Shown: piece after piece, positions 1-64,000 of the stretch
Position numbering within the stretch: the stretch's first letter is position 1
Layout: each line of letters starts with the position of its first letter
Assembly: GCA_963829835.1 (NCBI GenBank)
Contig: CAWHKC010000002.1
Span: 6,279 to 70,278 of the forward strand
Reading direction: 5' to 3'
Source of the DNA: an uncultured Pseudomonadota bacterium
GTDB taxonomy: Bacteria; Pseudomonadota; Gammaproteobacteria; Berkiellales; Berkiellaceae
DNA: 64,000 nt
Made by a program: the position numbers and the translations under genes
Notes under the pieces: model-generated
What the model was told of the DNA's origin: nothing
Databases searched by the model: none
Seen by the model: the letters and a program-made list of their open reading frames with translations, nothing else

Positions 1-513
1 CATCCATACTTTTAACACCAAGTTGTAAAACTCATTGCCTTTTATGATGCCTTTCACTGCGCCTTTGATAATCACCTTCGTTCCCACATTCGGTATGTAG
101 TCTAAAACCAAAGTATCACCTTCTTGTAAGGGCAAATCGACCATCTTAAAAAACTGACTAATGCTAATTTGCTCTCTTTCGATAATATCGGGTGGATTAT
201 TCTCATCAATACCTTCCTCCCAATATTCCTTGAGATTATCGACAGTGCGTAAAAAATACAACCACATTCGCTTAGGTCCAACATCAATTAATGCTTGTTG
301 CGGAGAAATATCAGGATTCAAAGAATAAAATGCACCTATATAACTATCTCTAAAATATAATTTGTGCAATGCAGCGCCACGAAGTTTTAAAACATCACCG
401 GTTTCTTCAAGGACAGTTGTTTTAGGGATGTCTATTTTGTAAAAAGAATAGTTTTCTGCAAACACTAGATTGTGAATAAAGAGGGTTGTAACTAACAAAA
501 TAATTTTGAACAA
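1..513 (-). CDS. Chalcone isomerase-like (Chalcone_3 type, putative fatty-acid-binding) secreted protein; 3' end beyond window
   Basis: Not in ORF track. Hand translation from TTG at 513 (GGAG RBS upstream) is open to the window edge: MFKIILLVTTLFIHNLVFAEN...LKLRGAALHKLYFRDSYIGAFY...GPKRMWLYFLR...WEEG...GDTLVLDYIPNVGTKVIIKG...GIIKGNEFYNLVLKVW. Signal peptide plus motifs typical of bacterial CHI-like proteins. Confidence 0.75.
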   Translation of the reverse strand, partial: MFKIILLVTTLFIHNLVFAENYSFYKIDIPKTTVLEETGDVLKLRGAALHKLYFRDSYIGAFYSLNPDISPQQALIDVGPKRMWLYFLRTVDNLKEYWEEGIDENNPPDIIEREQISISQFFKMVDLPLQEGDTLVLDYIPNVGTKVIIKGAVKGIIKGNEFYNLVLKVWM

Positions 514-525
514 AATTTTCTCCCT

Positions 526-632
526 CTACGTACCGCGGCTTGTCCGCGGTATCCAGAATACTATAAATCAAAAACCTTTCTGGATCCCGCGAACAAGTCG
601 CGGGAAGTAGAAAATTAGATAGCGGGACGTAG
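526..632. repeat. Palindromic REP/RPE-like doublet plus a truncated third copy
   Basis: Arm 526-557 (ctacgtaccgcggcttgtccgcggtatccaga) is an imperfect inverted copy of 579-610 (tctggatcccgcgaacaagtcgcgggaagtag). Each arm is itself a hairpin. Partial copy gcgggacgtag at 622-632. Confidence 0.85.
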
Positions 633-643
633 GAAGTGGGGGA

Positions 644-1828
644 TCATAACAATTCGAATATACCCGCGGCACCCATACCCGTCCCGATGCACATGGTCAC
701 CATCCCATATTTCAAGCGACGTCGCATTGCACCATGAATTAATTTGGTTGCTAATATAGCGCCGGTTGCTCCCAAAGGATGGCCTAAAGCAATCGCACCA
801 CCTAAAGGATTTACTTTATTGATGGGTAGGCTCAATTCTTTAATTACCGCTAAGCTTTGCGCTGCAAAGGCTTCATTAAGTTCAATCCAATCGATATCAC
901 TTAATTTTAAATTCGTTTGCGCAAGGACTTCAGGGATGGCTTTAATCGGACCAATTCCCATAATTTCAGGCGGCACACCTGCAACACTGAAACCCCTAAA
1001 TTTCGCAAGGGGTTTTAAATTATATTCTTTTAGCATTTTTTCACTGACAACAACTAAGGCTGCTGCGCCATCACTCATTTGTGAGCTGTTGCCTGCTGTC
1101 ACAGTGCCCTTAGCAGCAAAAGCCGTTTTTAACTTTGAAAGCACTTCGATGCTCGTATCGGCACGTGGTCCTTGATCTTGGCGAACTTCATCGGTTTTAT
1201 ACACTACCTTCTGTGCCTTCAAATCAGGCGTTGCTGACACCACTTTAATGGGCAAGATTTCATCCAAATATTCCCCATTTTCAATTGCATGAATTGCTTT
1301 TTGATGGCTTGATAACGCAAAGGCATCCTGTTCCTCCCGAGAAATCTTCCACTGCTTTGCAACATTTTCCGCAGTGATCCCCATACCATAGGCAATTCCA
1401 ATATGCTCTTCTTCAAAAAAAAGAGGATTGGCTGAAAATTGATGGCCCCCTAAAGGCACCATGCTCATACTCTCAACACCACCTGCGACAACCACATCCG
1501 CTAACCCTTGTGCAATCCTGTCAACTGCCATGCTGATTGCTTGTAGTCCTGAAGAACAAAAGCGATTAATCGTCACCGCAGGTACATTGTCCGGAAAACC
1601 GGCTAAAAGCGCGCCAATGCGCGCCACGTTCATGCCTTGCTCACCTTCAGGCATAGCGCAGCCAATGATCACATCATCAATTTTTTCCTTAGGAATTTGC
1701 GATGTTTTAGCCATCGCTCCACGTAATACATGGCTTAGCAGATCATCCGGGCGTGTATGGCGAAAAACCCCTTTCGCTTTCCCAACTGCTGTGCGAACAG
1801 CAGCAACAATATAAGCATCTTGAATCAT
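644..1828 (-). CDS. fadA: Acetyl-CoA C-acyltransferase (3-ketoacyl-CoA thiolase)
   Basis: NRFCSSG active-site Cys, NEAFAAQ, GHPLGATG and CIGTGMG thiolase motifs; RBS aaagga. Confidence 0.95.
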   Translation of the reverse strand: MIQDAYIVAAVRTAVGKAKGVFRHTRPDDLLSHVLRGAMAKTSQIPKEKIDDVIIGCAMPEGEQGMNVARIGALLAGFPDNVPAVTINRFCSSGLQAISMAVDRIAQGLADVVVAGGVESMSMVPLGGHQFSANPLFFEEEHIGIAYGMGITAENVAKQWKISREEQDAFALSSHQKAIHAIENGEYLDEILPIKVVSATPDLKAQKVVYKTDEVRQDQGPRADTSIEVLSKLKTAFAAKGTVTAGNSSQMSDGAAALVVVSEKMLKEYNLKPLAKFRGFSVAGVPPEIMGIGPIKAIPEVLAQTNLKLSDIDWIELNEAFAAQSLAVIKELSLPINKVNPLGGAIALGHPLGATGAILATKLIHGAMRRRLKYGMVTMCIGTGMGAAGIFELL

Positions 1829-1846
1829 AATTTATCCTTTTTCTTT

Positions 1847-1948
1847 CCCCTCTCCCTTTCCTACTACGCTCAGAAGCTTCGTAGGACAGGTTGGGAGAGG
1901 ATGGTTAGGGCCTGCTTGCCGAAGCTCTTAGCGTAGGCAGGTGAGGGT
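1847..1948. repeat. Composite palindromic repeat: ccctctccc/gggagaggg host element with two 31-bp inserted palindromic units
   Basis: Inserts at 1860-1890 and 1911-1941. Removing them gives ccctctccctttttgggagaggatggttagggtgaggg, nearly identical to the element at 22876-22910. Confidence 0.8.
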
Positions 1949-1949
1949 C

Positions 1950-4304
1950 TTAGTTCCTCAACGGCTTACCTTTTTCTAAGGTATATTTAATTCTGTCTAG
2001 TGTTTGTGTTGTTTGAAGCAATTCAAGAATAGCTTCTCGTTCTAAACGTAACATCCATTCCTCATCGACGATGCTGTTGGCATCAACATCACCACCACAA
2101 AGCACATAAGCCACTTTACAACCTATCAGGTAATCATGATCTGATATAAACCCACCTTCTCTTAAATTTACTAAAAAGGTTTTAAAGTTCGCAATGCCTG
2201 GTTTTCCAGCAACAGGGAATTTGGGCGACAAAGGTGGCGCATAGGAAATATCTGCTAAAGAGACGGCTTGCTTAATGGCCGCAAACAATAGCTCATCATT
2301 GCTAAACACAATGGAGTCTGCACTTTGCAAATACCCTAAACGTTTAGCATCGATGGCACTGGTTGATACTTGTGCCATGGCTATTTGTTCAAAATAAGGC
2401 CGCAGGGCTTTAAAAATATTCCCATCAATGGCACGTTGCGATGCGCGATAGGCTAATTCTTTACTACCCGCACCAGCAGGCAATAATCCTACTCCAACTT
2501 CTACTAAGCCAATATAGGTTTCAAATGAAGCAACAATACGTGTGGCATGCATGCTTAATTCACAACCACCACCCAGCGTTAAACCTCGTATTGCCGCAAT
2601 AGTTGGAACTTGAGCATAACGTAAAGCCAGTGCGGTTTTTTGAAAAGTTGCCACCGTTTTTTCAACTTGTTCATAACGACTCTCTTTTAAGCCATCCAGC
2701 ACTTGCTTTAAATTAGCCCCAACACTGAAATCAGCATCATGTCGTTGCCACAATACCAATGCATCATAATCTTTTTCCGCTCGAGCGATGGCTTCTTGTA
2801 TGCCTTCTAAAACATCTGTGCCTATGCAATTTCTTTTTGATTTAAAACTTAAGATCGGAATATTCTTGTCCGATAACGTCCACATTCTGACTGCATCTGT
2901 TTCAAATATGGTCTCACCTTCATTTGGATGAGAAGTCAATAATTGATCGGGAAAATATTGACGCCGATAAATTGGTAAATCAGAACTTGCTAGATAGGTG
3001 AGTGTTGAGGGTGAAAAAGCTTTGCCATCTTGATAGGGACCTTTAGTGACTTTTTGCACCCAATCAGGTAATGGTTGTTCACTTTCTTGAGTGATTTTAT
3101 TAGCAATCTCAAGCCAGGAAGCCATTTGCCAAATTTCAAAAGGCCCTTGTGCCCAACCATAACCCCAACGCATTGCTAAATCAACATCACGAACAGTTTG
3201 TGCAATGGACTGTAAATGAAAAGCACAATAATGGAACAGATCTCTGAAAATTCGCCATAAAAACTGCGCTTGAGGATCATTCGATTTTGATAACAAATCA
3301 AAACTTTCAAAGGTTATCCCTTGACGCATAATGGTGATAACCGAATTGCTAACATGATTACTGATAGGACGATAGGCCTTATCGTGAAAATCCCAAACAA
3401 GAATTTGATCTCCGGTTTTTTTATAAACCCCTGCTCCACGTTTTTGACCAAGTGCACCTTTATCAATCAACTCGCTAATCCAGCTTGGCAATTCAAAATA
3501 AGAAGACCAAGGGTCATCTTTTAAATCCTGCTTTAACGTGTTGACGACATGTGCCATCGTATCTAATCCAACAACATCCATGGTTCTAAAAGTGGCACTT
3601 TTGGGGCGACCGATTAAGGGCCCGGTGAGTGCATCCACAATGTCAGGTGCAAGACCGCATTCTCGACTGTGATATAAAATGGATAAAAATGAAAAAACAC
3701 CTATCCGATTGCCAATAAAATTAGGAGTATCCTGTGCAAAAATAACGCCTTTACCTAAACGAGTGACCAAAAAGGTTTCCAACTGGGTTAAAAGTGATTT
3801 ATCCGTTTGCGCATGAGGGATCACTTCTACGAGTTTCATGTAACGCGGTGGATTGAAAAAATGAATACCACAGAATCGAGATTGCAGCTCAACCGGTAAT
3901 ACTTGCGCTAATTTATGGATACCTAAACCTGATGTGTTTGTCGCAAAGATCACTGATTTAGATAGATATGGACTTACTTTTTGATAAAGACTCTGCTTCC
4001 AGTCAAATCTTTCCGAAATCGCCTCAATAACAAGATCACATGCCTTAAGCTTCTCTAAATCAGTACCGTAGTTGGCTGCGATAATATTGTTTTCAATGCC
4101 ATCCACCGCTAAAGGCATCGGTTTTAATTTCTTTAACGATTTAAGCGACTCTTCGACTATCGCATTTTGATTACCTTTTTCAGAAGGCAAATCAAACAAA
4201 ATAGTCTTTACACCCGCATTGGTTAAATGGGCCGCTATTTGTGCTCCCATCACACCCGCGCCAAGAACTGCCGCTTGGCGAATATTGAGTTTTTCCGTCG
4301 TCAT
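1950..4304 (-). CDS. fadN: 3-hydroxyacyl-CoA dehydrogenase / enoyl-CoA hydratase, FadN-type (dehydrogenase N-terminal, hydratase C-terminal)
   Basis: VLGAGVMGAQIA Rossmann motif, HFFNPPRYMKLVE, C-terminal GGGCE and GLVEVGVG crotonase motifs. Likely start is the ATG at 4304, overlapping the upstream stop (TAATG). Confidence 0.9.
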   Translation of the reverse strand: MTTEKLNIRQAAVLGAGVMGAQIAAHLTNAGVKTILFDLPSEKGNQNAIVEESLKSLKKLKPMPLAVDGIENNIIAANYGTDLEKLKACDLVIEAISERFDWKQSLYQKVSPYLSKSVIFATNTSGLGIHKLAQVLPVELQSRFCGIHFFNPPRYMKLVEVIPHAQTDKSLLTQLETFLVTRLGKGVIFAQDTPNFIGNRIGVFSFLSILYHSRECGLAPDIVDALTGPLIGRPKSATFRTMDVVGLDTMAHVVNTLKQDLKDDPWSSYFELPSWISELIDKGALGQKRGAGVYKKTGDQILVWDFHDKAYRPISNHVSNSVITIMRQGITFESFDLLSKSNDPQAQFLWRIFRDLFHYCAFHLQSIAQTVRDVDLAMRWGYGWAQGPFEIWQMASWLEIANKITQESEQPLPDWVQKVTKGPYQDGKAFSPSTLTYLASSDLPIYRRQYFPDQLLTSHPNEGETIFETDAVRMWTLSDKNIPILSFKSKRNCIGTDVLEGIQEAIARAEKDYDALVLWQRHDADFSVGANLKQVLDGLKESRYEQVEKTVATFQKTALALRYAQVPTIAAIRGLTLGGGCELSMHATRIVASFETYIGLVEVGVGLLPAGAGSKELAYRASQRAIDGNIFKALRPYFEQIAMAQVSTSAIDAKRLGYLQSADSIVFSNDELLFAAIKQAVSLADISYAPPLSPKFPVAGKPGIANFKTFLVNLREGGFISDHDYLIGCKVAYVLCGGDVDANSIVDEEWMLRLEREAILELLQTTQTLDRIKYTLEKGKPLRN

Positions 4305-6355
4305 TAAGCAACTGCTCCTGTCTGCCATCCTTCATCTGCTGTAAAACGAGTACCGTATCTTGATTCTAGCTCTTCAAGTAGTTTCAATAAGGTTAGACTT
4401 CCTTGAGAACGCGCATAGGTAATAGGACCTCCTCTAAAGGGAGGAAAACCAAATCCAAATATGCAACCTGCATCAAGCTGATCGGCATTCTCAACCACCC
4501 CCTCGCGCAAACAAGCAACAGCTTCATTGAGTAATCGAAGTACAAGCCTATCAGTGATATCACTAGGAATGGTATCAGTTGATGTTAACTTAGGTTTAAT
4601 GGCACGCCCTTTTTTATATTGATAAAAACCTTTACCGGTTTTACGACCTAATTCTCCACGAGAAACATATTCTTTTAACAAAGGAGGAACTTTTGCGCCG
4701 GTTGTCGCTGATAATTTTTCTAACGCCGCTAAACAAATATCTAGTCCAACCGTATCTGCGAGCTCTATGGGGCCCATAGGCATACCAAAATCCGTTGCTG
4801 CTTTATCAATCACTGGCCCTTGAATACCTTCTTCTAGAAGTGCAACTGCTTCTAACATATAAGGTAATAGAATACGATTGACTAAAAATCCTGGTGAACT
4901 TTTCACAGGCAATGGTAACTTATCAATTTTGCGGACAAAGGCTATGGCGTTGTCAATAACCTGTTTATGCGTATCTTGGCTTTTTACAATTTCTACAAGA
5001 GGCATTTTAGAAACAGGATTAAAGAAATGTATGCCAACCAGACGTTCTGGATTGGACATTGCCTCGCCAATTTCCTCTAAGGGTATTGTTGAAGTGTTTG
5101 TTGCTAATATAGCGTCTTTTTTGGCTTCTTTTTCAAGTTTTATAAACAAATCATGTTTGGCCTGTAATTTTTCAGTAATAGCCTCAATGATGACATCCGC
5201 ATTTTTTATACCCACCCCACCAGGATCCGGTAATAATCTATCCATCACTTCTTGAACGAGATATTTTTCTTTTAGTATTTTGGTCGCTAATTCATAGCAA
5301 CGCTTAATCGCGTTTCCAATTAACTTAGGCGCCTGATCTTGCAGCGTTACTTTAAAACCACGAATAGCACACCATGCAGCTATATCTCCGCCCATAACAC
5401 CCGCACCAATAACATGCACATGCTTTGGATTGAAATCTGATTTTTTCGCTTGCGCTTTCAGTTGTTCTTGTAGAAAAAAGATCCGAACCAAATTTCTAGA
5501 GGTATCAGTGACCAACAACTTACCCATTGAGTCTGCTTCTGCATCCATCGCCTCGGGGCGTTTTATGCCATGTTCCACCCAATTTTCAACGACTTGAAAA
5601 GGGGCTGGATAATGCTTTGGACTAACTTTCTTGTGGAGCTGATAATTAAATAAACGACCTAATAGTGGTCGTATAAAATTTATATTTGTGGCATCCTGCC
5701 ATTTCACTGTTTGCTTTTTAATGGGAGGATTAAGGGCATATTCTCTTGTCGCTTTTTCCAATAATCGTTTTGGCAGGGCTTCGTGAACTATCCCCATTTT
5801 TTTGGCTGCTTTTGCTGTTAGATTTCTGCCAGAGAGGATTAAATCCATTGAAGACAATGCACCAATAAGTTTGGGTAGTCTGACTGTGCCACCCCAGCCT
5901 GGATGGATCCCTAATTTAATCTCAGGTAATCCTAAGCGCGTTTTTTGTGAATCTTCGGCAATTCGATAACGACAGGCCAAAGCTAACTCTAAACCACCCC
6001 CTAAACAAAAGCCTTCGATTAATGCAATGGTTGGGATCTCAAGACGTTCTAGTTTATCTAAAATTTCATGACCACCACGAATTAAGGCTGTAGCCTCTTG
6101 TGCACTGGTAATCTCTTTGAACTGCGAAATATCAGCCCCTACAATAAACCCTGTTTTTTTACCAGAACGAATAACGATGGCTTTAGCGTTATTATGTTGA
6201 CCTAAACCGTTTAAAATTTGGTCAAATTCACGCAGCGTACTTTCGTTTAAACTATTAACACTGCTATCTTTCCTATTAAATGTTAACCAAAGAATATTGT
6301 CTTCATCTACATTTAAAGACCAATGATCAAAATGCCCTGTCATTACTTGACTCAT
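4304..6355 (-). CDS. fadJ: Fatty acid oxidation complex alpha subunit, FadJ/FadB-type (hydratase N-terminal, dehydrogenase C-terminal)
   Basis: GGGLELALAC and LGLPEIKLGIHPGWGG hydratase motifs; IGAGVMGGDIA, HFFNPV and PGFLVNR dehydrogenase motifs. Confidence 0.9.
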   Translation of the reverse strand: MSQVMTGHFDHWSLNVDEDNILWLTFNRKDSSVNSLNESTLREFDQILNGLGQHNNAKAIVIRSGKKTGFIVGADISQFKEITSAQEATALIRGGHEILDKLERLEIPTIALIEGFCLGGGLELALACRYRIAEDSQKTRLGLPEIKLGIHPGWGGTVRLPKLIGALSSMDLILSGRNLTAKAAKKMGIVHEALPKRLLEKATREYALNPPIKKQTVKWQDATNINFIRPLLGRLFNYQLHKKVSPKHYPAPFQVVENWVEHGIKRPEAMDAEADSMGKLLVTDTSRNLVRIFFLQEQLKAQAKKSDFNPKHVHVIGAGVMGGDIAAWCAIRGFKVTLQDQAPKLIGNAIKRCYELATKILKEKYLVQEVMDRLLPDPGGVGIKNADVIIEAITEKLQAKHDLFIKLEKEAKKDAILATNTSTIPLEEIGEAMSNPERLVGIHFFNPVSKMPLVEIVKSQDTHKQVIDNAIAFVRKIDKLPLPVKSSPGFLVNRILLPYMLEAVALLEEGIQGPVIDKAATDFGMPMGPIELADTVGLDICLAALEKLSATTGAKVPPLLKEYVSRGELGRKTGKGFYQYKKGRAIKPKLTSTDTIPSDITDRLVLRLLNEAVACLREGVVENADQLDAGCIFGFGFPPFRGGPITYARSQGSLTLLKLLEELESRYGTRFTADEGWQTGAVA

Positions 6356-6356
6356 A

Positions 6357-7667
6357 TTAAACTCCAGTCACACGCTCTAATAAAATTGCCCCACCTTGGC
6401 CCCCACCGATGCAAAGACTTGCGACGGCACGTTTGGTATTGTTTTTCTCCATCATTCTCGCGCAATGCAATACTAATCGAGCCCCGGATGCACCAACAGG
6501 ATGTCCCATCGCAATTGCTCCTCCTTCTGGATTGAGGCGTTCCTTATCTATTTCACCCATAACGGTGTCTAGTCCGAGAAATTCTTTACAATAAGCAGGA
6601 TCTTCCCAGGCTTTAATGCAAGCAAGCACTTGGGCGGCAAATGCTTCATTGATTTCTATATGATCGATGTCATTTAATGTTAATTGATTATTTTTTAATA
6701 AGGGTGTCATTGCGTGAATGGGTCCTAAACCCATAATCGTAGGATCAAGCGCTGCCCATTTCACTTCCACAATTTTTGCTATCACGGGTAATTTATATTT
6801 TTTGACAGCCTCACTACTTGCCAAAATGACAAAGGCTCCTCCATCACTAATTTGAGAGCTATTTCCCGCCGTAATTGAACCAAATTTTTCGAAAACAGGT
6901 TTTAATTTAGCCAATTTTTCTATTGTGGAATCAGCTCTTATTCCATCATCTTGCTCAAAGACATTCCCATCACTGCCATACAACGGCGTTATTTCCTCTA
7001 AAGCACTATTGGCTTGCGCTTGAATGGCTTTTTGGTGACTTTGCATAGCAAATTGATCCATTGTCTTGCGATCAATATCAAACCGAAAGGCTAATTCTTC
7101 TGCTGTTTGCCCCATATTCATATTCACAACAGGATCTGTTAAACCTTTTAAGAGTGCAATAACAGGAACCAAAAATTTCGGTCTAAACTGAATGAAGGAT
7201 TTTAATTTATTCGGAATAGTTCGCGCTTGATTTAGTTTTGCAAACCATTTCACCATTCCATTATTGTATAATAAGGGGGCTCGGCTCATGGCCTCACACC
7301 CACCGGCTAAAACAAGGTTACATCGACCATCACGAATACTCATTGCCGCATCATCAATAGCTTGTAAGCCTGATGCACAGTTTCGCTGTACAGTATAGGC
7401 TGGGACAAGATTGCCGCAACCTAATCGAAGCGCAATGATGCGTGCAATATTGGCTTCTTCCTCACTTGGACCTGCGCAACCAACGACGACTTGGTCAAAT
7501 TTATCTGGTGTAAAAGGCTGTCTGGCTAACAATGCTTTCCCAGCTGTCACAGCAAGATCTGCCGCTGAAAAGGGCCCTGGTTCACCTCGAACTTTTAAAA
7601 ATGGCGTTCGAGAACCATCGACAACATACACTACCCTACTTGAGTGTTCATTTTGTTTGTTTTGCAT
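6357..7667 (-). CDS. fadI: Acetyl-CoA C-acyltransferase, FadI-type
   Basis: RTPFLK, QRNCASG, NEAFAAQ, GHPVGASG and CIGGGQG motifs; adjacent to fadJ. Confidence 0.9.
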   Translation of the reverse strand: MQNKQNEHSSRVVYVVDGSRTPFLKVRGEPGPFSAADLAVTAGKALLARQPFTPDKFDQVVVGCAGPSEEEANIARIIALRLGCGNLVPAYTVQRNCASGLQAIDDAAMSIRDGRCNLVLAGGCEAMSRAPLLYNNGMVKWFAKLNQARTIPNKLKSFIQFRPKFLVPVIALLKGLTDPVVNMNMGQTAEELAFRFDIDRKTMDQFAMQSHQKAIQAQANSALEEITPLYGSDGNVFEQDDGIRADSTIEKLAKLKPVFEKFGSITAGNSSQISDGGAFVILASSEAVKKYKLPVIAKIVEVKWAALDPTIMGLGPIHAMTPLLKNNQLTLNDIDHIEINEAFAAQVLACIKAWEDPAYCKEFLGLDTVMGEIDKERLNPEGGAIAMGHPVGASGARLVLHCARMMEKNNTKRAVASLCIGGGQGGAILLERVTGV

Positions 7668-10108
7668 AATGCTTGGCTTCCTAAAGGATAATCCGAGGGA
7701 AATTCATCTACAGCGATTGCTTTTTCACGTAAAATTTCAAATTCCTGTAGCAGGACTAATTCTTCATGAGTAATAATTTGTTTCAGTAATCCTGCTTGTA
7801 GCTTTTGTTCAAAATTTAGATTCTTATTAATTTGTTTGCTAGAAATGGCCAATGCTATTTTTGACATTGCAGGCTGGACTTCAATTAATTTTGCGAATGT
7901 TATTTCCATTAAGCCTGTTGGATCTTCTTTTGTTTTGCCGATATAACATAAATCCGTCAAGCGGCTTCTTGCATCTGAATTGGTCAACATCATTTTTACA
8001 CAATGGTGCCCTAATTTGTCTTTTGGCAAAGAGAAAGCTTTACCATAGGGGAAAATAAACCACTTCAACATTGACCCAACATAACTGGGTGTAAAATTAT
8101 CAAAAAGGCCATAAAACGCTTCTTGTGCTTGAAACAGACAGGTTTGCAATGACCATTCTACCAGTGGCCAATCTGTTGAAGGACGTCCTTGATCTGCAAA
8201 ATATTTTAAAACCGCAGATGCTAAGTAAAGTTGACTTAAAACATCTCCTAGCCTAGCTGAAAGATACTCTTTACGTTTTAATTCCCCACCTAAAGTTAGC
8301 ATTGCAATGTCTGCGCTTACCGAGAGTGCGGAACTTAACCAATTTATTTTTTTGATATAAGGTCTTATTTTATGATCACCAAATACCAAGCTCAAATGCC
8401 CTCGGCTTAAAGATAAAGTGAAACATCTCACAATATTTGACATGAAGTAGCCAACATGCTTGATAAACTTCTTATCAAATAATTTGAGTGCTTTCTCTGG
8501 GTCTGTAGTGTGAAGTTGAGCTGCCATCATTTCTTCTTTTGCAAAAGGATGACAACGTATCGCACCTTGACCAAATATCATTAAACTTCTTGTTAAGATA
8601 TTAGCGCCTTCTACTGTAATACTGACAGGGATGCTTTGGTATGCTCTAGCAAGATAATTTGAGTGTCCCAACATTATTCCCCGCCCACCATGGATATCCA
8701 TAGCATCATTAATCACTTTGCGAGACATTTCCGTCATATGATATTTTGCAATCGCAGTAGCCACAGCAGGTTTAATACCCTGCCCTATTCCCCCTGCCGT
8801 TAAAAGGCGCGTTGCTTGCATGATATAGGTTAATCCAACTATTCTCGCAAGAGCTTGTTCAACACCTTCAAAAGAGCCGATGGGCACATTAAACTGTCTA
8901 CGAATAGCGGCATAAGCGCCTGTCATTTTCACGCTCAGCATTCCTGATGCAGTGCTTAGGGCTGGTAACGAAATACCTCTGCCTGCAGATAAGCATTCCA
9001 TCAACATTCTCCAACCTTGCCCTGCCATTTTTGGTCCACCAATAATCCAATCAACAGGTACAAAAACATCATTGCCTCGAATGGGCCCATTCATAAAGGC
9101 CATATTTAAAGGTAAATGACGATCACCAACTTCAACGCCAGGATGGCTAGTGGGTATAAGACACAGTGTAATGCCAAGTTCTGATTTATCAGACAATAAA
9201 TGCTCAGGATCGAACATTTTGAAAGCCAGGCCAAATACCGTCGCCACCGGTGCTAATGTAATATAGCGTTTATCAAAGGTGAGTCTAATACCAATAACTT
9301 CTTTACCCTCAAAAAGACCTTTGCATACAATCCCTTTATCTAAAATTGCACCAGCGTCACTCCCTGCTTCTGGGCTTGTTAAAGCAAAACAGGGGATTTC
9401 TTTACCACTTGCAAGGCGTGGCAAATAATATTTTTTCTGTTCTTTAGTACCATAGTGTAAAAGTAGCTCAGCGGGTCCTAAAGAGTTAGGAACCATAGCT
9501 GTTACTGCTGCGCTGACGCTTCTTGTCGCAATTTTAGTGATAACGGTTGAATGCGCTACAGGTGAAAACTCTAAGCCACCATATTCTTTAGGAATAATCA
9601 TACCAAAGAATTTTTCTGATTTAAGATATTCCCAAGCTTTAAGAGATAAATCACAGTCTTCATGAACAATTTTCCAATCATCTAACATATCGCAAAGCGT
9701 TTCTACTTGATTATCGACAAATGCTTGTTCTACCACACTCAGAGTGGGTTTTGGCATTTTGTATAATCGTCGCCAATGTGGCTTTCCTTGGAACAGTTCT
9801 TTTTCCCACCAAACATCACCTGCTTCAATTGCTTCTTTTTCAGTGACACTCATTGGTGGCAAAACGCCACGAAACCAATCAAAGATTGGTGCTGTTAAAT
9901 GACGGCGAAGTGGTGGCAGATTTAAAGGGATAATAATAAGTAAAAATATGGGCAAAATAAACCAGGCAGATAACCCTATCAAATGATAATGATAGAGTGA
10001 ATATAAGATGACAGGAACCAATACTGTCCATAGCAACAGAGGGATTCGAAAAAAAGCTATTCCCCAAATTAAAAAGATGCTTAAACATAATTGGGAAAGT
10101 CCGCTCAT
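7631..10108 (-). CDS. fadE: Long-form membrane-anchored acyl-CoA dehydrogenase
   Basis: 825 aa, N-terminal TM helices, VPNSLGPAELL, FALTSPEAGSDA and EGANILTR motifs. Confidence 0.93.
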   Translation of the reverse strand: MSGLSQLCLSIFLIWGIAFFRIPLLLWTVLVPVILYSLYHYHLIGLSAWFILPIFLLIIIPLNLPPLRRHLTAPIFDWFRGVLPPMSVTEKEAIEAGDVWWEKELFQGKPHWRRLYKMPKPTLSVVEQAFVDNQVETLCDMLDDWKIVHEDCDLSLKAWEYLKSEKFFGMIIPKEYGGLEFSPVAHSTVITKIATRSVSAAVTAMVPNSLGPAELLLHYGTKEQKKYYLPRLASGKEIPCFALTSPEAGSDAGAILDKGIVCKGLFEGKEVIGIRLTFDKRYITLAPVATVFGLAFKMFDPEHLLSDKSELGITLCLIPTSHPGVEVGDRHLPLNMAFMNGPIRGNDVFVPVDWIIGGPKMAGQGWRMLMECLSAGRGISLPALSTASGMLSVKMTGAYAAIRRQFNVPIGSFEGVEQALARIVGLTYIMQATRLLTAGGIGQGIKPAVATAIAKYHMTEMSRKVINDAMDIHGGRGIMLGHSNYLARAYQSIPVSITVEGANILTRSLMIFGQGAIRCHPFAKEEMMAAQLHTTDPEKALKLFDKKFIKHVGYFMSNIVRCFTLSLSRGHLSLVFGDHKIRPYIKKINWLSSALSVSADIAMLTLGGELKRKEYLSARLGDVLSQLYLASAVLKYFADQGRPSTDWPLVEWSLQTCLFQAQEAFYGLFDNFTPSYVGSMLKWFIFPYGKAFSLPKDKLGHHCVKMMLTNSDARSRLTDLCYIGKTKEDPTGLMEITFAKLIEVQPAMSKIALAISSKQINKNLNFEQKLQAGLLKQIITHEELVLLQEFEILREKAIAVDEFPSDYPLGSQALCKTNKMNTQVG

Positions 10109-10177
10109 ATTCTTTGTTCCTCTTTCTGCCCTGAAATAGGATGTTTACTTAAATGAAATTAGAATCAGGCCAGATCC

Positions 10178-10241
10178 GTAGGGTGGGTAAAGCGAAGCGT
10201 GCCCACCATCTCGTGGGCACGCTACGCTTTGCCCACCCTAC
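10178..10241. repeat. GTAG-family REP doublet (REPIN-like)
   Basis: gtagggtgggtaaagcgaagcgtgcccac (10178-10206) and its inverse gtgggcacgctacgctttgcccaccctac (10213-10241), 2 mismatches. Confidence 0.88.
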
Positions 10242-10448
10242 AACTGACTCTTAAGTTCGTGCAAGGTATCTCAAGGAGTATAGTAACGGACCTTGATTTT
10301 AAAAGAAATTAAAGAGTATACCTACACGATTTAGTTTACTAGATGACATCACAGTTCTAGTAGTGGTATGTTAATAGTAAGACTCACGTTATAGTGAAAC
10401 TGATGACGCTTAACGCAGTTTTATAAGTTCTTGATTAAGGAGCCTAAG

Positions 10449-10769
10449 ATGCGTCACCATGAACGACCAGATATCGGAGATTGGTATAAAAACCAGGATT
10501 ATAACAATATTTTTGAAGTAGTCGCTTCTGACGAAGGTGACGACTATGTGGAAGTACAGTATTTTGCTGGTGAAATCGAAGAGTTTGATATTGAAACATG
10601 GTATGAACTTGACTTAAAACGCATCCCAGCCCCAGAAGACTGGTCAGGACCTTATGAAGTTGCTCGAGAAGATCTTGGTTATTCTGATGAAACAATTCAT
10701 CCTGAAGACTGGTCTGGCCCTTTAAGTGAAATTGAACCTAACGACCCACCTTCCAGAAATGAAAATTGA
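10449..10769 (+). CDS. Small acidic hypothetical protein, DUF6763-like
   Basis: IGDWY..., FEVVASD, EVQYFAGEIEEFDIETW and PEDWSGP motifs (PEDWSGP occurs twice). AAGGAG RBS before ATG at 10449. Confidence 0.65.
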   Translation: MRHHERPDIGDWYKNQDYNNIFEVVASDEGDDYVEVQYFAGEIEEFDIETWYELDLKRIPAPEDWSGPYEVAREDLGYSDETIHPEDWSGPLSEIEPNDPPSRNEN

Positions 10770-10771
10770 CG

Positions 10772-10791
10772 CTATCCTATTAGTAGGATAG
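10772..10791 (+). terminator. Hairpin after the DUF6763-like gene
   Basis: ctatccta-ttag-taggatag, a perfect 8-bp stem just after the stop; U-tract is weak. Confidence 0.4.
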
Positions 10792-10997
10792 AAATGAGAT
10801 TCCTCTTTGTTTTTGTGTGAAAAGCTTGGCAACATCAACCCTTTTCATCTTGCATTGCACTAAATTTTGCTAATTTGGTGATCTCATTTTAATATTGATA
10901 TATGAAATAAATTATTATTTATGCTAGAAATTCGTTATATTCTTTAAAGTAGTGTGAGCGTAGTTGGCGAACTCTAGATCCGATAGCTATACTGGTT

Positions 10998-11013
10998 CTG
11001 TACCTTTGAACAG
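10998..11013. promoter_or_regulatory. SOS (LexA) box, gammaproteobacterial type
   Basis: CTGT-acctttga-ACAG (CTGT-N8-ACAG), 12 bp upstream of the lexA ATG. Confidence 0.75.
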
Positions 11014-11025
11014 GGAAGCAAAGTT

Positions 11026-11655
11026 ATGCCTACAAGTTCCTCTCCACAATCCATGAGTCTCACTCGTCGCCAAACTGAAGTCCTACAAGTTATTCGCAAT
11101 CATATTGAGAAAACTGGTGCTCCTCCAACTCGCGCTGAAATTGCTAAAACCTTAGGGTTTCGCTCTGTCAACGCAGCTGAGGATCATTTGAAAGCACTTG
11201 CGCGCAAAGGTGCCATCACTCTCGCGCCAGGTACTTCAAGGGGAATTCAATTAGCAAAAGAACATGGTATTGGTTTACCTATTGTAAAAACACACAGTGC
11301 TGATGGTCCCGTTTATGCTGAGAAAAATTTTGACGGCAGGATGCGCATTCAAAATGAATTCTTTAGCCCAAAACCTGATTACTTATTACAAGTTCAGGGA
11401 ATAAGTTTGATGGGCGCAGGAATCAAGGATGGTGATCTCTTAGCTGTTCATTGTTGTGATCATGCTGATAATGGAAAAATTATTATTGCTCGTGTGAATA
11501 ACAAGATCGTTGTTAGACGTTATTTCCGTCATGGCGATCAAATCGAGTTAAGAGCAGAGAACACTGATCATTCTCCCATCTACTTAAATGCAAATATGCA
11601 GCCTCTTGTTATTGAGGGAGTAGGTGTGGGTGTAATTAGAACGACCAGCTTATAA
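11026..11655 (+). CDS. lexA: LexA-family repressor with degenerate autocleavage determinants
   Basis: LTRRQ..., PPTRAEIA..LGFRSVNAAEDHLKALARKG, SRGI wHTH domain. C-terminal S24 domain has GISL (Ser kept), but VVRR replaces VTVKR and SADGP replaces AAGEP. Confidence 0.93.
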   Translation: MPTSSSPQSMSLTRRQTEVLQVIRNHIEKTGAPPTRAEIAKTLGFRSVNAAEDHLKALARKGAITLAPGTSRGIQLAKEHGIGLPIVKTHSADGPVYAEKNFDGRMRIQNEFFSPKPDYLLQVQGISLMGAGIKDGDLLAVHCCDHADNGKIIIARVNNKIVVRRYFRHGDQIELRAENTDHSPIYLNANMQPLVIEGVGVGVIRTTSL

Positions 11656-11674
11656 TTTGTTGTTAGAACTTTTG

Positions 11675-11713
11675 TAAGTCCAAGTAACTCCTTTAGAGAA
11701 AAGCTTGGACTTA
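11675..11713. terminator. Stem-loop between convergent genes (possible bidirectional terminator)
   Basis: taagtccaag (11675-11684) / cttggactta (11704-11713) inverted repeat with an inner ctc/gag pair. Confidence 0.45.
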
Positions 11714-11725
11714 TAGTTGTTTAGA

Positions 11726-11920
11726 TCACTTGCTGTGAGCTGATTCTTGTTTTTGTTTAAATCCAATTAAGGCGTTGTAATTTTCGAACGCCTTTTCTTT
11801 TCTTTCCCAGTTATTAATTGTGGGTTTTTTGACATAGGCTTCTGCGGCATAAGCGTAGACTTGATAGAGTTTTTGTTGAACTTCAATCCTTTGATTTGTT
11901 CCTTGTTCTGTTTGCAGCAC
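11726..11920 (-). CDS. Small hypothetical protein (64 aa)
   Basis: GTG start with AGAGGGG RBS; fills an otherwise empty gap; no family recognised. Confidence 0.5.
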   Translation of the reverse strand: MLQTEQGTNQRIEVQQKLYQVYAYAAEAYVKKPTINNWERKEKAFENYNALIGFKQKQESAHSK

Positions 11921-12131
11921 GATTCATCCCCTCTAAAATCTGAAAAACATAACTGTTAAAAGACTCTACTTATTTCGCATCATATTGCATTCAGGGTGTA
12001 ATCGCAAACATTAAATGGCCAATATCTCACACGTTTTCAGGGCCTTGGGGAATGTTAGGAGCTTGATTGAAATAACAGTAAGTTAGAGTATATACTAAGA
12101 GTAATAAAGCCTTGGCAAGGGGGAGCTTAGT

Positions 12132-13082
12132 ATGACTAAGAAAGGTGTAAGTACACTTTCTGAAGCAACTACTTGGCTTCAAGCTTTGATTAATCCAGAC
12201 TCGCTTGATCGTCGGCGTACTCTTCAACTCGAAGAAAGAGCCGCTCAACAAGCTTATGTAAGAAATCTAGCAGTTCAAAAAGCAAAAAGTCCTGAGGCAC
12301 CAAAGGATGATAGCCTTTTCAAAATGAAACAGCTTGCTGGAACTTATAAATGCAAGATTGCTAATGATGAATTTCCAAAAGGCTCAGAGGTTCAATGGAT
12401 CCAAACCATCAAATCAATTGACTACAAAGATAATGATATCGACCATCAAAATGCCGATGCTATTTTGCGACAGATAGAGAAAGTTGATTCTGTTACGGCT
12501 AAGGGTTTAGCTGAAAAAGCAGTTCAATTGGAAACCAAAGATCAACAAGCTGGACCTAAACGAGATATTAATGGCAAATTTATTGAACAAATTTTGCACG
12601 ATCTTGAAAATTCTTCCTCACAATCTTTGATTGTGAATTTAAGTAATCCTAAAAATGAAACAGCACCATTAGCATTTGCAATTCTTAAGGGTGAAAATGG
12701 TCTTTGGTTGCATGATTCCAAACTGGGCTCTTCTATCTATTTTAAAAATACTGAAACTGAAAATTTTAAGAAATTTTTAGTTGATCATATACGACTTAAT
12801 CATCAAGGTTTTAACAAAGGTTCTATTGTGCATGTTGGTAATAAAGAAACATTGAAAAAAGAAAAGGACGCCAATCTATCCAATACACAAACACACAGAC
12901 ATGATACTGTCGCTTTGGGGCGAAAAGCAGCCGCCGACGCGACAGCGACAGCGACAGCGACACCGACAGCGACACCGACAGCGACAGCGGCACCGACACC
13001 GGCAGATCAAGCAAAACCAGATAGAAGAAAGCTCCCCCAGCCAACCGATCCTAAGAGTCGCCCCAAAAAGGGTAATTTTTAG
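12132..13082 (+). CDS. Hypothetical protein, candidate secreted effector with Ala/Thr/Pro repeat tail
   Basis: 316-aa ORF with GGGGAG RBS; central segment resembles the YopT/C58 C-terminal strands; low-complexity tail. Confidence 0.75.
   Translation: MTKKGVSTLSEATTWLQALINPDSLDRRRTLQLEERAAQQAYVRNLAVQKAKSPEAPKDDSLFKMKQLAGTYKCKIANDEFPKGSEVQWIQTIKSIDYKDNDIDHQNADAILRQIEKVDSVTAKGLAEKAVQLETKDQQAGPKRDINGKFIEQILHDLENSSSQSLIVNLSNPKNETAPLAFAILKGENGLWLHDSKLGSSIYFKNTETENFKKFLVDHIRLNHQGFNKGSIVHVGNKETLKKEKDANLSNTQTHRHDTVALGRKAAADATATATATPTATPTATAAPTPADQAKPDRRKLPQPTDPKSRPKKGNF
12939..13004 (+). repeat. In-frame 6-bp tandem repeat (11 units, g/c-cg-a/g-ca)
   Basis: gcgaca x4, ccgaca, gcgaca, ccgaca, gcgaca, gcggca, ccgaca, ccggca; encodes ATATATATPTATPTATAAPTPA. 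Confidence 0.9.
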
Positions 13083-13645
13083 ACTTTACCTAAAAAACCT
13101 TTCAGCATCTCATGACCATGTTCTGTTAATACCGATTCTGGATGAAACTGAACACCAACTAAGGGATAGGTTTGATGTTGTATAGCCATGATCTCATCTT
13201 GTGCGGTGCTAGCTGTCACTTTAAGTTCTTTGGGTAAAGAGCCATTTTCAACTATCAAAGAATGATAACGTGCAACCGTTAAGGGATTAGGTAAGTTACT
13301 AAAAATACCCTTTTCATCGTGAGTCACCTTTTCGGATTTACCATGCTTGGGATATTGGGCTCGAACTATCTTTCCTCCACAGGCCTGGGCAATGGCTTGG
13401 TGCCCTAAACAAACACCTAATATAGGAATGATGCTCATAAAGGTTTTTATCAGTTCAAGGGATATACCCGCTTCATTAGGAGAACACGGACCAGGGGAAA
13501 TAATGATATGGCTTGGGGCCATTTGCTTGATATCAGCGATGGTGATTTTGTCATTACGATGGACTGCTGCTTCATAGCCCAACTCCACGACATAGCGCGC
13601 TAAGTTGAAAACAAAGGAATCGTAATTATCGATAATCAATATCAT
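13079..13645 (-). CDS. pabA: Aminodeoxychorismate/anthranilate synthase component II (glutamine amidotransferase)
   Basis: IDNYDSF, SPGP, GVCLGHQ, RYHSL and QFHPES motifs; pabA versus trpG cannot be resolved from sequence alone. Confidence 0.9.
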   Translation of the reverse strand: MILIIDNYDSFVFNLARYVVELGYEAAVHRNDKITIADIKQMAPSHIIISPGPCSPNEAGISLELIKTFMSIIPILGVCLGHQAIAQACGGKIVRAQYPKHGKSEKVTHDEKGIFSNLPNPLTVARYHSLIVENGSLPKELKVTASTAQDEIMAIQHQTYPLVGVQFHPESVLTEHGHEMLKGFLGKV

Positions 13646-13779
13646 CTAGTAGGTCAGTTTGTTTACTGTTAACTGTTCAAGATAGTAACACAGAGTTCTT
13701 TCGATTTGAAATCCTATAGGATAGGATAAGACCAATGAATTCGACTACCCAACAATAATTCTAATAGAGTATTAAAAGA

Positions 13780-15741
13780 ATGATTTCGCCTACATGGAAA
13801 GTTTCAATTGTTTTTTTATTAACCTTTTTTGGCTTAGCCGCTCAAGCTGAACCCCTAGCGCCAGATGATTTGGCTTCACAAAGAGCGATTTATATTCGAG
13901 CCGAACATGCTCTGAAAAAACATGATCATGCAAATTATGAGCGGTTATCTCAAAAAATTACTACTTACCCGCTTTATCCTTATTTAGTTTATGATGATTT
14001 AAAACGAAAAATTCAATCCGATAATCCGAATCATATTAGCTATGATCGCATTAAACAATTCCAACAAAATTTCCCAGATTTCCCTTTTAATAAAGCATTA
14101 CATAACATCTGGTTAACAAAATTAGCTAAGACTAAACATTGGGAACAATATGTCAAAAGCTATCAACCAAGTGATAATGAAGAGCTTAGTTGTTACTACC
14201 ATTATGGCCAATACCAACTGACAAAAGAAGTTGCCCATCTTGAAAAAGCAAAAGAATACTGGTTAGTGGGACATTCTCAACCTGAAAGCTGCGAACGACT
14301 TTTTTCTGCTTGGTCAAAGACAGGCGGCCTAACCCAAAGTCTTATTTGGGAAAGATTTAGATTAGCTATGAATGAAAAAAATATCACTTTGTCGAAACAT
14401 TTAATTAAACAAATGTCTCCGGTAGAACGACAAGCCGCTTTGCAATGGGAAAAATTAGTCAAAAATCCGAATTTAATAACATCTGACAAATTTCTTGATA
14501 GTTTACAAGCTTCAGATAAAATCGAAGCGCAAATAGTCACTCATGGCCTTCAACTCTTGGCCAAAAAAGATCCCAAAAAAGCAATGAGTACCTGGAAAGA
14601 ACTTAAAAGTGAATTCTATTTTACTGATATTCAACAAAATATGATCCAAAGAGATATTGGTGTCTATCTTTCCCATCAAAGAAGTCCTTTAGCCAAAGAA
14701 TGGCTTGCTCAGTTACCGAATAAAGCTTTAGATAGCACCGCTTTAGAGTGGCGTATACGTTTAGCCTTAAGCGAACAAGATTGGCCAAGTGTTTTAAAAT
14801 GGATCGATTCTCTCACTCCTGAACTTAAAGCAGATAAAAGTTGGCTCTATTGGAAAGCCCGTGCTTTAGAAGGCACCGGTAATCAAGCACAAGCGATACC
14901 CATTTATCAACAACTCGCTAACACAAGAAACTATTATGGTTTTGTGTCCAGTTTGCGCTTAAAACAACCCATTTCTATAAAACATCAAATAGCCGAAATA
15001 GATCCAGTCGTTCAAAAACGTGTTTCAAATCTGCCTGCGATAAAACGTTTCCAAGAACTCCAGTTACTGGGAAAAGATGCTGTAGGACGTGTTGAATGGT
15101 TTCGAGCACTCAATAAAATGAATGAGCAAGAGATCCTAGCTGCGGCCAAAATTGCCCAAAACATGAACTTACATGATATTGCTATTTTTACGATGTCTAG
15201 AGCAGATTTTAAAGATGATGTTCCTTTGCGCTTTCCCCTTGCTCATAAGAAAGAAATTGTCACTAATGCGAATAAACATAATATCGATCCTGCTTGGATT
15301 TTTGCTATAGCACGTCAAGAAAGTGCTTTTTTCAATGAAGCTATTTCAAGTGCTGGCGCAAGAGGGATCTTACAATTGCTCCCCTCCACCGCTAAAACCT
15401 TAGCTAAAAAACATGATATTCCCTATGATTCAGAATTTTCATTACACGAAATTGAGATTAATGTTCAACTGGGAGCAGTCTATTTAAACAATCTGAAAAA
15501 GCAAATGCAAAATCACCCTATTTTAGCAACGGCTGCTTATAATGCTGGCCCTACGCGTGCTTCTGTCTGGTTACCCACCACTACTCAAGAAGCGGATATC
15601 TGGATTGAAAACATACCTTATAAAGAAACCAGAGAATACGTTAAAAATGTATTGGCATTTACCAGCATCTATCGCTCACGTTTGGGTTACCCTGCAGCAC
15701 TGTCGCTGATGATGAAGCCGATACCAGCTAAGAAAACATAA
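13780..15741 (+). CDS. slt: Soluble lytic murein transglycosylase (Slt70-like)
   Basis: Signal peptide, YPLYPYL, YYGF, ARQESAF (catalytic Glu), GILQLLP, AAYNAGP and ETREYV motifs. Confidence 0.93.
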   Translation: MISPTWKVSIVFLLTFFGLAAQAEPLAPDDLASQRAIYIRAEHALKKHDHANYERLSQKITTYPLYPYLVYDDLKRKIQSDNPNHISYDRIKQFQQNFPDFPFNKALHNIWLTKLAKTKHWEQYVKSYQPSDNEELSCYYHYGQYQLTKEVAHLEKAKEYWLVGHSQPESCERLFSAWSKTGGLTQSLIWERFRLAMNEKNITLSKHLIKQMSPVERQAALQWEKLVKNPNLITSDKFLDSLQASDKIEAQIVTHGLQLLAKKDPKKAMSTWKELKSEFYFTDIQQNMIQRDIGVYLSHQRSPLAKEWLAQLPNKALDSTALEWRIRLALSEQDWPSVLKWIDSLTPELKADKSWLYWKARALEGTGNQAQAIPIYQQLANTRNYYGFVSSLRLKQPISIKHQIAEIDPVVQKRVSNLPAIKRFQELQLLGKDAVGRVEWFRALNKMNEQEILAAAKIAQNMNLHDIAIFTMSRADFKDDVPLRFPLAHKKEIVTNANKHNIDPAWIFAIARQESAFFNEAISSAGARGILQLLPSTAKTLAKKHDIPYDSEFSLHEIEINVQLGAVYLNNLKKQMQNHPILATAAYNAGPTRASVWLPTTTQEADIWIENIPYKETREYVKNVLAFTSIYRSRLGYPAALSLMMKPIPAKKT

Positions 15742-15834
15742 TTTTCTTATATTTATATACAGGACTCAATCCGCGATTCTATGACTTAATCTATATTTTA
15801 TAAAAGCCCTTTTCATTTTACACCAGGATATTAA

Positions 15835-16392
15835 GTGCCTAAGAAACAACCTTGGATACAGTCTCTGAAACCACCGGCACGTCCAAAGGTTACACCTGGC
15901 TATCAACATGATTTGAATTTCCCTAGTCTCCTCCAGACACATCACTTTACCTTTAACACCTTAGAAGAAGCCACCCAGCTGGCTGCATATATTACCAGCC
16001 TCTACCCAGAGAAATTCCATAAAAGAATAGAATTAGGGCTAAATGAGCTTTTTTTTAATGCCATTGAACATGGAAATTTAGGAATTGATTGCGAATTAAA
16101 AGCGATGTTAAAGAAAGCCAATCAATGGGAAAATGAAGTTCAAAAACGACTTAACACTTCTCCAAATCAAACCAAATATGTTGAAGCATCGATAGAGATT
16201 AACCCTACTTACATTTTATTAAAGGTAAAAGATCAAGGAAAGGGATTTGATTGGCGACTATTTCATGAAGGAAGTGAGAAGCCATCATACGAACCCCATG
16301 GACGAGGTTTAATGATGGCCAAAAAATACTGTTTTGATAAAGTTGAATTTTCAGAAAAAGGCAATGAAGTTCATTGTTTGGTGTATTTGTAA
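15835..16392 (+). CDS. Stand-alone histidine-kinase-like ATPase (RsbW/anti-sigma-like HATPase_c)
   Basis: ELFFNAIEHGN (N box), DQGKGF (G1) and GRGL (G2) motifs. Confidence 0.8.
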   Translation: MPKKQPWIQSLKPPARPKVTPGYQHDLNFPSLLQTHHFTFNTLEEATQLAAYITSLYPEKFHKRIELGLNELFFNAIEHGNLGIDCELKAMLKKANQWENEVQKRLNTSPNQTKYVEASIEINPTYILLKVKDQGKGFDWRLFHEGSEKPSYEPHGRGLMMAKKYCFDKVEFSEKGNEVHCLVYL

Positions 16393-16872
16393 TCAATCGT
16401 ACAATATATAAAAATTATCTATATTCTTCTCTAAACGATCTTTAAAAACCATCAACGTTTCTTTATCTTGCATAATTACCAAAACCGTATCATCACCCGC
16501 TATTGTCCCTAAAACACCATAATAAGGATCTGTTTTACCACTTTCATTTTGAATTTTCTGATCAATTTGATAGGCAAGGGCATTTGCATTGCCGGGTAGC
16601 GTTGTTAACAAGATAAGATTCGGCAAAGACATTTTAATACTAAACACAGGAATGCGAGACAAGGTTTCCTGACTTAACATCTGATAGCGATTATTCACTT
16701 TTACAATATTCAGCTTCTTAAGCCACCGCGACAAAGTGGATTGCGGAATATCGACCCCATTTTCTTTAAGTTTTTCTTGGAACTGGCTTTGTTCAGATAA
16801 CTCATTATTTATTACAATACGTATCAATAAGTTCTCAAGAGTTTCTGCATCTCGACTCATAGTTGGGCACAT
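16393..16872 (-). CDS. argR: Arginine repressor
   Basis: QSTLSR helix, TLPGNA and GTIAGDDT motifs; start may be 16860. Confidence 0.9.
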   Translation of the reverse strand: MCPTMSRDAETLENLLIRIVINNELSEQSQFQEKLKENGVDIPQSTLSRWLKKLNIVKVNNRYQMLSQETLSRIPVFSIKMSLPNLILLTTLPGNANALAYQIDQKIQNESGKTDPYYGVLGTIAGDDTVLVIMQDKETLMVFKDRLEKNIDNFYILYD

Positions 16873-16906
16873 GTCTTAGGTTGATTAACAATTATGATAA
16901 ATTACC

Positions 16907-18214
16907 TTAATCTGTTAATGCTGTCCATTGACGATATTCATTCATTTTTTCAATACTCAGTTCAATGCCCAGATTTCCTGTGGCACCTAGATGCGTTTTA
17001 CTTAAGATATTCTCGACCGGGGAACTCAATTGAACTTTATCAAGTTCATTCGCCACTTGTTTATAAGCATCTCTAAAGGGGATCCCTTCTTTGACAAGAG
17101 ACAATACTTTATCTGTAGCAAAAATTTCAGTTGTAAAAGAGTTTACACAATTCTGTTGATTAACTTGCAATTGCGAAAATACCCTTGTAAAAACTTGAAG
17201 TGACATATTCGTTATATCAAAGCCTTGCATTAAAGGACGCTTAGTTTCTTGAAAGTCTCTATTATATCCTGAAGGCAATGCTCGAATCAGTTCTAACACT
17301 TGAAATAACAACCCTTGCATCGTAGCAGATTTTGCTCTGATTAATTCCAATGGACAAGGATTACGCTTCTGTGGCATTAGACTACTGCCAGGGCAAAATT
17401 TTTCGGGCAATGTAAGATAACCAAACTCAGGTGCACCAAAAACGATAATATCTGTCGACATTTTGCTTAAATCATTCATTATCTGCACTAAAGCACTCAA
17501 GATAATAGATTCAAATTTTCCACGACTATTGTTTGCATACAACACATTATTTTGAACTGCTCTAAAACCCAATAGATCCGAAGTATATTGCCTATCGATA
17601 TCCAAAGACACCCCGTAACTTGCAGCCGATCCTAAAGGACATTGATCGACCAACCAATAAGCGTTTTTTAAAAGCGCTATATTATCCAACATAGATTCAC
17701 TGAAAGCGCCAGCCCACAATCCCATTGAAGAAGGCATTGCCCTTTGAAAATGGGTTCTACCTGGCATAGGGACATCGTGATAACGTTTAGCAAAATGGCA
17801 TAACACTTCGCAAAGAGTTAAGACTTCCTTGGTGATATTCATTAACCAGTCCTTTGAATATAATCTCATATCCAACAAGACTTGATCGTTCCTTGAACGT
17901 GCAGTATGTAACTTTTTCCCTAAATCACCACATTGTGCTATTAATGCATTTTCAACTGCAGTATGCACATCTTCATCTTGAAATTGAATAATAAATTTAT
18001 CTTCTTTTGCCAAACTGATGATATCGTTCAAAACCTGAACTAATTGCTGGCATTCAAGCGTAGTTAATATACCAATTTTATTTAACATCTTGGCATGCGC
18101 GATACTACCAATACAGTCGTATACGACAAGGGCTTGATCCAATTGTGGATCATCCCCTGTCATAAAAGTTTCAATTAAGTGATCAAGAGTGTATCCTTTG
18201 TCCCACAACTTCAT
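16907..18214 (-). CDS. argH: Argininosuccinate lyase
   Basis: LHTARSRNDQ, MPGRTHFQRA, GSSLMPQKRNP and GYNRD motifs; ATGA-coupled to the upstream gene. Confidence 0.93.
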   Translation of the reverse strand: MKLWDKGYTLDHLIETFMTGDDPQLDQALVVYDCIGSIAHAKMLNKIGILTTLECQQLVQVLNDIISLAKEDKFIIQFQDEDVHTAVENALIAQCGDLGKKLHTARSRNDQVLLDMRLYSKDWLMNITKEVLTLCEVLCHFAKRYHDVPMPGRTHFQRAMPSSMGLWAGAFSESMLDNIALLKNAYWLVDQCPLGSAASYGVSLDIDRQYTSDLLGFRAVQNNVLYANNSRGKFESIILSALVQIMNDLSKMSTDIIVFGAPEFGYLTLPEKFCPGSSLMPQKRNPCPLELIRAKSATMQGLLFQVLELIRALPSGYNRDFQETKRPLMQGFDITNMSLQVFTRVFSQLQVNQQNCVNSFTTEIFATDKVLSLVKEGIPFRDAYKQVANELDKVQLSSPVENILSKTHLGATGNLGIELSIEKMNEYRQWTALTD

Positions 18215-19461
18215 GTTGTACCTCCATTGATAATATCATGTTGTCTTTTTGCCAGAATTTCAAAAGGCAAGCCACGGATCTTAGCGGCATGAGAACACCA
18301 TCGTTGATCGAAAGAAGCACTTTTAATTGAACGTACTTCAGGCGCAAAAAGCGAAAAGTGAGATTCTCGATGAATAATTTCAATGTTACCTTTATATAAT
18401 TTGGCTTTAATTTTACCTGAAACAACTTGTTGCGTTTGAATAATAAAAGCATCAAGCGCTTCTTTCAAAGGGGCAAACCATTGGCCATGATAAACAAGAT
18501 AAGCCCATTTCGCATCAATACCCTTTTTAAATTGTATTTCATCTTTGGTTAAACATTGCTGTTCTAAATCACGATGTAACTTTAAGATCACATGCGCTGC
18601 GGGTGCTTCATAAATTTCACGGCTTTTAAGTTCCATGATGCCATCTTCGAACATGTCAATTAAACCAATTCCTTGCGAGCCCGCAATGAAATTTAGCTTA
18701 GCAATTAAATCATCTAAGGCAAATTTCTCTCCATTGAGTGAAATCGGCAAGCCTTTGATAAATTCGATTTCCACTTCAGTGCCTATTTCTGATGCCTTAG
18801 CAAATGGAAACTTCCACATCCACACATCATCTGGAATTGCTTGATTTAAATCAATGGCCCCAGATGCAATCGATCGACACCATAGAGTCTTATCATCACC
18901 ACCTACAATTTTTTCATCAACAGGAACCCCCCAGTGTTTACATAATAGAAGCTCATCAAATCGCGTCAAATCAAAATCTCTTACTGGAACAAGGACATCT
19001 AATTCAGGCGCAAAAAGCTTAAACACATTATGCATTCGGTATTGATCATTACCTTTGCCAGTTGATCCCTCCAAAATCGCATCACACCCTTGTTTTTTTG
19101 CTTCTTGTGCAACTATTTTTGCGACCAGCTGACGCGTCATAGAAGTTGACACGGGGTAACCATTGTAATCAGAATTGGCCATAATGGCTTTTGTTAACCA
19201 CTTTTTTGAAAATTCTTCTTTAGCATCAATCAAAAGCGGTTTTATCCCTAATGCTTTGGCTTTCTCTTGCACTTGTTGCAGTTCCTCGATCCCTTGTCCC
19301 ACATCAATGGTAATGGGAATGATATCTTTTGCCTCGTAAATATGGCGTAACAAGGCAATAGCGAGCGAAGAATCTAAACCGCCAGAAAAGGCAACTGCTA
19401 CTTTTTGCCCTTTTTTAACTGGCGTTTGTTGAATTTTTTCTAGTATCGTTGCAAGTGTCAT
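18211..19461 (-). CDS. argG: Argininosuccinate synthase-family protein, divergent second paralog
   Basis: AFSGGLDSS PP-loop, TGKGNDQ and KSREIYEAP motifs. Start ATG at 19461 has a GGAGG RBS and ATGA overlap. Confidence 0.85.
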   Translation of the reverse strand: MTLATILEKIQQTPVKKGQKVAVAFSGGLDSSLAIALLRHIYEAKDIIPITIDVGQGIEELQQVQEKAKALGIKPLLIDAKEEFSKKWLTKAIMANSDYNGYPVSTSMTRQLVAKIVAQEAKKQGCDAILEGSTGKGNDQYRMHNVFKLFAPELDVLVPVRDFDLTRFDELLLCKHWGVPVDEKIVGGDDKTLWCRSIASGAIDLNQAIPDDVWMWKFPFAKASEIGTEVEIEFIKGLPISLNGEKFALDDLIAKLNFIAGSQGIGLIDMFEDGIMELKSREIYEAPAAHVILKLHRDLEQQCLTKDEIQFKKGIDAKWAYLVYHGQWFAPLKEALDAFIIQTQQVVSGKIKAKLYKGNIEIIHRESHFSLFAPEVRSIKSASFDQRWCSHAAKIRGLPFEILAKRQHDIINGGTT

Positions 19462-20687
19462 AGTGCCTCCTGATTGATTGCTGACCATTGTTGTAATCGT
19501 AATGCGTTAATTTTAATAAACCCTTTGGCATCGAGCTGATCATAATTTCCAAGAACATCCATACTGGCAATATCAAGTTGATAGAGCGATTTTGGCGATT
19601 CACGTTTTATAACGATAACATTGCCTTTGTAGAGTTTTAGAAATACTTTTCCTTCAACATTTTCTTGGCTGTGTTCAATAGCGGTCATTAAAAATGCCAA
19701 CTCAGGACTGAACCAAAATCCGTTGTAAATAAGTTGTGCTATTTTTGGCATCCACATTTCTTTTAGATGAAACACTTCTCTATCTAAAACTAATGCCTCT
19801 AGCTCAAGATGCGCTTTCCATAAGACTGTACCTGCTGGTGTGTCATAAACACCTCTGCTTTTCATGCCAACAAAACGATTCTCAACAATGTCGATTTTGC
19901 CTATCCCATGCTTAACACATAGTTGATTAAGAGTGGAAAAAAGTTCAACAGAATTGTTTTTGACAGTCACGTTCTCTGTAAGATTAGTCCAGGAACAAGG
20001 AACGCCTTTTTTAAACTCAATAACAATATCTGTTTCTTCGCAACTGGCTTCTTTTAAAGTAACCATTTGCGCAGATAACTTCTCAGGAGCCTTGCTGCCA
20101 GGATTTTCCAAAACCCCACCTTCGAAACTGGTATGCATTAAATTCTCATCAATGCTATAAGGCTTTTCCAAAGTTGATGTAATCGGTATGCCATGGCTTT
20201 TGGCATATTGAATCATATCTGTTCGTCCTTTGAACTGCTGCAAAAACCCTTTGTCTTTCCATGGGCTGATAATGGTTACCTCTGGGAGCAGCGTCATATA
20301 GGCTATTTCAAATCGCACCTGATCATTTCCTTTGCCGGTGGCACCGTGAGCCAGAAAAGTTGTCTTTTCCTTTATTGCAATTTCAACTTGTTTCTTGGCG
20401 ATTAACGGTCTTGCCAAAGATGTCCCTAATAGATATCGACTTTCATACATGGCATTTGCTTTAAGCGCTTTGAAAATATATTGCTCCACAAATTCCTGTC
20501 GCAAATCTTCAATATATACCTTACTTGCTCCAAGGCTCATTGCTTTTTGCTTCAACGAAGCCATATCTTCTTTTTGCCCAACATCGGCCAAAAAACACAC
20601 GACCTCATAGCCTTGTTCAATAAGCCATTTTAAAATGATCGAGGTATCAAGCCCCCCGCTATATGCTAAAATTACTTTCTTCATCAT
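19458..20687 (-). CDS. argG: Argininosuccinate synthase, canonical type
   Basis: AYSGGLDTS, YLLGTSLARP, HGATGKGNDQVRF, YSIDENL.HTSFEGG and ENRFVGMKSRG motifs. Confidence 0.93.
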   Translation of the reverse strand: MMKKVILAYSGGLDTSIILKWLIEQGYEVVCFLADVGQKEDMASLKQKAMSLGASKVYIEDLRQEFVEQYIFKALKANAMYESRYLLGTSLARPLIAKKQVEIAIKEKTTFLAHGATGKGNDQVRFEIAYMTLLPEVTIISPWKDKGFLQQFKGRTDMIQYAKSHGIPITSTLEKPYSIDENLMHTSFEGGVLENPGSKAPEKLSAQMVTLKEASCEETDIVIEFKKGVPCSWTNLTENVTVKNNSVELFSTLNQLCVKHGIGKIDIVENRFVGMKSRGVYDTPAGTVLWKAHLELEALVLDREVFHLKEMWMPKIAQLIYNGFWFSPELAFLMTAIEHSQENVEGKVFLKLYKGNVIVIKRESPKSLYQLDIASMDVLGNYDQLDAKGFIKINALRLQQWSAINQEAL

Positions 20688-21427
20688 AATTCCCATTTTT
20701 GTTGTAGTGATTTTGTTGTGCCATTAGCCAAGAGATTATTAAGTGCAGCATTTACTTTTGTTAGAAAAATGGAGCCTTTTGTTAAAGCGATACCATAACC
20801 TTCTTCTGCTTTTCCTATTTCTTGATATGTTAAAATAGGATTCATTTTACAAAATTCGGCTGCTTGCACCGATTCAATAAGGATGAAATCAACTACTCCC
20901 AATTTTAATTTTTCAATTAAGGCTGGGTTTGAGTCCATTGACGATATTTCCACATCCTTAAATTCTTGATGAATTTTTTTGGCGGCTTGCTCCATGGTGG
21001 TTCCCAATTGAACCCCTATTTTTTTATGCGAAAAATCATTGAAATCTGGCTGTGCTTCTTTTCTATAAATCATGGCTAGCGTTGCCTGATAATATTGTTC
21101 TGTAAAATCAATATTTTTTTGCCTTTGGGGAGTGATTGTTAGTCCGCAGGCTGCGAGATCGATTTTTTGGGTTTGTAAAGCAGGAATAAGATTGTGGTGC
21201 GCCATCTCTAAGAAGGTGACACTCATATTCATTTCTTGGGCAATTTTCTCTATTAAATCAATATCAAATCCAACCAATTTACCCTGTTTTGAGTAAGCAA
21301 AAGGAGGATAGTCTGAACACACCCCTACCTGAAGGAGCTGATGGGTTTTATTTTTTGAATGTTCCTTATGGCACCCAGTCATATTGAACAAACATAATAA
21401 TATCAAAGAATATTTCCAAATCTTCAT
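20684..21427 (-). CDS. Polar amino acid ABC transporter substrate-binding lipoprotein (likely arginine/citrulline)
   Basis: Lipobox MTGC, DYPPF, GFDIDL and GVQLGTT motifs; located in the arg operon. Confidence 0.88.
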   Translation of the reverse strand: MKIWKYSLILLCLFNMTGCHKEHSKNKTHQLLQVGVCSDYPPFAYSKQGKLVGFDIDLIEKIAQEMNMSVTFLEMAHHNLIPALQTQKIDLAACGLTITPQRQKNIDFTEQYYQATLAMIYRKEAQPDFNDFSHKKIGVQLGTTMEQAAKKIHQEFKDVEISSMDSNPALIEKLKLGVVDFILIESVQAAEFCKMNPILTYQEIGKAEEGYGIALTKGSIFLTKVNAALNNLLANGTTKSLQQKWEL

Positions 21428-22077
21428 GCTACACCGCCACTTCTTTGCTTAAAAAAACTATCAATATTTTTATCATTGAATAGCACACCTTCCTCAAGAT
21501 ATAACATTCGTGTTGCCACTTGTTTTAAAAAGGCAAGTTCATGAGAAGCTATTAGCATGGTCAAACCTTGCATTTTCAATTCTTGGACTATTAAAACAAC
21601 CTCTTGCACTAAATTCGGATCCAGCGCAGAAGTCGGTTCATCAAGCAGCAAAATCTGTGGCTCCATCATTAAGGCTCTTATAATGGCCACTCTTTGTTTT
21701 TCGCCACCTGAAAGTTGAGAGGGAAAGTTATTCCTTTTATCCCAGAGGGAAAATCGTTTTAGCAAAGACTGTGCTTTTTCAGTTGCAAGCTTATTTGTTA
21801 GTTTCAATATTTTTATGGGTGCATATATAACATTATTTAATACACTCATATGGGGAAATAAATGAAGATGTTGAAAAATAAATCCTTTACTTGCTTCAAA
21901 CTCAATAGAGCCACTATCAATGGTTTCAAGACCTTGTAAACATTTTAAGAGGGTAGATTTTCCACTGCCAGAGTGCCCCACTAACCCCACGACTTCCCCT
22001 TTTACTATTTCAAGCTGAATATCTTTTAGTACCGGCTTTATGCCAAAGGATTTATGAAGATGTTGTGCTTTAATCAT
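21424..22077 (-). CDS. Polar amino acid ABC transporter ATP-binding protein
   Basis: GHSGSGKST, LSGGEKQR and LLDEPTSALDP motifs; probable start MIKAQ at 22077. Confidence 0.9.
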   Translation of the reverse strand: MIKAQHLHKSFGIKPVLKDIQLEIVKGEVVGLVGHSGSGKSTLLKCLQGLETIDSGSIEFEASKGFIFQHLHLFPHMSVLNNVIYAPIKILKLTNKLATEKAQSLLKRFSLWDKRNNFPSQLSGGEKQRVAIIRALMMEPQILLLDEPTSALDPNLVQEVVLIVQELKMQGLTMLIASHELAFLKQVATRMLYLEEGVLFNDKNIDSFFKQRSGGVA

Positions 22078-22708
22078 ATGCCCACACCTTTTCAATCTTT
22101 TTGCCCGTCTGTGCTAGCAAGAAAGTTAATACGTAATAACAAAGTGCTGCGGTGAAAAGTGGTAATAAATAAGTATATTGCTCGGCAGACACCAGTTGCG
22201 CCCTTCGCATGATATCTTGCTCTCCCAGCGTAGAAATCAGTGCCGTCTCTTTTAAAAGACTAATCGCTTCATTCATCAGTGCTGGAAATATTGTTTTAAA
22301 GGCTTGAGGCAGGATGATATCTTTGTACATATAAATGGATGGGATCTGTAAGGCTTTGGCTGCTGCAAATTGTCCTTTATCTACACTATTCAAGCCAGCT
22401 CTGATAATCTCGCATATGTAAGCACTGGAATTCAGGCCAAAGGCAATGCAGCCGGCGATAAAAATTGAAATGGAAACATCTAACAAACTTGGTATGACAA
22501 AATAAATGATGGCGAGCTGAACGAGCAGTGGCGTCCCTCTTAAAAATGAGACGAACAAACTTATAGCAAAAGTGCCTATTTTATTAAAACTCAATAAGGC
22601 GAGTGCTGAACCTATTATTAATCCCATTATAAGTGAGATAAAGGTATAGGCCAGGGTGATCGTTACCCCTTGAATAATAAAGAGAATGCTTTCGTTAAAC
22701 CCTATCAT
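22070..22708 (-). CDS. Polar amino acid ABC transporter permease
   Basis: RGTPLLVQ, NSSAYICEIIRAG and EAA-loop-like motifs; GAGG RBS before ATG at 22708. Confidence 0.9.
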   Translation of the reverse strand: MIGFNESILFIIQGVTITLAYTFISLIMGLIIGSALALLSFNKIGTFAISLFVSFLRGTPLLVQLAIIYFVIPSLLDVSISIFIAGCIAFGLNSSAYICEIIRAGLNSVDKGQFAAAKALQIPSIYMYKDIILPQAFKTIFPALMNEAISLLKETALISTLGEQDIMRRAQLVSAEQYTYLLPLFTAALCYYVLTFLLAQTGKKIEKVWAYD

Positions 22709-22729
22709 CACTACCTCACCCATGATTAA

Positions 22730-22747
22730 AATGGATGCATATCCATT
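22730..22747. promoter_or_regulatory. Putative ARG box (ArgR operator)
   Basis: aa-TGGAT-gcat-ATCCA-tt palindrome matches the TGNAT-N4-ATNCA shape directly upstream of the arg operon. Extra ATTCA/TGGAT half-sites at 22752-22766. Confidence 0.6.
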
Positions 22748-22875
22748 TAATATTCATATTATGGATATAATAGGCAGTAAAATGAAACATTGTCAAGGCA
22801 CATAACCGATTTATGGGTGTATTGTGATAAAGGGAGGTTTACTGCCGATTAACGTGGATGCGGGGGCATCTTATT

Positions 22876-22910
22876 CCCTCTCCCTTTTGGGAGAGGGTTA
22901 GGGTGAGGGG
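22876..22910. repeat. Short palindromic element (uninterrupted host element)
   Basis: ccctctcccttttgggagagggttagggtgagggg, immediately after the stop of the 22914-23195 gene. Confidence 0.75.
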
Positions 22911-22913
22911 TTT

Positions 22914-23195
22914 CTATTTTTTAAACACTGATCCTGCAATTGAACAAACACCTGAACAAATCGTACTAAAGTGCTTATAACCCAGGTATCCAATCATCAT
23001 TACTCCTTCCCATGCATCTTGAGCTAACGATCCATTAGGTGTCCAAACTGGCTGTGGAACAAGCTTTCCTGATGGGTCTGGTTTCCAGTCAATCATGAGC
23101 ATTCTGACTGATCCACTATCATTAATGTTATTCAGCATTTCTTCAGAAGTTGCGCCGCTCACATGGTTTAATTCATTTTTTGCCAACATTCTCAT
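22914..23195 (-). CDS. Small protein with a double-glycine-type (bacteriocin-like) leader
   Basis: N-terminus MRMLAKNELNHVSGA fits M-x-x-L-x-x-x-EL-x-x-V-S-G-[GA]; GAGG RBS. Confidence 0.65.
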   Translation of the reverse strand: MRMLAKNELNHVSGATSEEMLNNINDSGSVRMLMIDWKPDPSGKLVPQPVWTPNGSLAQDAWEGVMMIGYLGYKHFSTICSGVCSIAGSVFKK

Positions 23196-23342
23196 AGTTA
23201 AACCTCAAATTAATACTCAGATACAAATATGTTATTCAGTTAACATAATTTGCACGGGTTATGCTTTGATTGCTAGAGATTTTTAGCCGTTTATCGGTTT
23301 ATTTATACCGTTTATCAACTCAGATGATTCTTTTATCGCTTC

Positions 23343-23416
23343 AGCAGCGTAGCTGCGTAGGAATTTAGCCCCACGTGGAAGCTTTGAGCCGGAAGGCGAA
23401 AAGCTGGAACGTGGGG
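23343..23416. repeat. Multi-stem palindromic element
   Basis: gcagc-gta-gctgc followed by ccccacgt...agcttt...gcc-ggaa-ggc...aaagct...acgtgggg nested inverted repeats. Confidence 0.7.
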
Positions 23417-23445
23417 GAAAAGCACATCCCATCGATGAAGAGGAA

Positions 23446-24480
23446 TCACTTAATTTCCCAAGTCTTGCCTGTACGCAACAATGCATCCACCGAAGCGTGT
23501 GGAAATTGTTCTTTTGCATTAGCCACTTGTTCGGCTATTTCCTGCTCATAGATAGGTCTTTGAATGGCTCTAAAGATGCCCACTGGCACAGGAAATTCAG
23601 GATGAGGCATTTCATTTAATTTAATAGCCATGGCAATGGAATCATTATTTTGATGGACGTAAACTTGGCTTGCTGCAGTCTCATCTTTCATGTCGATAAT
23701 CTCAAAGTTATCGCCATCAAAACTTAAACCTTTTTCACCGTTTTGACCAAATACCACAGGGCTACCGGGTTCTAAGGTAACAGTGTTATCGGCGCGTACG
23801 CCTCTATCACTGATTTGTGCAAAAGCGCCATCATTAAAGACATTGCAGTTTTGGTAAATTTCGACAAAAGAAGTGCCTTTATGCTGAGCTGCTTCTTTGA
23901 GGATCCATTGTAAGCCTTTGCTATCAACATCAATACTGCGCGCTACAAAACTACAACCTGCTGCCAAAGCCAAATGAACCGGATCAAAGGGATGATCTAT
24001 CGATCCCATTGGCGTGGTTTTGGTCTTCTTCCCTTTTTCTGAGGTCGGAGAATATTGACCTTTAGTTAAACCGTAAATACGATTATTAAAGAGTAAAATA
24101 GTAACATCAACGTTTCTACGCATGATATGCAAAAGATGGTTGGTGCCAATGCTCAAGCCATCACCATCACCTGTTACCACCCAAACCGATAGTTCAGGAC
24201 GGGCAATTTTTAATCCCGTTGCAATGGTTGGTGCACGACCATGAATCGTATGAAATCCAAAAGTGTTTAAATAATAAGGAAAGCGACTTGAACAGCCAAT
24301 ACCAGAAACAAAAACTGTATTTTCTCTTTTAATACCAAGTTCTGGTAATATTTTTTGCACACTGGCTAATATCGCATAATCACCACATCCAGGACACCAG
24401 CGTACTTCTTGATCACTAACAAAAGACTCTCTTGTTAGAGGTTCATCGTCACCTTCTTTTATATCAACCGCTATCGACAT
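23446..24480 (-). CDS. korB: 2-oxoacid:ferredoxin oxidoreductase beta subunit
   Basis: WCPGCGD, SGIGCSSR, HGRA, GDGD TPP motif and YGLTKGQYSPT. Confidence 0.9.
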   Translation of the reverse strand: MSIAVDIKEGDDEPLTRESFVSDQEVRWCPGCGDYAILASVQKILPELGIKRENTVFVSGIGCSSRFPYYLNTFGFHTIHGRAPTIATGLKIARPELSVWVVTGDGDGLSIGTNHLLHIMRRNVDVTILLFNNRIYGLTKGQYSPTSEKGKKTKTTPMGSIDHPFDPVHLALAAGCSFVARSIDVDSKGLQWILKEAAQHKGTSFVEIYQNCNVFNDGAFAQISDRGVRADNTVTLEPGSPVVFGQNGEKGLSFDGDNFEIIDMKDETAASQVYVHQNNDSIAMAIKLNEMPHPEFPVPVGIFRAIQRPIYEQEIAEQVANAKEQFPHASVDALLRTGKTWEIK

Positions 24481-24485
24481 TTCGC

Positions 24486-26354
24486 TTAACTCTCCAAATA
24501 CGGCAATAGGTGTTCTTTTAATTCGGCCACACCAAACGGTTTCCCTTCAATCTTGTTGATCCCTTTAGCGTCAACCAAGAAACGCGCTCTTAACAAATGG
24601 CATAATTGGCCAGCATTCAATTCAACCACTAAAACATGTTGAAATGACTTTAAAATCTCACCAAGATTCTCTTGAAAAGGATTCAAATAACGCAGATGGA
24701 CCGCACTAATGGCATGATCTTTTGCTTGTAATTCTTCAACTGCCGAGCGGATTGAGCCATAGGTGCCACCCCATCCAACAACCAATACTTTTCCTTTGCT
24801 TGCGCCCATTATTGTTAATGGTGGTAAATCTTTGGCAATGCCTTGGATTTTAGCTGCGCGCAGGTTTATCATCTTTTGGTGATTTTCAGGATCATAGCTG
24901 ATGTTACCGGTCTCATGCTGTTTTTCCAGGCCGCCAATGCGATGCTCAAGACCTTTCGTGCCAGGGATTGCCCATGGTCTTGCAAGCGTCTTGGGATCTC
25001 TGCTATAAGGCAAAAATCCTTCCTTCTCGTTATGATATTGAATAGAAATTTTGGCTAATTCTTCCATTTTAGGAATTTTCCAAGGCTCAGCACTATTAGC
25101 CAAGTAAGCATCACTTAATAATATAACCGGCGTCATATATTGAGTCGCAATGCGGAATGCTTCCAAGATCATGTAAAAGCAATCTCCGGGCGTACTGGGA
25201 GCCAATACGGGCAGCGGACATTCACCATGCCGACCAAACATTGCTGTTAACAAGTCAGATTGTTCAACTTTTGTTGGCATACCTGTGGATGGCCCAGCGC
25301 GCTGAACATCAACCACCACTAAGGGTAATTCTGTCATCACCGCAAGTCCCAAGGCTTCACTTTTTAAATCCATCCCCGGCCCACTGGTTGTTGTTAAGGC
25401 AAGGGTCCCACCATAGGCTGCGCCAATCGCAGCACCAATGGCCGCAATTTCATCTTCAGCTTGAAATGTCTTAATGCCAAATTGAGCGTATCGTGCTAAC
25501 AAATGGAGAATATCTGAAGCCGGTGTGATGGGATAACCGCAAACCAATAGTGGTAAATTTGCTTTATCCGCAGCAGCGATGCAACCCCAGGCTAAAGCTT
25601 GGTTCCCCGTAATTTGCCTATACTCACCCTCAGGTAAGATAGCAGCTTTAACAGTGTAATGTTCAGCAAACAACTCGGCTGTAATGGCATAATGGTAACC
25701 TGAGCGCAATGCCACGATGTTCGCCTGCGCTATCTCTGCTTCATTTTTAAAACGTTCATTGATCCATTCTTTCGTGTCTTCAAGATCACGATGATATAAC
25801 CAATAGACCGCCCCAAGAGCAAACATATTTTTGCACTTTCTCGCACTCGTTCTGGAGATTTTTATTTCTTCAAGGGCCTTTAAGGTTAGGGACGTCATTG
25901 GTAAACGAACAACTCTGAATTCGCTTAGACTAGAAGATTCAAGCGGATTCTCGGTAAAGTGCGCTTTTTTGAGATCTTTATCTGTGAATTTATCTTCATC
26001 AATAATTAATATCCCACCAGGCTTTAAAGTCTTCAGGGTCACTTTAAGCGCAGCGGGGTTCATGGCAATTAACACATCATATCTGTCCCCTGGGGTGTGA
26101 ATATGACGCTCTGAAAAACTTAACTGAAAACCAGAGACACCAGGAAGCGTGCCCTGGGGGGCTCTAATCTCAGCAGGGTAATCTGGATAAGTGCGCACAT
26201 CATTACCTAATGTGGCACAAGACTGCGTAAACTGCATTCCTGCAAGTTGCATCCCATCACCTGAGTCACCGGCAAAGTGAATCACCACAGTTTCAAGGGG
26301 TATTCGTTTAACAGTGAGGGGGATTTTAGTCGTGAATGTATCAATATCTGCCAT
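24486..26354 (-). CDS. korA: 2-oxoacid:acceptor oxidoreductase alpha subunit (gamma-alpha fused)
   Basis: AGDSGDGMQLAG, PAEIRAPQG, GYPITPAS, QAEDEIAA, TTSGPG and DVQRAGPSTGMPT motifs. Confidence 0.9.
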   Translation of the reverse strand: MADIDTFTTKIPLTVKRIPLETVVIHFAGDSGDGMQLAGMQFTQSCATLGNDVRTYPDYPAEIRAPQGTLPGVSGFQLSFSERHIHTPGDRYDVLIAMNPAALKVTLKTLKPGGILIIDEDKFTDKDLKKAHFTENPLESSSLSEFRVVRLPMTSLTLKALEEIKISRTSARKCKNMFALGAVYWLYHRDLEDTKEWINERFKNEAEIAQANIVALRSGYHYAITAELFAEHYTVKAAILPEGEYRQITGNQALAWGCIAAADKANLPLLVCGYPITPASDILHLLARYAQFGIKTFQAEDEIAAIGAAIGAAYGGTLALTTTSGPGMDLKSEALGLAVMTELPLVVVDVQRAGPSTGMPTKVEQSDLLTAMFGRHGECPLPVLAPSTPGDCFYMILEAFRIATQYMTPVILLSDAYLANSAEPWKIPKMEELAKISIQYHNEKEGFLPYSRDPKTLARPWAIPGTKGLEHRIGGLEKQHETGNISYDPENHQKMINLRAAKIQGIAKDLPPLTIMGASKGKVLVVGWGGTYGSIRSAVEELQAKDHAISAVHLRYLNPFQENLGEILKSFQHVLVVELNAGQLCHLLRARFLVDAKGINKIEGKPFGVAELKEHLLPYLES

Positions 26355-26544
26355 ATCTATGCGCCTACACTCTATTTTGCGAAAAGTATATCATTATCTA
26401 AGTGACTAAGTCTTGAAATCTTCCCATTTATTCTAAAGATCATCCGCTCACAGTGTAGTTGCGCGTCATCGACTGTGGCATCATAAACTATTGAATTTTA
26501 ATGTCACACTACATGTAAGTTATTTGACTTTGCTGGGAGGCATA

Positions 26545-27381
26545 ATGCGTCGGGTGATTTTTAACCAAAAAGGTGGGGTTGGCAAATCTACTATAACCTG
26601 CAATTTAGCCGCTATCAGTGCTGATAAGGGTTTACGAACCTTAGTGGTCGATCTCGATCCACAATCAAACTCTACTCAATATTTACTGGGCCGCAATGCT
26701 TCCAATTTCTTGCCAACAGTTGCTGACTATTTTGAACAAGTCCTCAAATTTAAATTCACTGCCAGTAATGCCAATCAATTTATTCATGCAACTTCTTTTA
26801 AAAATTTATTTATATTGCCCGCCTCCCCGACCTTAGAGCCGCTTCTTAATAAATTAGAGAATCGTCATAAAATTTATAAGCTTAGAAGCTTGCTTGATAA
26901 ATTAGATCATTTTGATAATATTTTTATCGATACACCACCAGCAATGAATTATTTCACCCAGTCAGCGCTTATTGCGACTGACACCTGTTTAATTCCATTT
27001 GATTGCGATTTATTCTCACGCAATGCGATATATCATCTTTTTCGTGGTGTAACCGATATCAGAGAAAAATATAATGCTCGCTTAAGAGTGGAAGGCGTTA
27101 TAGTTAACCAATTTCAACCAAGCGCTGCTTTACCTAAACGCTTAGTAGAAGAGCTCTCAAACGAAGGGTTGCCTATCATTTCAACTTTTTTAACTTCATC
27201 AATCAAAATCAAAGAATCACATGATGCGACTTTGCCTATGATTCATTTTGCTCGTAATCATAAAGTGACAATGGAGTTTTTAAGAATTTTCCAAGCACTG
27301 CAAACAAATGAAATCACTCAGCCAGATGCGTTTAGGACGGTAGATTTTACTGAGAAGATGCCAGAGGAAATGGGGGTATAA
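26545..27381 (+). CDS. ParA-family ATPase (orphan)
   Basis: NQKGGVGKST deviant Walker A, DLDPQSN and IDTPP motifs; GGAGG RBS before ATG at 26545; no parB adjacent. Confidence 0.88.
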   Translation: MRRVIFNQKGGVGKSTITCNLAAISADKGLRTLVVDLDPQSNSTQYLLGRNASNFLPTVADYFEQVLKFKFTASNANQFIHATSFKNLFILPASPTLEPLLNKLENRHKIYKLRSLLDKLDHFDNIFIDTPPAMNYFTQSALIATDTCLIPFDCDLFSRNAIYHLFRGVTDIREKYNARLRVEGVIVNQFQPSAALPKRLVEELSNEGLPIISTFLTSSIKIKESHDATLPMIHFARNHKVTMEFLRIFQALQTNEITQPDAFRTVDFTEKMPEEMGV

Positions 27382-27399
27382 GTATACCCCTCGTTCACC

Positions 27400-28608
27400 T
27401 TAAAGCTTTTGCTTTACTTTAGTCTGAAAAGGCATCGGTAAACTTGTCAAAGAAATATCATCAAATAATCCAGTGAAATCAAAATTACTACTAATTCTTT
27501 TTAATTCAAAAAAAGGTAAAAAGCTAAAAGAAGCGACCGTTGGTAATACAGGCACTTCTTCCAATTGTGCGCATTCTTCTTTAGGACTTTCTGTGGGATT
27601 TTCTTTGAAATTTTCTTTGGGACTTCCTTTGAGACTACCTTTGGGACTTTCTTTGGGAAGTTTTTTTGTCCTTAAACTTGTTAAAATTTCTTCTTCTGTT
27701 AATGCGAAATATCCTTCTTTTAGCTTTACATTAAAAACACCATCCTTGATGGATACTTTAGAGAAAGCCTGTTGCAGCGCAGGTTCACCATCAAGAAACA
27801 AATTATAACTCTTTTTTATTCTCTTTAATGCCTTGGGATTATCATACTTATCGTCAAAAATGATAGTAAACTCGTCATTTTGCTTTTGTATAGATTTAAT
27901 TAACACCCCATTTCTCAAATCTTTGCAAAAATTAATTTTTTCAGAAGGGGCAGCAGCGGCAATAAGTTCATTTAACAAAATATCTGGATCTTGACATTCA
28001 GTATTTTGCAGAATCAAACCAACACCATTTTTTGTATGTCCCATATTGCTATATCTTAGCTTTAATGCTTCACTTTCTGTACTCAATAAATTTAACATCC
28101 CCGAAATTCTAGGATAATAGATATCTTTATCATATGGTTCTTTTATTGTTACTTTAACGCTTTCTCCTTCAATGCTTAATGATTCAATTAACTCCCCCTT
28201 TAGAAGTAACTTTCGCCAAGGCAATCTTTTTCTACTCTCCATTAAAACCGTACGCACTTGATTAGATTGCTCTTCATTTTGCACACCTTGATTAACCCTT
28301 TTTCTAAAGGTACGTTCAGGGTTAATATTCGCTATACTTTGTAATTGTTCAATAATTTCAACAGGAGAAAGACCTTTAGCGTCTTCTTTTAATTCTAATG
28401 TTATGTCGCTATTTCCCTTGCCATTAATAATAAATTTCTGTGAAAAAGAAATAGGTCTGGTAGCAAATAGATTTTTCAAGAATTTTTTGAATTTAGACGG
28501 ATCGTCATATGCTTCATTCAATTCAAAATGTACTGTATCTTTAACAATGGTTACTTTTTTGAATAGTTTGCCTTTAAGCAAAGCTTTTTTAAATGAAATT
28601 TTACTCAT
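27400..28608 (-). CDS. Hypothetical protein with three internal repeat domains
   Basis: 402-aa ORF; the motif F/W-x-K-x-L-x-x-G-x-L...YD occurs three times; no family recognised. Confidence 0.75.
   Translation of the reverse strand: MSKISFKKALLKGKLFKKVTIVKDTVHFELNEAYDDPSKFKKFLKNLFATRPISFSQKFIINGKGNSDITLELKEDAKGLSPVEIIEQLQSIANINPERTFRKRVNQGVQNEEQSNQVRTVLMESRKRLPWRKLLLKGELIESLSIEGESVKVTIKEPYDKDIYYPRISGMLNLLSTESEALKLRYSNMGHTKNGVGLILQNTECQDPDILLNELIAAAAPSEKINFCKDLRNGVLIKSIQKQNDEFTIIFDDKYDNPKALKRIKKSYNLFLDGEPALQQAFSKVSIKDGVFNVKLKEGYFALTEEEILTSLRTKKLPKESPKGSLKGSPKENFKENPTESPKEECAQLEEVPVLPTVASFSFLPFFELKRISSNFDFTGLFDDISLTSLPMPFQTKVKQKL
27578..27661 (-). repeat. In-frame 12-bp tandem repeat (7 degenerate units)
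   Basis: Top-strand units tctttaggactt, tctgtgggattt, tctttgaaattt, tctttgggactt, cctttgagacta, cctttgggactt, tctttgggaagt; encode the PKES/PKGS/PKEN-type tract. Confidence 0.8.
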
Positions 28609-28846
28609 TGCACACCCTGCAATTAATTTTTGTAAAGGCGAAATGCGTCGTTAGAAATTGATTGCGAAATGTCAGCTGTAACCAGCGTATTTTTGAATGG
28701 CGTGATGCAAGCTCAAGCATTCTAAGAGGCTTAAGAAGTTACGCGAGATGGTTAGAAATTGGTTGTTCATAAACACAGATCAATATTTGGAAATATAATA
28801 AACTGTAATTTGTTGATATGATAGTGTCAACTAAAACACAATAAGA

Positions 28847-29947
28847 TTAATAATTTCTGGTCTTCCACGTTCGCCTCCCTAATCTTCCAAATTCAATTTC
28901 AGTTCGACAAAAAAACATGCCGTTGGATGTATTGACAGTTACTAAAGCAATTCTGTCAAGTGGTTTATCAATTGTAACCTGAGGTAGCTCATTATCACCT
29001 ACGGATGGACCGCCCTCATTAAAATAGATCATCTTTTCTTTTTTTATCGATGCGCCTGTAAAGACATCGTAGATATTCAAATTATTGAATTTATCAACAC
29101 AAAGCAAATAACCTTGTCTCATTAGTGGCGGTCCTAAAGAAGGTTCTTCTTCTATTGTATAAAATGGTTTTATTTGCTGATAATTATCATGAAAAACATG
29201 AATGACTTGCTGTTTGTTCAATTTTATTCGTGTTAACAAATAAATTAAAACACCATTTTCGCTTGGATGCCTACCCACAATTGGTTTAGCAATAATACTT
29301 CCAGACAAGCGAAGCGGATATTGCTGACAAACCCAATTGTGTAAGTTAATCTTCCATAAATTTCCCTCATCATCTCCAAAATAAACAATATCTGAAAAGC
29401 CACTTCCTTTTGAATCAACGGCCACAAATTCTGATGTTATTGTTGGAATTATGAACTCCTTGATTTTATGCCCATATTCATAATCCAAAAAAATTAATCT
29501 GGATTTATTTGTGCAAGTTTTTGATTCAAGCACTATTAGGGTTCTATCACCATTTGGCAAAATAATGGCGCTATCTTGTACATCAATTTCTTTCTTCCTT
29601 ACTCCAAATGTTGAATTCAAATACATATTTGAGCCATCATCATTAGATCTACTAATATCAATTCGATAGTAATTACTACCCTGATTTTCTCCAAAATGTA
29701 AAGTGTCTGGAACAAATTGAAGGAATTTCACATTGGATGGCAATGTAAAATGAAAATCACTGGCTAGCATTTTTTCTATGCTTATTAATTCACTTTCAGC
29801 TTGAGATTTAATATTCAAAAAGGATTTAAAATTATTTACCATTTTGAGTTGTAAAATCCCCGACTCTATCCCCGTATTTGCAACAAGCGCAATCAGTGTG
29901 CTAAAGACCAGCACCATAATTAAAACCGAGCCGGATTGTGCTTTCAT
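28847..29947 (-). CDS. pilX: PilX-like minor pilin fused to a partial PilC/PilY1-like beta-propeller segment
   Basis: N-terminus QSG|SVLIMVLVF (PilX-type, no Glu5). C-terminal AVDSKGSGFSDIVYFGDDEGNLWKINL and IIAKPIV resemble PilY1/PilC blades. Confidence 0.65.
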   Translation of the reverse strand: MKAQSGSVLIMVLVFSTLIALVANTGIESGILQLKMVNNFKSFLNIKSQAESELISIEKMLASDFHFTLPSNVKFLQFVPDTLHFGENQGSNYYRIDISRSNDDGSNMYLNSTFGVRKKEIDVQDSAIILPNGDRTLIVLESKTCTNKSRLIFLDYEYGHKIKEFIIPTITSEFVAVDSKGSGFSDIVYFGDDEGNLWKINLHNWVCQQYPLRLSGSIIAKPIVGRHPSENGVLIYLLTRIKLNKQQVIHVFHDNYQQIKPFYTIEEEPSLGPPLMRQGYLLCVDKFNNLNIYDVFTGASIKKEKMIYFNEGGPSVGDNELPQVTIDKPLDRIALVTVNTSNGMFFCRTEIEFGRLGRRTWKTRNY

Positions 29948-30948
29948 GGATTCTTAAAACCATTAACAGTAAAATCAAAGGTCCACCACTTTCTCATCAA
30001 TCTATCTTTGGGAATAATTTCTTGATCATTTATTTGATATTTTTTAGGTATCAGCAATCCATCTTCAATAGAATTCAACAATAAGGAAACCCGAACTTTT
30101 ATCACCCGATTCCATTGAGTTACTTTCTCAGCCGGATAATATTTAACAGTATTATCATTCTTAATACCATAAAATACTTGAAGAAATTCAACGCCTTCAA
30201 TTAATTCCAACGTTCTACCATTCAAGTCAGTACTGTAAAGTGCGTCAATTGGATGTCCATTTGCATTTACTCGAGCCGTATTACCAACGTAAACTATTTT
30301 AGAGGACAAAACGCCCACTTCTGCACTATTATCATAATGCTTATTGAATGAATGCTTTTGGGTTGAGATCATTATCTTGGTCATTTTTGAATTATGATTA
30401 AATTCGCTTTTGAGTGCTTTTAAAAAATCAACATGGCTGCAATCAGACAGCACTATAATTTGACCCTGTTTTAGCTTTAGATGCCCCTTTACTATAAGGT
30501 GATCGGTTTTATCTGTTATCTTTGAGTCAAGAGTAGTGTTTTTTTTTGTATTTAGGATCCAAAGAAGAGAGCTATCAGGTTTCATTCTGTTGCGAACTTG
30601 TGAAGATAGCGGTAACTTCTTTTTAATATCATCATTAACAGCAATGATCCTAGCGCGATGATTTAATCCAAATAGCTTCGGATCAATATTCGGTGCGATA
30701 TGAATAGAGAGATCTTCGCCAAAAGCATTGCATCCTAAGCTACCACTTGATTCGATATATTCTCCTAACAGAACGCTCGCAACTCTGGCATTTTCTTGAA
30801 GTCTTGCCAAAGCTTGTTGCGCCATCAATAGTTGTTTAGCGGTTAAAAAGGCTTGTAGTGTGGCCGCACAAATAACCATTCCTAGACCCATACTAATGAT
30901 AATTTCAACCAGGGTGAAACCTTTTGGTTTATTTAGCTGCTTCATCAT
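29944..30948 (-). CDS. pilW: Type IV pilus minor pilin PilW
   Basis: KG|FTLVEIIISMGLG prepilin motif, RLQENAR and LIEGVEFLQVFYG motifs. Confidence 0.85.
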   Translation of the reverse strand: MMKQLNKPKGFTLVEIIISMGLGMVICAATLQAFLTAKQLLMAQQALARLQENARVASVLLGEYIESSGSLGCNAFGEDLSIHIAPNIDPKLFGLNHRARIIAVNDDIKKKLPLSSQVRNRMKPDSSLLWILNTKKNTTLDSKITDKTDHLIVKGHLKLKQGQIIVLSDCSHVDFLKALKSEFNHNSKMTKIMISTQKHSFNKHYDNSAEVGVLSSKIVYVGNTARVNANGHPIDALYSTDLNGRTLELIEGVEFLQVFYGIKNDNTVKYYPAEKVTQWNRVIKVRVSLLLNSIEDGLLIPKKYQINDQEIIPKDRLMRKWWTFDFTVNGFKNP

Positions 30949-31090
30949 TAACCTGGGTTAATTTCTGCGTGAGCAACATACTTTCTCTAGTTATTTTCAG
31001 GCTTTGAAGCGATAAAAAACTTGAACCTAAGATAGCAGTTGAAAAAATAAATAGTGCCGCTAGTACTTCAATTAAGCTTGAACCTTGCAT
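30929..31090 (-). CDS. pilV: Miniature PilV-like prepilin (53 aa)
   Basis: Not in ORF track. Hand translation: MQG|SSLIEVLAALFIFSTAILGSSFLSLQSLKITRESMLLTQKLTQVNDEAAK*. Sits in the pilV position upstream of pilW. Confidence 0.7.
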   Translation of the reverse strand: MQGSSLIEVLAALFIFSTAILGSSFLSLQSLKITRESMLLTQKLTQVNDEAAK

Positions 31091-31220
31091 ACAAAAAAAT
31101 CTGTTGAAAATTAAAGACGCTATTATTATTGGGGAACGAAATCGAAGGCAAGAAATATCGCATGCAGTAATGCATAATTTTCGTTTATATACCTAAATAA
31201 CGTCAACGTGCCGCGACTAG

Positions 31221-32231
31221 TTAGCGGCATCCAGATGTAATAGACTTGATCAAAGCAGGTCCTTGATAAATTAATCCACTATAAAGCTGAATTAATTTTG
31301 CGCCCGCAGCCAGTTTTGCTTTGGCATCTTGTGTGTTAAAAATTCCACCAACTGCAATAATAGGTAATTTATCACCCACATGCTGATAGATAGTTTTTAC
31401 GACATCAGTTGAAGCTTGAAATAACGGAGCGCCACTTAAACCACCCTCTTCTTTAATCGCTTTGCCTTGCAAAGTATTAGGGCGTTTTATGGTGGTATTG
31501 GTTGCTATCACACCATCAATGTTTAACGAAACCAATAGATCGACAATGGACTTTACTTCATCTGTTTCCAAATCGGGGGATATCTTTACAACGATCGGTA
31601 CAATTTTTTGCAATTTATCAGTTTGCTTTTTTCTTTCTTCAAGCAATGGATGAATAATGCTTTTTAACATATCACCATGCTGCAAGGATTTTAATCCTGG
31701 CGTATTGGGTGATGATAAATTGACTGTCACATAATCAGCATAAGCATATACTTTTTGAAAACAATGAAGATAATCAAGAGTCGCATTCTCAAGGGAGGTA
31801 TCTCGATTTTTTCCAATATTCACCCCTATAGGGCAACTGAGAGGGTAAGCTTTGAGCTTTTCAATTAAGTAATCAACACCTTTATTATTGAAACCCATTC
31901 GATTGATTAAAGCTTGATTTTTGGGAAGACGAAATAACCTTGGCCTTGGATTACCAACTTGCCCTTTTGGAGTCACCGTACCCACTTCCACAAACCCAAA
32001 TCCCAAAGAACCCCACGCAGGGATACATTCACCATTTTTATCAAGCCCCGCCGCAAGTCCTACTCTATTAGGAAAGTTAAGGCCAAAACAAGTGATTGAA
32101 TTTTTTGTTGCAATCGGGGTTTTGCGAAAAGCACCTAACTGGTGAAGAAGTTTCAACATTCCTAAGGTTAGATTGTGTGAAAATTCAGGATCTAAGGAAA
32201 ACAAAAAAGGTCTAACTAAGCTGTACCACAT
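31221..32231 (-). CDS. pyrD: Dihydroorotate dehydrogenase (quinone)
   Basis: GLAAGLDKN, GTVTP, NRMGFNN, VNLSSPNTPGL and GGLSG motifs; likely start MWYSLV at 32231. Confidence 0.95.
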   Translation of the reverse strand: MWYSLVRPFLFSLDPEFSHNLTLGMLKLLHQLGAFRKTPIATKNSITCFGLNFPNRVGLAAGLDKNGECIPAWGSLGFGFVEVGTVTPKGQVGNPRPRLFRLPKNQALINRMGFNNKGVDYLIEKLKAYPLSCPIGVNIGKNRDTSLENATLDYLHCFQKVYAYADYVTVNLSSPNTPGLKSLQHGDMLKSIIHPLLEERKKQTDKLQKIVPIVVKISPDLETDEVKSIVDLLVSLNIDGVIATNTTIKRPNTLQGKAIKEEGGLSGAPLFQASTDVVKTIYQHVGDKLPIIAVGGIFNTQDAKAKLAAGAKLIQLYSGLIYQGPALIKSITSGCR

Positions 32232-32250
32232 TATTTTTATTCTCAAAATT

Positions 32251-32277
32251 TGTCATGCCAGGATGACTGGCATGACA
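32251..32277. terminator. Hairpin between gdh and pyrD
   Basis: tgtcatgcca-N7-tggcatgaca, a perfect 10-bp stem 12 bp after the gdh stop. Confidence 0.5.
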
Positions 32278-32289
32278 GAAACAGACGTA

Positions 32290-35200
32290 TCAGGCAACTC
32301 TCTTGTTGGATTGAATTTCATCTATGCTTGTATTTGCTAATTCCATCAACTCGCGCAAGGCCACCGAATACATTGTAAATTCGCGTTTAGTTAACGTTTT
32401 AAGCTCTGCAATCATATGACGCCATCTATCCAACATCACTTTATGTTGCGCCATCCAAGCATCAATTTGAGCTTCAACATCATGTACATCCGGCTGCATC
32501 ATCATGATAGCAACTGTTAAGTTTCGTTGTTGACGGTCAAGATCATCTCGAATGGCGGCTCTTGCAAGTGAATCCCAATGATTTGCAACGGGATGCAATT
32601 TGATTTGCTCTCTAAACCAACCCAGCTCTAAACGAGCTCCAACAGCATAATAAGTGATTGTTACATTCTCTACAGGAATATTGTGGCTAATCGCCGCATC
32701 GACAATATCAAGCGCCGAGAACATCGCTCCCATTTGAGCTGTTATTAGAGCGGTTTCTTCTGGAACATTTTCCGCCATCAGTTCTTTAGTAAATTCTAAC
32801 AAATATTCTTCGGAGCTACCTTGAAGTGCATGATGCAATCCTTCTTTTACGAGCCGCATTTTTGGCGTAAAATGTTTGATCACTTCTTCAACATCCATTG
32901 ATCCAATACGATGTCGTAAAAACCATCTTGTTCCGCGTCGTACTAATCTATTTAGCTCATGAAGCATTTTAACTTGAATATCGGCTGGAACTATAAAATC
33001 CAAGGCATTAACCGCTTCTCTAAATCTATTTGCCCTGAATATCTCTCTGGCAGCAATATAACCACGAATAATATCAGGAACTGTCGCTCCCGTTTCATCT
33101 TGTAAACGATGAATAAATCCAAGTCCCATATCATTGATGACAGCATTAGAAATCTGCATCGCAATAATTTCACGTTTTAAGCGATGCGAAAACATTTCTT
33201 TTTCATATTTATCACGTAACAATTGTGGAAAAGCCGTGACTAAATCCATTGCAATATATTTATCTTCTGGCACATCTGAAGCAAGCAATTCACTTTTTAA
33301 CAAGGTTTTGCAATATGCCAATAAGACGGCAAGCTCGGGTCTAGTTAGTCCTTTCCCAGTTTGCTGACGTGACAATAACTCATCATTCAGTGGTAAAAAT
33401 TCTAATGACCGACTTAAATTGGCATTTTGTTCCAAATGATCAATTAGGCGACAATGCATTTGTACATTTTTTTCAGCGTTAAATTCAGCAACACTTATTG
33501 CTTCGGTTTGATTACGATTATTTTCTAAAACCAATTCAGCAACATCATTTGTCATTTCACCTAACAACACATTTCTTTGCTTTTCGGTAAGATCGCCTGA
33601 TGCGACAATACCATTTAGTAAAATTTTAATATTTACTTCTTGATCCGAACAATTCACACCACCTGAATTGTCTATGGCATCCGTGTTGAGCTTGCCACCA
33701 TTAAGAGCGTATTCAACTCGTCCAAGTTGCGTAAACCCCAAATTTCCACCTTCTGCAACAACTTTTGCTCTTAATTCTTCACCATTAATCCGTAAACTAT
33801 CGTTTGCTCTATCGCCTACATTCATATTATGTTCATAGGACGCTTTTACATAAGTTCCAATACCGCCATTAAATAAAAGATCAACTTTAGCTTTTAATAA
33901 TGCTCTTATCAGTTCATTAGCAACAATTTTAGGTTTGTTGATCCCAAGCATCTCTTGCACTTCTTTTGACAAGGGTATGAACTTGGAAGCACGAGAAAAA
34001 ACGCCGCCTCCTTTTGATATTAATTTTGCATCATAATCTTCCCAACTTGAACGTGGAAGATTAAATAAGCGCAGTCTTTCATTGAAACTGATTTCTGGAT
34101 CTGGATTAGGGTCCAAAAAGATATGAAGATGATTAAAAGCACCAATTAATTTAATATGCCGAGATTGCAACATCCCATTACCAAAAACGTCACCGGCTAA
34201 ATCACCAATACCGATTACGGTAAAATCTGTTTTTTGAGTATCAATGTCGAGTTCTCTAAAATGTCTTTTTACCGATTCCCAGGCACCGCGAGCCGTGATA
34301 CCCATTTTTTTATGGTCATAACCTGAAGAACCACCTGAGGCAAACGCATCTCCTAACCAAAAATTGAACTTTTTAGAAACGCTATTGGCAATATCTGAAA
34401 ATGTCGCCGTCCCTTTATCAGCAGCTACTACCAAATAAGGATCATCTGAATCATAACGCACCACATCGTGAGGAGGTACAACTTTGTTTTCAACTAAGTT
34501 ATCAGTGAGATCCAATAAGCCATGGATAAATGTTTGATAACAGGCTATACCTTCGGTCATTATTTCTTCGCGCGTGGCATGATGAGGTATACATTTTGGT
34601 ACAAATCCTCCTTTTGCGCCCAGTGGCACAATAACAGCATTTTTGACTTGCTGTGCTTTCATTAAGCCTAGAACTTCAGTTCTAAAATCTTCACGTCTAT
34701 CTGACCAGCGCAAACCACCTCTTGCTACTTTCGCGCCTCGAAGATGAACACCTTCCACACGGGGGGAGTAAACAAATATTTCAAATAGCGGTCTAGGCAA
34801 GGGAAGCTCTGGTATGGCTGAAGGATCTAATTTGAAAGACAAATAGGATTTATGCTTATTCTCATGATTTTTTTGGAAGAAATTAGTACGAATCGTGGCC
34901 AATATCACTTGAAGATATCGTCTAATAATTCTATCTTCATCGATATTCTTAACTTCTTCAAGATTATTCTTAATTTTTAAGCGCAAAGAGTTTGAAATGC
35001 TATTTCTTTTTTCTTGTGAAACCGCAGGGTCAAAACGTACCTTAAAGAGATCAACCAAATCTCGGGTAATTGTTGGCACACCGCCCAGCACATCTTCAAT
35101 GTAGGCTTGAGAAAAGGTGAATCCAATTTGCCATAAATATTTAGCATAAGCTCTTAACATGGCAACTTCACGCCAATTAAGTCCTGAACCTAATACTAAT

Positions 35201-37167
35201 CGGTTGAAACCATCACTTTCAGCTTCTTTATACCAAATATGGTAAAAGGCTTCTTGGAAGATCTCTTTAATTTCATCAACTTTTAATTGAATAGTTGAAT
35301 TAAAAATCATTCCAAAATCATTGATCCAAATCTTTTGACCATTTTTGGGAACAATTTCATGTGGTCTTTCGCTTATCACTCTCAATCCCATCGCTTCTAG
35401 CATGGGTATAATGTCTGATAATGGAATGGAACTTCCTGGGCTATATAATTTAAATCTTAAAACACCTTCAGGCTCATCTAATGGTCTGTAAAAACTCATT
35501 TCAAGAGGATCTGATTCTGAAAGTCGCTCGATGTGTTGAACATCATAAACGGCTGTTCGAACATTAAAATCAGAACGATATCCAACCGGAAAGGCACTCC
35601 GATATTTATGGAATAAACGATTTCCCGCTTCTTCTCCAAAATGATCTAATAAGGCATCTCTCAAATTGTCTTCCCAAGTACGGCCAACTTGAATTAGCTT
35701 TTCTTGAAGCTTAGTTAAATCGTATTCTTTTGCTAAATCATCTTTGAATCTAATGATATAATGAATTCTTGCTAATGTTGATTCAGAGAAACGTGTATCA
35801 AAATCTACCTTATAACCGCCTAATTCTTCCATCAGGATATTTTGAATTTTCTCTCTAAGTCTTGAATTAAATCTTTCCCTAGGTACAAAAACAAGACATG
35901 AAAATATGCGAGTAAAAGAATCTTTTCGAACAAATAAACGGATCCTCTGGCGTTCTTGCAAATGTAGAATACCCATCGATAAATCATACAACTCATCCAC
36001 TGTTGCATGAAAAAAATCATCGCGAGGTAATGTTTCTAAAATGTTAACAATCGATTTACCATCATGACTATCATAGGTGACCCCCGCGCGCTCAAGAATT
36101 TGTTTCACTCTCAGACGTAATAATGGAATACCTTGCGGGGTGCGATTATAAGCCGCTGAAGTGTATAGTCCAATAAATTGATGTTGGCCTATTACTTTAC
36201 CCTTATTATCAAAAATTTTAATAACAATGAAGTCAGTATAGGTTGGTCTATGTACCGTGGAAATTTTATCGGTTTTTCCCAAAATTAAAGGAAAAGGAGA
36301 AACAGCAAACTCTTGTGCTGCTTTTGGCATATCTTGAAAAGCTTCAAAATAATTTTCGCCGTATTTTCGTAAAATACCTAAGCAAGAGGATTTATCGATA
36401 GTTAATTGATATTTACCTTGAGATGTCGTCAGTTTGCGTTGGCAATAGCCAAGATAGGTAAAATGATTTTTATTAATCCACTCTAAAAATTCTATAATTT
36501 CTTCGTCAATTTCTTTCTTGGTACTATTAGCTAAGGCACCCTGACATTCTTCAATGACTGACTCCATCTTTTGAGACATGTTACGCCAATCATTCACCGT
36601 TAAATTGACATCTTCAATAACTTTTTCAATGGATGTTTTTAAATCTTCTAATACCTTAGGATCGCTTTGTTTATCGATTTCGATAAAAATGGGCATTTCG
36701 CTGATAACATTGGATACCGATTCGTGATTCGTAAAGATATTCGTTAAAACGCCTTGCTCATTACGTTCAACTTTTAACCCATTAAGGTGCAAAATTAAAT
36801 AGACGTTTAAGCCATGCTGGTTTAGTAACATTCGAATTGATTCAATTAAAAATGCTCTGTTTTCGTATATGATTTCGATTACAGTATGGGTAGATTGCCA
36901 GCCATGTTGTTCGTATTGTGGATTATAGACCCGGATTTTAGGTTCAAGTGATTTGCGTTGGTGAATAAAATGCCAATGAGAAACGAGCGCACCATAAAGA
37001 TCAATCACTGAGCGCTCCACCAAATCTTCTGGTGCTGCACTTAAGTAATACTGCTTTACAAACGATGTAATCATTTTTGCATCGTCTGCAGGAAGTTTTT
37101 CTTCCACTAGAGCAATGACGCGTTGAATTAGCTCGTCACGTGCTTCTTCTTGCCGGCGCATAGCCAC
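32290..37167 (-). CDS. gdhB: Large NAD-specific glutamate dehydrogenase
   Basis: 1625 aa; [37 protein letters not shown] and EGGNLG motifs. Confidence 0.95.
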   Translation of the reverse strand: [1625 protein letters not shown]

Positions 37168-37411
37168 CCCTTCACTCGTAGTCTATCTCAATTCAAGTAG
37201 TCTAATTTTACAACTTAGGTGTAAGATTAGATACCTCCGTTTGACGGAACAATTTGTGCTTGATGCTACATCATTCTGATAAAATAATGGTCAATATAAA
37301 CACAGTTAAATTTAGTTAACTTATTTTCATTCTTTATATATGTCGGCCAGCGACAGCAAAAACATAGTTTAAATGATAATGGTATAAAATCATCCTTAAT
37401 ATGAGGCTTTT

Positions 37412-38596
37412 ATGCGACTTTTCTTTACCCTTTTACTTGCTGCACTTCTGGTTATTTTATCAGGCTGTGCAAAAAACCCCGTCACAGGACACCATGAACT
37501 TCATTTTGTCAGTACAAAACAAGAAATCAAAATGGGTGAAAAAAACTATTTATATGGACAACAAGCCAGTGGTGGAAAATATACCCTAGATCCCGAACTC
37601 ACCTCCTATGTAAACGAAGTTGGCAAAAAACTCGCGGCGGTGAGTCCTCGCCCGGATCTTCCTTATGAATTTGTGGTGTTAAACGATTCCGTCCCAAATG
37701 CCTGGGCTCTACCGGGTGGTAAAATAGCCATCAATAGAGGGTTACTTATTCACCTTGAGAATGAAGCAGAATTAGCGGCAGTTTTAGGGCATGAAATTAC
37801 GCATGCCGCAGCAAGACATGGCGCTAAATCAATGGAGAGACAAATTATTTTATCAACAGGTTTAGCTGCAACCAATGTCGCACTAGCCACAACAGCTAAA
37901 GATGATACAACCTCAAAACTTGCCACAACTGCTTTGACCAAAGGTGCCGGTGTTGCAGTAGAGATGGTTTCCACAAAATATAGTCGTGAAGCCGAGTTAG
38001 AAGCAGATGCTTATGGTATGAGCACAATGGTAAAAGCGGGATATGATCCAAGCGCGGCAGTCAGTCTCCAAAAAACCTTTGTTCGATTATTTGATAAAAA
38101 ATCCCCAAGTTGGGTTGAAGGATTATTTGCTTCTCATCCGCCTTCTCAAGAACGCGCTGATGCTAATTTTGCTCGTGCCCAATCCATGCCAAAAAATTTA
38201 ACGCTTGGCAAAGAACGTTATCAGCAAAAAATAGCGCATCTTAAACAGCGTGAGCCTGCTTATACCGCTTATGAAAATGGATTGAAAGCCTATAAATCAG
38301 GAGATTTTTCACAAGCTCTGCAATTGGTCAATGACGCTATTTCTAAAGAACCTGCTGAGTCCTTATTCTATGGCTTAAAAGGAGACGTGCTGACCAAGCA
38401 AGACGCCAAAGACAAAGCATTAGAGGCGTATCAAACAGCCATTTCTCACAATGCAGACTATTTCTATTATTTTCATCAACGGGGATTGTTATTAGAAAAA
38501 ATGGGGCGCAAACAAGAAGCCAAAGCAGATTTGCAACATAGTCAACAATTATTGCCAACCGAAACAGCAGATCAACTAATTAAGCAGATTGGATGA
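37412..38596 (+). CDS. M48-family metalloprotease lipoprotein with TPR C-terminus (BepA/YfgC-like)
   Basis: Lipobox LSGC, PNAWALPGG, HEITH zinc motif, YSREAELEAD and SHPP motifs. Confidence 0.9.
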   Translation: MRLFFTLLLAALLVILSGCAKNPVTGHHELHFVSTKQEIKMGEKNYLYGQQASGGKYTLDPELTSYVNEVGKKLAAVSPRPDLPYEFVVLNDSVPNAWALPGGKIAINRGLLIHLENEAELAAVLGHEITHAAARHGAKSMERQIILSTGLAATNVALATTAKDDTTSKLATTALTKGAGVAVEMVSTKYSREAELEADAYGMSTMVKAGYDPSAAVSLQKTFVRLFDKKSPSWVEGLFASHPPSQERADANFARAQSMPKNLTLGKERYQQKIAHLKQREPAYTAYENGLKAYKSGDFSQALQLVNDAISKEPAESLFYGLKGDVLTKQDAKDKALEAYQTAISHNADYFYYFHQRGLLLEKMGRKQEAKADLQHSQQLLPTETADQLIKQIG

Positions 38597-39611
38597 TGTT
38601 AACAACCGCTTTAACCCAATCAGGTTCCGCGTTAAGACAGGGCACCAAGGTAAACTCATTTCCACCCAAATTGCGCCATTGTTCTTTCGCGCGCATGCCA
38701 ATCTCTTCCAATGTTTCTAAACAATCAGCAACAAAAGAGGGACAAGCCACAATCAAATTCCGTTTTTCTTGTTGGATAAATTGTGGCAATGTGTTTTGAA
38801 TATCTGGACCAATCCAAACTGTTCGGCCTAAACGTGATTGAAAAACAACGGTATAGTCCGCTTGTGTTAAACCTAAATGATTGGCTAATAGTCTCGATGT
38901 TTCATAACATTGCGCTCGATAGCAAAAATGATTATTAGCACCAATATTTGCGCATGGTTTACTTTCAAAACAGCTACTTTCACATCCCTGACTACTTTTT
39001 TGGATCTGACGCACTGGCAAGCTATGATAACTGAATACTAAATGGGATTTATCACTTTGTGATAAATAAGGTTTGATCAGGTTTGCTTGCGCTTCAATAT
39101 AACCATTGTCTTCATAGAATTTGTCTTTGACTGTCAGAGCCGTCATATTCCATTTCTGTGCATAAGTGGCAAGCAAGCTTTCAATGGCGGACCCACTGGC
39201 TGCACTGGAGTACTGTGGGAATAAGGGTAATGCCATTATTTCTTTACATCCTGCTTGTAAGCATTTTTCAAGTGCAGATGAAATACTGGGGTTACCATAG
39301 CGCATGCCACATTCCACAACATAGCTATCACCTAATAACGTTTGAACTTCTTTTGCAAGGCTAAGGCTATTAAACAATAAAGGAGAACCTTTTTCTTTAT
39401 CCCATATGGCAGCATAAGCAGCCGCTGATTTTTTCGGTCTAAAAGGTAAAATGAATAGATGTAGTAATACTTTGCGCATTAGCCATGGCAAATCAATGAC
39501 CCGAGGATCATCCAGAAAAACTTTAAGGTATCTTCTCACCGAAGCTTTATCTGCTTTATCGGGCGTACCCAAATTAATGAGCAAGACACCCCTTTTTGCT
39601 TTATCCATCAT
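38580..39611 (-). CDS. hemH: Ferrochelatase
   Basis: LINLGTP, MRYGNP, LFPQYS, FSYHSLP, FQSRLG and FVADCLETLEEI motifs. Confidence 0.94.
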   Translation of the reverse strand: MMDKAKRGVLLINLGTPDKADKASVRRYLKVFLDDPRVIDLPWLMRKVLLHLFILPFRPKKSAAAYAAIWDKEKGSPLLFNSLSLAKEVQTLLGDSYVVECGMRYGNPSISSALEKCLQAGCKEIMALPLFPQYSSAASGSAIESLLATYAQKWNMTALTVKDKFYEDNGYIEAQANLIKPYLSQSDKSHLVFSYHSLPVRQIQKSSQGCESSCFESKPCANIGANNHFCYRAQCYETSRLLANHLGLTQADYTVVFQSRLGRTVWIGPDIQNTLPQFIQQEKRNLIVACPSFVADCLETLEEIGMRAKEQWRNLGGNEFTLVPCLNAEPDWVKAVVNIIQSA

Positions 39612-39661
39612 GAACCTTTTGAGATAATAGCTATTACTAAACAAAAATTGAGTTAAATAGC

Positions 39662-40927
39662 TTGCAAACTGTGAATACCGACCCTATTGTAACTGCTATT
39701 AGCGAAAAGCCTCAACCACCTTCTGTGTTGATAATCATTTTATTGATGATCCCTTTTGTACTTCCCTTAGGGTTAGCGCTAGATCTGTATTTGCCGTCTG
39801 TCCCTTCTATGGCTACGGCTTTAGAAACTAATGCCGTAAATATTCAACTCACACTAACCGTTTTTATGTATTGCTTTGGTTTTGGACAACTAATTGTTGG
39901 CCCGATTACAGATAGATTTGGAAGGCTACGCATTTTATTAGCGAGCATTGTGCTATTTACCATTGGCAGTATCATTTGCACCACCGCAGACACAATGAGC
40001 GTGCTCTTAACTGGGAGGATCTTACAAGCCTTTGGTGCTTGTGGATCGCAAGTGGTTGCCTTTGCTATGGTGCGCGATCAATACGACGGCAAAAACGCGA
40101 CCTTGATTTTTACTTCTTTAAAAGGTGCCATGGCAATTGCGCCAATTGGAGCACCTGTTCTAGGAGCATTTTTACAGATCTATTATGGATGGCAGGCCAA
40201 TTTTGCTGTGTTAAGTCTTTATGGCTTAGGTGCTCTGTTACTGGCCTTCTTCTTTTTAAAAGAAACAAAACCAAAGGCAACGATTGATCAGCAAGTCGCG
40301 AATCGTTTCTTTGGTAAATACATTAAGCCTTATAAAGCTATTCTTTCAAATCCTGAGTTTCTTTATTTTGGTGCTTGTGGTTTAGCCACTCAAGCCGCTA
40401 TGTTTGGTTATTTTTCGCTTTCACCACGTTATTTTATATTGCTACATGGGTTATCTGAATCGCAATTTGCGATGCTCTTTAGCGCCAATGCCGTTGCTTT
40501 TTTGCTAACCAGTATTGTGGCCGGCAAATTTATTTACCGGCTTGGTTTCAAAAAAAGCACCTTGATTGGCGCCTTGATGCTGATTATCAGCGGCGCTTGT
40601 ATGGTATGCGGTGATTATTCATCTGATCATTATTTTGTCTTATTTTTACCCAATCTTATTGCTAGCAGCAGTGCCGCCTTGATGTTAGGCGCCAGTGCAT
40701 CTGGTGCCATGATGCCGTTTAAACAAAATGCCGGAGCAGCAGCGGCAATGTTTGGCTGCATGGAATTCATTGGCGGTGGTTTTGTTGGCTCTACCGTCAT
40801 TAGAAATAATACGATTTCTGTTATTCCTTTAGCTGTTTGCTTGATAGCACTTGGAATAGGTATTGTTTTAGCAAATATCTGTTTACAAAAAGTGTCATCC
40901 AGACACAAACCTTCCTATCTAGTCTAA
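39662..40927 (+). CDS. Bcr/CflA-family MFS efflux transporter
   Basis: DLYLPSVP, GPITDRFGR and GRILQAFG motifs; about 12 TM segments. Confidence 0.88.
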   Translation: MQTVNTDPIVTAISEKPQPPSVLIIILLMIPFVLPLGLALDLYLPSVPSMATALETNAVNIQLTLTVFMYCFGFGQLIVGPITDRFGRLRILLASIVLFTIGSIICTTADTMSVLLTGRILQAFGACGSQVVAFAMVRDQYDGKNATLIFTSLKGAMAIAPIGAPVLGAFLQIYYGWQANFAVLSLYGLGALLLAFFFLKETKPKATIDQQVANRFFGKYIKPYKAILSNPEFLYFGACGLATQAAMFGYFSLSPRYFILLHGLSESQFAMLFSANAVAFLLTSIVAGKFIYRLGFKKSTLIGALMLIISGACMVCGDYSSDHYFVLFLPNLIASSSAALMLGASASGAMMPFKQNAGAAAAMFGCMEFIGGGFVGSTVIRNNTISVIPLAVCLIALGIGIVLANICLQKVSSRHKPSYLV

Positions 40928-41034
40928 TAAGTAATACTTATCCAGTAGTGCTATTAAGAAATATTCATAAGCTGTCGATTATTGATTGAATAATTTTTCT
41001 GATCTTGCCTTGCGCTTATTCCAAGGGTGAAACA

Positions 41035-43545
41035 ATGAACAAAATTCGCACTTCACACTTTTTAATAGCACTTTTTACTATTACCCCATTTTTATGTGGT
41101 GCTGCCAATGAAATTCAAACAACCGGCACACCAGGTTCACCTAGCGCAACAACCACCATTGACGGGCAAAAGATACCTTCTGATCCACAACCATTCAAAG
41201 GTAAAATAGAGCGCAATGAAGATAAATCAACACCTTTTTGGCCTGCCCGAATTGTACCTCCAAAAGGTGCACCCAATGTTTTATTAATAATGACAGATGA
41301 TGTGGGATTTGGTGCTCCTTCCACTTTTGGTGGTGTAATCCCAACACCTGCAATGGATCGTATCGCCAAAATGGGTTTGCGTTATACACAATTCCATTCA
41401 ACAGCACTTTGTTCTCCAACGCGCGCGGCTCTTATCACTGGACGAAATCATCATTCTGCTGGGTTTGGTGTTGTCTCAGAGCAATCGACAGGATATCCTG
41501 GTTATGATTCTATTATTACACGCGACAAGTCGACCATTGGGCGGATCCTGAAGGATAATGGTTATTCGACCTCCTGGTTTGGCAAAAACCACAATACGCC
41601 GACTTTTCAGTCCAGCCAAGCAGGACCATTTGATCAATGGCCAGTTGGAATGGGATTTGATTACTTCTATGGTTTTGTCGGCGGTGATAGCAGCCAGTGG
41701 CAACCAAATCTTTTTCGTAATACCACAGCAATCTATCCTTATATCGATAAACCAGAGTGGAATTTGATCACAGCAATGGCTGATGATGCCATCGAATACA
41801 TGAAACGCATTACAGCAATTGATCCTGAACAACCGTTCTTCGTTTACTATGTACCTGGTGCAACACACGCCCCACATCATCCAACACCAGAGTGGATCAA
41901 TAAGATTAGCGATATGCACTTGTTTGACAAGGGATGGAATGCACTGCGCGATGAGATTTTTGCCAATCAGAAAAAGCTCGGCGTGATCCCTCAAGATGCA
42001 AAATTGACACCATGGCCTGATAACTTGCTGAAGAAGTGGGATCAGTTAACACCAGATGAACAAAAGCTATTTATTCGTCAAGCCAATGTATACGCAGCCT
42101 ATCTTGCCTATGCCGATCACGAGATTGGTCGTGTGATCCAAGCCGTTGAAGATCTAGGCCAACTTGATAACACGCTTATTATTTATATTAGCGGTGACAA
42201 TGGCGGTTCCGCTGAAGGATCAATGAACGGTACTCCAAATGAAATAGCGATTTTTAATGGGGTTGATGTCCCGGTCCAAGCGCAATTAACAGCCTTTTAT
42301 GAAATATGGGGTTCAGATAAAACTTATCCCCACATGGCAGTGCCATGGACATGGGCGTTTAGTACCCCATTTTCCTGGACTAAACAGATTGCCTCTCATT
42401 TCGGAGGAATCAGACAAGGCGTTGCAATTGCTTGGCCTAAAGTGATTAAAGACAAAGGCGGTATTCGTAATCAATTCCACCATGTCATCGACATTGTGCC
42501 AACTATCCTTGAAGCGACTGGCATTGCAGCCCCCAAAGTCGTCGATGGTATTGCTCAAAAGCCGATTGAAGGTGTCAGTCTGATGTATACCTTTGATGCT
42601 AAAAATGCCAATGCACCATCAGAGCACCATACGCAATATTTTGAGATGATGGGAGATCATGCTATCTATCATGATGGCTGGATTGCGAGCACAAAAGTGA
42701 TGAGACCACCATGGGATGTCTTAGGATCAGTGAGTGAGGATCCTGCCAGTTTCCCTTATGAACTGTATGATCTCACAAACGATTGGACACAATATGAAAA
42801 TGTAGCAGCCAAGTATCCAGATAAAGTGAAAGAATTAGATAAGCTGTTTTGGAGTGAAGCAAAAAAATACCAAGTGTTGCCACTTGATGCCACCGTTGCA
42901 ACACGTATTGTTTCACCACGTCCTAGTCTGAGTGCTGGTCGTACCCAGTTCGCTTGGTCAGGTGTCATCACTGGGACACCTAATGGTGTTGCACCTTCAA
43001 TTCTTAATACGTCGTACAATTTCAAAGCAGATGTTGAAATCCCTCAAGGAAATGCTGAGGGTATGATAGTGACACAAGGCGGTCGCTTCGCGGGATATGG
43101 ATTTTACATTCTTAAAGGAAAACCTGTATTTTTATGGAATTTGTTCGGACTCAAAGCAGTACGTTGGGAAAGTCCAGGCGTATTGGCACCTGGTCATCAT
43201 ACCCTAGAATTTGATTTTAAATACGATGGTCTAGGTGCTGGGACACTCGCTTATAATAACCTGAGTGGTATTGGTCGAGGCGGCGTGGGTGTAATGAAAG
43301 TTGATGGAAAGGAAGTGGTAAACCAAAAGATGGAGCACACTATTCCTATTATTCTTCAGTTCGATGAAAACTTCGATATAGGTGCAGATACAGGAACACC
43401 CGTCAGTGAAGAATACAAAATACCTTTTAATTTCACAGGTAAAATCAATAAGCTAACATTGACAATCGATAGACCAAAGTTGTCTGAAAAAGACATCAAT
43501 GAACTGATGACTAAAGGACAACGTAATAACCAAAAGAGCGAGTAG
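41035..43545 (+). CDS. Arylsulfatase (Cys-type) with C-terminal beta-sandwich extension
   Basis: PNVLLIMTDDVG, CSPTR (CxPxR formylglycine motif), FGKNH and SGDNG motifs; signal peptide. Confidence 0.92.
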   Translation: MNKIRTSHFLIALFTITPFLCGAANEIQTTGTPGSPSATTTIDGQKIPSDPQPFKGKIERNEDKSTPFWPARIVPPKGAPNVLLIMTDDVGFGAPSTFGGVIPTPAMDRIAKMGLRYTQFHSTALCSPTRAALITGRNHHSAGFGVVSEQSTGYPGYDSIITRDKSTIGRILKDNGYSTSWFGKNHNTPTFQSSQAGPFDQWPVGMGFDYFYGFVGGDSSQWQPNLFRNTTAIYPYIDKPEWNLITAMADDAIEYMKRITAIDPEQPFFVYYVPGATHAPHHPTPEWINKISDMHLFDKGWNALRDEIFANQKKLGVIPQDAKLTPWPDNLLKKWDQLTPDEQKLFIRQANVYAAYLAYADHEIGRVIQAVEDLGQLDNTLIIYISGDNGGSAEGSMNGTPNEIAIFNGVDVPVQAQLTAFYEIWGSDKTYPHMAVPWTWAFSTPFSWTKQIASHFGGIRQGVAIAWPKVIKDKGGIRNQFHHVIDIVPTILEATGIAAPKVVDGIAQKPIEGVSLMYTFDAKNANAPSEHHTQYFEMMGDHAIYHDGWIASTKVMRPPWDVLGSVSEDPASFPYELYDLTNDWTQYENVAAKYPDKVKELDKLFWSEAKKYQVLPLDATVATRIVSPRPSLSAGRTQFAWSGVITGTPNGVAPSILNTSYNFKADVEIPQGNAEGMIVTQGGRFAGYGFYILKGKPVFLWNLFGLKAVRWESPGVLAPGHHTLEFDFKYDGLGAGTLAYNNLSGIGRGGVGVMKVDGKEVVNQKMEHTIPIILQFDENFDIGADTGTPVSEEYKIPFNFTGKINKLTLTIDRPKLSEKDINELMTKGQRNNQKSE

Positions 43546-43692
43546 TTTAAATTTATTAAGAAAAACTCATTCTTGCCACCAATATGTCAGCTATATTTAT
43601 CATTTTGGTGGCTAAGATTCTTTTCATAGGCTTAAAATTCATCAATAATTTTGTTATTATGCTACCTATCCAAGACTAATAGACCCAAAAGC

Positions 43693-45237
43693 ATGATACA
43701 ATTTAATAGCAATCTCGATGAACAAACCCTCTTAAAAAACACTAATACTTTGATGCATTTCTTGGACACACCAAGTAGTGCAAGGTACTTGTCACTCAAT
43801 AAAGCAAATGAGATTGTTGTTAATCAGGTTCGGAGTTCTCCCAGACGGCCAATGCATCCCAGAATTGATTTCCCTCTCCCCAAAAAATTACTTTTATGGC
43901 ACTGGTCTCAACTAGAACCTTATATTAGAAAGCGCTTTCAAGAGATTGCTGAAATTCCTTGCACAAATCTACAGACCTATTATTCACTCAATCATACGAT
44001 GCAAGGCTTACGATTTTTGTGCAGCCAATTTGTCTCTCAGATGCAAGCCATTAATCGTCCATCTGTATTTTCAAAAAATAAACGCTCAAAACAAGTAGAT
44101 ATGAATTGGGAGAAGGTCAAGAAAGATGCAGATCTTCTTCTACTTCATATGGGTGCATCTCAAAAACTTAAACTAGTTCAAATTGTAGATGTAATCGATT
44201 TTCACTTCCAAATAGATCCCGTTAATGGAGTACAGGGTGGTGTAACAACTCAGCCAACATTCATGCCACGCAATTTTGAAGTAACTCAAAGACCATCGAA
44301 CGCAAGTTCAATTACAATTAAAGCAAACTTCAGGGTACGTTTTGATTCAGAGCCAATACCTACACAAGCTCATATTTCAGATTATCTTACATTCAAGTTT
44401 TTCCACGCAGCAAACATGCTGCCAGCATTATTGAGCGCTTATCCAGCTTGGGTGCCTGAAGGAAAGCTTTATCCAGCTTTGCTACAAAAAGATCTACAAG
44501 AATGTCCTTTTGGTCCAACACAAACAGTCTCTTCCTATTTTAAGAAACAGCGCTCTGGCGTCATTGGCTTTCAAAGAGCTGATTTGATTGTTACAATGGT
44601 TGGCATTTTTGATCGCTTCCAATCCAGAACATTACTTCCCTTCTTTCAATGTATGGTAGAACTTGGATTCGTTCAGGAATTTAATAGAATCGTTTTCTAT
44701 GCACCCAATGACTTTTCTTGCAAAGCCAGAGCTTTCGGATTTTTTACGCAAGATGTTCAACGACCCACAATAATAGAACAAAACAATGCTGTTATCGACG
44801 CTTTTGTCAAACAAAAAACTGTTGCTCTTGCAGATGAAAATTTCATACAAGAAGACGCTCAAGGCGAAGCCTTATTGCGTCCACATTATTTTGATATGAC
44901 TCAAATATCACAGCCTTGTGTTTTTTTAACAGAAGAAAAGTTAATAACTTCTTATGTTGAATTAATGCGAACCTCAAAATTACTAGATGATGAGAAAAAT
45001 CCTCAAGGGGTATTTCCAGAGCGTTACCAAATTCCTTTTTTACCCCATCACTTCTCGTTTGCTGCGATTAAGAATAGAGAAATAACAGGAAGATTAAATT
45101 CACGCGGTATGGCATTTGGTAGTGAAAAACTCGATTTCAATGCATTGAAAGATGATAAAGCTTTACAAGCTGTTGGAGAGATGAGTTCATTAAATGAGCC
45201 TGGTCAAGAATTGATTAGGTTTTGTAGGGGGGTGTAA
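43693..45237 (+). CDS. Hypothetical protein (candidate effector)
   Basis: Long ORF (track start 43651, ATG at 43693); no family recognised; last codons lie within the repeat at 45224. Confidence 0.75.
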   Translation: MIQFNSNLDEQTLLKNTNTLMHFLDTPSSARYLSLNKANEIVVNQVRSSPRRPMHPRIDFPLPKKLLLWHWSQLEPYIRKRFQEIAEIPCTNLQTYYSLNHTMQGLRFLCSQFVSQMQAINRPSVFSKNKRSKQVDMNWEKVKKDADLLLLHMGASQKLKLVQIVDVIDFHFQIDPVNGVQGGVTTQPTFMPRNFEVTQRPSNASSITIKANFRVRFDSEPIPTQAHISDYLTFKFFHAANMLPALLSAYPAWVPEGKLYPALLQKDLQECPFGPTQTVSSYFKKQRSGVIGFQRADLIVTMVGIFDRFQSRTLLPFFQCMVELGFVQEFNRIVFYAPNDFSCKARAFGFFTQDVQRPTIIEQNNAVIDAFVKQKTVALADENFIQEDAQGEALLRPHYFDMTQISQPCVFLTEEKLITSYVELMRTSKLLDDEKNPQGVFPERYQIPFLPHHFSFAAIKNREITGRLNSRGMAFGSEKLDFNALKDDKALQAVGEMSSLNEPGQELIRFCRGV

Positions 45238-45410
45238 ATCCTCTGCGCTCCCGTCTACGCTAAGAGCTACGCCGGGCAAGGAGAGAAATGGTCGCAAGGC
45301 GACCCGTGATAAATACTCTAAATGACCTGCCCGCCGAAGCTTCTGAGCGTAGGCTGGGTGCTGCCCCCTTTGGAATCAAAGGGGACCGTCGTCTGCGACG
45401 GGGGATTTAA
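45224..45410. repeat. Composite palindromic element containing two 31-33 bp units
   Basis: taaatcc (45235) / ggattta (45403) inverted ends; units at 45250-45281 and 45326-45358; hairpins ggtcgc-aag-gcgacc, cccctttg-gaat-caaagggg and ccgtcg-tctg-cgacgg. Confidence 0.75.
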
Positions 45411-46572
45411 TCTGGCATAAATATTTTACCACTTCCGAATGATTCTCTTGCGATGCAAGATGCAAAGGAAGATTTCCTTCTCGATCTAAGGGATTTACAT
45501 TAGCTCCCTTAGAAACTAAAGTTTTAATCATATCCAATTGCCCATTTCTGGCAGCAGTATGAATGCATTGCCTACCTAATACATCTTCCGACTGAAGAAC
45601 AGTCATATTACCAAAGCGCATGATAAGCTTATCTAATAAATCCACATTTCCATAAAATGCGGCTAGATGAATAGCATTAAATCCATCACTACTAACCACA
45701 TCCAACAAGTCATCTTTATTGGTAATTAACTCAGATATTAAATCAAATCGTCTTAATTCAAGCGCTAACCATAAGGGATTTAATTTGGTCGGTAATTTGT
45801 CTTGCAAATATCCAAGTAGGCCTCTTTTAACTTGTTCTTTATTTGATTGAGCTTTGAGATTAGCCTTTTTAGCTTTCAATGCAATGACGTTTGCTTTGCT
45901 ATTGATTAGAACCGCCCAATGCAATGGTGTAAAACCATTTTTATCTTTCGAGTCTAGAACGTTTACTTCCACTCTCGGATATTCAAGAAAAGCTTTTAAC
46001 ACTTCAGAGTTTGGATTTGCAGCGGCGATATGTAATGGTGTTTGTAAATGATTGTCTTTACAATTCAATTTGATTGCACGTCCTGTGAAATTAATATCTT
46101 CATCCAATAATATTTTTAACGTGGCTTCTGAAGAAAGACCAGCGGCGTGATGCAATGGTGTCTGATCGTTATTATCTTTAATTGTTAAATCTAATCCACG
46201 ATAAAATATTTTATGCTTAAGCCAGGATTTTCTATCTTTGCTTTTCCAGTACTCTTGCTGGATCATACTGAAAAGGACATTATTCTTCCCTTTCGCACAA
46301 GCAAGATGAAATGGTGTTATGCCCACGCCATTAGGTTGATAATAATTTGCGCCATGTTTGATGAGGTTTATAGCATCATCATCGATTTCCGAACGAATAG
46401 CCTGATGCAACTGTGTTTCATTTTTTTTGACTTCGATGAGGGGAATTAAAGTTAAGATTGTACTTTCCCAGGGTTGGGAGTTATCAAGGGATTCGTTGCT
46501 AGCAGGCAATCCAGATAAGATGTCAAATGCTTGGCCATTGTTCCAGATGGCTGCATTCATTAAATGTTTCAT
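45376..46572 (-). CDS. Ankyrin repeat protein (about 9 repeats), candidate secreted effector
   Basis: Repeated TPLH/TPFH..A motifs (GITPFHLAC, QTPLHHAA, QTPLHIAA, GFTPLHWAV, GFNAIHLAA, GNLPLHLAS). Confidence 0.92.
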   Translation of the reverse strand: MKHLMNAAIWNNGQAFDILSGLPASNESLDNSQPWESTILTLIPLIEVKKNETQLHQAIRSEIDDDAINLIKHGANYYQPNGVGITPFHLACAKGKNNVLFSMIQQEYWKSKDRKSWLKHKIFYRGLDLTIKDNNDQTPLHHAAGLSSEATLKILLDEDINFTGRAIKLNCKDNHLQTPLHIAAANPNSEVLKAFLEYPRVEVNVLDSKDKNGFTPLHWAVLINSKANVIALKAKKANLKAQSNKEQVKRGLLGYLQDKLPTKLNPLWLALELRRFDLISELITNKDDLLDVVSSDGFNAIHLAAFYGNVDLLDKLIMRFGNMTVLQSEDVLGRQCIHTAARNGQLDMIKTLVSKGANVNPLDREGNLPLHLASQENHSEVVKYLCQIKSPVADDGPL

Positions 46573-46893
46573 AAAAAGTTCCTTAAATGAGGAAAAAAAA
46601 CGTTAATTTTTTAGAACAATGTTTTAAATCAGTGAGTTCAGCCCTTTAAATGAGGATATGAATTATTGTCACCGTTGAGATATTCAACTGACAGATGTGA
46701 AATTCCTACTACAAGCATCGACTTCTCCATAATTTCTCTGATGCAAGAAGAGGGCATTATAAGTTGAATATCTTCAAATGCAACAAAAAATATTATGTTT
46801 AAGAAAAAAGTGTTTGGTGTAAATGCTCTATATTTCAGAATATTTGATGATTAAGAGAGAATAATTTTATAAAGATATGCTAGTTGGATTATC

Positions 46894-46910
46894 TATACCC
46901 AAAGGGTATA
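46894..46910 (-). terminator. Hairpin after pepN-DUF2835
   Basis: tataccc-aaa-gggtata, immediately after the stop at 46913. Confidence 0.45.
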
Positions 46911-46912
46911 AG

Positions 46913-47140
46913 TCAAAACTTTGAAATTTGATTAATATCAATCAATTTCCCAGTATCACAAAAGTGAATTTCAAAACGTCCCTGCACCCCATTGGCAGTG
47001 ACAAAGGGTCTCAAAGCTGAAACGGGGAGTTGAACTCTCTGCCCCGTTGTTGATGGTGCCACAATTACTTTAGCTACCCCTTGATAATATTGAAGAAGAT
47101 CTCTAGGCGAAATTCTTATATCCACTGTTAACATTGGCAT
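46913..47140 (-). CDS. DUF2835-family small protein
   Basis: LLQYYQG, GQRVQLP..ALRPFVT.NGVQGRF pattern. Confidence 0.75.
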   Translation of the reverse strand: MPMLTVDIRISPRDLLQYYQGVAKVIVAPSTTGQRVQLPVSALRPFVTANGVQGRFEIHFCDTGKLIDINQISKF

Positions 47141-47142
47141 AT

Positions 47143-49794
47143 TTATGCACTTAAAGATTTCGTTACAATTTCATAAACATCTTCTGATAAATTGCCAGAC
47201 GATTCTATTTTCATTAGGGCTTTTTTCATTAGCTCGCCATGCTTTTCATCTAAACGCTTCCATTGCGTCAATCCTTCTAGAAGACGAGCTGCTACTTGCG
47301 GGTTGCGTTGATTTAAGTCGAGCACACGATCAGCTAAAAATTGATATCCTTTCCCACTATCATCATGAAATCTTTCAGGGTTAGCCATACTAAATGTATT
47401 AATCAGTGCATAGACTTTATTGGGATTATTAATATCAAATCCTTCATGGTTTAATAAAGCTTGAATATTGCTCAACACATTGGGCAAATCAGCTGCCGCT
47501 TGTAATGAAAGCCACTTATTGACCACTAAAGGATCATTTTTAAAAGCTGCATAAAAATCATCAAATAATTTTTGACGCAATGATGATGTCGAGTGATTAA
47601 TTGCACCAAGGGCACCCATTTTATCTGTCATATTACGCGCATTTTTATATTGCTCTTGCGCAAGATTTAGCCATTTAGCCCCGGACTTCACTAAAAAGAA
47701 TAAACAGGTATTTTTTAAAGCACGCTGTCCCATGCTAGCGCTACTTAATGAACCATCATCTGCTTGTGCTGCATCTTGATAGATGCGCGCCAAATCATCT
47801 TCTAAGCTTTCAGAAAATCCTTGAATTAACGCTTTTCTTGCTGCAATCAAACTATCAACGTCGATACTAGCAAATTCTTCAGCAACATATTGGAATGAAG
47901 GAATAGCGAGCAATTGAGCAAGCAACGCTGGTTCTGAAATTTTTTGTTTTAATAATTTTGAATAGGCCTTAATCAATGTCGCTGGGGCGCTGAGTGTTTT
48001 GTTTTGTTGATAATCTTTCATCAAAGATTTGATAGCATGCGTGCCAATGCGTTGTGAGGCATCCCAACGATTAAACAGATCTTCATCAGAGGTCATTAAT
48101 AATACAAGCTCAGATTCTGTATAGGGATAAGATAATTTAACAGGCGCAGAGAAATTACCAAGTAAAGAAGGTACTGGTTTAATGGGTACATTTTCAAAAA
48201 CAAATTCTTGATTTTCTTTATCTAAAATTATGTACTGACCTTCTTCAGTTTGGTGAATGTGATTTTTTGATTCCAATGCCATTTTGCCACCTTCATCATC
48301 ATAAAGTGCAATCTTTATCGGAATGACATACGGCATCTTTTCTTTATGATCCGGCGTCAACGGACATTTTTGTGATAATGTTAATTTGAACTGCTTTGAT
48401 TTTGGATCAAATGTTTCTTTAACGGTAACTTGTGGCGTGCCAGCTTGATTATACCAGCGACGAAATTGTGTTAAATCAATATCATTCGCATCACTTAAGG
48501 CCGCAACAAAATCTTCGATAGTAACAGCTTGCCCATCATGACGTTCAAAATAGAGATCCATACCTTTTCTAAAACCGGCTTTACCTAACAAGGTATACTG
48601 CATTCTGATGACTTCGGCGCCCTTGTTATAGACGGTTGATGTATAAAAATTGTTAATTTCAATATAGGACTCAGGACGTACAGGATGCGCCATTGGGCCG
48701 GCGTCTTCTGCAAATTGACGGGTGCGAATAATGCGCGCATCAGTAATTCGCTTTACGGTTGGAGAACCAGTACTGGCAGAAAATTGCTGTTCACGAAAAA
48801 CCGTTAAACCTTCTTTGAGACTTAATTGAAACCAATCACGACAAGTGATTCTATTTCCTGTCCAATTATGAAAATATTCATGACCAATAACAGCTTCCAC
48901 ATTTTGAAAATCCACGTCTGTAGCTGTTTCTTCACTAGCTAGAACATATTTTGAGTTGAATATATTTAAACCTTTGTTTTCCATAGCGCCCATATTAAAA
49001 TCATTAACGGCAACTATCATATACACATCTAAATCATATTCTCTGCCATAAGCTTGTTCATCCCATTTCATGGATTTCTTCAAAGAGTTCAAAGCATATT
49101 GGCATTTATCTTTATTCTGTGGCTCAACAAAAATTTCTAATGCCACTTTACGACCTGATTCAGTTGTAAAGGAATCTTTTATGAGTGTCAGATCCCCTGC
49201 CACTAATGCAAAAAGATAGCTTGGTTTTTTAAAGGGATCTTGCCATTTTACAAAATGACGATTATCGGTCATGTCACCTGTGTCAATTTTATTACCATTG
49301 GATAACAAAACAGGATAACGTGTTTTATCCGCCACAATCGTTGTCGTAAACGTTGCCATTACATCTGGACGATCAAGATAATAGGTGATTCTTCTAAAAC
49401 CTTCTGCTTCACATTGTGTACAAAACAAAGCACCTGAACGATACAAACCACTTAGAGCTGTATTTTTTTGAGGAGCTATCTCAGTTACCACTTCAAGAGT
49501 AAAGTTATCAGGCACCTCTGTGATAGTAAGCGTCGATGGTGTTTGTTCATATTGCTTTGCATTAAGACGCGTATCGTTTAATTGTAGAGAAATGAGCTTT
49601 AGTGATTCACCGTTAAGTACAAGTGGACGCTGGTGTTTTTCCAGGTGGGTATTGCGGCTCATCCTTAATATAGAATGAACTAATGCTTTATCCTCCATCA
49701 GCTCGAAGTGCAAATCAACACTCTGGACCAAAAAATCAGGCCTCTGGTAATCCTTCAAGTAGGTTGTATTGAGTTTTGAGTTTTGCATTTTCAT
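47143..49794 (-). CDS. pepN: Aminopeptidase N
   Basis: TQCEAEGFRRIT, GAMEN, HEYFH...E zinc motif, YNKGAEV and NPQVAAR motifs. Confidence 0.96.
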   Translation of the reverse strand: MKMQNSKLNTTYLKDYQRPDFLVQSVDLHFELMEDKALVHSILRMSRNTHLEKHQRPLVLNGESLKLISLQLNDTRLNAKQYEQTPSTLTITEVPDNFTLEVVTEIAPQKNTALSGLYRSGALFCTQCEAEGFRRITYYLDRPDVMATFTTTIVADKTRYPVLLSNGNKIDTGDMTDNRHFVKWQDPFKKPSYLFALVAGDLTLIKDSFTTESGRKVALEIFVEPQNKDKCQYALNSLKKSMKWDEQAYGREYDLDVYMIVAVNDFNMGAMENKGLNIFNSKYVLASEETATDVDFQNVEAVIGHEYFHNWTGNRITCRDWFQLSLKEGLTVFREQQFSASTGSPTVKRITDARIIRTRQFAEDAGPMAHPVRPESYIEINNFYTSTVYNKGAEVIRMQYTLLGKAGFRKGMDLYFERHDGQAVTIEDFVAALSDANDIDLTQFRRWYNQAGTPQVTVKETFDPKSKQFKLTLSQKCPLTPDHKEKMPYVIPIKIALYDDEGGKMALESKNHIHQTEEGQYIILDKENQEFVFENVPIKPVPSLLGNFSAPVKLSYPYTESELVLLMTSDEDLFNRWDASQRIGTHAIKSLMKDYQQNKTLSAPATLIKAYSKLLKQKISEPALLAQLLAIPSFQYVAEEFASIDVDSLIAARKALIQGFSESLEDDLARIYQDAAQADDGSLSSASMGQRALKNTCLFFLVKSGAKWLNLAQEQYKNARNMTDKMGALGAINHSTSSLRQKLFDDFYAAFKNDPLVVNKWLSLQAAADLPNVLSNIQALLNHEGFDINNPNKVYALINTFSMANPERFHDDSGKGYQFLADRVLDLNQRNPQVAARLLEGLTQWKRLDEKHGELMKKALMKIESSGNLSEDVYEIVTKSLSA

Positions 49795-49987
49795 ATTGCT
49801 CGTCGCTTGCCTATGCTTAATTAGGAGGATAAATAATTTTTATTCACTGTCCTAAGTCTATCCCTTAAAAAAGTTGGGATCCAGACAAGGGGTAATGAAT
49901 CTCATAATACTGATTATAAACTCAGATAAAAGTTGTGTTTAGTTATAAAGCTTATAAACTTAAACACAGATACTTTGTTTCAAAGGA

Positions 49988-51922
49988 GTGAGCCATATGG
50001 ATGTTTTAAGTAGCTTCAAAGATCGCTACGACGGACGTTATAAAGAAGAAGAGTATAGCCTTCAGGAATATCTTACCCTTTGCAAACAGGACCCAATGGC
50101 CTACGCAAATGCAGCAGAGAGGTTACTTGGCGCTATAGGTGAGCCCAAGCTTGTTGATACCAGCAAGGACAGACGATTAAGTCGGATCTTCTCAAACAAA
50201 GTAATGAAACTTTATGACTCATTTGATTCTTTCTACGGTATGGAAGAACCCATTGAACAAATTGTCTCGTTTTTAAAACATGCCGCCCAAGGGTTAGAAG
50301 AAAGAAAACAAATTCTATACCTACTAGGCCCTGTCGGAGGTGGTAAATCCTCACTTGCAGAACGCCTTAAAGCCTTAATGGAAAAAGTCCCTTTTTATGC
50401 TATCAAAGGATCACCTGTACATGAATCGCCCCTGGGATTATTTAGTCCTGAAGAAGATGGCCCTATATTAGAAGAAGAATACAGCATTCCAAGACGTTAT
50501 ATTGAAACTATCATGTCGCCATGGGCTGTTAAGCGTCTTCATGAATATAATGGTGACATCAATCAATTTAGAGTGGTCAAATTATGGCCCTCACGCTTAC
50601 GTCAGATAGCGGTTGCAAAAACGGAACCAGGCGATGAAAACAATCAAGATATTTCATCTCTGGTTGGTAAAGTCGATATTCGTAAATTAGAACAATATGC
50701 TCAAGATGATCCAGATGCTTATAGCTATTCTGGCGGCTTATGCAAAGCTAACCGTGGGTTACTTGAGTTTGTTGAAATGTTTAAAGCTCCCATTAAAGTG
50801 TTACATCCCCTTCTCACCGCCACTCAAGAAGGCAATTACAATGCAACCGAAGGTTCAGCATCCATCCCTTTTGATGGCATCATCATGGCACATTCCAATG
50901 AAAGCGAATGGCTAACCTTTAAAAATAACAAACATAATGAAGCCTTTTTAGACAGAGTTTACATAGTTAAAGTTCCCTATTGTTTACGCGTCACAGAAGA
51001 AATTCAGATCTACAAAAAATTATTGCTAAACAGTTCTTTGAAAGAGGCACATTGTGCTCCTAACACACTCAAAATGCTATCTCAATTTACTGTGCTTTCT
51101 AGATTAAAAGAACCAGAAAACTCAAGCATATTCTCGAAGATGCGGGTTTATGATGGCGAAAATCTAAAAGACACGGATCCAAAAGCTAAATCCTATCAAG
51201 AATATCGTGATTATGCCGGTGTCGATGAAGGGATGACAGGGCTTTCGACTCGATTCGCTTTTAAAATTCTTTCTAAAGTCTTTAATTTTGACTCAACGGA
51301 AATAGCAGCCAATCCAGTACATTTATTATATGTTATTGAGCAGCAAATTGAGCGTGAGCAATTTCAACCTGAAATTGCAGAACGTTATTTATCCTACATC
51401 AAAGGATATTTAACTCCTCGATATGTGGAATTTATTGGTAAAGAAATTCAAACGGCTTATCTTGAATCGTATTCAGAATATGGTCAGAACATATTTGATA
51501 GATATGTTACCTATGCTGATTTTTGGATCCAAGATTCAGAATACCGTGATCCAGACACCGGCGAAATCTTAGATAGAAGAGCTTTGAACGATGAGCTTGA
51601 AAAAATTGAAAAGCCCGCCGGCATCAGCAATCCAAAAGATTTTCGTAATGAAATTGTTAATTTTGTCTTAAGAGCTCGCGCAAATAATCGTGGTAAAAAT
51701 CCAAGCTGGACAAGTTATGAAAAGCTGCGGGTCGTCATAGAGAAAAAGATGTTCTCCAACACGGAAGATCTCCTTCCTGTGATCTCTTTTAATGCAAAAG
51801 CATCTATTGATGAGAAGAAAAAACATCAAGAATTTGTCGATCGTATGGTCGATAAAGGTTACACACCAAAGCAGGTGCGTTTATTATGCGAATGGTACTT
51901 ACGTGTGCGTAAGTCCACTTAG
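49988..51922 (+). CDS. prkA: PrkA/YeaG-family AAA+ serine protein kinase
   Basis: GPVGGGKSS Walker A, EPGDENNQDIS and FVEMFK motifs; GTG start with AAGGAG RBS. Confidence 0.94.
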   Translation: MSHMDVLSSFKDRYDGRYKEEEYSLQEYLTLCKQDPMAYANAAERLLGAIGEPKLVDTSKDRRLSRIFSNKVMKLYDSFDSFYGMEEPIEQIVSFLKHAAQGLEERKQILYLLGPVGGGKSSLAERLKALMEKVPFYAIKGSPVHESPLGLFSPEEDGPILEEEYSIPRRYIETIMSPWAVKRLHEYNGDINQFRVVKLWPSRLRQIAVAKTEPGDENNQDISSLVGKVDIRKLEQYAQDDPDAYSYSGGLCKANRGLLEFVEMFKAPIKVLHPLLTATQEGNYNATEGSASIPFDGIIMAHSNESEWLTFKNNKHNEAFLDRVYIVKVPYCLRVTEEIQIYKKLLLNSSLKEAHCAPNTLKMLSQFTVLSRLKEPENSSIFSKMRVYDGENLKDTDPKAKSYQEYRDYAGVDEGMTGLSTRFAFKILSKVFNFDSTEIAANPVHLLYVIEQQIEREQFQPEIAERYLSYIKGYLTPRYVEFIGKEIQTAYLESYSEYGQNIFDRYVTYADFWIQDSEYRDPDTGEILDRRALNDELEKIEKPAGISNPKDFRNEIVNFVLRARANNRGKNPSWTSYEKLRVVIEKKMFSNTEDLLPVISFNAKASIDEKKKHQEFVDRMVDKGYTPKQVRLLCEWYLRVRKST

Positions 51923-51931
51923 GAGAGACCC

Positions 51932-53203
51932 TTGTCACGCTTTATTGACAGACGTCCGAATGGTCGCCACAAAAGCGCTGTAAACCGCCAGCGCTTTATT
52001 CGCCGCTTCAAAAAACAAATTCAGGAAGCAGTGCGTCAAGCTATATCAGGACGTTCTATCAAAGAAGTAGATGAGAGTGGTGAAAAAATAACTATTCCTG
52101 CCAAAGATATTTCAGAACCTTCTTTTTCCTATGGCATTGGTGGTGTAAGAGATATCATTTTACCAGGTAATAAAGACTTTATCCCAGGTGATTTGATCAA
52201 ACGCCCTAACAAAGGTGGCGCTTCAGGTGGCACATCGGCCAGCAATTCATCTGAACAAGGAAGTGACGATTTTGTTTTTGAAATATCAAAAGAGGAATTT
52301 TTAGATCTCTTCTTTGAAGATCTTGCTCTACCTAATTTGGTTAAAACACAAGTAGCTAAAATCCCCTCTTTTAAAATGGTGCGCGCTGGGTACACTTCTG
52401 AAGGAACACCTGCCAATATCAATATATTACGCTCTGTTAAAAATGCCATGGGTAGAAGAATTGCCCTTTCCTCTCCTAAAAAAGCAAAAATTGAGGAATT
52501 AGAAACCGAATTAGCTTTATTAGAAAAAACTGAACCTTCATCAAATAGAATAAATCAAATACTTGAAGAAATAATACAGTTGAAGCATAAAATTGAAAAA
52601 ATTCCTTTTATTGATCCCTATGATTTAAAATATAACTATCGTGTCAAGAGAGCTATGCCAACAACTCAAGCAGTCATGTTCTGTTTGATGGATGTTTCAG
52701 GTTCAATGGATGAAGCAAAAAAAGATATTGCCAAACGTTTCTTTATTCTACTCTACTTATTTTTGACAAGAACTTATGAAAACGTAGAAGTTGTATTTAT
52801 TCGACACCATACTTCCGCCAAAGAAGTCAATGAAGAAGAATTTTTCTATTCAAGAGAAACAGGAGGCACAGTTGTCTCCAGTGCTTTGGAATTAATGAAA
52901 GAAGTAATGCAAGCTCGCTTCCCTACTTCTGATTGGAATATATATGCAGCTCAAGCTTCGGATGGAGATAATTGGAATAATGATTCTCCACGGTGCAGAG
53001 ATATTTTAGTAAATGATATATTACCCTATGTGCAATATTTTGCTTATGTTGAAATTATGCCTAGACACCATCAAAGCTTATGGGAAGCTTATCTTAACGT
53101 TAATGAGCAATGCCCGCAATTTGCAATGCAAAACATCGAAGATGTTAAAGATATTTATCCTGTGTTCAGGGAACTATTTAAGCGTACTGAAAACGCACCT
53201 TAA
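51932..53203 (+). CDS. yeaH: YeaH/YhbH-family protein (vWA-like)
   Basis: SAVNRQRF, MDVSGSM, ETGGTVVSSAL and ASDGDNW motifs. Confidence 0.92.
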   Translation: MSRFIDRRPNGRHKSAVNRQRFIRRFKKQIQEAVRQAISGRSIKEVDESGEKITIPAKDISEPSFSYGIGGVRDIILPGNKDFIPGDLIKRPNKGGASGGTSASNSSEQGSDDFVFEISKEEFLDLFFEDLALPNLVKTQVAKIPSFKMVRAGYTSEGTPANINILRSVKNAMGRRIALSSPKKAKIEELETELALLEKTEPSSNRINQILEEIIQLKHKIEKIPFIDPYDLKYNYRVKRAMPTTQAVMFCLMDVSGSMDEAKKDIAKRFFILLYLFLTRTYENVEVVFIRHHTSAKEVNEEEFFYSRETGGTVVSSALELMKEVMQARFPTSDWNIYAAQASDGDNWNNDSPRCRDILVNDILPYVQYFAYVEIMPRHHQSLWEAYLNVNEQCPQFAMQNIEDVKDIYPVFRELFKRTENAP

Positions 53204-53218
53204 GGATAAGAAAAGATT

Positions 53219-54748
53219 ATGCCAAAACATAATATCATATCCAGTTCCTCTGAATGGACTCATGAATTGTTACAGCAATATGATAAAGAAATTAAACGTA
53301 TTGCGCGAGGCTATAAATTAGATACTTATCCTAATCAAGTCGAAATCATTAATTCAGAACAAATGTTAGACGCTTATTCCTCTGTGGGTATGCCACTGGG
53401 CTATAGCCATTGGTCTTTTGGTAAACAGTTTTTAAATGTCGAAAAGAATTATAAACGTGGTTACATGGGATTGGCGTATGAGTTGGTCATTAATTCCAAC
53501 CCTTGTATTGCTTATTTAATGGAAGAGAATACCCTTGCTATGCAAGCGCTGGTGATTGCTCATGCTTGTTATGGTCACAATTCATTTTTTAAAGGGAATT
53601 ATCTTTTCAAAACATGGACTAGCCCTGATTCCATCATTGATTATCTTGTCTTTGCCAAAAATTATGTCGCGCAATGCGAAGAACAATATGGCATTGATGC
53701 TGTTGAAGAAATTCTAGATGCATGCCATGCCCTCATGAATCATGGCGTCGATAGGTACAAGCGCCCCAATAAAATCTCACTATTAGAAGAAAAGCAACGT
53801 CAATCCAAACGTGCTGAATATTTACAAACGCTGGTTAATGAATTATGGCGTACTTTACCAACTTCAAAAAACAAAGATATTAAAGAAGATGAAAAGCGGT
53901 TCCCAGAAGATCCACAGGAAAACATTCTTTATTTTGTTGAAAAGCATGCACCATTACTTGAAAGCTGGCAACGTGAGCTTGTCCGAATTGTACGCAAAAT
54001 GGCTCAGTATTTTTATCCGCAAAGACAAACAAAAGTAATGAACGAAGGATGGGCTACCTTTTGGCATTACACCATCATCAATCACTTATTTGATGATGGA
54101 CTTGTTAATGATGATTTTATGATGGAATTTTTGCATAACCACACCAACGTTATCTATCAACCTCCGTTTGAAAGCCAATTCTATAGTGGGATTAATCCTT
54201 ACACGCTTGGATTCACCATGTTTTGTGACATACGGCGTATTTGTGAGAATCCAACCGAAGAAGATAAAAAATGGTTTCCTGATATAGCAGGCACTAACTG
54301 GATCGACACATTAGACTTTGCAATGCGTAATTTTAAAGATGAAAGTTTCATAGCGCAATTTTTGTCGCCAAAAGTCATGCGCGATCTGAAACTTTTTACC
54401 ATTGTTGATGATGATAGTCGTGAAGATCTGGAAGTGTTGGTAATTCATAATGAAGAAGGCTACAGAAAGATCAGGCAAATACTAAGTGAGCATTATAATA
54501 TTGGAAATCAGGAACCTGATATCCAAGTGTTTAGCGTTGATATAAGAGGAGATCGTTCTTTAACCTTACGTTATACGCAAAGAAACCGCCGCCCATTAGG
54601 GGATTCAACCAATGAAGTCCTAAAACATCTCTATACACTGTGGGGCTTCCCTATCAAATTAGAAACGATGGGAGAAGATGGACAACCACATTTGCTCTAT
54701 CAATGCCCTCCTAAAAAAGAAAATGATAAGAAAACGCCCAATATGTAA
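53219..54748 (+). CDS. ycgB: SpoVR-family protein
   Basis: GMPLGYSHWSFGK, AYELVINSNP, HACYGHNSFF and MNEGWATFWH motifs. Confidence 0.92.
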   Translation: MPKHNIISSSSEWTHELLQQYDKEIKRIARGYKLDTYPNQVEIINSEQMLDAYSSVGMPLGYSHWSFGKQFLNVEKNYKRGYMGLAYELVINSNPCIAYLMEENTLAMQALVIAHACYGHNSFFKGNYLFKTWTSPDSIIDYLVFAKNYVAQCEEQYGIDAVEEILDACHALMNHGVDRYKRPNKISLLEEKQRQSKRAEYLQTLVNELWRTLPTSKNKDIKEDEKRFPEDPQENILYFVEKHAPLLESWQRELVRIVRKMAQYFYPQRQTKVMNEGWATFWHYTIINHLFDDGLVNDDFMMEFLHNHTNVIYQPPFESQFYSGINPYTLGFTMFCDIRRICENPTEEDKKWFPDIAGTNWIDTLDFAMRNFKDESFIAQFLSPKVMRDLKLFTIVDDDSREDLEVLVIHNEEGYRKIRQILSEHYNIGNQEPDIQVFSVDIRGDRSLTLRYTQRNRRPLGDSTNEVLKHLYTLWGFPIKLETMGEDGQPHLLYQCPPKKENDKKTPNM

Positions 54749-54820
54749 TCTATTTGGCTTACTATTTATATTGACTGTCTACTCCCTCCTACGTAGAATC
54801 CGAAATCATTTAAAAATAAA

Positions 54821-54843
54821 CCCTCTCCCAAAATGGGAGAGGG
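54821..54843. repeat. Short copy of the ccctctccc/gggagaggg hairpin element
   Basis: ccctctccc-aaaat-gggagaggg, 20 bp upstream of the symporter start. Confidence 0.65.
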
Positions 54844-54862
54844 GATAAGATATAGAAGTAGT

Positions 54863-56206
54863 ATGCTAGACGAACTAAAAAACATATTGTCACTCTATTT
54901 TTTAATTCCCTTAGTAGCCGTCGTTGGAATCGCTTTTTCGCTACGATTTCGTTTTGTGCAATGCACCCATATGCTCAAAGCATGGAAGTTTTTTATTGGT
55001 GACAGAGATACAACTGGTAACCGTTCTAGCTCATTCAGTGCGGTCTCAGCAGTGCTTGGTGGAAATTTAGGAACCGGCAATATATCTGGGATCGCCGTTG
55101 CTTTAACGATGGGTGGACCAGGTGCTTTGTTTTGGATGTGGGTAATGGCCACTTTTGGAGCCATCCTAAAATTTGTGGGTTGTGCTTTAGGAGTACTATT
55201 TAGACAAAAAGATGAAAAGGGAGAATATATCGGCGGCCCGATGTATTACTTATCTAAAGGTTTAGGTTTAAAACGTACTGGTAAAATTTATTGTCTTCTT
55301 GCTATCTTTGCTGCGCTTACTGTCGGAAATCTTGTACAAATGAATTCACTTGCCTTGCCCTTCACACAAGCAGGTGTTCCACCTCTTGTCACAGGTATTG
55401 GTATGAGCATTATCGTTGCCGCAGTGATTCTTGGTGGCCTGCATCGCTTTTCGGCCGTTGCGTCAATTGTAGTTCCTTTTATGGCGGTAGCTTACATTGG
55501 ATCGTGTTTGCTGATTGTTTTATTAAATCTCGATAAGCTCATACCTGCCATTGAACTTATTATGCATGCAGCTTTTTCTCCCATGTCTGTCACAGGCGGC
55601 GTTATGGGATATACCGTTTTACAAGGTATGCGAGTTGGATTTGACAGAGGCTTATTCGCAACCGACGTCGGTGTTGGAATTGATTCAATCATTCATTCAT
55701 CCGTTGAAAGCAAAACCTCTCTCACCGAGACCGCTTTGACCCAAGGTTTAATAAGCACACTCTCTCCATTAATCGTGATGTTAGTGTGCACCTTAACCGG
55801 ATTGGTATTAATTATGACTGATGCTTGGTTAATCACTGGATTAGAAAGCACAAATTTATGTATTGAAGCATTTAGACGTGGCCTTTCAACCTCTTTTGCC
55901 GGTCATATTATTACCATCACTTTATTTTTCTTCGCTTTTACCACAATTTTAACGTGGTCATTTTGTGCAGACAAAGCTATTGAATTTCTCTTTTCAAGAA
56001 AAATGATCCGCCCATTTCAATATCTCTTTGTTGCTATCATTCCACTTGGAGCACTATTTCATGTCAAAGTTGTATGGACTGTCGCTGACATTTTCATGAA
56101 TTTAATGTTAATTATTAACGTCGTTGGCCTGATTGGTCTTTATAAGCATGTCGCCCTGCTCTATAGCAATCCTGAGAGAAAACGGGTTTACCTTGAGAGT
56201 AATTAA
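54863..56206 (+). CDS. Alanine/glycine:cation symporter (AGCS family)
   Basis: GTGNISG, GGPGALFWMW, GGPMYY and RGLFAT motifs. The track start at 54833 lies inside the hairpin; ATG at 54863 is more likely. Confidence 0.9.
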   Translation: MLDELKNILSLYFLIPLVAVVGIAFSLRFRFVQCTHMLKAWKFFIGDRDTTGNRSSSFSAVSAVLGGNLGTGNISGIAVALTMGGPGALFWMWVMATFGAILKFVGCALGVLFRQKDEKGEYIGGPMYYLSKGLGLKRTGKIYCLLAIFAALTVGNLVQMNSLALPFTQAGVPPLVTGIGMSIIVAAVILGGLHRFSAVASIVVPFMAVAYIGSCLLIVLLNLDKLIPAIELIMHAAFSPMSVTGGVMGYTVLQGMRVGFDRGLFATDVGVGIDSIIHSSVESKTSLTETALTQGLISTLSPLIVMLVCTLTGLVLIMTDAWLITGLESTNLCIEAFRRGLSTSFAGHIITITLFFFAFTTILTWSFCADKAIEFLFSRKMIRPFQYLFVAIIPLGALFHVKVVWTVADIFMNLMLIINVVGLIGLYKHVALLYSNPERKRVYLESN

Positions 56207-56341
56207 ACTCAAACTGCATGGTTTCTCCTGAAATCATGCAGTTCCTCTGCCAATTTAACTCTTTGGTCAGTTAACAGTGTTAAATATGCTATAATAGTCT
56301 TAAAATCCCTGATAAATCATTGATATTTTGGACTATTAGTT

Positions 56342-56863
56342 ATGCGCGATATTATGTTAGAACTGGTTAATCGCCAACAAGATACCTACAAGAACATTTT
56401 CTCAAATCCAGGTTTCCACAACCCCAATTTTCATTACGATTGGTGGATGTTTCCAGTGCATGTGCCTTTACATATCAATGTGAGTGAAACCACCAGAAAA
56501 TTCGCGGTTAACCATCAAGATATCATCGATTTACTACATCATCAGCCATTTATTAATACGTATATCAATAGTATTGAAAAATACCTAAATAACCTGAATC
56601 AATTTGGGTGGAATCATTATGATATTCGATATGCAAAAATGTTAAATTCTTTAACACAATTTATCAAAGTTGCTGAACTACTTAAACATGAACCTGGCAT
56701 GTCAGATATCCTCAATAAATTAAATGCATTAGCACACCGTGCCTTAGTCTATGCCCAAGCAAATATTCATAACCCAAGCGCCTTACTCCAACAAGGCTAT
56801 TCCTCGTTGAGTCAGATATCTCATCATCATGCTACAACGCCCAATAGAAGAAATAATCGCTAA
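56342..56863 (+). CDS. Hypothetical protein, possibly OGFr_N/DUF1810-like fold
   Basis: HYDWWMFP and NHYDIRYAKMLNSL resemble the H.YIQWLFP and NHN.LRITRILKSL motifs of OGFr-like proteins. Confidence 0.6.
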   Translation: MRDIMLELVNRQQDTYKNIFSNPGFHNPNFHYDWWMFPVHVPLHINVSETTRKFAVNHQDIIDLLHHQPFINTYINSIEKYLNNLNQFGWNHYDIRYAKMLNSLTQFIKVAELLKHEPGMSDILNKLNALAHRALVYAQANIHNPSALLQQGYSSLSQISHHHATTPNRRNNR

Positions 56864-56955
56864 TATGTAAATAGTGCAAATGCGCTAATTATGGTTTCTT
56901 TGTTCTGAACTTATTACCAAAACTCATTGTCCTATAAGCATATTTAAACCTATTT

Positions 56956-58212
56956 ATGGTTCGTAATATGCCAAACGAAAACGATGAAAAAGGCACTGTT
57001 TACGCTACTGAAGCTCAGCTAACCCTGGATTCGCAAATACAAAGCGCTCCGGATGGCTCCGTAACACATGAAATTGAATTTCAAGTAAGTTCACAAGAGT
57101 GGGCACGTGCTAAAAAAATTGTAGAACAAAATCCCACCATCACGCAATTTAAAATCAGACGTAAAGATAATGATAATTTATCCCAATCGTTTTTATGTAT
57201 TGATGGAAAACTTTACGCTATGTCTCCCAAAGGAACTAAACTCATCGGTATGGGTGAATTTGGGAAAACAAAGCTAGGGACGGATGAAAATGGCCATATA
57301 GTGGCAATTAAAATACAACATCATATCTTAAAAAATAAAGTAGCGAATAAACACCATTTACCCAAAAAAGAAAAAGAAACTGAATTTGAAGCAGAATTAG
57401 GAAGGTTACATGGATCTTTTAGTAGGGATTCTATCAGTAAAAAAGACAAATCGGGAAAAACATTAACTGATATTGAAGGTCAGGAAAAAAAATATCAAGT
57501 TGTTGAATATTTAGGGTATTCTCTTAGAGACATCCTTAATGGTAAAGTGTTTAAAGAGCCTCTTACGCAAGAGCAAAATATCAAAATTGCACAAGGTCTT
57601 TTACACGCTGTAAAAGCATTTCATGATAAAAATAACCTTCATTGTGACATACATCCCGGAAATATTTGTGTTAACTTTATTAACGGTGAGCCTAAAGTAT
57701 CTCTCATAGATTTTGGACAGGCCGTAAAATTATCAGAAAACAATAAAAATATTCATCTTAGTGCTTATATGGCAAGCAAAAAGGAAAATAATCAACCTCA
57801 AGTTTTCAATAAAGCCATTTTACCACTGGCTGTTCTCAACCGCTCTCACCCCTATTTAAGTGCCTCAACCGATATTTACGCACTTGGATTGATATTTAAA
57901 TACCATTTAAAACTTCCCTTAAGTATCTATGAAAAGATGTTAGATTTTGAAAAGAAAGACGCAGTAATAACACCTGAGTTAATCTCAAATATCACAGCAG
58001 ACTATATATCCTCTCATCAAGAAAAAACGACTTATGCTGACGCTAGTATCCTACAAGACGATAAAAATAAGTTACACCTACCCATAGTGTATGAAAAGAA
58101 ATTGTCTGAAAAGGGAGCTAATACTGACTATCTCACCATAGATGAATTTAAAAAAAGTAGTGAATTGCTCAAAGCTGAAAATGATAAACCAAAAATTAAA
58201 AATAAAAACTAA
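56956..58212 (+). CDS. Eukaryote-like Ser/Thr protein kinase domain protein (candidate effector)
   Basis: IGMGEFG glycine loop, VAIK, HCDIHPGN, IDFG and TDIYALG subdomains. Confidence 0.85.
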   Translation: MVRNMPNENDEKGTVYATEAQLTLDSQIQSAPDGSVTHEIEFQVSSQEWARAKKIVEQNPTITQFKIRRKDNDNLSQSFLCIDGKLYAMSPKGTKLIGMGEFGKTKLGTDENGHIVAIKIQHHILKNKVANKHHLPKKEKETEFEAELGRLHGSFSRDSISKKDKSGKTLTDIEGQEKKYQVVEYLGYSLRDILNGKVFKEPLTQEQNIKIAQGLLHAVKAFHDKNNLHCDIHPGNICVNFINGEPKVSLIDFGQAVKLSENNKNIHLSAYMASKKENNQPQVFNKAILPLAVLNRSHPYLSASTDIYALGLIFKYHLKLPLSIYEKMLDFEKKDAVITPELISNITADYISSHQEKTTYADASILQDDKNKLHLPIVYEKKLSEKGANTDYLTIDEFKKSSELLKAENDKPKIKNKN

Positions 58213-58215
58213 CCA

Positions 58216-59052
58216 CTATGCGCTAACTTCTAGAACATACCCACTATGCTTTCGCATATTGATAACGCCCTTATCAAAAATTAGATATTGTCCTTTAATA
58301 CCCATGAGAATGCCTTCTATGACATCTGTTTTATCAAATGATAATGACGTTACTTTTTGAGGATATTCAATAATGGGATATTGAAATTCAACTAATTGTG
58401 GCTCTTTAATTAACTGAACAGCATTTTCCCCAAAGGACAAAAGCACACTTTTTAAATCGTTTTTGATTTTGTCCAAAATGGATTCACGCACTGTTTTTAA
58501 ATCGATGGTACTATCATGTCCAGTTAACATTTTGCGCCAATTTGTTTTATCTGAAATGAATTTTGCCATAATCACTTCAACAAAACCTGACACTCTTCTT
58601 GTTGATACTTCAAAAAGGGGTATCGCCGCTATAGCGCCTTGATCTATCCATCGTGTGGGTACTTGTGTTTTTCGTGTTATCCCCACTTTAACGCCCGATG
58701 CATTGGAAAGATAAACCACATGCGTGTTCATACAATGAGTTTGCCCCCATTCCGGCTCACGGCAAGTTTCCAAATGAAAATGACAACGCTCAGGTTTTAA
58801 TATACATAAATCGCATTGCGCTAATTGTTGGGTACACGGAAAACAATATCCATCCTGATAGCTTTTTTTAATCGTGCGTTGACAGGCCACACAATTTATT
58901 TGATGAGTAAATGTTAATTTAAGTGTTTTGCCAAGATAGGGATTTAAGGGAAATTGTTCATTGCCTATGGGCAATGTATAAGATACCGGTTGGGTTGCCT
59001 GCGCAACCATTTTTGAAATCTGCCCAACTAACTTCACGATAAACAAGCCCAA
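58216..59052 (-). CDS. DUF2797-family protein (Cys-rich, zinc-finger-like)
   Basis: CVACQR, GYCFPC, CDLCILKPERCH, KVGITR, RWIDQGA and GIKGQYL motifs. Confidence 0.85.
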   Translation of the reverse strand: MGLFIVKLVGQISKMVAQATQPVSYTLPIGNEQFPLNPYLGKTLKLTFTHQINCVACQRTIKKSYQDGYCFPCTQQLAQCDLCILKPERCHFHLETCREPEWGQTHCMNTHVVYLSNASGVKVGITRKTQVPTRWIDQGAIAAIPLFEVSTRRVSGFVEVIMAKFISDKTNWRKMLTGHDSTIDLKTVRESILDKIKNDLKSVLLSFGENAVQLIKEPQLVEFQYPIIEYPQKVTSLSFDKTDVIEGILMGIKGQYLIFDKGVINMRKHSGYVLEVSA

Positions 59053-59107
59053 TGTAGAATTTTGCTTATAATAACAAAATTCTAAGCAAATTCTATTGAA
59101 TTGTGGC

Positions 59108-60148
59108 TTACATTGAGCCGGTATTAGGGAGACGTCGCTGATGTTTTTTAAATTTCAAAATATTTTCTGATATTTTATCATCAACAAGCACTTTAGCACC
59201 CATGACACAGTTACGGCCCATTTCTTTGGCTTCATAGAGCGCAGAATCAGCCGCAGCGACAAGTGCCTCGCTTGCAAATTCCGTTTCTATTTTAGAACAA
59301 GCAACTCCAATACTAATGGTGACAACCCCAAGGTGTGCTCTTTTATTTTTAATTTGTAATGCTTCAACTCCCATACGAAGTCTTTCTGCCACATGCATAC
59401 CGCCAGCAAAGGGGGTATCGGCTAATAAAATGGCAAATTCTTCCCCACCATAACGAGCAACGAAATCAGTTGCACGATGAATGCCCTGCTTGAGCACTTG
59501 CGATACTTGTTGTAAACAGTAATCACCTGCTTGGTGCCCATAGGTGTCATTAAATGATTTGAAATTATCAACATCAATCATCAGCATACAAACAGGTTCA
59601 TTATCACGTATAGCGGTTCGACAGTCTCTTGTTAATGTTTCTTCAAAAGCACGTCGGTTGCCTAAACGTGTAAGGGGATCCTTCAGTGATAATTCCGATA
59701 GCAACTGATTTGAACTCAGTAGCTTTTCATTCACTTCCCGTAATTGTTTACCGAAATCAATTAGGTTTTCACGCATTGCGGCTAATCGTCGCATCGCATG
59801 TATTTTTGCTCGAAGAACAGCAGCAGAAACAGGTTTAGTGAGATAATCATCAGCCCCTGCTTCAATCCCTTTAACGATACTCTCATCGTCAATATAACTA
59901 CTGACAAAAATAATGGGCGTCCATTGAGAAAAGTCATAACATGATTGGCGAATAGCGCGAGTCGCTTCATATCCATCCATACCAGGCATTTCAACATCAA
60001 TCAACACCAAATCAGGTTCATTCTTAGTAAATAAGTCAATGGCTTGCTGTCCATTATCAGCATAAATTGCTTTATGACCCATTTGTTGAAGATAGCCACC
60101 AATGATTTGACGGTTAATGACGGAATCATCGCACACCAAAATTTTCAT
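59108..60148 (-). CDS. Response-regulator diguanylate cyclase (REC-GGDEF)
   Basis: CDDS, LIDVEMP (phospho-Asp), DPLTRLGNRR, RATD I-site and GGEEF motifs. Confidence 0.92.
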   Translation of the reverse strand: MKILVCDDSVINRQIIGGYLQQMGHKAIYADNGQQAIDLFTKNEPDLVLIDVEMPGMDGYEATRAIRQSCYDFSQWTPIIFVSSYIDDESIVKGIEAGADDYLTKPVSAAVLRAKIHAMRRLAAMRENLIDFGKQLREVNEKLLSSNQLLSELSLKDPLTRLGNRRAFEETLTRDCRTAIRDNEPVCMLMIDVDNFKSFNDTYGHQAGDYCLQQVSQVLKQGIHRATDFVARYGGEEFAILLADTPFAGGMHVAERLRMGVEALQIKNKRAHLGVVTISIGVACSKIETEFASEALVAAADSALYEAKEMGRNCVMGAKVLVDDKISENILKFKKHQRRLPNTGSM

Positions 60149-60284
60149 GATTTATTTCTTCGCATGTTAAAATTATTATGAAACTTATAATCTATCCAGT
60201 GTGTTTGATTCACACCGCTATGTAAGAAGCATAGAACAAATTAAAGTTTTTTATGTAAAAGCGTTTATATACTCGGGTGTGAGA

Positions 60285-62093
60285 TTAATGTAATTTCTTT
60301 TTAACATAATCGCCGGGAGCATCTTGAATAATGGGCAATTTACCCTCTCCAGGTATTCTTGGATTCACTTTAGTTCCTCCATGGGGCTTTAACCAATTAA
60401 TCCAATGTTCCCACCAAGAACCTTCTTCTTGGTAGCTATTTTCAAACCAAGTCTCACTATCTGGGTAGGCTTTTGCATCAAGTTCTGTGTGGCGATAACC
60501 ATATTTATGACTAGAGGGTGGATTTATAACACCTGCAATATGACCTGAACCCGCAAGAACAAAAGTGACCGGACCCTTTAAAAGTTGTGTCCCCAAATAA
60601 GTCGATTGCCAAGGGGCTATATGATCTAATTCTGTAGACAGAAAATAGGATGGTGTTGTTACACTATTTAAATCCAACTTCACATTTTTGACTGTAAGAC
60701 CATTACTTGCCAAAAGATTATCTAAATATAAACTCCGCAATAAAAAGCTAACCATTTTCATTGGTAAATTTGATGAATCGCTATTCCAATAGAGCAGATC
60801 AAACGCGTGTGGGGTTTGTCCACAAAGATAATTATTAATATAGTAAGACCAAAATAAGTCATTTGCTCTTAACATATTAAAAGTGGCCATCAAGGCACGA
60901 CCATCTAAATAACCATCACTTTCCATTTTGCTCTCAATAGATGACACCTGTTGGTCATCAATAAAAACTTCAATTTCTCCTGGATCCGTAAAATCAATTA
61001 ATGACGTCAAATAAGTAGCACTTTCTATACGATGATCATTTTTTGCTTTCATATAGGCTAATGCAGTGGCCAATAAAGTGCCACCTATACAAAAACCGAG
61101 TGCATTGACAGATTTTTCGCCGGTTGACAGTTCTATTGCATCAAGGGCAGCTAAAATACCTGACTCAAGATAATCCTCGAATGAAATATCACGATAGCTA
61201 CTATCTGGATTAACCCATGAAATCATGAAAACCGTAAAACCTTGTTCTAAGATCCATTTAACAAATGAATGATCCTCAGTAATATCTAGGATATAAAATT
61301 TATTAATCCAGGGAGGGATAATTAATAGTGGCTTTTGATACACTTTTTGGCTAGTTGGAGCATACTGAATTAACTGCATCATTTTATTTTGAAATACCAC
61401 TTTTCCTGGCGTTATTGCGATGTTTTTCCCAACCTCAAATGCTGAAGCGTCAGTCATTTTAATACTCCAATGACCGTCCCCCTTCACAATATCATCGAGG
61501 AAATTTTTAAAACCCATCGTTAAATTTTCACCTTTAGATTCAATCGTTTTCTTGATAACTTCAGGGTTTGTTTGCATGAAATTGCTAGGAGAGAGTGCAT
61601 CAAGATATTGTCTGGTAAAAAAGGTTATTTGTCTTGAAATTTTCGGATCATGACTTGCATTTTGCTCAACAAATTGCAAACAATGGTGTGCAAAAAGCAA
61701 ATAACTTTGATGTAAATAATAGTAGTATGGTTTTTCTTTCCAATCCGAAGCCCTAAAACGTTTATCAGTTTTTTCTGGTGTAATAAGAGGCTCTTGTTTC
61801 TTCCCTAACATCATGTTTTGAACATGCGTGCATAATTTAAAGTAATCTGTGAAAAATGCCGTTTGAGCTTGAAATATTTTCGACGGATCGCGTGTTAGCT
61901 CACTAAACCATTTTTGGTAGATATATTCCACATTGAATATATCTTGCCAATTTGCATGTGGAACTCTATTGTGATTGCTAATCACTTCACAAGCATTAAA
62001 ATAGGTTTTCATCAGATCCATAGAAGCTTGATTGAGATGCTCTAATGAATCGTCTTGCTTGTTCTCTATTCTATGTCTCATGATGATTGCCAA
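60285..62093 (-). CDS. phaC: Class I polyhydroxyalkanoate synthase
   Basis: PPWINKFYILD, GFCIGG lipase box, DLLYWN, DHIAP and SGHIAG motifs. Confidence 0.94.
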   Translation of the reverse strand: MAIIMRHRIENKQDDSLEHLNQASMDLMKTYFNACEVISNHNRVPHANWQDIFNVEYIYQKWFSELTRDPSKIFQAQTAFFTDYFKLCTHVQNMMLGKKQEPLITPEKTDKRFRASDWKEKPYYYYLHQSYLLFAHHCLQFVEQNASHDPKISRQITFFTRQYLDALSPSNFMQTNPEVIKKTIESKGENLTMGFKNFLDDIVKGDGHWSIKMTDASAFEVGKNIAITPGKVVFQNKMMQLIQYAPTSQKVYQKPLLIIPPWINKFYILDITEDHSFVKWILEQGFTVFMISWVNPDSSYRDISFEDYLESGILAALDAIELSTGEKSVNALGFCIGGTLLATALAYMKAKNDHRIESATYLTSLIDFTDPGEIEVFIDDQQVSSIESKMESDGYLDGRALMATFNMLRANDLFWSYYINNYLCGQTPHAFDLLYWNSDSSNLPMKMVSFLLRSLYLDNLLASNGLTVKNVKLDLNSVTTPSYFLSTELDHIAPWQSTYLGTQLLKGPVTFVLAGSGHIAGVINPPSSHKYGYRHTELDAKAYPDSETWFENSYQEEGSWWEHWINWLKPHGGTKVNPRIPGEGKLPIIQDAPGDYVKKKLH

Positions 62094-62139
62094 TTTCCCT
62101 TTGCTTTATAACTTAACATCCAAGTTGGAAGATAACGTC

Positions 62140-63045
62140 ATGCTGGGATCTGAACTACGCATAGAAATAATCGAAGCTTTCACTTCTATGACACAGGCTA
62201 TCTCAAATTTGTGCATTGCGGCAAAAAGGGAGTCCGAACTTGTTGCTTGGGTTCAAGGGTCAGAACTTAACAACGGAAATTCTTCTTATCCTTCAAATGC
62301 ACGCGAAACAACTGCTCACATCCTAAGCCAATTACAATACACTCCCTCTCAAGCGCCTCGTGAAATACTTGTCTGCCCAGGATTTATTGGAGCCTCCCCT
62401 CATACTTTAAACCTAGCAAGTGAGGTTAATGAGTGCAAAGAGAGATTCAAAAAAAGCGTGCTTGCTTTAAAATCTGAGAAAATGGCAACACTTTGCCCTG
62501 ATTTAACAGAAAAAATGAACAGCATATTATCTCGAAATTTAAATACAGCGTCGACTTTAAAATCAGTAGGCCTTGCTCGTTTACATTTAAAACAATGCTA
62601 TCGAAAAATACCCATTTTGCCGCACATTCCACAAAAAATAAGTTGGACATGGGCGCATACGCGATCTATCAAAAAAATTAGCATTAGTAAAGCACATGAA
62701 ATGTTACTTAAAAAAGGAACTGATGCTGGCATTGAAATGCAAATTGATAAATTAAAACATCTTTCCGCTTTTGAGGAATTGGCTATCGTTCAAGAATTGG
62801 CGCCTCATTTACGGGCAAATATTGTTTATTCAATAGATGACAAAATTCACCGCAGTATGATCAAAGGCCCCATACCAATATTTTTTCCCTGCACACCTGA
62901 AACGCCTTTTCCTCAATTTAAACCGCCTGTTAAAAAGTGTGATAAAGATCAAAATCGATCAAAGCGTTCTGATGTCAGATTAGATCCAACACCTTATTTG
63001 CCGGCTATTAGGGCGCATAGGTATGTGAAAAGTTACATATTATAA
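62140..63045 (+). CDS. tus: DNA replication terminus site-binding protein (Tus)-like
   Basis: By-eye match to E. coli Tus: VNECKERF~INKLKTTF; LHLKQCYRKIPIL..PQKISWTWA.TRSIKKI~LITLNAYRTLTVL.DPATLRFGWANKHIIKNL; PHLRANIVY~VQPIARVWY; PIPIF~PTPLI. Likely start is ATG 62140. Confidence 0.7.
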   Translation: MLGSELRIEIIEAFTSMTQAISNLCIAAKRESELVAWVQGSELNNGNSSYPSNARETTAHILSQLQYTPSQAPREILVCPGFIGASPHTLNLASEVNECKERFKKSVLALKSEKMATLCPDLTEKMNSILSRNLNTASTLKSVGLARLHLKQCYRKIPILPHIPQKISWTWAHTRSIKKISISKAHEMLLKKGTDAGIEMQIDKLKHLSAFEELAIVQELAPHLRANIVYSIDDKIHRSMIKGPIPIFFPCTPETPFPQFKPPVKKCDKDQNRSKRSDVRLDPTPYLPAIRAHRYVKSYIL

Positions 63046-64000
63046 TTACTTGTATTTTTAATACTAACAAACGATTTAGCCTGTTTAGCTGATTCCGTTT
63101 CAGGGTACGTTTCAACAAGCCATCCTAACAACCTGTCTCCATGCACTTTATCGTTTTTCATTAAATAGCATCTTGCTAACAATAATTGCTCTCTTGCTAA
63201 CACTTCCTCGAGCATTTCACTATTATTGTGCTTAATGAGTACTTTTAATATTTTCTCAGCATCTTCGTAATATCCAGCTTTTCTGAAGCGTTGCAATAAT
63301 CCAATAAACACTTCAACATCAAATCGAATAGTAGGTTGTGCTCTTCTCACATAATTTTTAAATACCAAATTAATCATGGTTACAGTAGCTCTTGAGGAAT
63401 CTTTAATTGAAAATATTTTTTGCACGATCTCATGATACTCTTCACTTGAAGGGTTTGATTTAATAATGTTAAAGAGATGAAAGTAGATTTCTTTATTTGT
63501 AGGATATTCCTCCAATAATGGATAAAGAATTTTCTTTGCTGCATTATAATTTAGCAATGAAATTTCATTTACAGCTTCTTTTAATCTACTTTGTAAATCT
63601 GTAGGGCTATCTGGCAACTTGGTTTTATGCTTTTTAACTACAACGGTATTTTGAATTAACATTGCAAGTAATACACCAATTAAGAAGGCAACAGCTTGCG
63701 ATATTAAATCAACTCCATCAAATGCGGCAAATTGCAAAAGCAACATTTGACAAAAAAACCATGATAAAAATACATATCCCGTTGACGCCTCAAAAGAACA
63801 AATTTCACGCAAATTGAAATAATAAAATTTCACTTTTTTAAATCGTGAAAACACTAATAACATACCAATCAAACCGGCAACCCCTCCGCTTGCTCCCGAA
63901 ACCGGGACTAAACTATATGGTGAAATTAAACAATAGATTGAGACCATTGACATTCCGCAAATACAGTAACTAAAGAATAAACCAGCCAGCCCAATTTTCA
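63033..64000 (-). CDS. Rhomboid-family membrane protein with C-terminal TPR-like helices; 5' end beyond window
   Basis: The frame stays open to the window edge (...KIGLAGLFFSYCICGMSMV...). PVSGASGGVAG contains the catalytic-Ser motif; helical soluble C-terminus. Confidence 0.75.
   Translation of the reverse strand, partial: KIGLAGLFFSYCICGMSMVSIYCLISPYSLVPVSGASGGVAGLIGMLLVFSRFKKVKFYYFNLREICSFEASTGYVFLSWFFCQMLLLQFAAFDGVDLISQAVAFLIGVLLAMLIQNTVVVKKHKTKLPDSPTDLQSRLKEAVNEISLLNYNAAKKILYPLLEEYPTNKEIYFHLFNIIKSNPSSEEYHEIVQKIFSIKDSSRATVTMINLVFKNYVRRAQPTIRFDVEVFIGLLQRFRKAGYYEDAEKILKVLIKHNNSEMLEEVLAREQLLLARCYLMKNDKVHGDRLLGWLVETYPETESAKQAKSFVSIKNTSNYNM

What the first reader, a model, noticed from the sequence alone, without database searches (positions are those of the whole stretch)
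11026..11655. Natural non-inducible LexA: cleavage site and catalytic lysine both lost
Seen: aligned by eye to E. coli LexA, GLPLVGRVAAGEP becomes GLPIVKTHSADGP (Gly85->Asp, also Gly80->Lys and Val82->His), and EVTVKR becomes KIVVRR (general-base Lys156->Arg, codon aga). Ser119 is retained (GISL). Established: G85D is the classic lexA3(Ind-) allele and Lys156 is needed for RecA*-stimulated autocleavage; Legionella pneumophila and Coxiella burnetii lack LexA; Synechocystis has a non-cleavable LexA repurposed for metabolic regulation. Inference: several independent inactivating changes in an intact ORF with an intact operator suggest a repurposed, RecA-independent regulator, possibly an intermediate on the way to LexA loss in this lineage. 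Proximity to the fad operon may be incidental.
Basis: partly seen in the sequence, partly recalled or inferred. Interest (0 to 1): 0.85.

Follow-up and report, generated by a model that had tools for sequence, protein, structure and literature searches.

The report
Naturally non-cleavable LexA in Berkiella
The DNA-damage repressor LexA of the amoeba-infecting bacterium Candidatus Berkiella has lost its self-cleavage site and catalytic lysine, yet a whole group of related genera has kept the gene under strong selection, so their classical SOS switch has probably been disconnected.

Summary
ORF 11026-11655 (+) is a full-length LexA: TIGR00498 scores 182.7 bits, and the alignment with E. coli LexA has no gaps. 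Ala84-Gly85 reads Ala-Asp, Lys156 is Arg (codon aga) and Ser119 is kept.

The genome is Candidatus Berkiella (Berkiellales). The changes are not errors or a recent allele. All 68 database homologs at 55% identity or more lack the Ser-Lys dyad lysine, and 67 of them lack Ala-Gly. All 52 more distant LexAs keep AG/S/K.

The altered clade spans six genera and is monophyletic. Canonical and partly altered LexAs branch below it, and three sister genera have no LexA at all.

The gene is under strong purifying selection in both domains (dN/dS about 0.05). The recognition helix and a CTGT-N8-ACAG operator just downstream of the -10 box are conserved.

No comparable box sits upstream of recA, uvrA, uvrB, recN, ssb, uvrD or umuC. 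Box counts genome-wide equal the control.

The best reading is a RecA*-insensitive, autoregulated pseudo-protease repressor whose SOS regulon has collapsed. Its targets beyond lexA itself are unknown. The closest precedent is Synechocystis LexA. Cleavage itself was not tested.

The parts
10964..10993 (+). Promoter-like site of lexA: TTGGCG, 18 nt, TATACT.
   Evidence: Consensus scan. The sequence is conserved in all orthologous loci of the genus and in genus g7. Its function as a promoter is inferred.
10998..11013 (.). LexA operator (SOS box) CTGTACCTTTGAACAG. It starts 4 nt after the -10 hexamer and abuts the ribosome-binding site.
   Evidence: Exact CTGT-N8-ACAG. It is identical in 3 other genomes of the genus, and variants are kept in genera g7, g2, g26, g8 and g5. 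It scores 28.9 bits with a PSSM built from lexA operators; the next best site in the genome scores 18.1.
11026..11655 (+). lexA, 209 aa, including the stop codon.
   Evidence: dN/dS is about 0.05 among 13 orthologs. The AlphaFold2 model has mean pLDDT 85.9.
11056..11256 (+). N-terminal winged-helix DNA-binding domain (residues 11-77). The recognition helix reads FRSVNAAEDHLKALARKG, against E. coli FRSPNAAEEHLKALARKG.
   Evidence: PF01726 match, alignment, dN/dS 0.026. Residues 47-55 are invariant in 62 clade sequences.
11299..11304 (+). Former scissile bond: Ala92-Asp93 (gct gat), equivalent to E. coli Ala84-Gly85.
   Evidence: Position 85 is Asp or Glu in 60 of 69 clade sequences and Gly in all 53 canonical ones.
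11404..11406 (+). Ser127 (agt), equivalent to the E. coli nucleophile Ser119. It is kept here but is not conserved in the clade.
   Evidence: It is replaced by T, C, A, G, V, H or F in other clade members, including a 99%-identical relative.
11515..11517 (+). Arg164 (aga), equivalent to the E. coli general base Lys156.
   Evidence: It is Arg in 68 of 69 clade sequences and Lys in all 53 canonical ones.
11676..11712 (+). Inverted repeat AAGTCCAAG...CTTGGACTT downstream of the lexA stop codon; a possible terminator.
   Evidence: Read. The terminator scan did not flag it because its loop is too long. This is inference only.
10431..10769 (+). DUF6763 gene (112 aa, acidic). It is a conserved upstream neighbour of lexA and has its own hairpin at 10772-10791.
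   Evidence: PF20549, 116 bits. It is syntenic with lexA in genera g1, g7, g2, g8 and g26. No functional link has been shown.

Best explanation
This is the vertically inherited LexA ortholog of Candidatus Berkiella. Its C-terminal S24 domain has become a pseudo-protease. The scissile Ala-Gly is now Ala-Asp, the general base Lys156 is Arg, and the nucleophile Ser119 is dispensable across the clade. The protein therefore most likely cannot cleave itself, with or without activated RecA. It still folds as a LexA and presumably still dimerises through its C-terminal domain. It still recognises the gammaproteobacterial CTGT-N8-ACAG box. It represses its own promoter from an operator placed right after the -10 element, which would hold its level constant instead of making it damage-inducible. 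The classical SOS genes recA, uvrA, uvrB, uvrD, recN, ssb and umuC have no such operator, so they are no longer under LexA control. What is shown: the sequence changes, their fixation across six genera, purifying selection on both domains, conservation of the operator, and absence of boxes at SOS genes. What is inferred: non-cleavability, DNA binding, autorepression, and that further, still unidentified targets or partners explain why the gene is kept.
For: Fixation: 15 of 16 species genomes of the genus carry the ortholog, and all have Arg at position 156 and lack Gly85. Among the 120 best database homologs, 68 of 68 at 55% identity or more lack Lys156 and 67 of 68 lack Ala-Gly, whereas 52 of 52 at lower identity are canonical. 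Single origin: in the ML tree the Berkiellaceae LexAs are monophyletic (100/97). Genus g9 (canonical) branches first, then g28 (no Ala-Gly, but Ser and Lys kept), then the Arg156 clade (95/84). Selection: dN/dS is 0.05 overall, 0.026 in the N-terminal domain, 0.063 in the C-terminal domain and 0.14 in the former cleavage loop. Relaxed catalysis: the canonical invariants G80, V82, A83, A84, G85, M120, T154 and K156 are all changed or variable, and Ser119 is replaced in about a fifth of clade members. New constraints: G73, R97, Q101, N102, K108, P109, L120, K126 and R156 are clade-specific invariants. Fold: the AF2 model has pLDDT 85.9. Its C-terminal domain superposes best on open, non-cleavable LexA conformers (8b0v_A, rmsd 1.7 A, TM 0.90) and less well on closed ones (1jhe_A, 8s7g_A, 8gms_A, rmsd 3.8-3.9 A). 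Operator conservation is shown. Regulon collapse: the genome has 22 exact boxes against 49 expected. Counts in 5 relatives equal the reversed-pattern control. No box within 1 mismatch lies near recA, uvrB, recN, ssb, uvrD or ruvB or near umuC and the umuD-like gene. recA lacks a box in 9 further genomes of the family, whereas in the canonical-LexA genus g9 the only two matches to its box pattern are upstream of lexA and recA. Each substitution on its own gives an uncleavable E. coli LexA: 1JHF is the G85D mutant, and K156R is described as uncleavable in PMC5760743.
Against: No biochemical test was possible, so non-cleavability is inferred from E. coli genetics. Ser119 is still present in this particular protein, and Arg can in principle act as a base at very high pH (my recollection of the mutant literature, not checked here). 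A repressor whose only detectable target is itself has no obvious selective value, yet the gene is strongly conserved, so part of its function is missing from this account. The regulon search used exact or near-consensus boxes, crude ORF calls and only 77% of one comparison chromosome, so diverged operators could have been missed. Conserved-box pairs were somewhat more frequent than the control (7 against 1 at a score of 10 or more), so a few weak real sites cannot be excluded.
Confidence: 0.72

Rival explanations
1. LexA is still damage-inducible by another route. Possible routes are residual Ser/Arg-mediated self-cleavage at a shifted bond, degradation by a cellular protease such as ClpXP or Lon, or displacement by an anti-repressor or partner protein. 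On this reading the SOS-type logic survives with a different trigger.
For: Ser127 is retained in this genome. The C-terminal domain is under strong purifying selection and has new invariant residues, which would fit a new interaction surface. RecA keeps its L2 loop, MFGSPETTTGG. A cleavable UmuD-like paralog is maintained, so RecA* co-protease activity is probably still in use in this lineage. An acidic DUF6763 protein is a conserved neighbour.
Against: Ser119 is replaced by T, C, A, G, V, H or F in about a fifth of clade members, including a 99%-identical relative. The whole cleavage loop (positions 80 and 82-85) varies. There is no SOS regulon left to induce: recA, uvrA, uvrB, recN, ssb and umuC lack boxes. 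No protease or anti-repressor gene is linked to lexA.
Confidence: 0.15
2. The gene is a decaying relic: a LexA that lost its function recently and is drifting towards pseudogenisation and loss, as has already happened in related genera.
For: Three genera of the same family (g3, g6, g27) have no LexA. Genus g4 carries a badly eroded copy, with the loop deleted and Lys changed to Gln. The predicted regulon is reduced to lexA itself.
Against: dN/dS is about 0.05 with saturated dS between species, and the closest pair gives dN 0.02 against dS 0.89. There are no frameshifts or stop codons in more than 60 sequences. The promoter and operator are conserved. Arg156 is invariant rather than drifting, and several clade-specific invariant residues have appeared. 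The clade spans six genera.
Confidence: 0.04
3. The substitutions are an assembly or sequencing artefact, or a strain-specific mutant allele comparable to laboratory lexA3(Ind-).
For: None beyond the formal possibility. The E. coli mutant G85D is the best PDB match.
Against: The same residues occur in independent isolate genomes and metagenome-assembled genomes from many studies.
Confidence: 0.01

Closest known systems
Canonical gammaproteobacterial LexA (E. coli LexA; PDB 1JHH, 3JSO)
   Same: The two-domain architecture is the same, and the alignment has no gaps at about 47-48% identity. The recognition helix is nearly identical. The CTGT-N8-ACAG operator overlaps its own promoter. The S24 fold is kept.
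   Different: The Ala-Gly bond is Ala-Asp and the general base Lys156 is Arg. The canonical invariants G80, V82, A83, M120 and T154 are lost. recA, uvrA, uvrB, recN, ssb and umuC carry no boxes.
E. coli non-inducible mutants lexA3 (G85D; PDB 1JHF) and K156R
   Same: Berkiella has the same two substitutions at the same positions. Each alone makes E. coli LexA uncleavable and SOS-deficient (PMC5760743).
   Different: In E. coli these are laboratory alleles that impair damage survival. In Berkiella both are natural, combined, and fixed in a multi-genus clade. They come with further remodelling of the loop and active site and with loss of the regulon.
Synechocystis sp. PCC 6803 LexA (Sll1626)
   Same: It is a natural LexA ortholog predicted to be non-cleavable. 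Ala-Gly is Gly-Gly and Ser119 is Asp. It is thought no longer to regulate the SOS response (PMC3091678; PMC7567884 abstract).
   Different: The phylum and the residue changes differ. Synechocystis LexA has documented non-SOS targets, whereas no alternative target was found here. In Berkiella the change is shared by a whole multi-genus clade, and canonical, intermediate and lost states all occur in sister genera.
Acinetobacter UmuDAb-type regulation (LexA absent, a UmuD homolog acts as repressor)
   Same: In both, the damage response is rewired away from LexA. Both genomes carry a long-form, cleavage-competent UmuD-like protein that is not adjacent to umuC (abstracts of PMC4807011 and PMC11332147).
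   Different: Berkiella keeps a LexA. I did not test whether its UmuD-like protein is related to UmuDAb beyond the S24 domain, or whether it binds DNA.

Membership tests
LexA repressor (TIGR00498 / PF01726 + PF00717) | N-terminal LexA-type winged-helix DNA-binding domain with the recognition helix SxNAAExHL | tested here: met
   PF01726 scores 89.6 bits. The helix reads SVNAAEDHL against E. coli SPNAAEEHL and is invariant in 62 clade sequences.
LexA repressor (TIGR00498 / PF01726 + PF00717) | C-terminal S24 (LexA/UmuD/signal-peptidase-like) fold | tested here: met
   PF00717 scores 77 bits. The AF2 model superposes on LexA C-terminal domain structures with TM 0.83-0.90.
LexA repressor (TIGR00498 / PF01726 + PF00717) | Whole-protein score above the curated equivalog cut-off, and orthology by phylogeny | tested here: met
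   TIGR00498 scores 182.7 bits against a cut-off of 110.95. The protein falls in a clade with canonical LexAs of the same family.
LexA repressor (TIGR00498 / PF01726 + PF00717) | Ala-Gly scissile bond in the cleavage loop | tested here: not met
   The bond reads Ala92-Asp93. Gly85 is absent in 68 of 69 clade sequences.
LexA repressor (TIGR00498 / PF01726 + PF00717) | Ser-Lys catalytic dyad | tested here: not met
   Ser127 is present but Lys156 is Arg164. Arg occurs in 68 of 69 clade sequences, and Ser is replaced in about a fifth of them.
LexA repressor (TIGR00498 / PF01726 + PF00717) | Autoregulatory SOS box at its own promoter | tested here: met
   CTGTACCTTTGAACAG lies at 10998-11013, downstream of the -10 box, and is conserved across genera. 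Binding itself was not tested.
LexA repressor (TIGR00498 / PF01726 + PF00717) | Control of a DNA-damage regulon (recA, uvrA/B, recN, ssb, umuDC and others) | tested here: not met
   These genes have no boxes in this genome or in relatives, and box counts equal the control. This is a prediction from sequence only.
LexA repressor (TIGR00498 / PF01726 + PF00717) | RecA*-stimulated self-cleavage | not testable with these tools
   It needs a cleavage assay. The sequence predicts none.
Naturally non-cleavable LexA (Synechocystis type) | LexA ortholog with the scissile bond and at least one dyad residue replaced | tested here: met
   compared with PMC3091678.
Naturally non-cleavable LexA (Synechocystis type) | Regulates genes outside DNA repair | tested here: inconclusive
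   No conserved operator other than lexA's was found. A few strong boxes are specific to this genome (P-type ATPase, patatin / M15 peptidase, sugar kinase) and are not conserved in G012 where orthologs exist.

The most novel reading that the evidence does not exclude
The former protease domain has been converted into a new kind of sensor or interaction module. The invariant Arg156, the nearly always acidic residue at position 85, and the other clade-specific invariants (R97, Q101, N102, K108, P109, K126) would form a new ligand- or partner-binding site in the old active-site cleft. One possible form is an Asp85-Arg156 latch. LexA would then answer a signal unrelated to RecA* and control a small, still unrecognised regulon tied to life inside the amoeba nucleus, perhaps together with the syntenic DUF6763 protein.
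Probability: 0.15. Interest if true: 0.8.

Novelty: new variant of a known kind. Interest (0 to 1): 0.6.

Why it matters
LexA self-cleavage is the defining switch of the bacterial SOS response. Natural LexAs that cannot cleave are known in essentially one well-studied case, Synechocystis. Here, within a single family of amoeba-associated Gammaproteobacteria, every stage is visible side by side. One genus has a canonical LexA with a recA box. One has lost Ala-Gly only. A six-genus clade carries a stably maintained pseudo-protease LexA without an SOS regulon. Three genera have no LexA at all. That makes the question 'what is LexA kept for once induction is gone?' directly testable. It also bears on why relatives in the Legionella/Coxiella group dispense with LexA. 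Finally, it offers natural, co-adapted versions of the classical Ind- alleles for structural work on the cleavage switch. I found no paper mentioning LexA in Berkiella.

Tried and rejected
1. A second LexA in the genome. There is none. The other S24 hits are one long-form UmuD-like protein, three XRE/CI-type repressors and one false positive, malate dehydrogenase.

2. An SOS regulon found by exact box. Of the 22 genomic boxes about 10 are intergenic, but their downstream genes are unrelated to repair: an M15 peptidase, a patatin, a MotA/TolQ-like protein, a P-type ATPase, an SDR and unknowns. None is conserved in G012 where an ortholog was available.

3. Boxes conserved between genomes. The apparent matches at C4:779078, C4:754757, C2:138624 and C4:1406270 all lie in coding sequence. 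The last encodes the PilT/PilU-type motif SDL[FY]L[TS]TG.

4. Whole-chromosome comparison with G012. recA, uvrB and several candidates fell in the missing part. recA was recovered separately.

5. RecA*-contact residues from the P. aeruginosa complex (PMC11787620). By my hand mapping of their positions, most pocket hydrophobics are kept. They also form the fold's core, so this does not discriminate. Only L181 (P. aeruginosa L187) is clearly relaxed.

6. Residue contacts in the AF2 model, such as Asp93-Arg164. No coordinates are returned, so this could not be measured.

8. A shared motif upstream of umuC1, umuC2 and the umuD-like gene. None was found by eye.

Full report
**What is there.** The ORF at 11026-11655 (+) encodes a 209-aa protein. 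It has a LexA DNA-binding domain (PF01726, 89.6 bits) and an S24 peptidase domain (PF00717, 77 bits). It passes the NCBIfam LexA equivalog model, TIGR00498, at 182.7 bits against a cut-off of 110.95.

HMMER aligns residues 11-206 to E. coli LexA 3-198 without a single gap, so residue equivalences are unambiguous:
- E. coli Ala84-Gly85 corresponds to Ala92-Asp93 (gct gat).
- Ser119 corresponds to Ser127 (agt).
- Lys156 corresponds to Arg164 (aga).

The top PDB hit is 1JHF, the crystallised E. coli G85D mutant.

**Which organism.** Titles of the closest public contigs name Candidatus Berkiella / Berkiellales, and some carry older labels such as Coxiellaceae or Francisellaceae. By my own knowledge, these are bacteria that live in amoebae and are related to Legionella and Coxiella. 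The assembly has 3.98 Mb in 4 contigs at about 38.6% G+C.

**Fixed or private?** The ortholog is present in 15 of the 16 other species genomes of the genus at 81-99% identity. All have Arg at position 156 and none has Gly85; they read A-D, with one A-E and one V-D.

Among the 120 best matches in a 5.8-billion-protein collection the split is clean:
- All 68 proteins at 55% identity or more lack Lys156 (67 Arg, one Gly), and 67 of the 68 lack Ala-Gly.
- All 52 proteins at lower identity carry Ala-Gly, Ser and Lys.

Ser119 is replaced by T, C, A, G, V or H in about a fifth of the clade, and by T in a 99%-identical relative. It is F in genus g5. Sequencing error and a private mutant allele are excluded.

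**History.** A maximum-likelihood tree makes the family's LexAs monophyletic (100/97). Genus g9 (Ala-Gly, Ser, Lys) branches first, then g28 (Ser-Thr at the bond, Ser and Lys kept), then a supported Arg156 clade (95/84). That clade contains genera g1 (this genome), g7, g2, g26, g8 and g5. Genera g3, g6 and g27 have no LexA, and g4 has an eroded copy with the loop deleted and Lys changed to Gln. The family therefore shows canonical, partly altered, fully non-canonical and lost states.

**Is the gene alive?** Yes. Nei-Gojobori dN/dS among 13 orthologs:

| Region | dN/dS |
|---|---|
| Whole gene | 0.05 |
| DNA-binding domain | 0.026 |
| C-terminal domain | 0.063 |
| Linker / former cleavage loop | 0.14 |

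For the closest pair, dN is 0.02 and dS is 0.89.

A column-by-column comparison of 69 clade and 53 canonical sequences gives three results:
- The residues invariant in canonical LexA around the reaction centre (G80, V82, A83, A84, G85, M120, T154, K156) are all changed or free to vary.
- New clade-specific invariants have appeared: G73, R97, Q101, N102, K108, P109, L120, K126 and R156.
- Position 85 is Asp or Glu in 60 of 69 clade sequences.

This is remodelling under selection, not decay.

AlphaFold2 with a 62-sequence alignment gives a confident LexA fold (pLDDT 85.9). Its C-terminal domain matches open, non-cleavable LexA conformers best: 8b0v_A at rmsd 1.7 A and 7b5g at 1.6-1.9 A. Closed, cleavage-competent conformers fit worse: 1jhe_A, 8s7g_A and 8gms_A at 3.8-3.9 A. 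That is consistent with the reading but weak evidence.

**DNA binding and autoregulation.** The recognition helix is almost identical to that of E. coli. An exact CTGT-N8-ACAG box sits at 10998-11013. It lies 4 nt after the -10 hexamer of a TTGGCG-18-TATACT promoter-like site and abuts the ribosome-binding site. Promoter and box are conserved throughout the genus. Variants persist in g7, g2, g26, g8 and g5. Autorepression is the natural inference.

**Regulon.**
- The genome holds 22 exact boxes where base composition predicts 49.
- In five relatives the counts (15-28) equal those of the reversed pattern (15-26).
- No box with one mismatch or fewer lies within 300 nt upstream of recA, uvrB, recN, ssb, either uvrD-like gene or ruvB. 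uvrA has one 1-mismatch site at -155 that is not conserved.
- A PSSM built from lexA operators scores the lexA site at 28.9 bits and nothing else above 18.1.
- I fetched 2.61 Mb of a relative's chromosome (G012) and defined 1,530 reciprocal-best-hit pairs. I then asked for boxes upstream of both members of a pair. lexA ranks first.
- The runner-up in that test lies inside a PilT/PilU-type coding motif, and the remaining candidates are weak. There were 7 pairs at a score of 10 or more against 1 for the control.
- recA has no box in nine further genomes of the family.
- In the canonical-LexA genus g9, the pattern CTGKNTAWWTNNACAG occurs exactly twice in the genome, upstream of lexA and of recA.

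Loss of cleavage and loss of the SOS regulon therefore go together in this family.

**The rest of the network.** RecA is intact, including the L2-loop Phe. The genome has two orphan UmuC-type polymerase genes. It also has an orphan long-form UmuD-like protein of 204 aa. Its N-terminal motif is GGKRxGAGRPxGxGKYGEPTKxIRVP, and it scores 162 bits on the UmuD subfamily model. It keeps Ala-Gly, Ser and Lys, as do all 120 of its closest homologs. So RecA*-dependent cleavage is probably still used in this lineage, just not on LexA.

**Comparison with known systems.** In E. coli, G85D (the 1JHF mutant; by my own knowledge the classical lexA3 allele) and K156R (PMC5760743) are each used as uncleavable LexA alleles. 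The nearest natural precedent is Synechocystis PCC 6803 LexA, with Gly-Gly at the bond and Ser119 changed to Asp. It is thought to have left SOS control (PMC3091678).

The Berkiella case differs in four ways: lineage, residues, the retained canonical operator, and the graded series within one family. No paper in the library mentions Berkiella together with LexA. I class it as a new variant of a known kind.

**Limits.** Cleavage, DNA binding and regulation were not measured. Gene calls were crude ORF calls. The reason this repressor is so well conserved remains unexplained. That gap leaves room for an undiscovered regulon or partner.

Noticed in passing
G000 C4:713149-713790 (L001 1240-1881), outside the window: An orphan long-form UmuD-like S24 protein of 204 aa, counted from MTKK. 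Its conserved N-terminal motif is GGKRxGAGRPxGxGKYGEPTKxIRVPxSL, and Ala-Gly, Ser and Lys are intact. All 120 closest homologs are also intact, and they include 'LexA family protein' entries of Synechococcus elongatus and Methylococcus. It lies between a cbpA/dnaJ-like gene and htpX, not next to umuC. It is a candidate for the damage-cleavable regulator or polymerase subunit of this lineage.
   Followed up: partly
G000 C4:1078556-1079860 (-) and C4:3048707-3050035 (-): Two UmuC-type Y-family polymerase genes. Neither has an adjacent umuD, and neither has a LexA box upstream.
   Followed up: partly
window 10431-10769 (+): A DUF6763 gene encoding an acidic 112-aa protein with a repeated EDWSGP motif. 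It sits directly upstream of lexA in genera g1, g7, g2, g8 and g26, and within about 2 kb of lexA in three outgroup loci. It has its own hairpin at 10772-10791. No function is known.
   Followed up: partly
window about 10180-10250; also upstream of a uvrD-like gene (C4 about 1103100-1103200) and of umuC2 (C4 about 3049990-3050030): A repeated GC-rich palindromic element, GTAGGGTGGG[CT]AAAGC...GCGTGCCCACC...GGTGGGCACGC...GCCCACCCTAC, recurs in intergenic regions. It looks like a REP/MITE-type repeat.
   Followed up: no
window 11026-11055 (lexA codons 1-10): Synonymous divergence is unusually low here (dS 0.15-0.57, against about 1-2 in the rest of the gene). The N-terminal extension MPTSSSPQ is conserved at the nucleotide level. 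This suggests a constraint on translation initiation or on the mRNA next to the operator.
   Followed up: no
window 12132-13082 (+): The gene downstream of lexA encodes 316 aa with no Pfam match and a C-terminal Ala/Thr/Pro repeat (ATATATPTATPTATAAPTP). It evolves fast (31-48% identity in relatives) or is absent, while its flanks are conserved. It may be a lineage-specific secreted or effector-like protein.
   Followed up: no
G024 (genus g9) C26:8960-8975 and C182:14138-14153 (L269, L270): In the genus that keeps a canonical LexA, the box variant CTGG-N8-ACAG occurs upstream of both lexA and recA. These are the only two matches of CTGKNTAWWTNNACAG in that genome.
   Followed up: partly
G000 C4:170100-170744, C4:878602-879234, C4:843329-844018: Three XRE-HTH plus S24 (CI-like) repressors. 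In two of them the catalytic motifs look degenerate by eye (DSDAM in place of GxSM; FTAREL in place of xxKR). They may be prophage or island repressors that are also non-cleavable.
   Followed up: no

What the first reader, a model, noticed from the sequence alone, without database searches (positions are those of the whole stretch)
18211..20687. Tandem, deeply divergent argininosuccinate synthase paralogs; the second has a remodelled citrulline pocket
Seen: two translationally coupled ArgG-family genes. The first is canonical (YSIDENL.HTSFEGG, ENR; only YETP->YDTP). The second keeps the ATP PP-loop and TGKGNDQ aspartate loop but reads GGDDKTLWCRSIASG and EDG. By-eye alignment to human ASS1 puts Ser180->Gly, Glu191->Ala and Arg272->Gly. 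Established: these ASS1 positions lie in or near the citrulline site and are citrullinemia mutation sites. Inference: the paralog may ligate aspartate to a different ureido substrate (with ArgH releasing a non-arginine guanidine), or act as a regulatory or heteromeric subunit.
Basis: partly seen in the sequence, partly recalled or inferred. Interest (0 to 1): 0.65.

Follow-up and report, generated by a model that had tools for sequence, protein, structure and literature searches.

The report
Second ArgG that may replace OTC
Beside a normal argininosuccinate synthase, this chlamydia-like genome carries a strongly conserved second copy that occurs across many phyla mostly in genomes lacking ornithine carbamoyltransferase, so it probably marks an undescribed way of making arginine from ornithine.

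Summary
Two ArgG-family genes (32% identical) sit in an operon of ABC importer, ArgG1, ArgG2, ArgH and ArgR. ATGA stop/start overlaps join ArgG1 to ArgG2 and ArgG2 to ArgH. ArgG2 has Gly, Ala and Gly at human ASS1 positions S180, E191 and R272.

ArgG2 belongs to a tight subfamily, 64-79% identical across about 440 species. These include PVC bacteria, Thermodesulfobacteriota, Bacillota, Spirochaetes, Dependentiae and DPANN archaea.
- It is not a sole ArgG: 29 of 30 genomes tested also have a canonical ArgG.
- Each genome has one ArgH, usually next to ArgG2.
- In Planctomycetota, a shorter ArgH type occurs in 12 of the 13 ArgG2 genomes and in no other.
- 53 of 79 ArgG2 genomes have no ornithine carbamoyltransferase (OTC). 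Where this was checked, PyrB is the only carbamoyltransferase, although ArgJ shows that ornithine is made.
- In 201 Planctomycetota, ArgG2 goes with absence of any non-PyrB carbamoyltransferase (odds ratio 20, p = 3e-6).

Best reading (inference, about 0.4): ArgG2 makes the ureido group of citrulline without OTC, and ArgG1 and ArgH finish the pathway. I found no published description. Biochemistry is needed.

The parts
22767..22796 (-). Promoter-like site TTGACA-18-TATTAT upstream of the operon
   Evidence: Best match in 16200-23000, 11 of 12 positions. This is a consensus match only.
22729..22768 (.). Two overlapping 8-bp perfect inverted repeats between the -10 element and the permease start codon; candidate ArgR operator
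   Evidence: AAATGGAT/ATCCATTT and ATATCCAT/ATGGATAT. The function is inferred. The E. coli ARG-box consensus is not enriched in the window.
22070..22723 (-). Polar amino-acid ABC transporter permease
   Evidence: TIGR01726 above cut-off; 3-TM HEQRo permease family.
21424..22095 (-). ABC transporter ATP-binding protein (GlnQ/ArtP-like)
   Evidence: 214 bits to GlnQ and 203 bits to ArtP, both below the equivalog cut-offs.
20684..21427 (-). Periplasmic substrate-binding protein of the lysine/arginine/ornithine type
   Evidence: TIGR01096 154 bits, below its cut-off. A homologous binding protein sits beside ArgG1-ArgG2-ArgH in other symbiont genomes.
19458..20696 (-). ArgG1, canonical argininosuccinate synthase
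   Evidence: PRK00509 531 bits (cut-off 334). S180, E191 and R272 equivalents are present.
18211..19461 (-). ArgG2, divergent ArgG paralogue (416 aa from the ATG at 19461; the longest ORF runs to 19488)
   Evidence: It is a member of a tight subfamily with invariant GGDDKT(L/M)WCRSIASG and FEDGIM-LKSREIYEAPAA motifs.
16907..18214 (-). ArgH, the only argininosuccinate lyase in the genome, of the short type that travels with ArgG2
   Evidence: TIGR00838 341 bits (cut-off 279.5), matching only profile positions 22-388. Catalytic motifs RSRNDQ, TH and GSSLMPQKRNP are kept. In Planctomycetota this type occurs only with ArgG2.
16393..16872 (-). ArgR arginine repressor, last gene of the operon
   Evidence: Both Pfam ArgR domains are present. 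TIGR01529 scores 86 bits, below its cut-off.

Best explanation
ArgG2 is the signature enzyme of a two-gene module (ArgG2 plus ArgH) that lets a cell turn ornithine into arginine without OTC.

Proposed chemistry (inferred, not shown):
1. The delta-amino group of ornithine picks up CO2 to form a carbamate.
2. ArgG2 adenylates the carbamate oxygen with ATP, as ArgG does with the ureido oxygen of citrulline, and couples it to the amino group of aspartate. This gives N5-(N-succinylcarbamoyl)ornithine.
3. ArgH removes fumarate to give citrulline. A variant has ammonia instead of aspartate as the nucleophile, which gives citrulline directly.
4. The canonical ArgG1 and the same ArgH convert citrulline to arginine.

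In this chlamydia-like genome, which lacks ArgJ and OTC, the adjacent ABC importer would bring in host ornithine, and ArgR would repress the operon when arginine is plentiful.

Shown: the gene structure, the subfamily, its co-occurrence pattern and the missing OTC.

Inferred: the substrate, the product and the dual use of ArgH.

The confidence of 0.4 is for 'ArgG2 supplies citrulline in place of OTC'. The specific aspartate/carbamate chemistry is about 0.25-0.3.
For: 1. A separate, constrained family. ArgG2 proteins are 64-79% identical from Chlamydiae to DPANN archaea. The family collapses to two representatives at 50% identity, and scores then drop from 561/529 to 313 bits. The wider clade that also holds looser GGDD-type relatives sits on a long, well-supported stem.

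2. Never alone. 29 of 30 genomes also have a canonical ArgG, including all 22 of those 30 that lack OTC.
- In OTC-less genomes the canonical ArgG sits in argB-argD-argG (G023, a complete genome) and argC-argB-argD-argG (G018).
- One OTC-less MAG has ArgG2-argJ-argB-argD-argC-ArgG1 in a single cluster.
- So citrulline still has to be made in these cells.

3. A pathway hole.
- Only 26 of 79 ArgG2 genomes have a true OTC.
- In the 20 genomes checked, the weak OTC hits are PyrB.
- 26 of 31 genomes have ArgJ.

4. Association within one phylum. In 201 Planctomycetota, 9 of 13 ArgG2+ genomes lack any non-PyrB carbamoyltransferase, against at most 19 of 188 ArgG2- genomes (odds ratio 20, p = 2.8e-6).

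5. Link to ArgH.
- Each genome has one ArgH, adjacent to ArgG2 in most loci.
- The window's short ArgH type (51-58% identity) is in 12 of the 13 ArgG2+ Planctomycetota and in none of the 188 others, whose best match is 47%.
- With the short ArgH, OTC is present in 4 of 33 genomes. With canonical ArgH it is present in 15 of 22 (p = 3e-5).

6. Reduced symbionts.
- Six of them (G012-14, G031, G033, G034) have neither CarB nor any PF00185-family protein. Five of the six keep ArgG1-ArgG2-ArgH as one cluster.
- For G012-14, ArgJ is also confirmed absent.
- They therefore cannot make carbamoyl phosphate or carbamoyl-aspartate.

7. Active site. The PP-loop is kept, as are T119, K121, N123, D124, R127, R157, Y87, E270 and Y282. 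S180, E191, R272 and H116, which canonical ArgG needs, are replaced.

8. Precedent. An ArgG-like enzyme that adenylates a carboxylate exists: the nitrile synthetase PDB 9LEH, with its reference cited in PMC13060819. From general knowledge, dethiobiotin synthetase builds a ureido group from an amine carbamate with ATP.
Against: - There is no biochemical or genetic evidence of any kind, and the proposed intermediate has never been reported.
- One third of ArgG2 genomes keep OTC, including most Thermodesulfobacteriota. In at least one archaeal MAG, OTC lies next to ArgG2. ArgG2 is therefore not simply an OTC substitute.
- Seven OTC-less genomes have an ordinary long ArgH, so a specialised lyase is not required.
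- The ArgH catalytic motifs are unchanged.
- Most genomes are MAGs. Completeness was not reported for them, so some OTC absences may be assembly gaps.
- Using the strict OTC model alone, the Planctomycetota association is weak (p = 0.085). It becomes strong only when all non-PyrB carbamoyltransferases are counted.
- Which ArgG2 residues would bind a carbamate cannot be told from sequence.
Confidence: 0.4

Rival explanations
1. Reversed-order argininosuccinate synthase. ArgG2 adenylates the ureido oxygen of N-carbamoyl-L-aspartate, the PyrB product, and ornithine's delta-amine attacks. This gives argininosuccinate directly through the same tetrahedral intermediate as canonical ArgG, so PyrB replaces OTC.
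For: - It needs the fewest changes to an ArgG active site and no new lyase specificity, which fits the unchanged ArgH catalytic motifs and the OTC-less genomes with ordinary ArgH.
- PyrB is present in 15 of the 20 genomes checked, including this one, and CarB in 21 of 30.
- ArgG2 plus ArgH would be a self-sufficient mobile module, which fits their co-inheritance.
Against: - Canonical ArgG1 would have no substrate in OTC-less cells. Yet all 22 OTC-less genomes tested keep it, and some have it inside arg operons.
- Six reduced symbionts have ArgG2 but no PyrB and no CarB.
Confidence: 0.15
2. ArgG2 is a true argininosuccinate synthase isozyme that uses citrulline and aspartate but has different kinetics, regulation or nucleotide handling. 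The missing OTC is filled by something unrelated.
For: - It passes the NCBIfam equivalog cut-offs for ArgG.
- It keeps 9 of the 10 ligand residues annotated for ArgG, a list I recalled from memory.
- It is co-operonic with ArgH.
Against: - S180, E191 and R272 are essential in ASS1 but are replaced in every member.
- Stable coexistence with a canonical ArgG in 29 of 30 genomes, including 1-Mb symbionts, argues against redundancy.
- It does not explain the link with OTC loss.
Confidence: 0.15
3. ArgG2 is a non-catalytic or modulatory partner that forms mixed tetramers with ArgG1, or a complex with ArgH.
For: - It always co-occurs with ArgG1.
- ASS active sites are built from two subunits, and R272 belongs to the part completed by a neighbour's loop.
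- ArgG2 has invariant R386 and K389 in that loop.
Against: - The PP-loop and ATP residues are fully conserved, and the 64-79% identity across phyla is typical of an active enzyme.
- ArgG1 and ArgG2 are unlinked in most genomes.
- It gives no explanation for OTC loss.
Confidence: 0.1
4. One reading: ArgG2 ligates aspartate to another ureido compound (homocitrulline, carbamoylputrescine and the like) and ArgH releases a guanidine other than arginine.
For: The pocket is altered, and ArgG-fold enzymes have evolved other substrates (PDB 9LEH).
Against: - The only conserved neighbours are arginine genes.
- Each genome has only one ArgH.
- No gene for making or using another ureido or guanidino compound recurs in 80 loci.
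- OTC loss is left unexplained.
Confidence: 0.07

Closest known systems
Canonical argininosuccinate synthase (ArgG/ASS1, EC 6.3.4.5)
   Same: - Same two Pfam domains.
- PP-loop SGGLDS and the GKGNDQ loop.
- Y87, T119, N123, D124, R127, E270 and Y282 equivalents.
- Operon link with ArgH.
- Passes the NCBIfam ArgG cut-offs.
   Different: - About 32-40% identity to any canonical ArgG.
- Invariant replacement of H116, S180, N184, E191 and R272.
- Always an extra copy beside a canonical ArgG.
- Enriched in genomes without OTC.
ArgG-like nitrile synthetase (PDB 9LEH/9LEI)
   Same: It has the ArgG fold but a substrate other than citrulline. It matches ArgG2 at 112 bits.
   Different: It is far more distant, belongs to natural-product biosynthesis, and has no arginine-gene context.
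NCBIfam NF038212 'argininosuccinate synthase-related protein'
   Same: It is also a curated non-canonical ArgG relative.
   Different: ArgG2 scores 199 bits against a cut-off of 425, so it is not a member.
N-acetyl- and N-succinyl-ornithine carbamoyltransferase variants of the arginine pathway
   Same: These are the known ways in which genomes appear to lack OTC.
   Different: They still use a PF00185-family enzyme and carbamoyl phosphate. Where this was checked, most ArgG2 genomes have no PF00185 protein other than PyrB.
Dethiobiotin synthetase (BioD), and the PurC/PurB and ArgG/ArgH pairs (comparisons from general knowledge)
   Same: BioD activates an amine carbamate with ATP to build a ureido group. 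PurC/PurB and ArgG/ArgH install nitrogen by ligating aspartate and then eliminating fumarate. The proposed ArgG2/ArgH step combines both ideas.
   Different: BioD is unrelated in fold and phosphorylates rather than adenylates. No enzyme is known to do this on ornithine.

Membership tests
Argininosuccinate synthase family (Pfam PF00764 + PF20979) | N-terminal HUP domain with the PP-loop, plus the C-terminal ArgG domain | tested here: met
   PF00764 151 bits and PF20979 201 bits; SGGLDSS is present.
Argininosuccinate synthase equivalog (NCBIfam PRK00509 / TIGR00032) | Score above the curated equivalog cut-off | tested here: met
   349.8 against 334, only just above, and 344.6 against 268.2. PRK13820 scores 380.6 against 512 and is not met.
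Argininosuccinate synthase (isofunctional enzyme) | Residues required for activity in characterised enzymes (human S180, E191, R272; also H116 and N184) | tested here: not met
   These are G, A, G, E and T in ArgG2, invariant in 71 subfamily members. S180N, E191Q and R272C are inactive in ASS1.
Argininosuccinate synthase (isofunctional enzyme) | Can serve as the only ArgG of a genome | tested here: not met
   29 of 30 carrier genomes also have a canonical ArgG. The exception is a 1.3-Mb single-cell assembly.
Argininosuccinate synthase (isofunctional enzyme) | Catalyses citrulline + aspartate + ATP -> argininosuccinate | not testable with these tools
   This needs an enzyme assay or complementation.
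NF038212 argG_rel | Score of at least 425 bits | tested here: not met
   198.7 bits.
Argininosuccinate lyase (for the neighbour at 16907-18214) | TIGR00838 cut-off, and the catalytic motifs RSRNDQ, T-H and GSSxMPxKxN | tested here: met
   340.8 bits against 279.5, and the motifs align with duck delta-2 crystallin. The C-terminal ASL_C2 region is shortened or divergent.

The most novel reading that the evidence does not exclude
ArgG2 with ArgH forms a route from ornithine to citrulline that needs neither carbamoyl phosphate nor OTC: ornithine + CO2 + aspartate + ATP gives N5-(succinylcarbamoyl)ornithine, which is split into citrulline and fumarate. Both terminal guanidino nitrogens of arginine would then come from aspartate. 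This would be a previously unknown variant of one of the most conserved biosynthetic pathways. It is spread by gene transfer among anaerobes, DPANN archaea and intracellular symbionts.
Probability: 0.28. Interest if true: 0.9.

Novelty: new variant of a known kind. Interest (0 to 1): 0.8.

Why it matters
- Arginine synthesis through OTC is treated as near-universal. Genomes without argF are routinely scored as arginine auxotrophs or as having a pathway gap.
- If the ArgG2 paralogue fills that gap, metabolic reconstructions would need correcting for hundreds of uncultured lineages: Planctomycetota, Phycisphaerae, Brocadiia, anaerobic-digester Bacillota, Spirochaetes, DPANN archaea, environmental chlamydiae and Dependentiae.
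- ArgG2 is currently auto-annotated as 'argininosuccinate synthase', which hides the problem.
- It would add a new reaction type to the ArgG/N-type ATP pyrophosphatase family.
- It would explain why very small symbiont genomes keep three genes, not two, for the last steps of arginine synthesis. They could then use host ornithine without any carbamoyl phosphate.
- The hypothesis can be tested directly with standard E. coli auxotrophs and simple enzyme assays.

Tried and rejected
- 'ArgG2 is simply the lineage's own ArgG and ArgG1 a recent import': rejected. ArgG2 is never the sole ArgG.
- Strict OTC model alone in Planctomycetota: only 55% of all genomes score, because many use OTC-like carbamoyltransferases. 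The association was not significant (p = 0.085). It was re-tested with PF00185 copy number.
- Neighbourhood clustering of 80 loci found no conserved partner other than ArgH and, in symbionts, ArgG1 and the ABC binding protein.
- AlphaFold2 model from a 9-sequence alignment: mean pLDDT 61.7, too poor for a fold search, so it was not used.
- E. coli-type ARG-box search: 17 hits against 15 expected, with none upstream of the operon. The candidate operator is a different palindrome.
- Eight literature searches found no description of this paralogue or of an OTC-independent route. GapMind discusses only the succinyl-ornithine variant.
- Earlier scan notes only repeat the same first-stage observation in other genomes.
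- ArgH active-site comparison: the catalytic motifs are unchanged. Differences fixed in the short type relative to the long ArgHs next to ArgG2 elsewhere include GRTH for GYTH beside the catalytic Thr-His and a shortened C-terminal domain. Their meaning is unknown.
Full report
**What is in the window.**

On the minus strand, a promoter-like TTGACA-18-TATTAT site (22796-22767) and two overlapping 8-bp palindromes (22729-22768) precede seven co-directional genes. In order these are an ABC permease, an ATPase, a Lys/Arg/Orn-type binding protein, ArgG1 (19458-20696), ArgG2 (18211-19461), ArgH (16907-18214) and ArgR (16393-16872). The ArgG1/ArgG2 and ArgG2/ArgH junctions are ATGA overlaps, each preceded by GGAGG. 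The best protein matches to ArgG2 place the genome in Parachlamydiales: 79% identity to a Candidatus Protochlamydia phocaeensis protein. The assembly is 3.98 Mb and 99.5% complete.

ArgG1 is canonical (531 bits to PRK00509). ArgG2 is 32% identical to it and barely passes the same model (350 bits against a cut-off of 334). I aligned 17 canonical and 71 ArgG2-type sequences together with human ASS1. My recalled ASS1 sequence reproduces all numbered landmark residues. ArgG2 carries H116E, V126Y, F128M, E129H, Y179G, S180G, N184T, E191A and R272G. It keeps the PP-loop and Y87, S92, R95, T119, K121, N123, D124, R127, R157, D182, E270 and Y282. The mycobacterial ArgG with a solved structure (4u7j) keeps S180, N184, E191 and R272, so these changes are not simply the 'other' canonical clade. 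A saturation mutagenesis study reports S180, E191 and R272 as intolerant positions, with S180N, E191Q and R272C inactive (PMC13289927).

**A distinct, widespread subfamily.**

Proteins 64-79% identical to ArgG2, with invariant GGDDKT(L/M)WCRSIASGAIDLNQ and FEDGIM-LKSREIYEAPAA, occur in about 440 GTDB species. These include Planctomycetota, Brocadiia, Phycisphaerae, Thermodesulfobacteriota/Syntrophaceae, Bacillota from anaerobic digesters, Spirochaetes, Anaerolineales, Latescibacterota, Dependentiae, and Woese-, Alti- and Euryarchaeota. In a library clustered at 50% identity the family collapses to two representatives (561 and 529 bits), and the next hit scores 313 bits. Looser relatives share the E116, G179-G180, T184 and A/G191 signature. 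The whole group sits on a long, well-supported stem (support 0.99). Chlamydial ArgG2 groups with Dependentiae and two other small-genome symbionts (support 0.985), which suggests transfer among protist symbionts.

**Not a sole ArgG, and tied to ArgH.**

- In 29 of 30 carrier genomes a canonical ArgG (205-247 bits on the N-domain) is also present. The exception is a 1.3-Mb single-cell assembly.
- All 31 genomes tested, including this one, have ArgH; 29 have one copy and two (G011, G019) also show a weaker second hit. It is usually adjacent to ArgG2 rather than to ArgG1.
- No other neighbour is conserved in 80 loci.
- In a sample of 201 Planctomycetota, the 12 best matches to the window's ArgH (51-58% identity) lie in 12 of the 13 ArgG2-positive genomes. 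The best match elsewhere is 47%.
- This 'short' ArgH keeps the catalytic motifs. It has GRTH instead of GYTH and lacks about 30 residues of the C-terminal domain.

**The missing step.**

- Only 26 of 79 carrier genomes have a true OTC.
- In the 20 genomes checked, the single weak hit is PyrB.
- 26 of 31 genomes have ArgJ, so they make ornithine. The five without ArgJ are chlamydiae and 1.0-1.6-Mb symbionts.
- In the OTC-less complete genome G023 the canonical ArgG sits in argB-argD-argG. In the OTC-less G018 it sits in argC-argB-argD-argG. An OTC-less Woesearchaeota-labelled MAG has ArgG2-argJ-argB-argD-argC-ArgG1 in one cluster.
- In Planctomycetota, 9 of 13 ArgG2+ genomes have no carbamoyltransferase besides PyrB, against at most 19 of 188 ArgG2- genomes (odds ratio 20, p = 2.8e-6).
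- With the short ArgH, OTC is present in 4 of 33 genomes. With long canonical ArgH (mostly Thermodesulfobacteriota) it is present in 15 of 22 (p = 3e-5).
- Six reduced symbionts have ArgG2 but no CarB and no PF00185 protein at all; five of them keep ArgG1-ArgG2-ArgH as one cluster.

**Interpretation.**

These cells make or import ornithine, keep a citrulline-using ArgG1 and one ArgH, and have no known way to make citrulline. ArgG2 is the only gene that tracks this state.

The reading that fits all the patterns is that ArgG2 builds the ureido group without carbamoyl phosphate. It would adenylate the CO2 adduct of ornithine's delta-amine and couple it to aspartate. ArgH would then release fumarate to give citrulline. 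Less likely, ammonia is the nucleophile. This explains why ArgG1 is always kept, why ArgG2 travels with ArgH, why the aspartate and ATP residues are kept while others change, and why symbionts without carbamoyl phosphate keep all three genes.

The main rival is ligation of carbamoyl-aspartate to ornithine, giving argininosuccinate directly. It is chemically the most economical option. It leaves ArgG1 without a substrate and fails in symbionts that lack PyrB and CarB. The isozyme, heteromer and foreign-substrate readings do not explain the loss of OTC.

All mechanistic steps are inference, and nothing here is biochemical. One third of carriers keep OTC, so ArgG2 may act as a parallel or conditional route and not a strict replacement.

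**Novelty.**

Eight full-text searches found no description of this paralogue or of such a route. An ArgG-like nitrile synthetase shows that the fold can adenylate other oxygens. I class this as a new variant of a known kind, with high interest because the test is simple and the consequence for pathway annotation is broad.

Noticed in passing
window 22729-22796: A near-consensus promoter (TTGACA-18-TATTAT) is followed by two overlapping perfect 8-bp inverted repeats built on ATGGAT/ATCCAT. They reach to within 6 bases of the permease start codon. This may be the operator of the divergent chlamydial ArgR encoded at the end of the same operon.
   Followed up: partly
window 23446-26354 (minus strand): A two-subunit 2-oxoacid:ferredoxin oxidoreductase sits just upstream of the arginine operon. 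The 622-aa subunit has POR and POR_N domains, and the 344-aa subunit binds TPP. It is an anaerobic-type enzyme in a chlamydia-like genome.
   Followed up: partly
G000 contig 4: 659742-660644 and 1819767-1822916: This chlamydia-like genome encodes PyrB and a full-length CarB, so it makes carbamoyl phosphate. It has no ornithine carbamoyltransferase and no ArgJ.
   Followed up: partly
L036, L037, L038 and the chlamydial loci L003-L007: Unrelated small-genome symbionts share the same binding protein-ArgG1-ArgG2-ArgH block: Dependentiae, a 1.0-Mb MAG labelled Pseudomonadota and a 1.6-Mb MAG. Their ArgG2 proteins form one clade with the chlamydial ones, which suggests transfer of the cluster among symbionts of protists.
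   Followed up: partly
P0128, P0127, P0134: Looser relatives of ArgG2 (35-44% identity) share its signature: EGS-G-GNDQF, GGDD-T-WC(R/H)S-GSG and EDG/EDL. The altered-pocket group is therefore larger than the tight ArgG2 clade. Their genomic context was not examined.
   Followed up: no
window 12132-13082 (plus strand): A 316-aa ORF has no Pfam match. Its tail is low-complexity (ATATATPTATPTATAAPTPA) and is followed by a basic C-terminus. A frame-shifted ORF overlaps it.
   Followed up: no
window 15835-16392 (plus strand): A 185-aa protein has a histidine-kinase-like ATPase domain (HATPase_c_2). This is the fold of RsbW-type anti-sigma factor kinases. It is convergent with argR.
   Followed up: no
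G063 (L059, L072) and G051 (L035, L048): Two delta-proteobacterial MAGs each carry two separate ArgG2 copies on different contigs.
   Followed up: no
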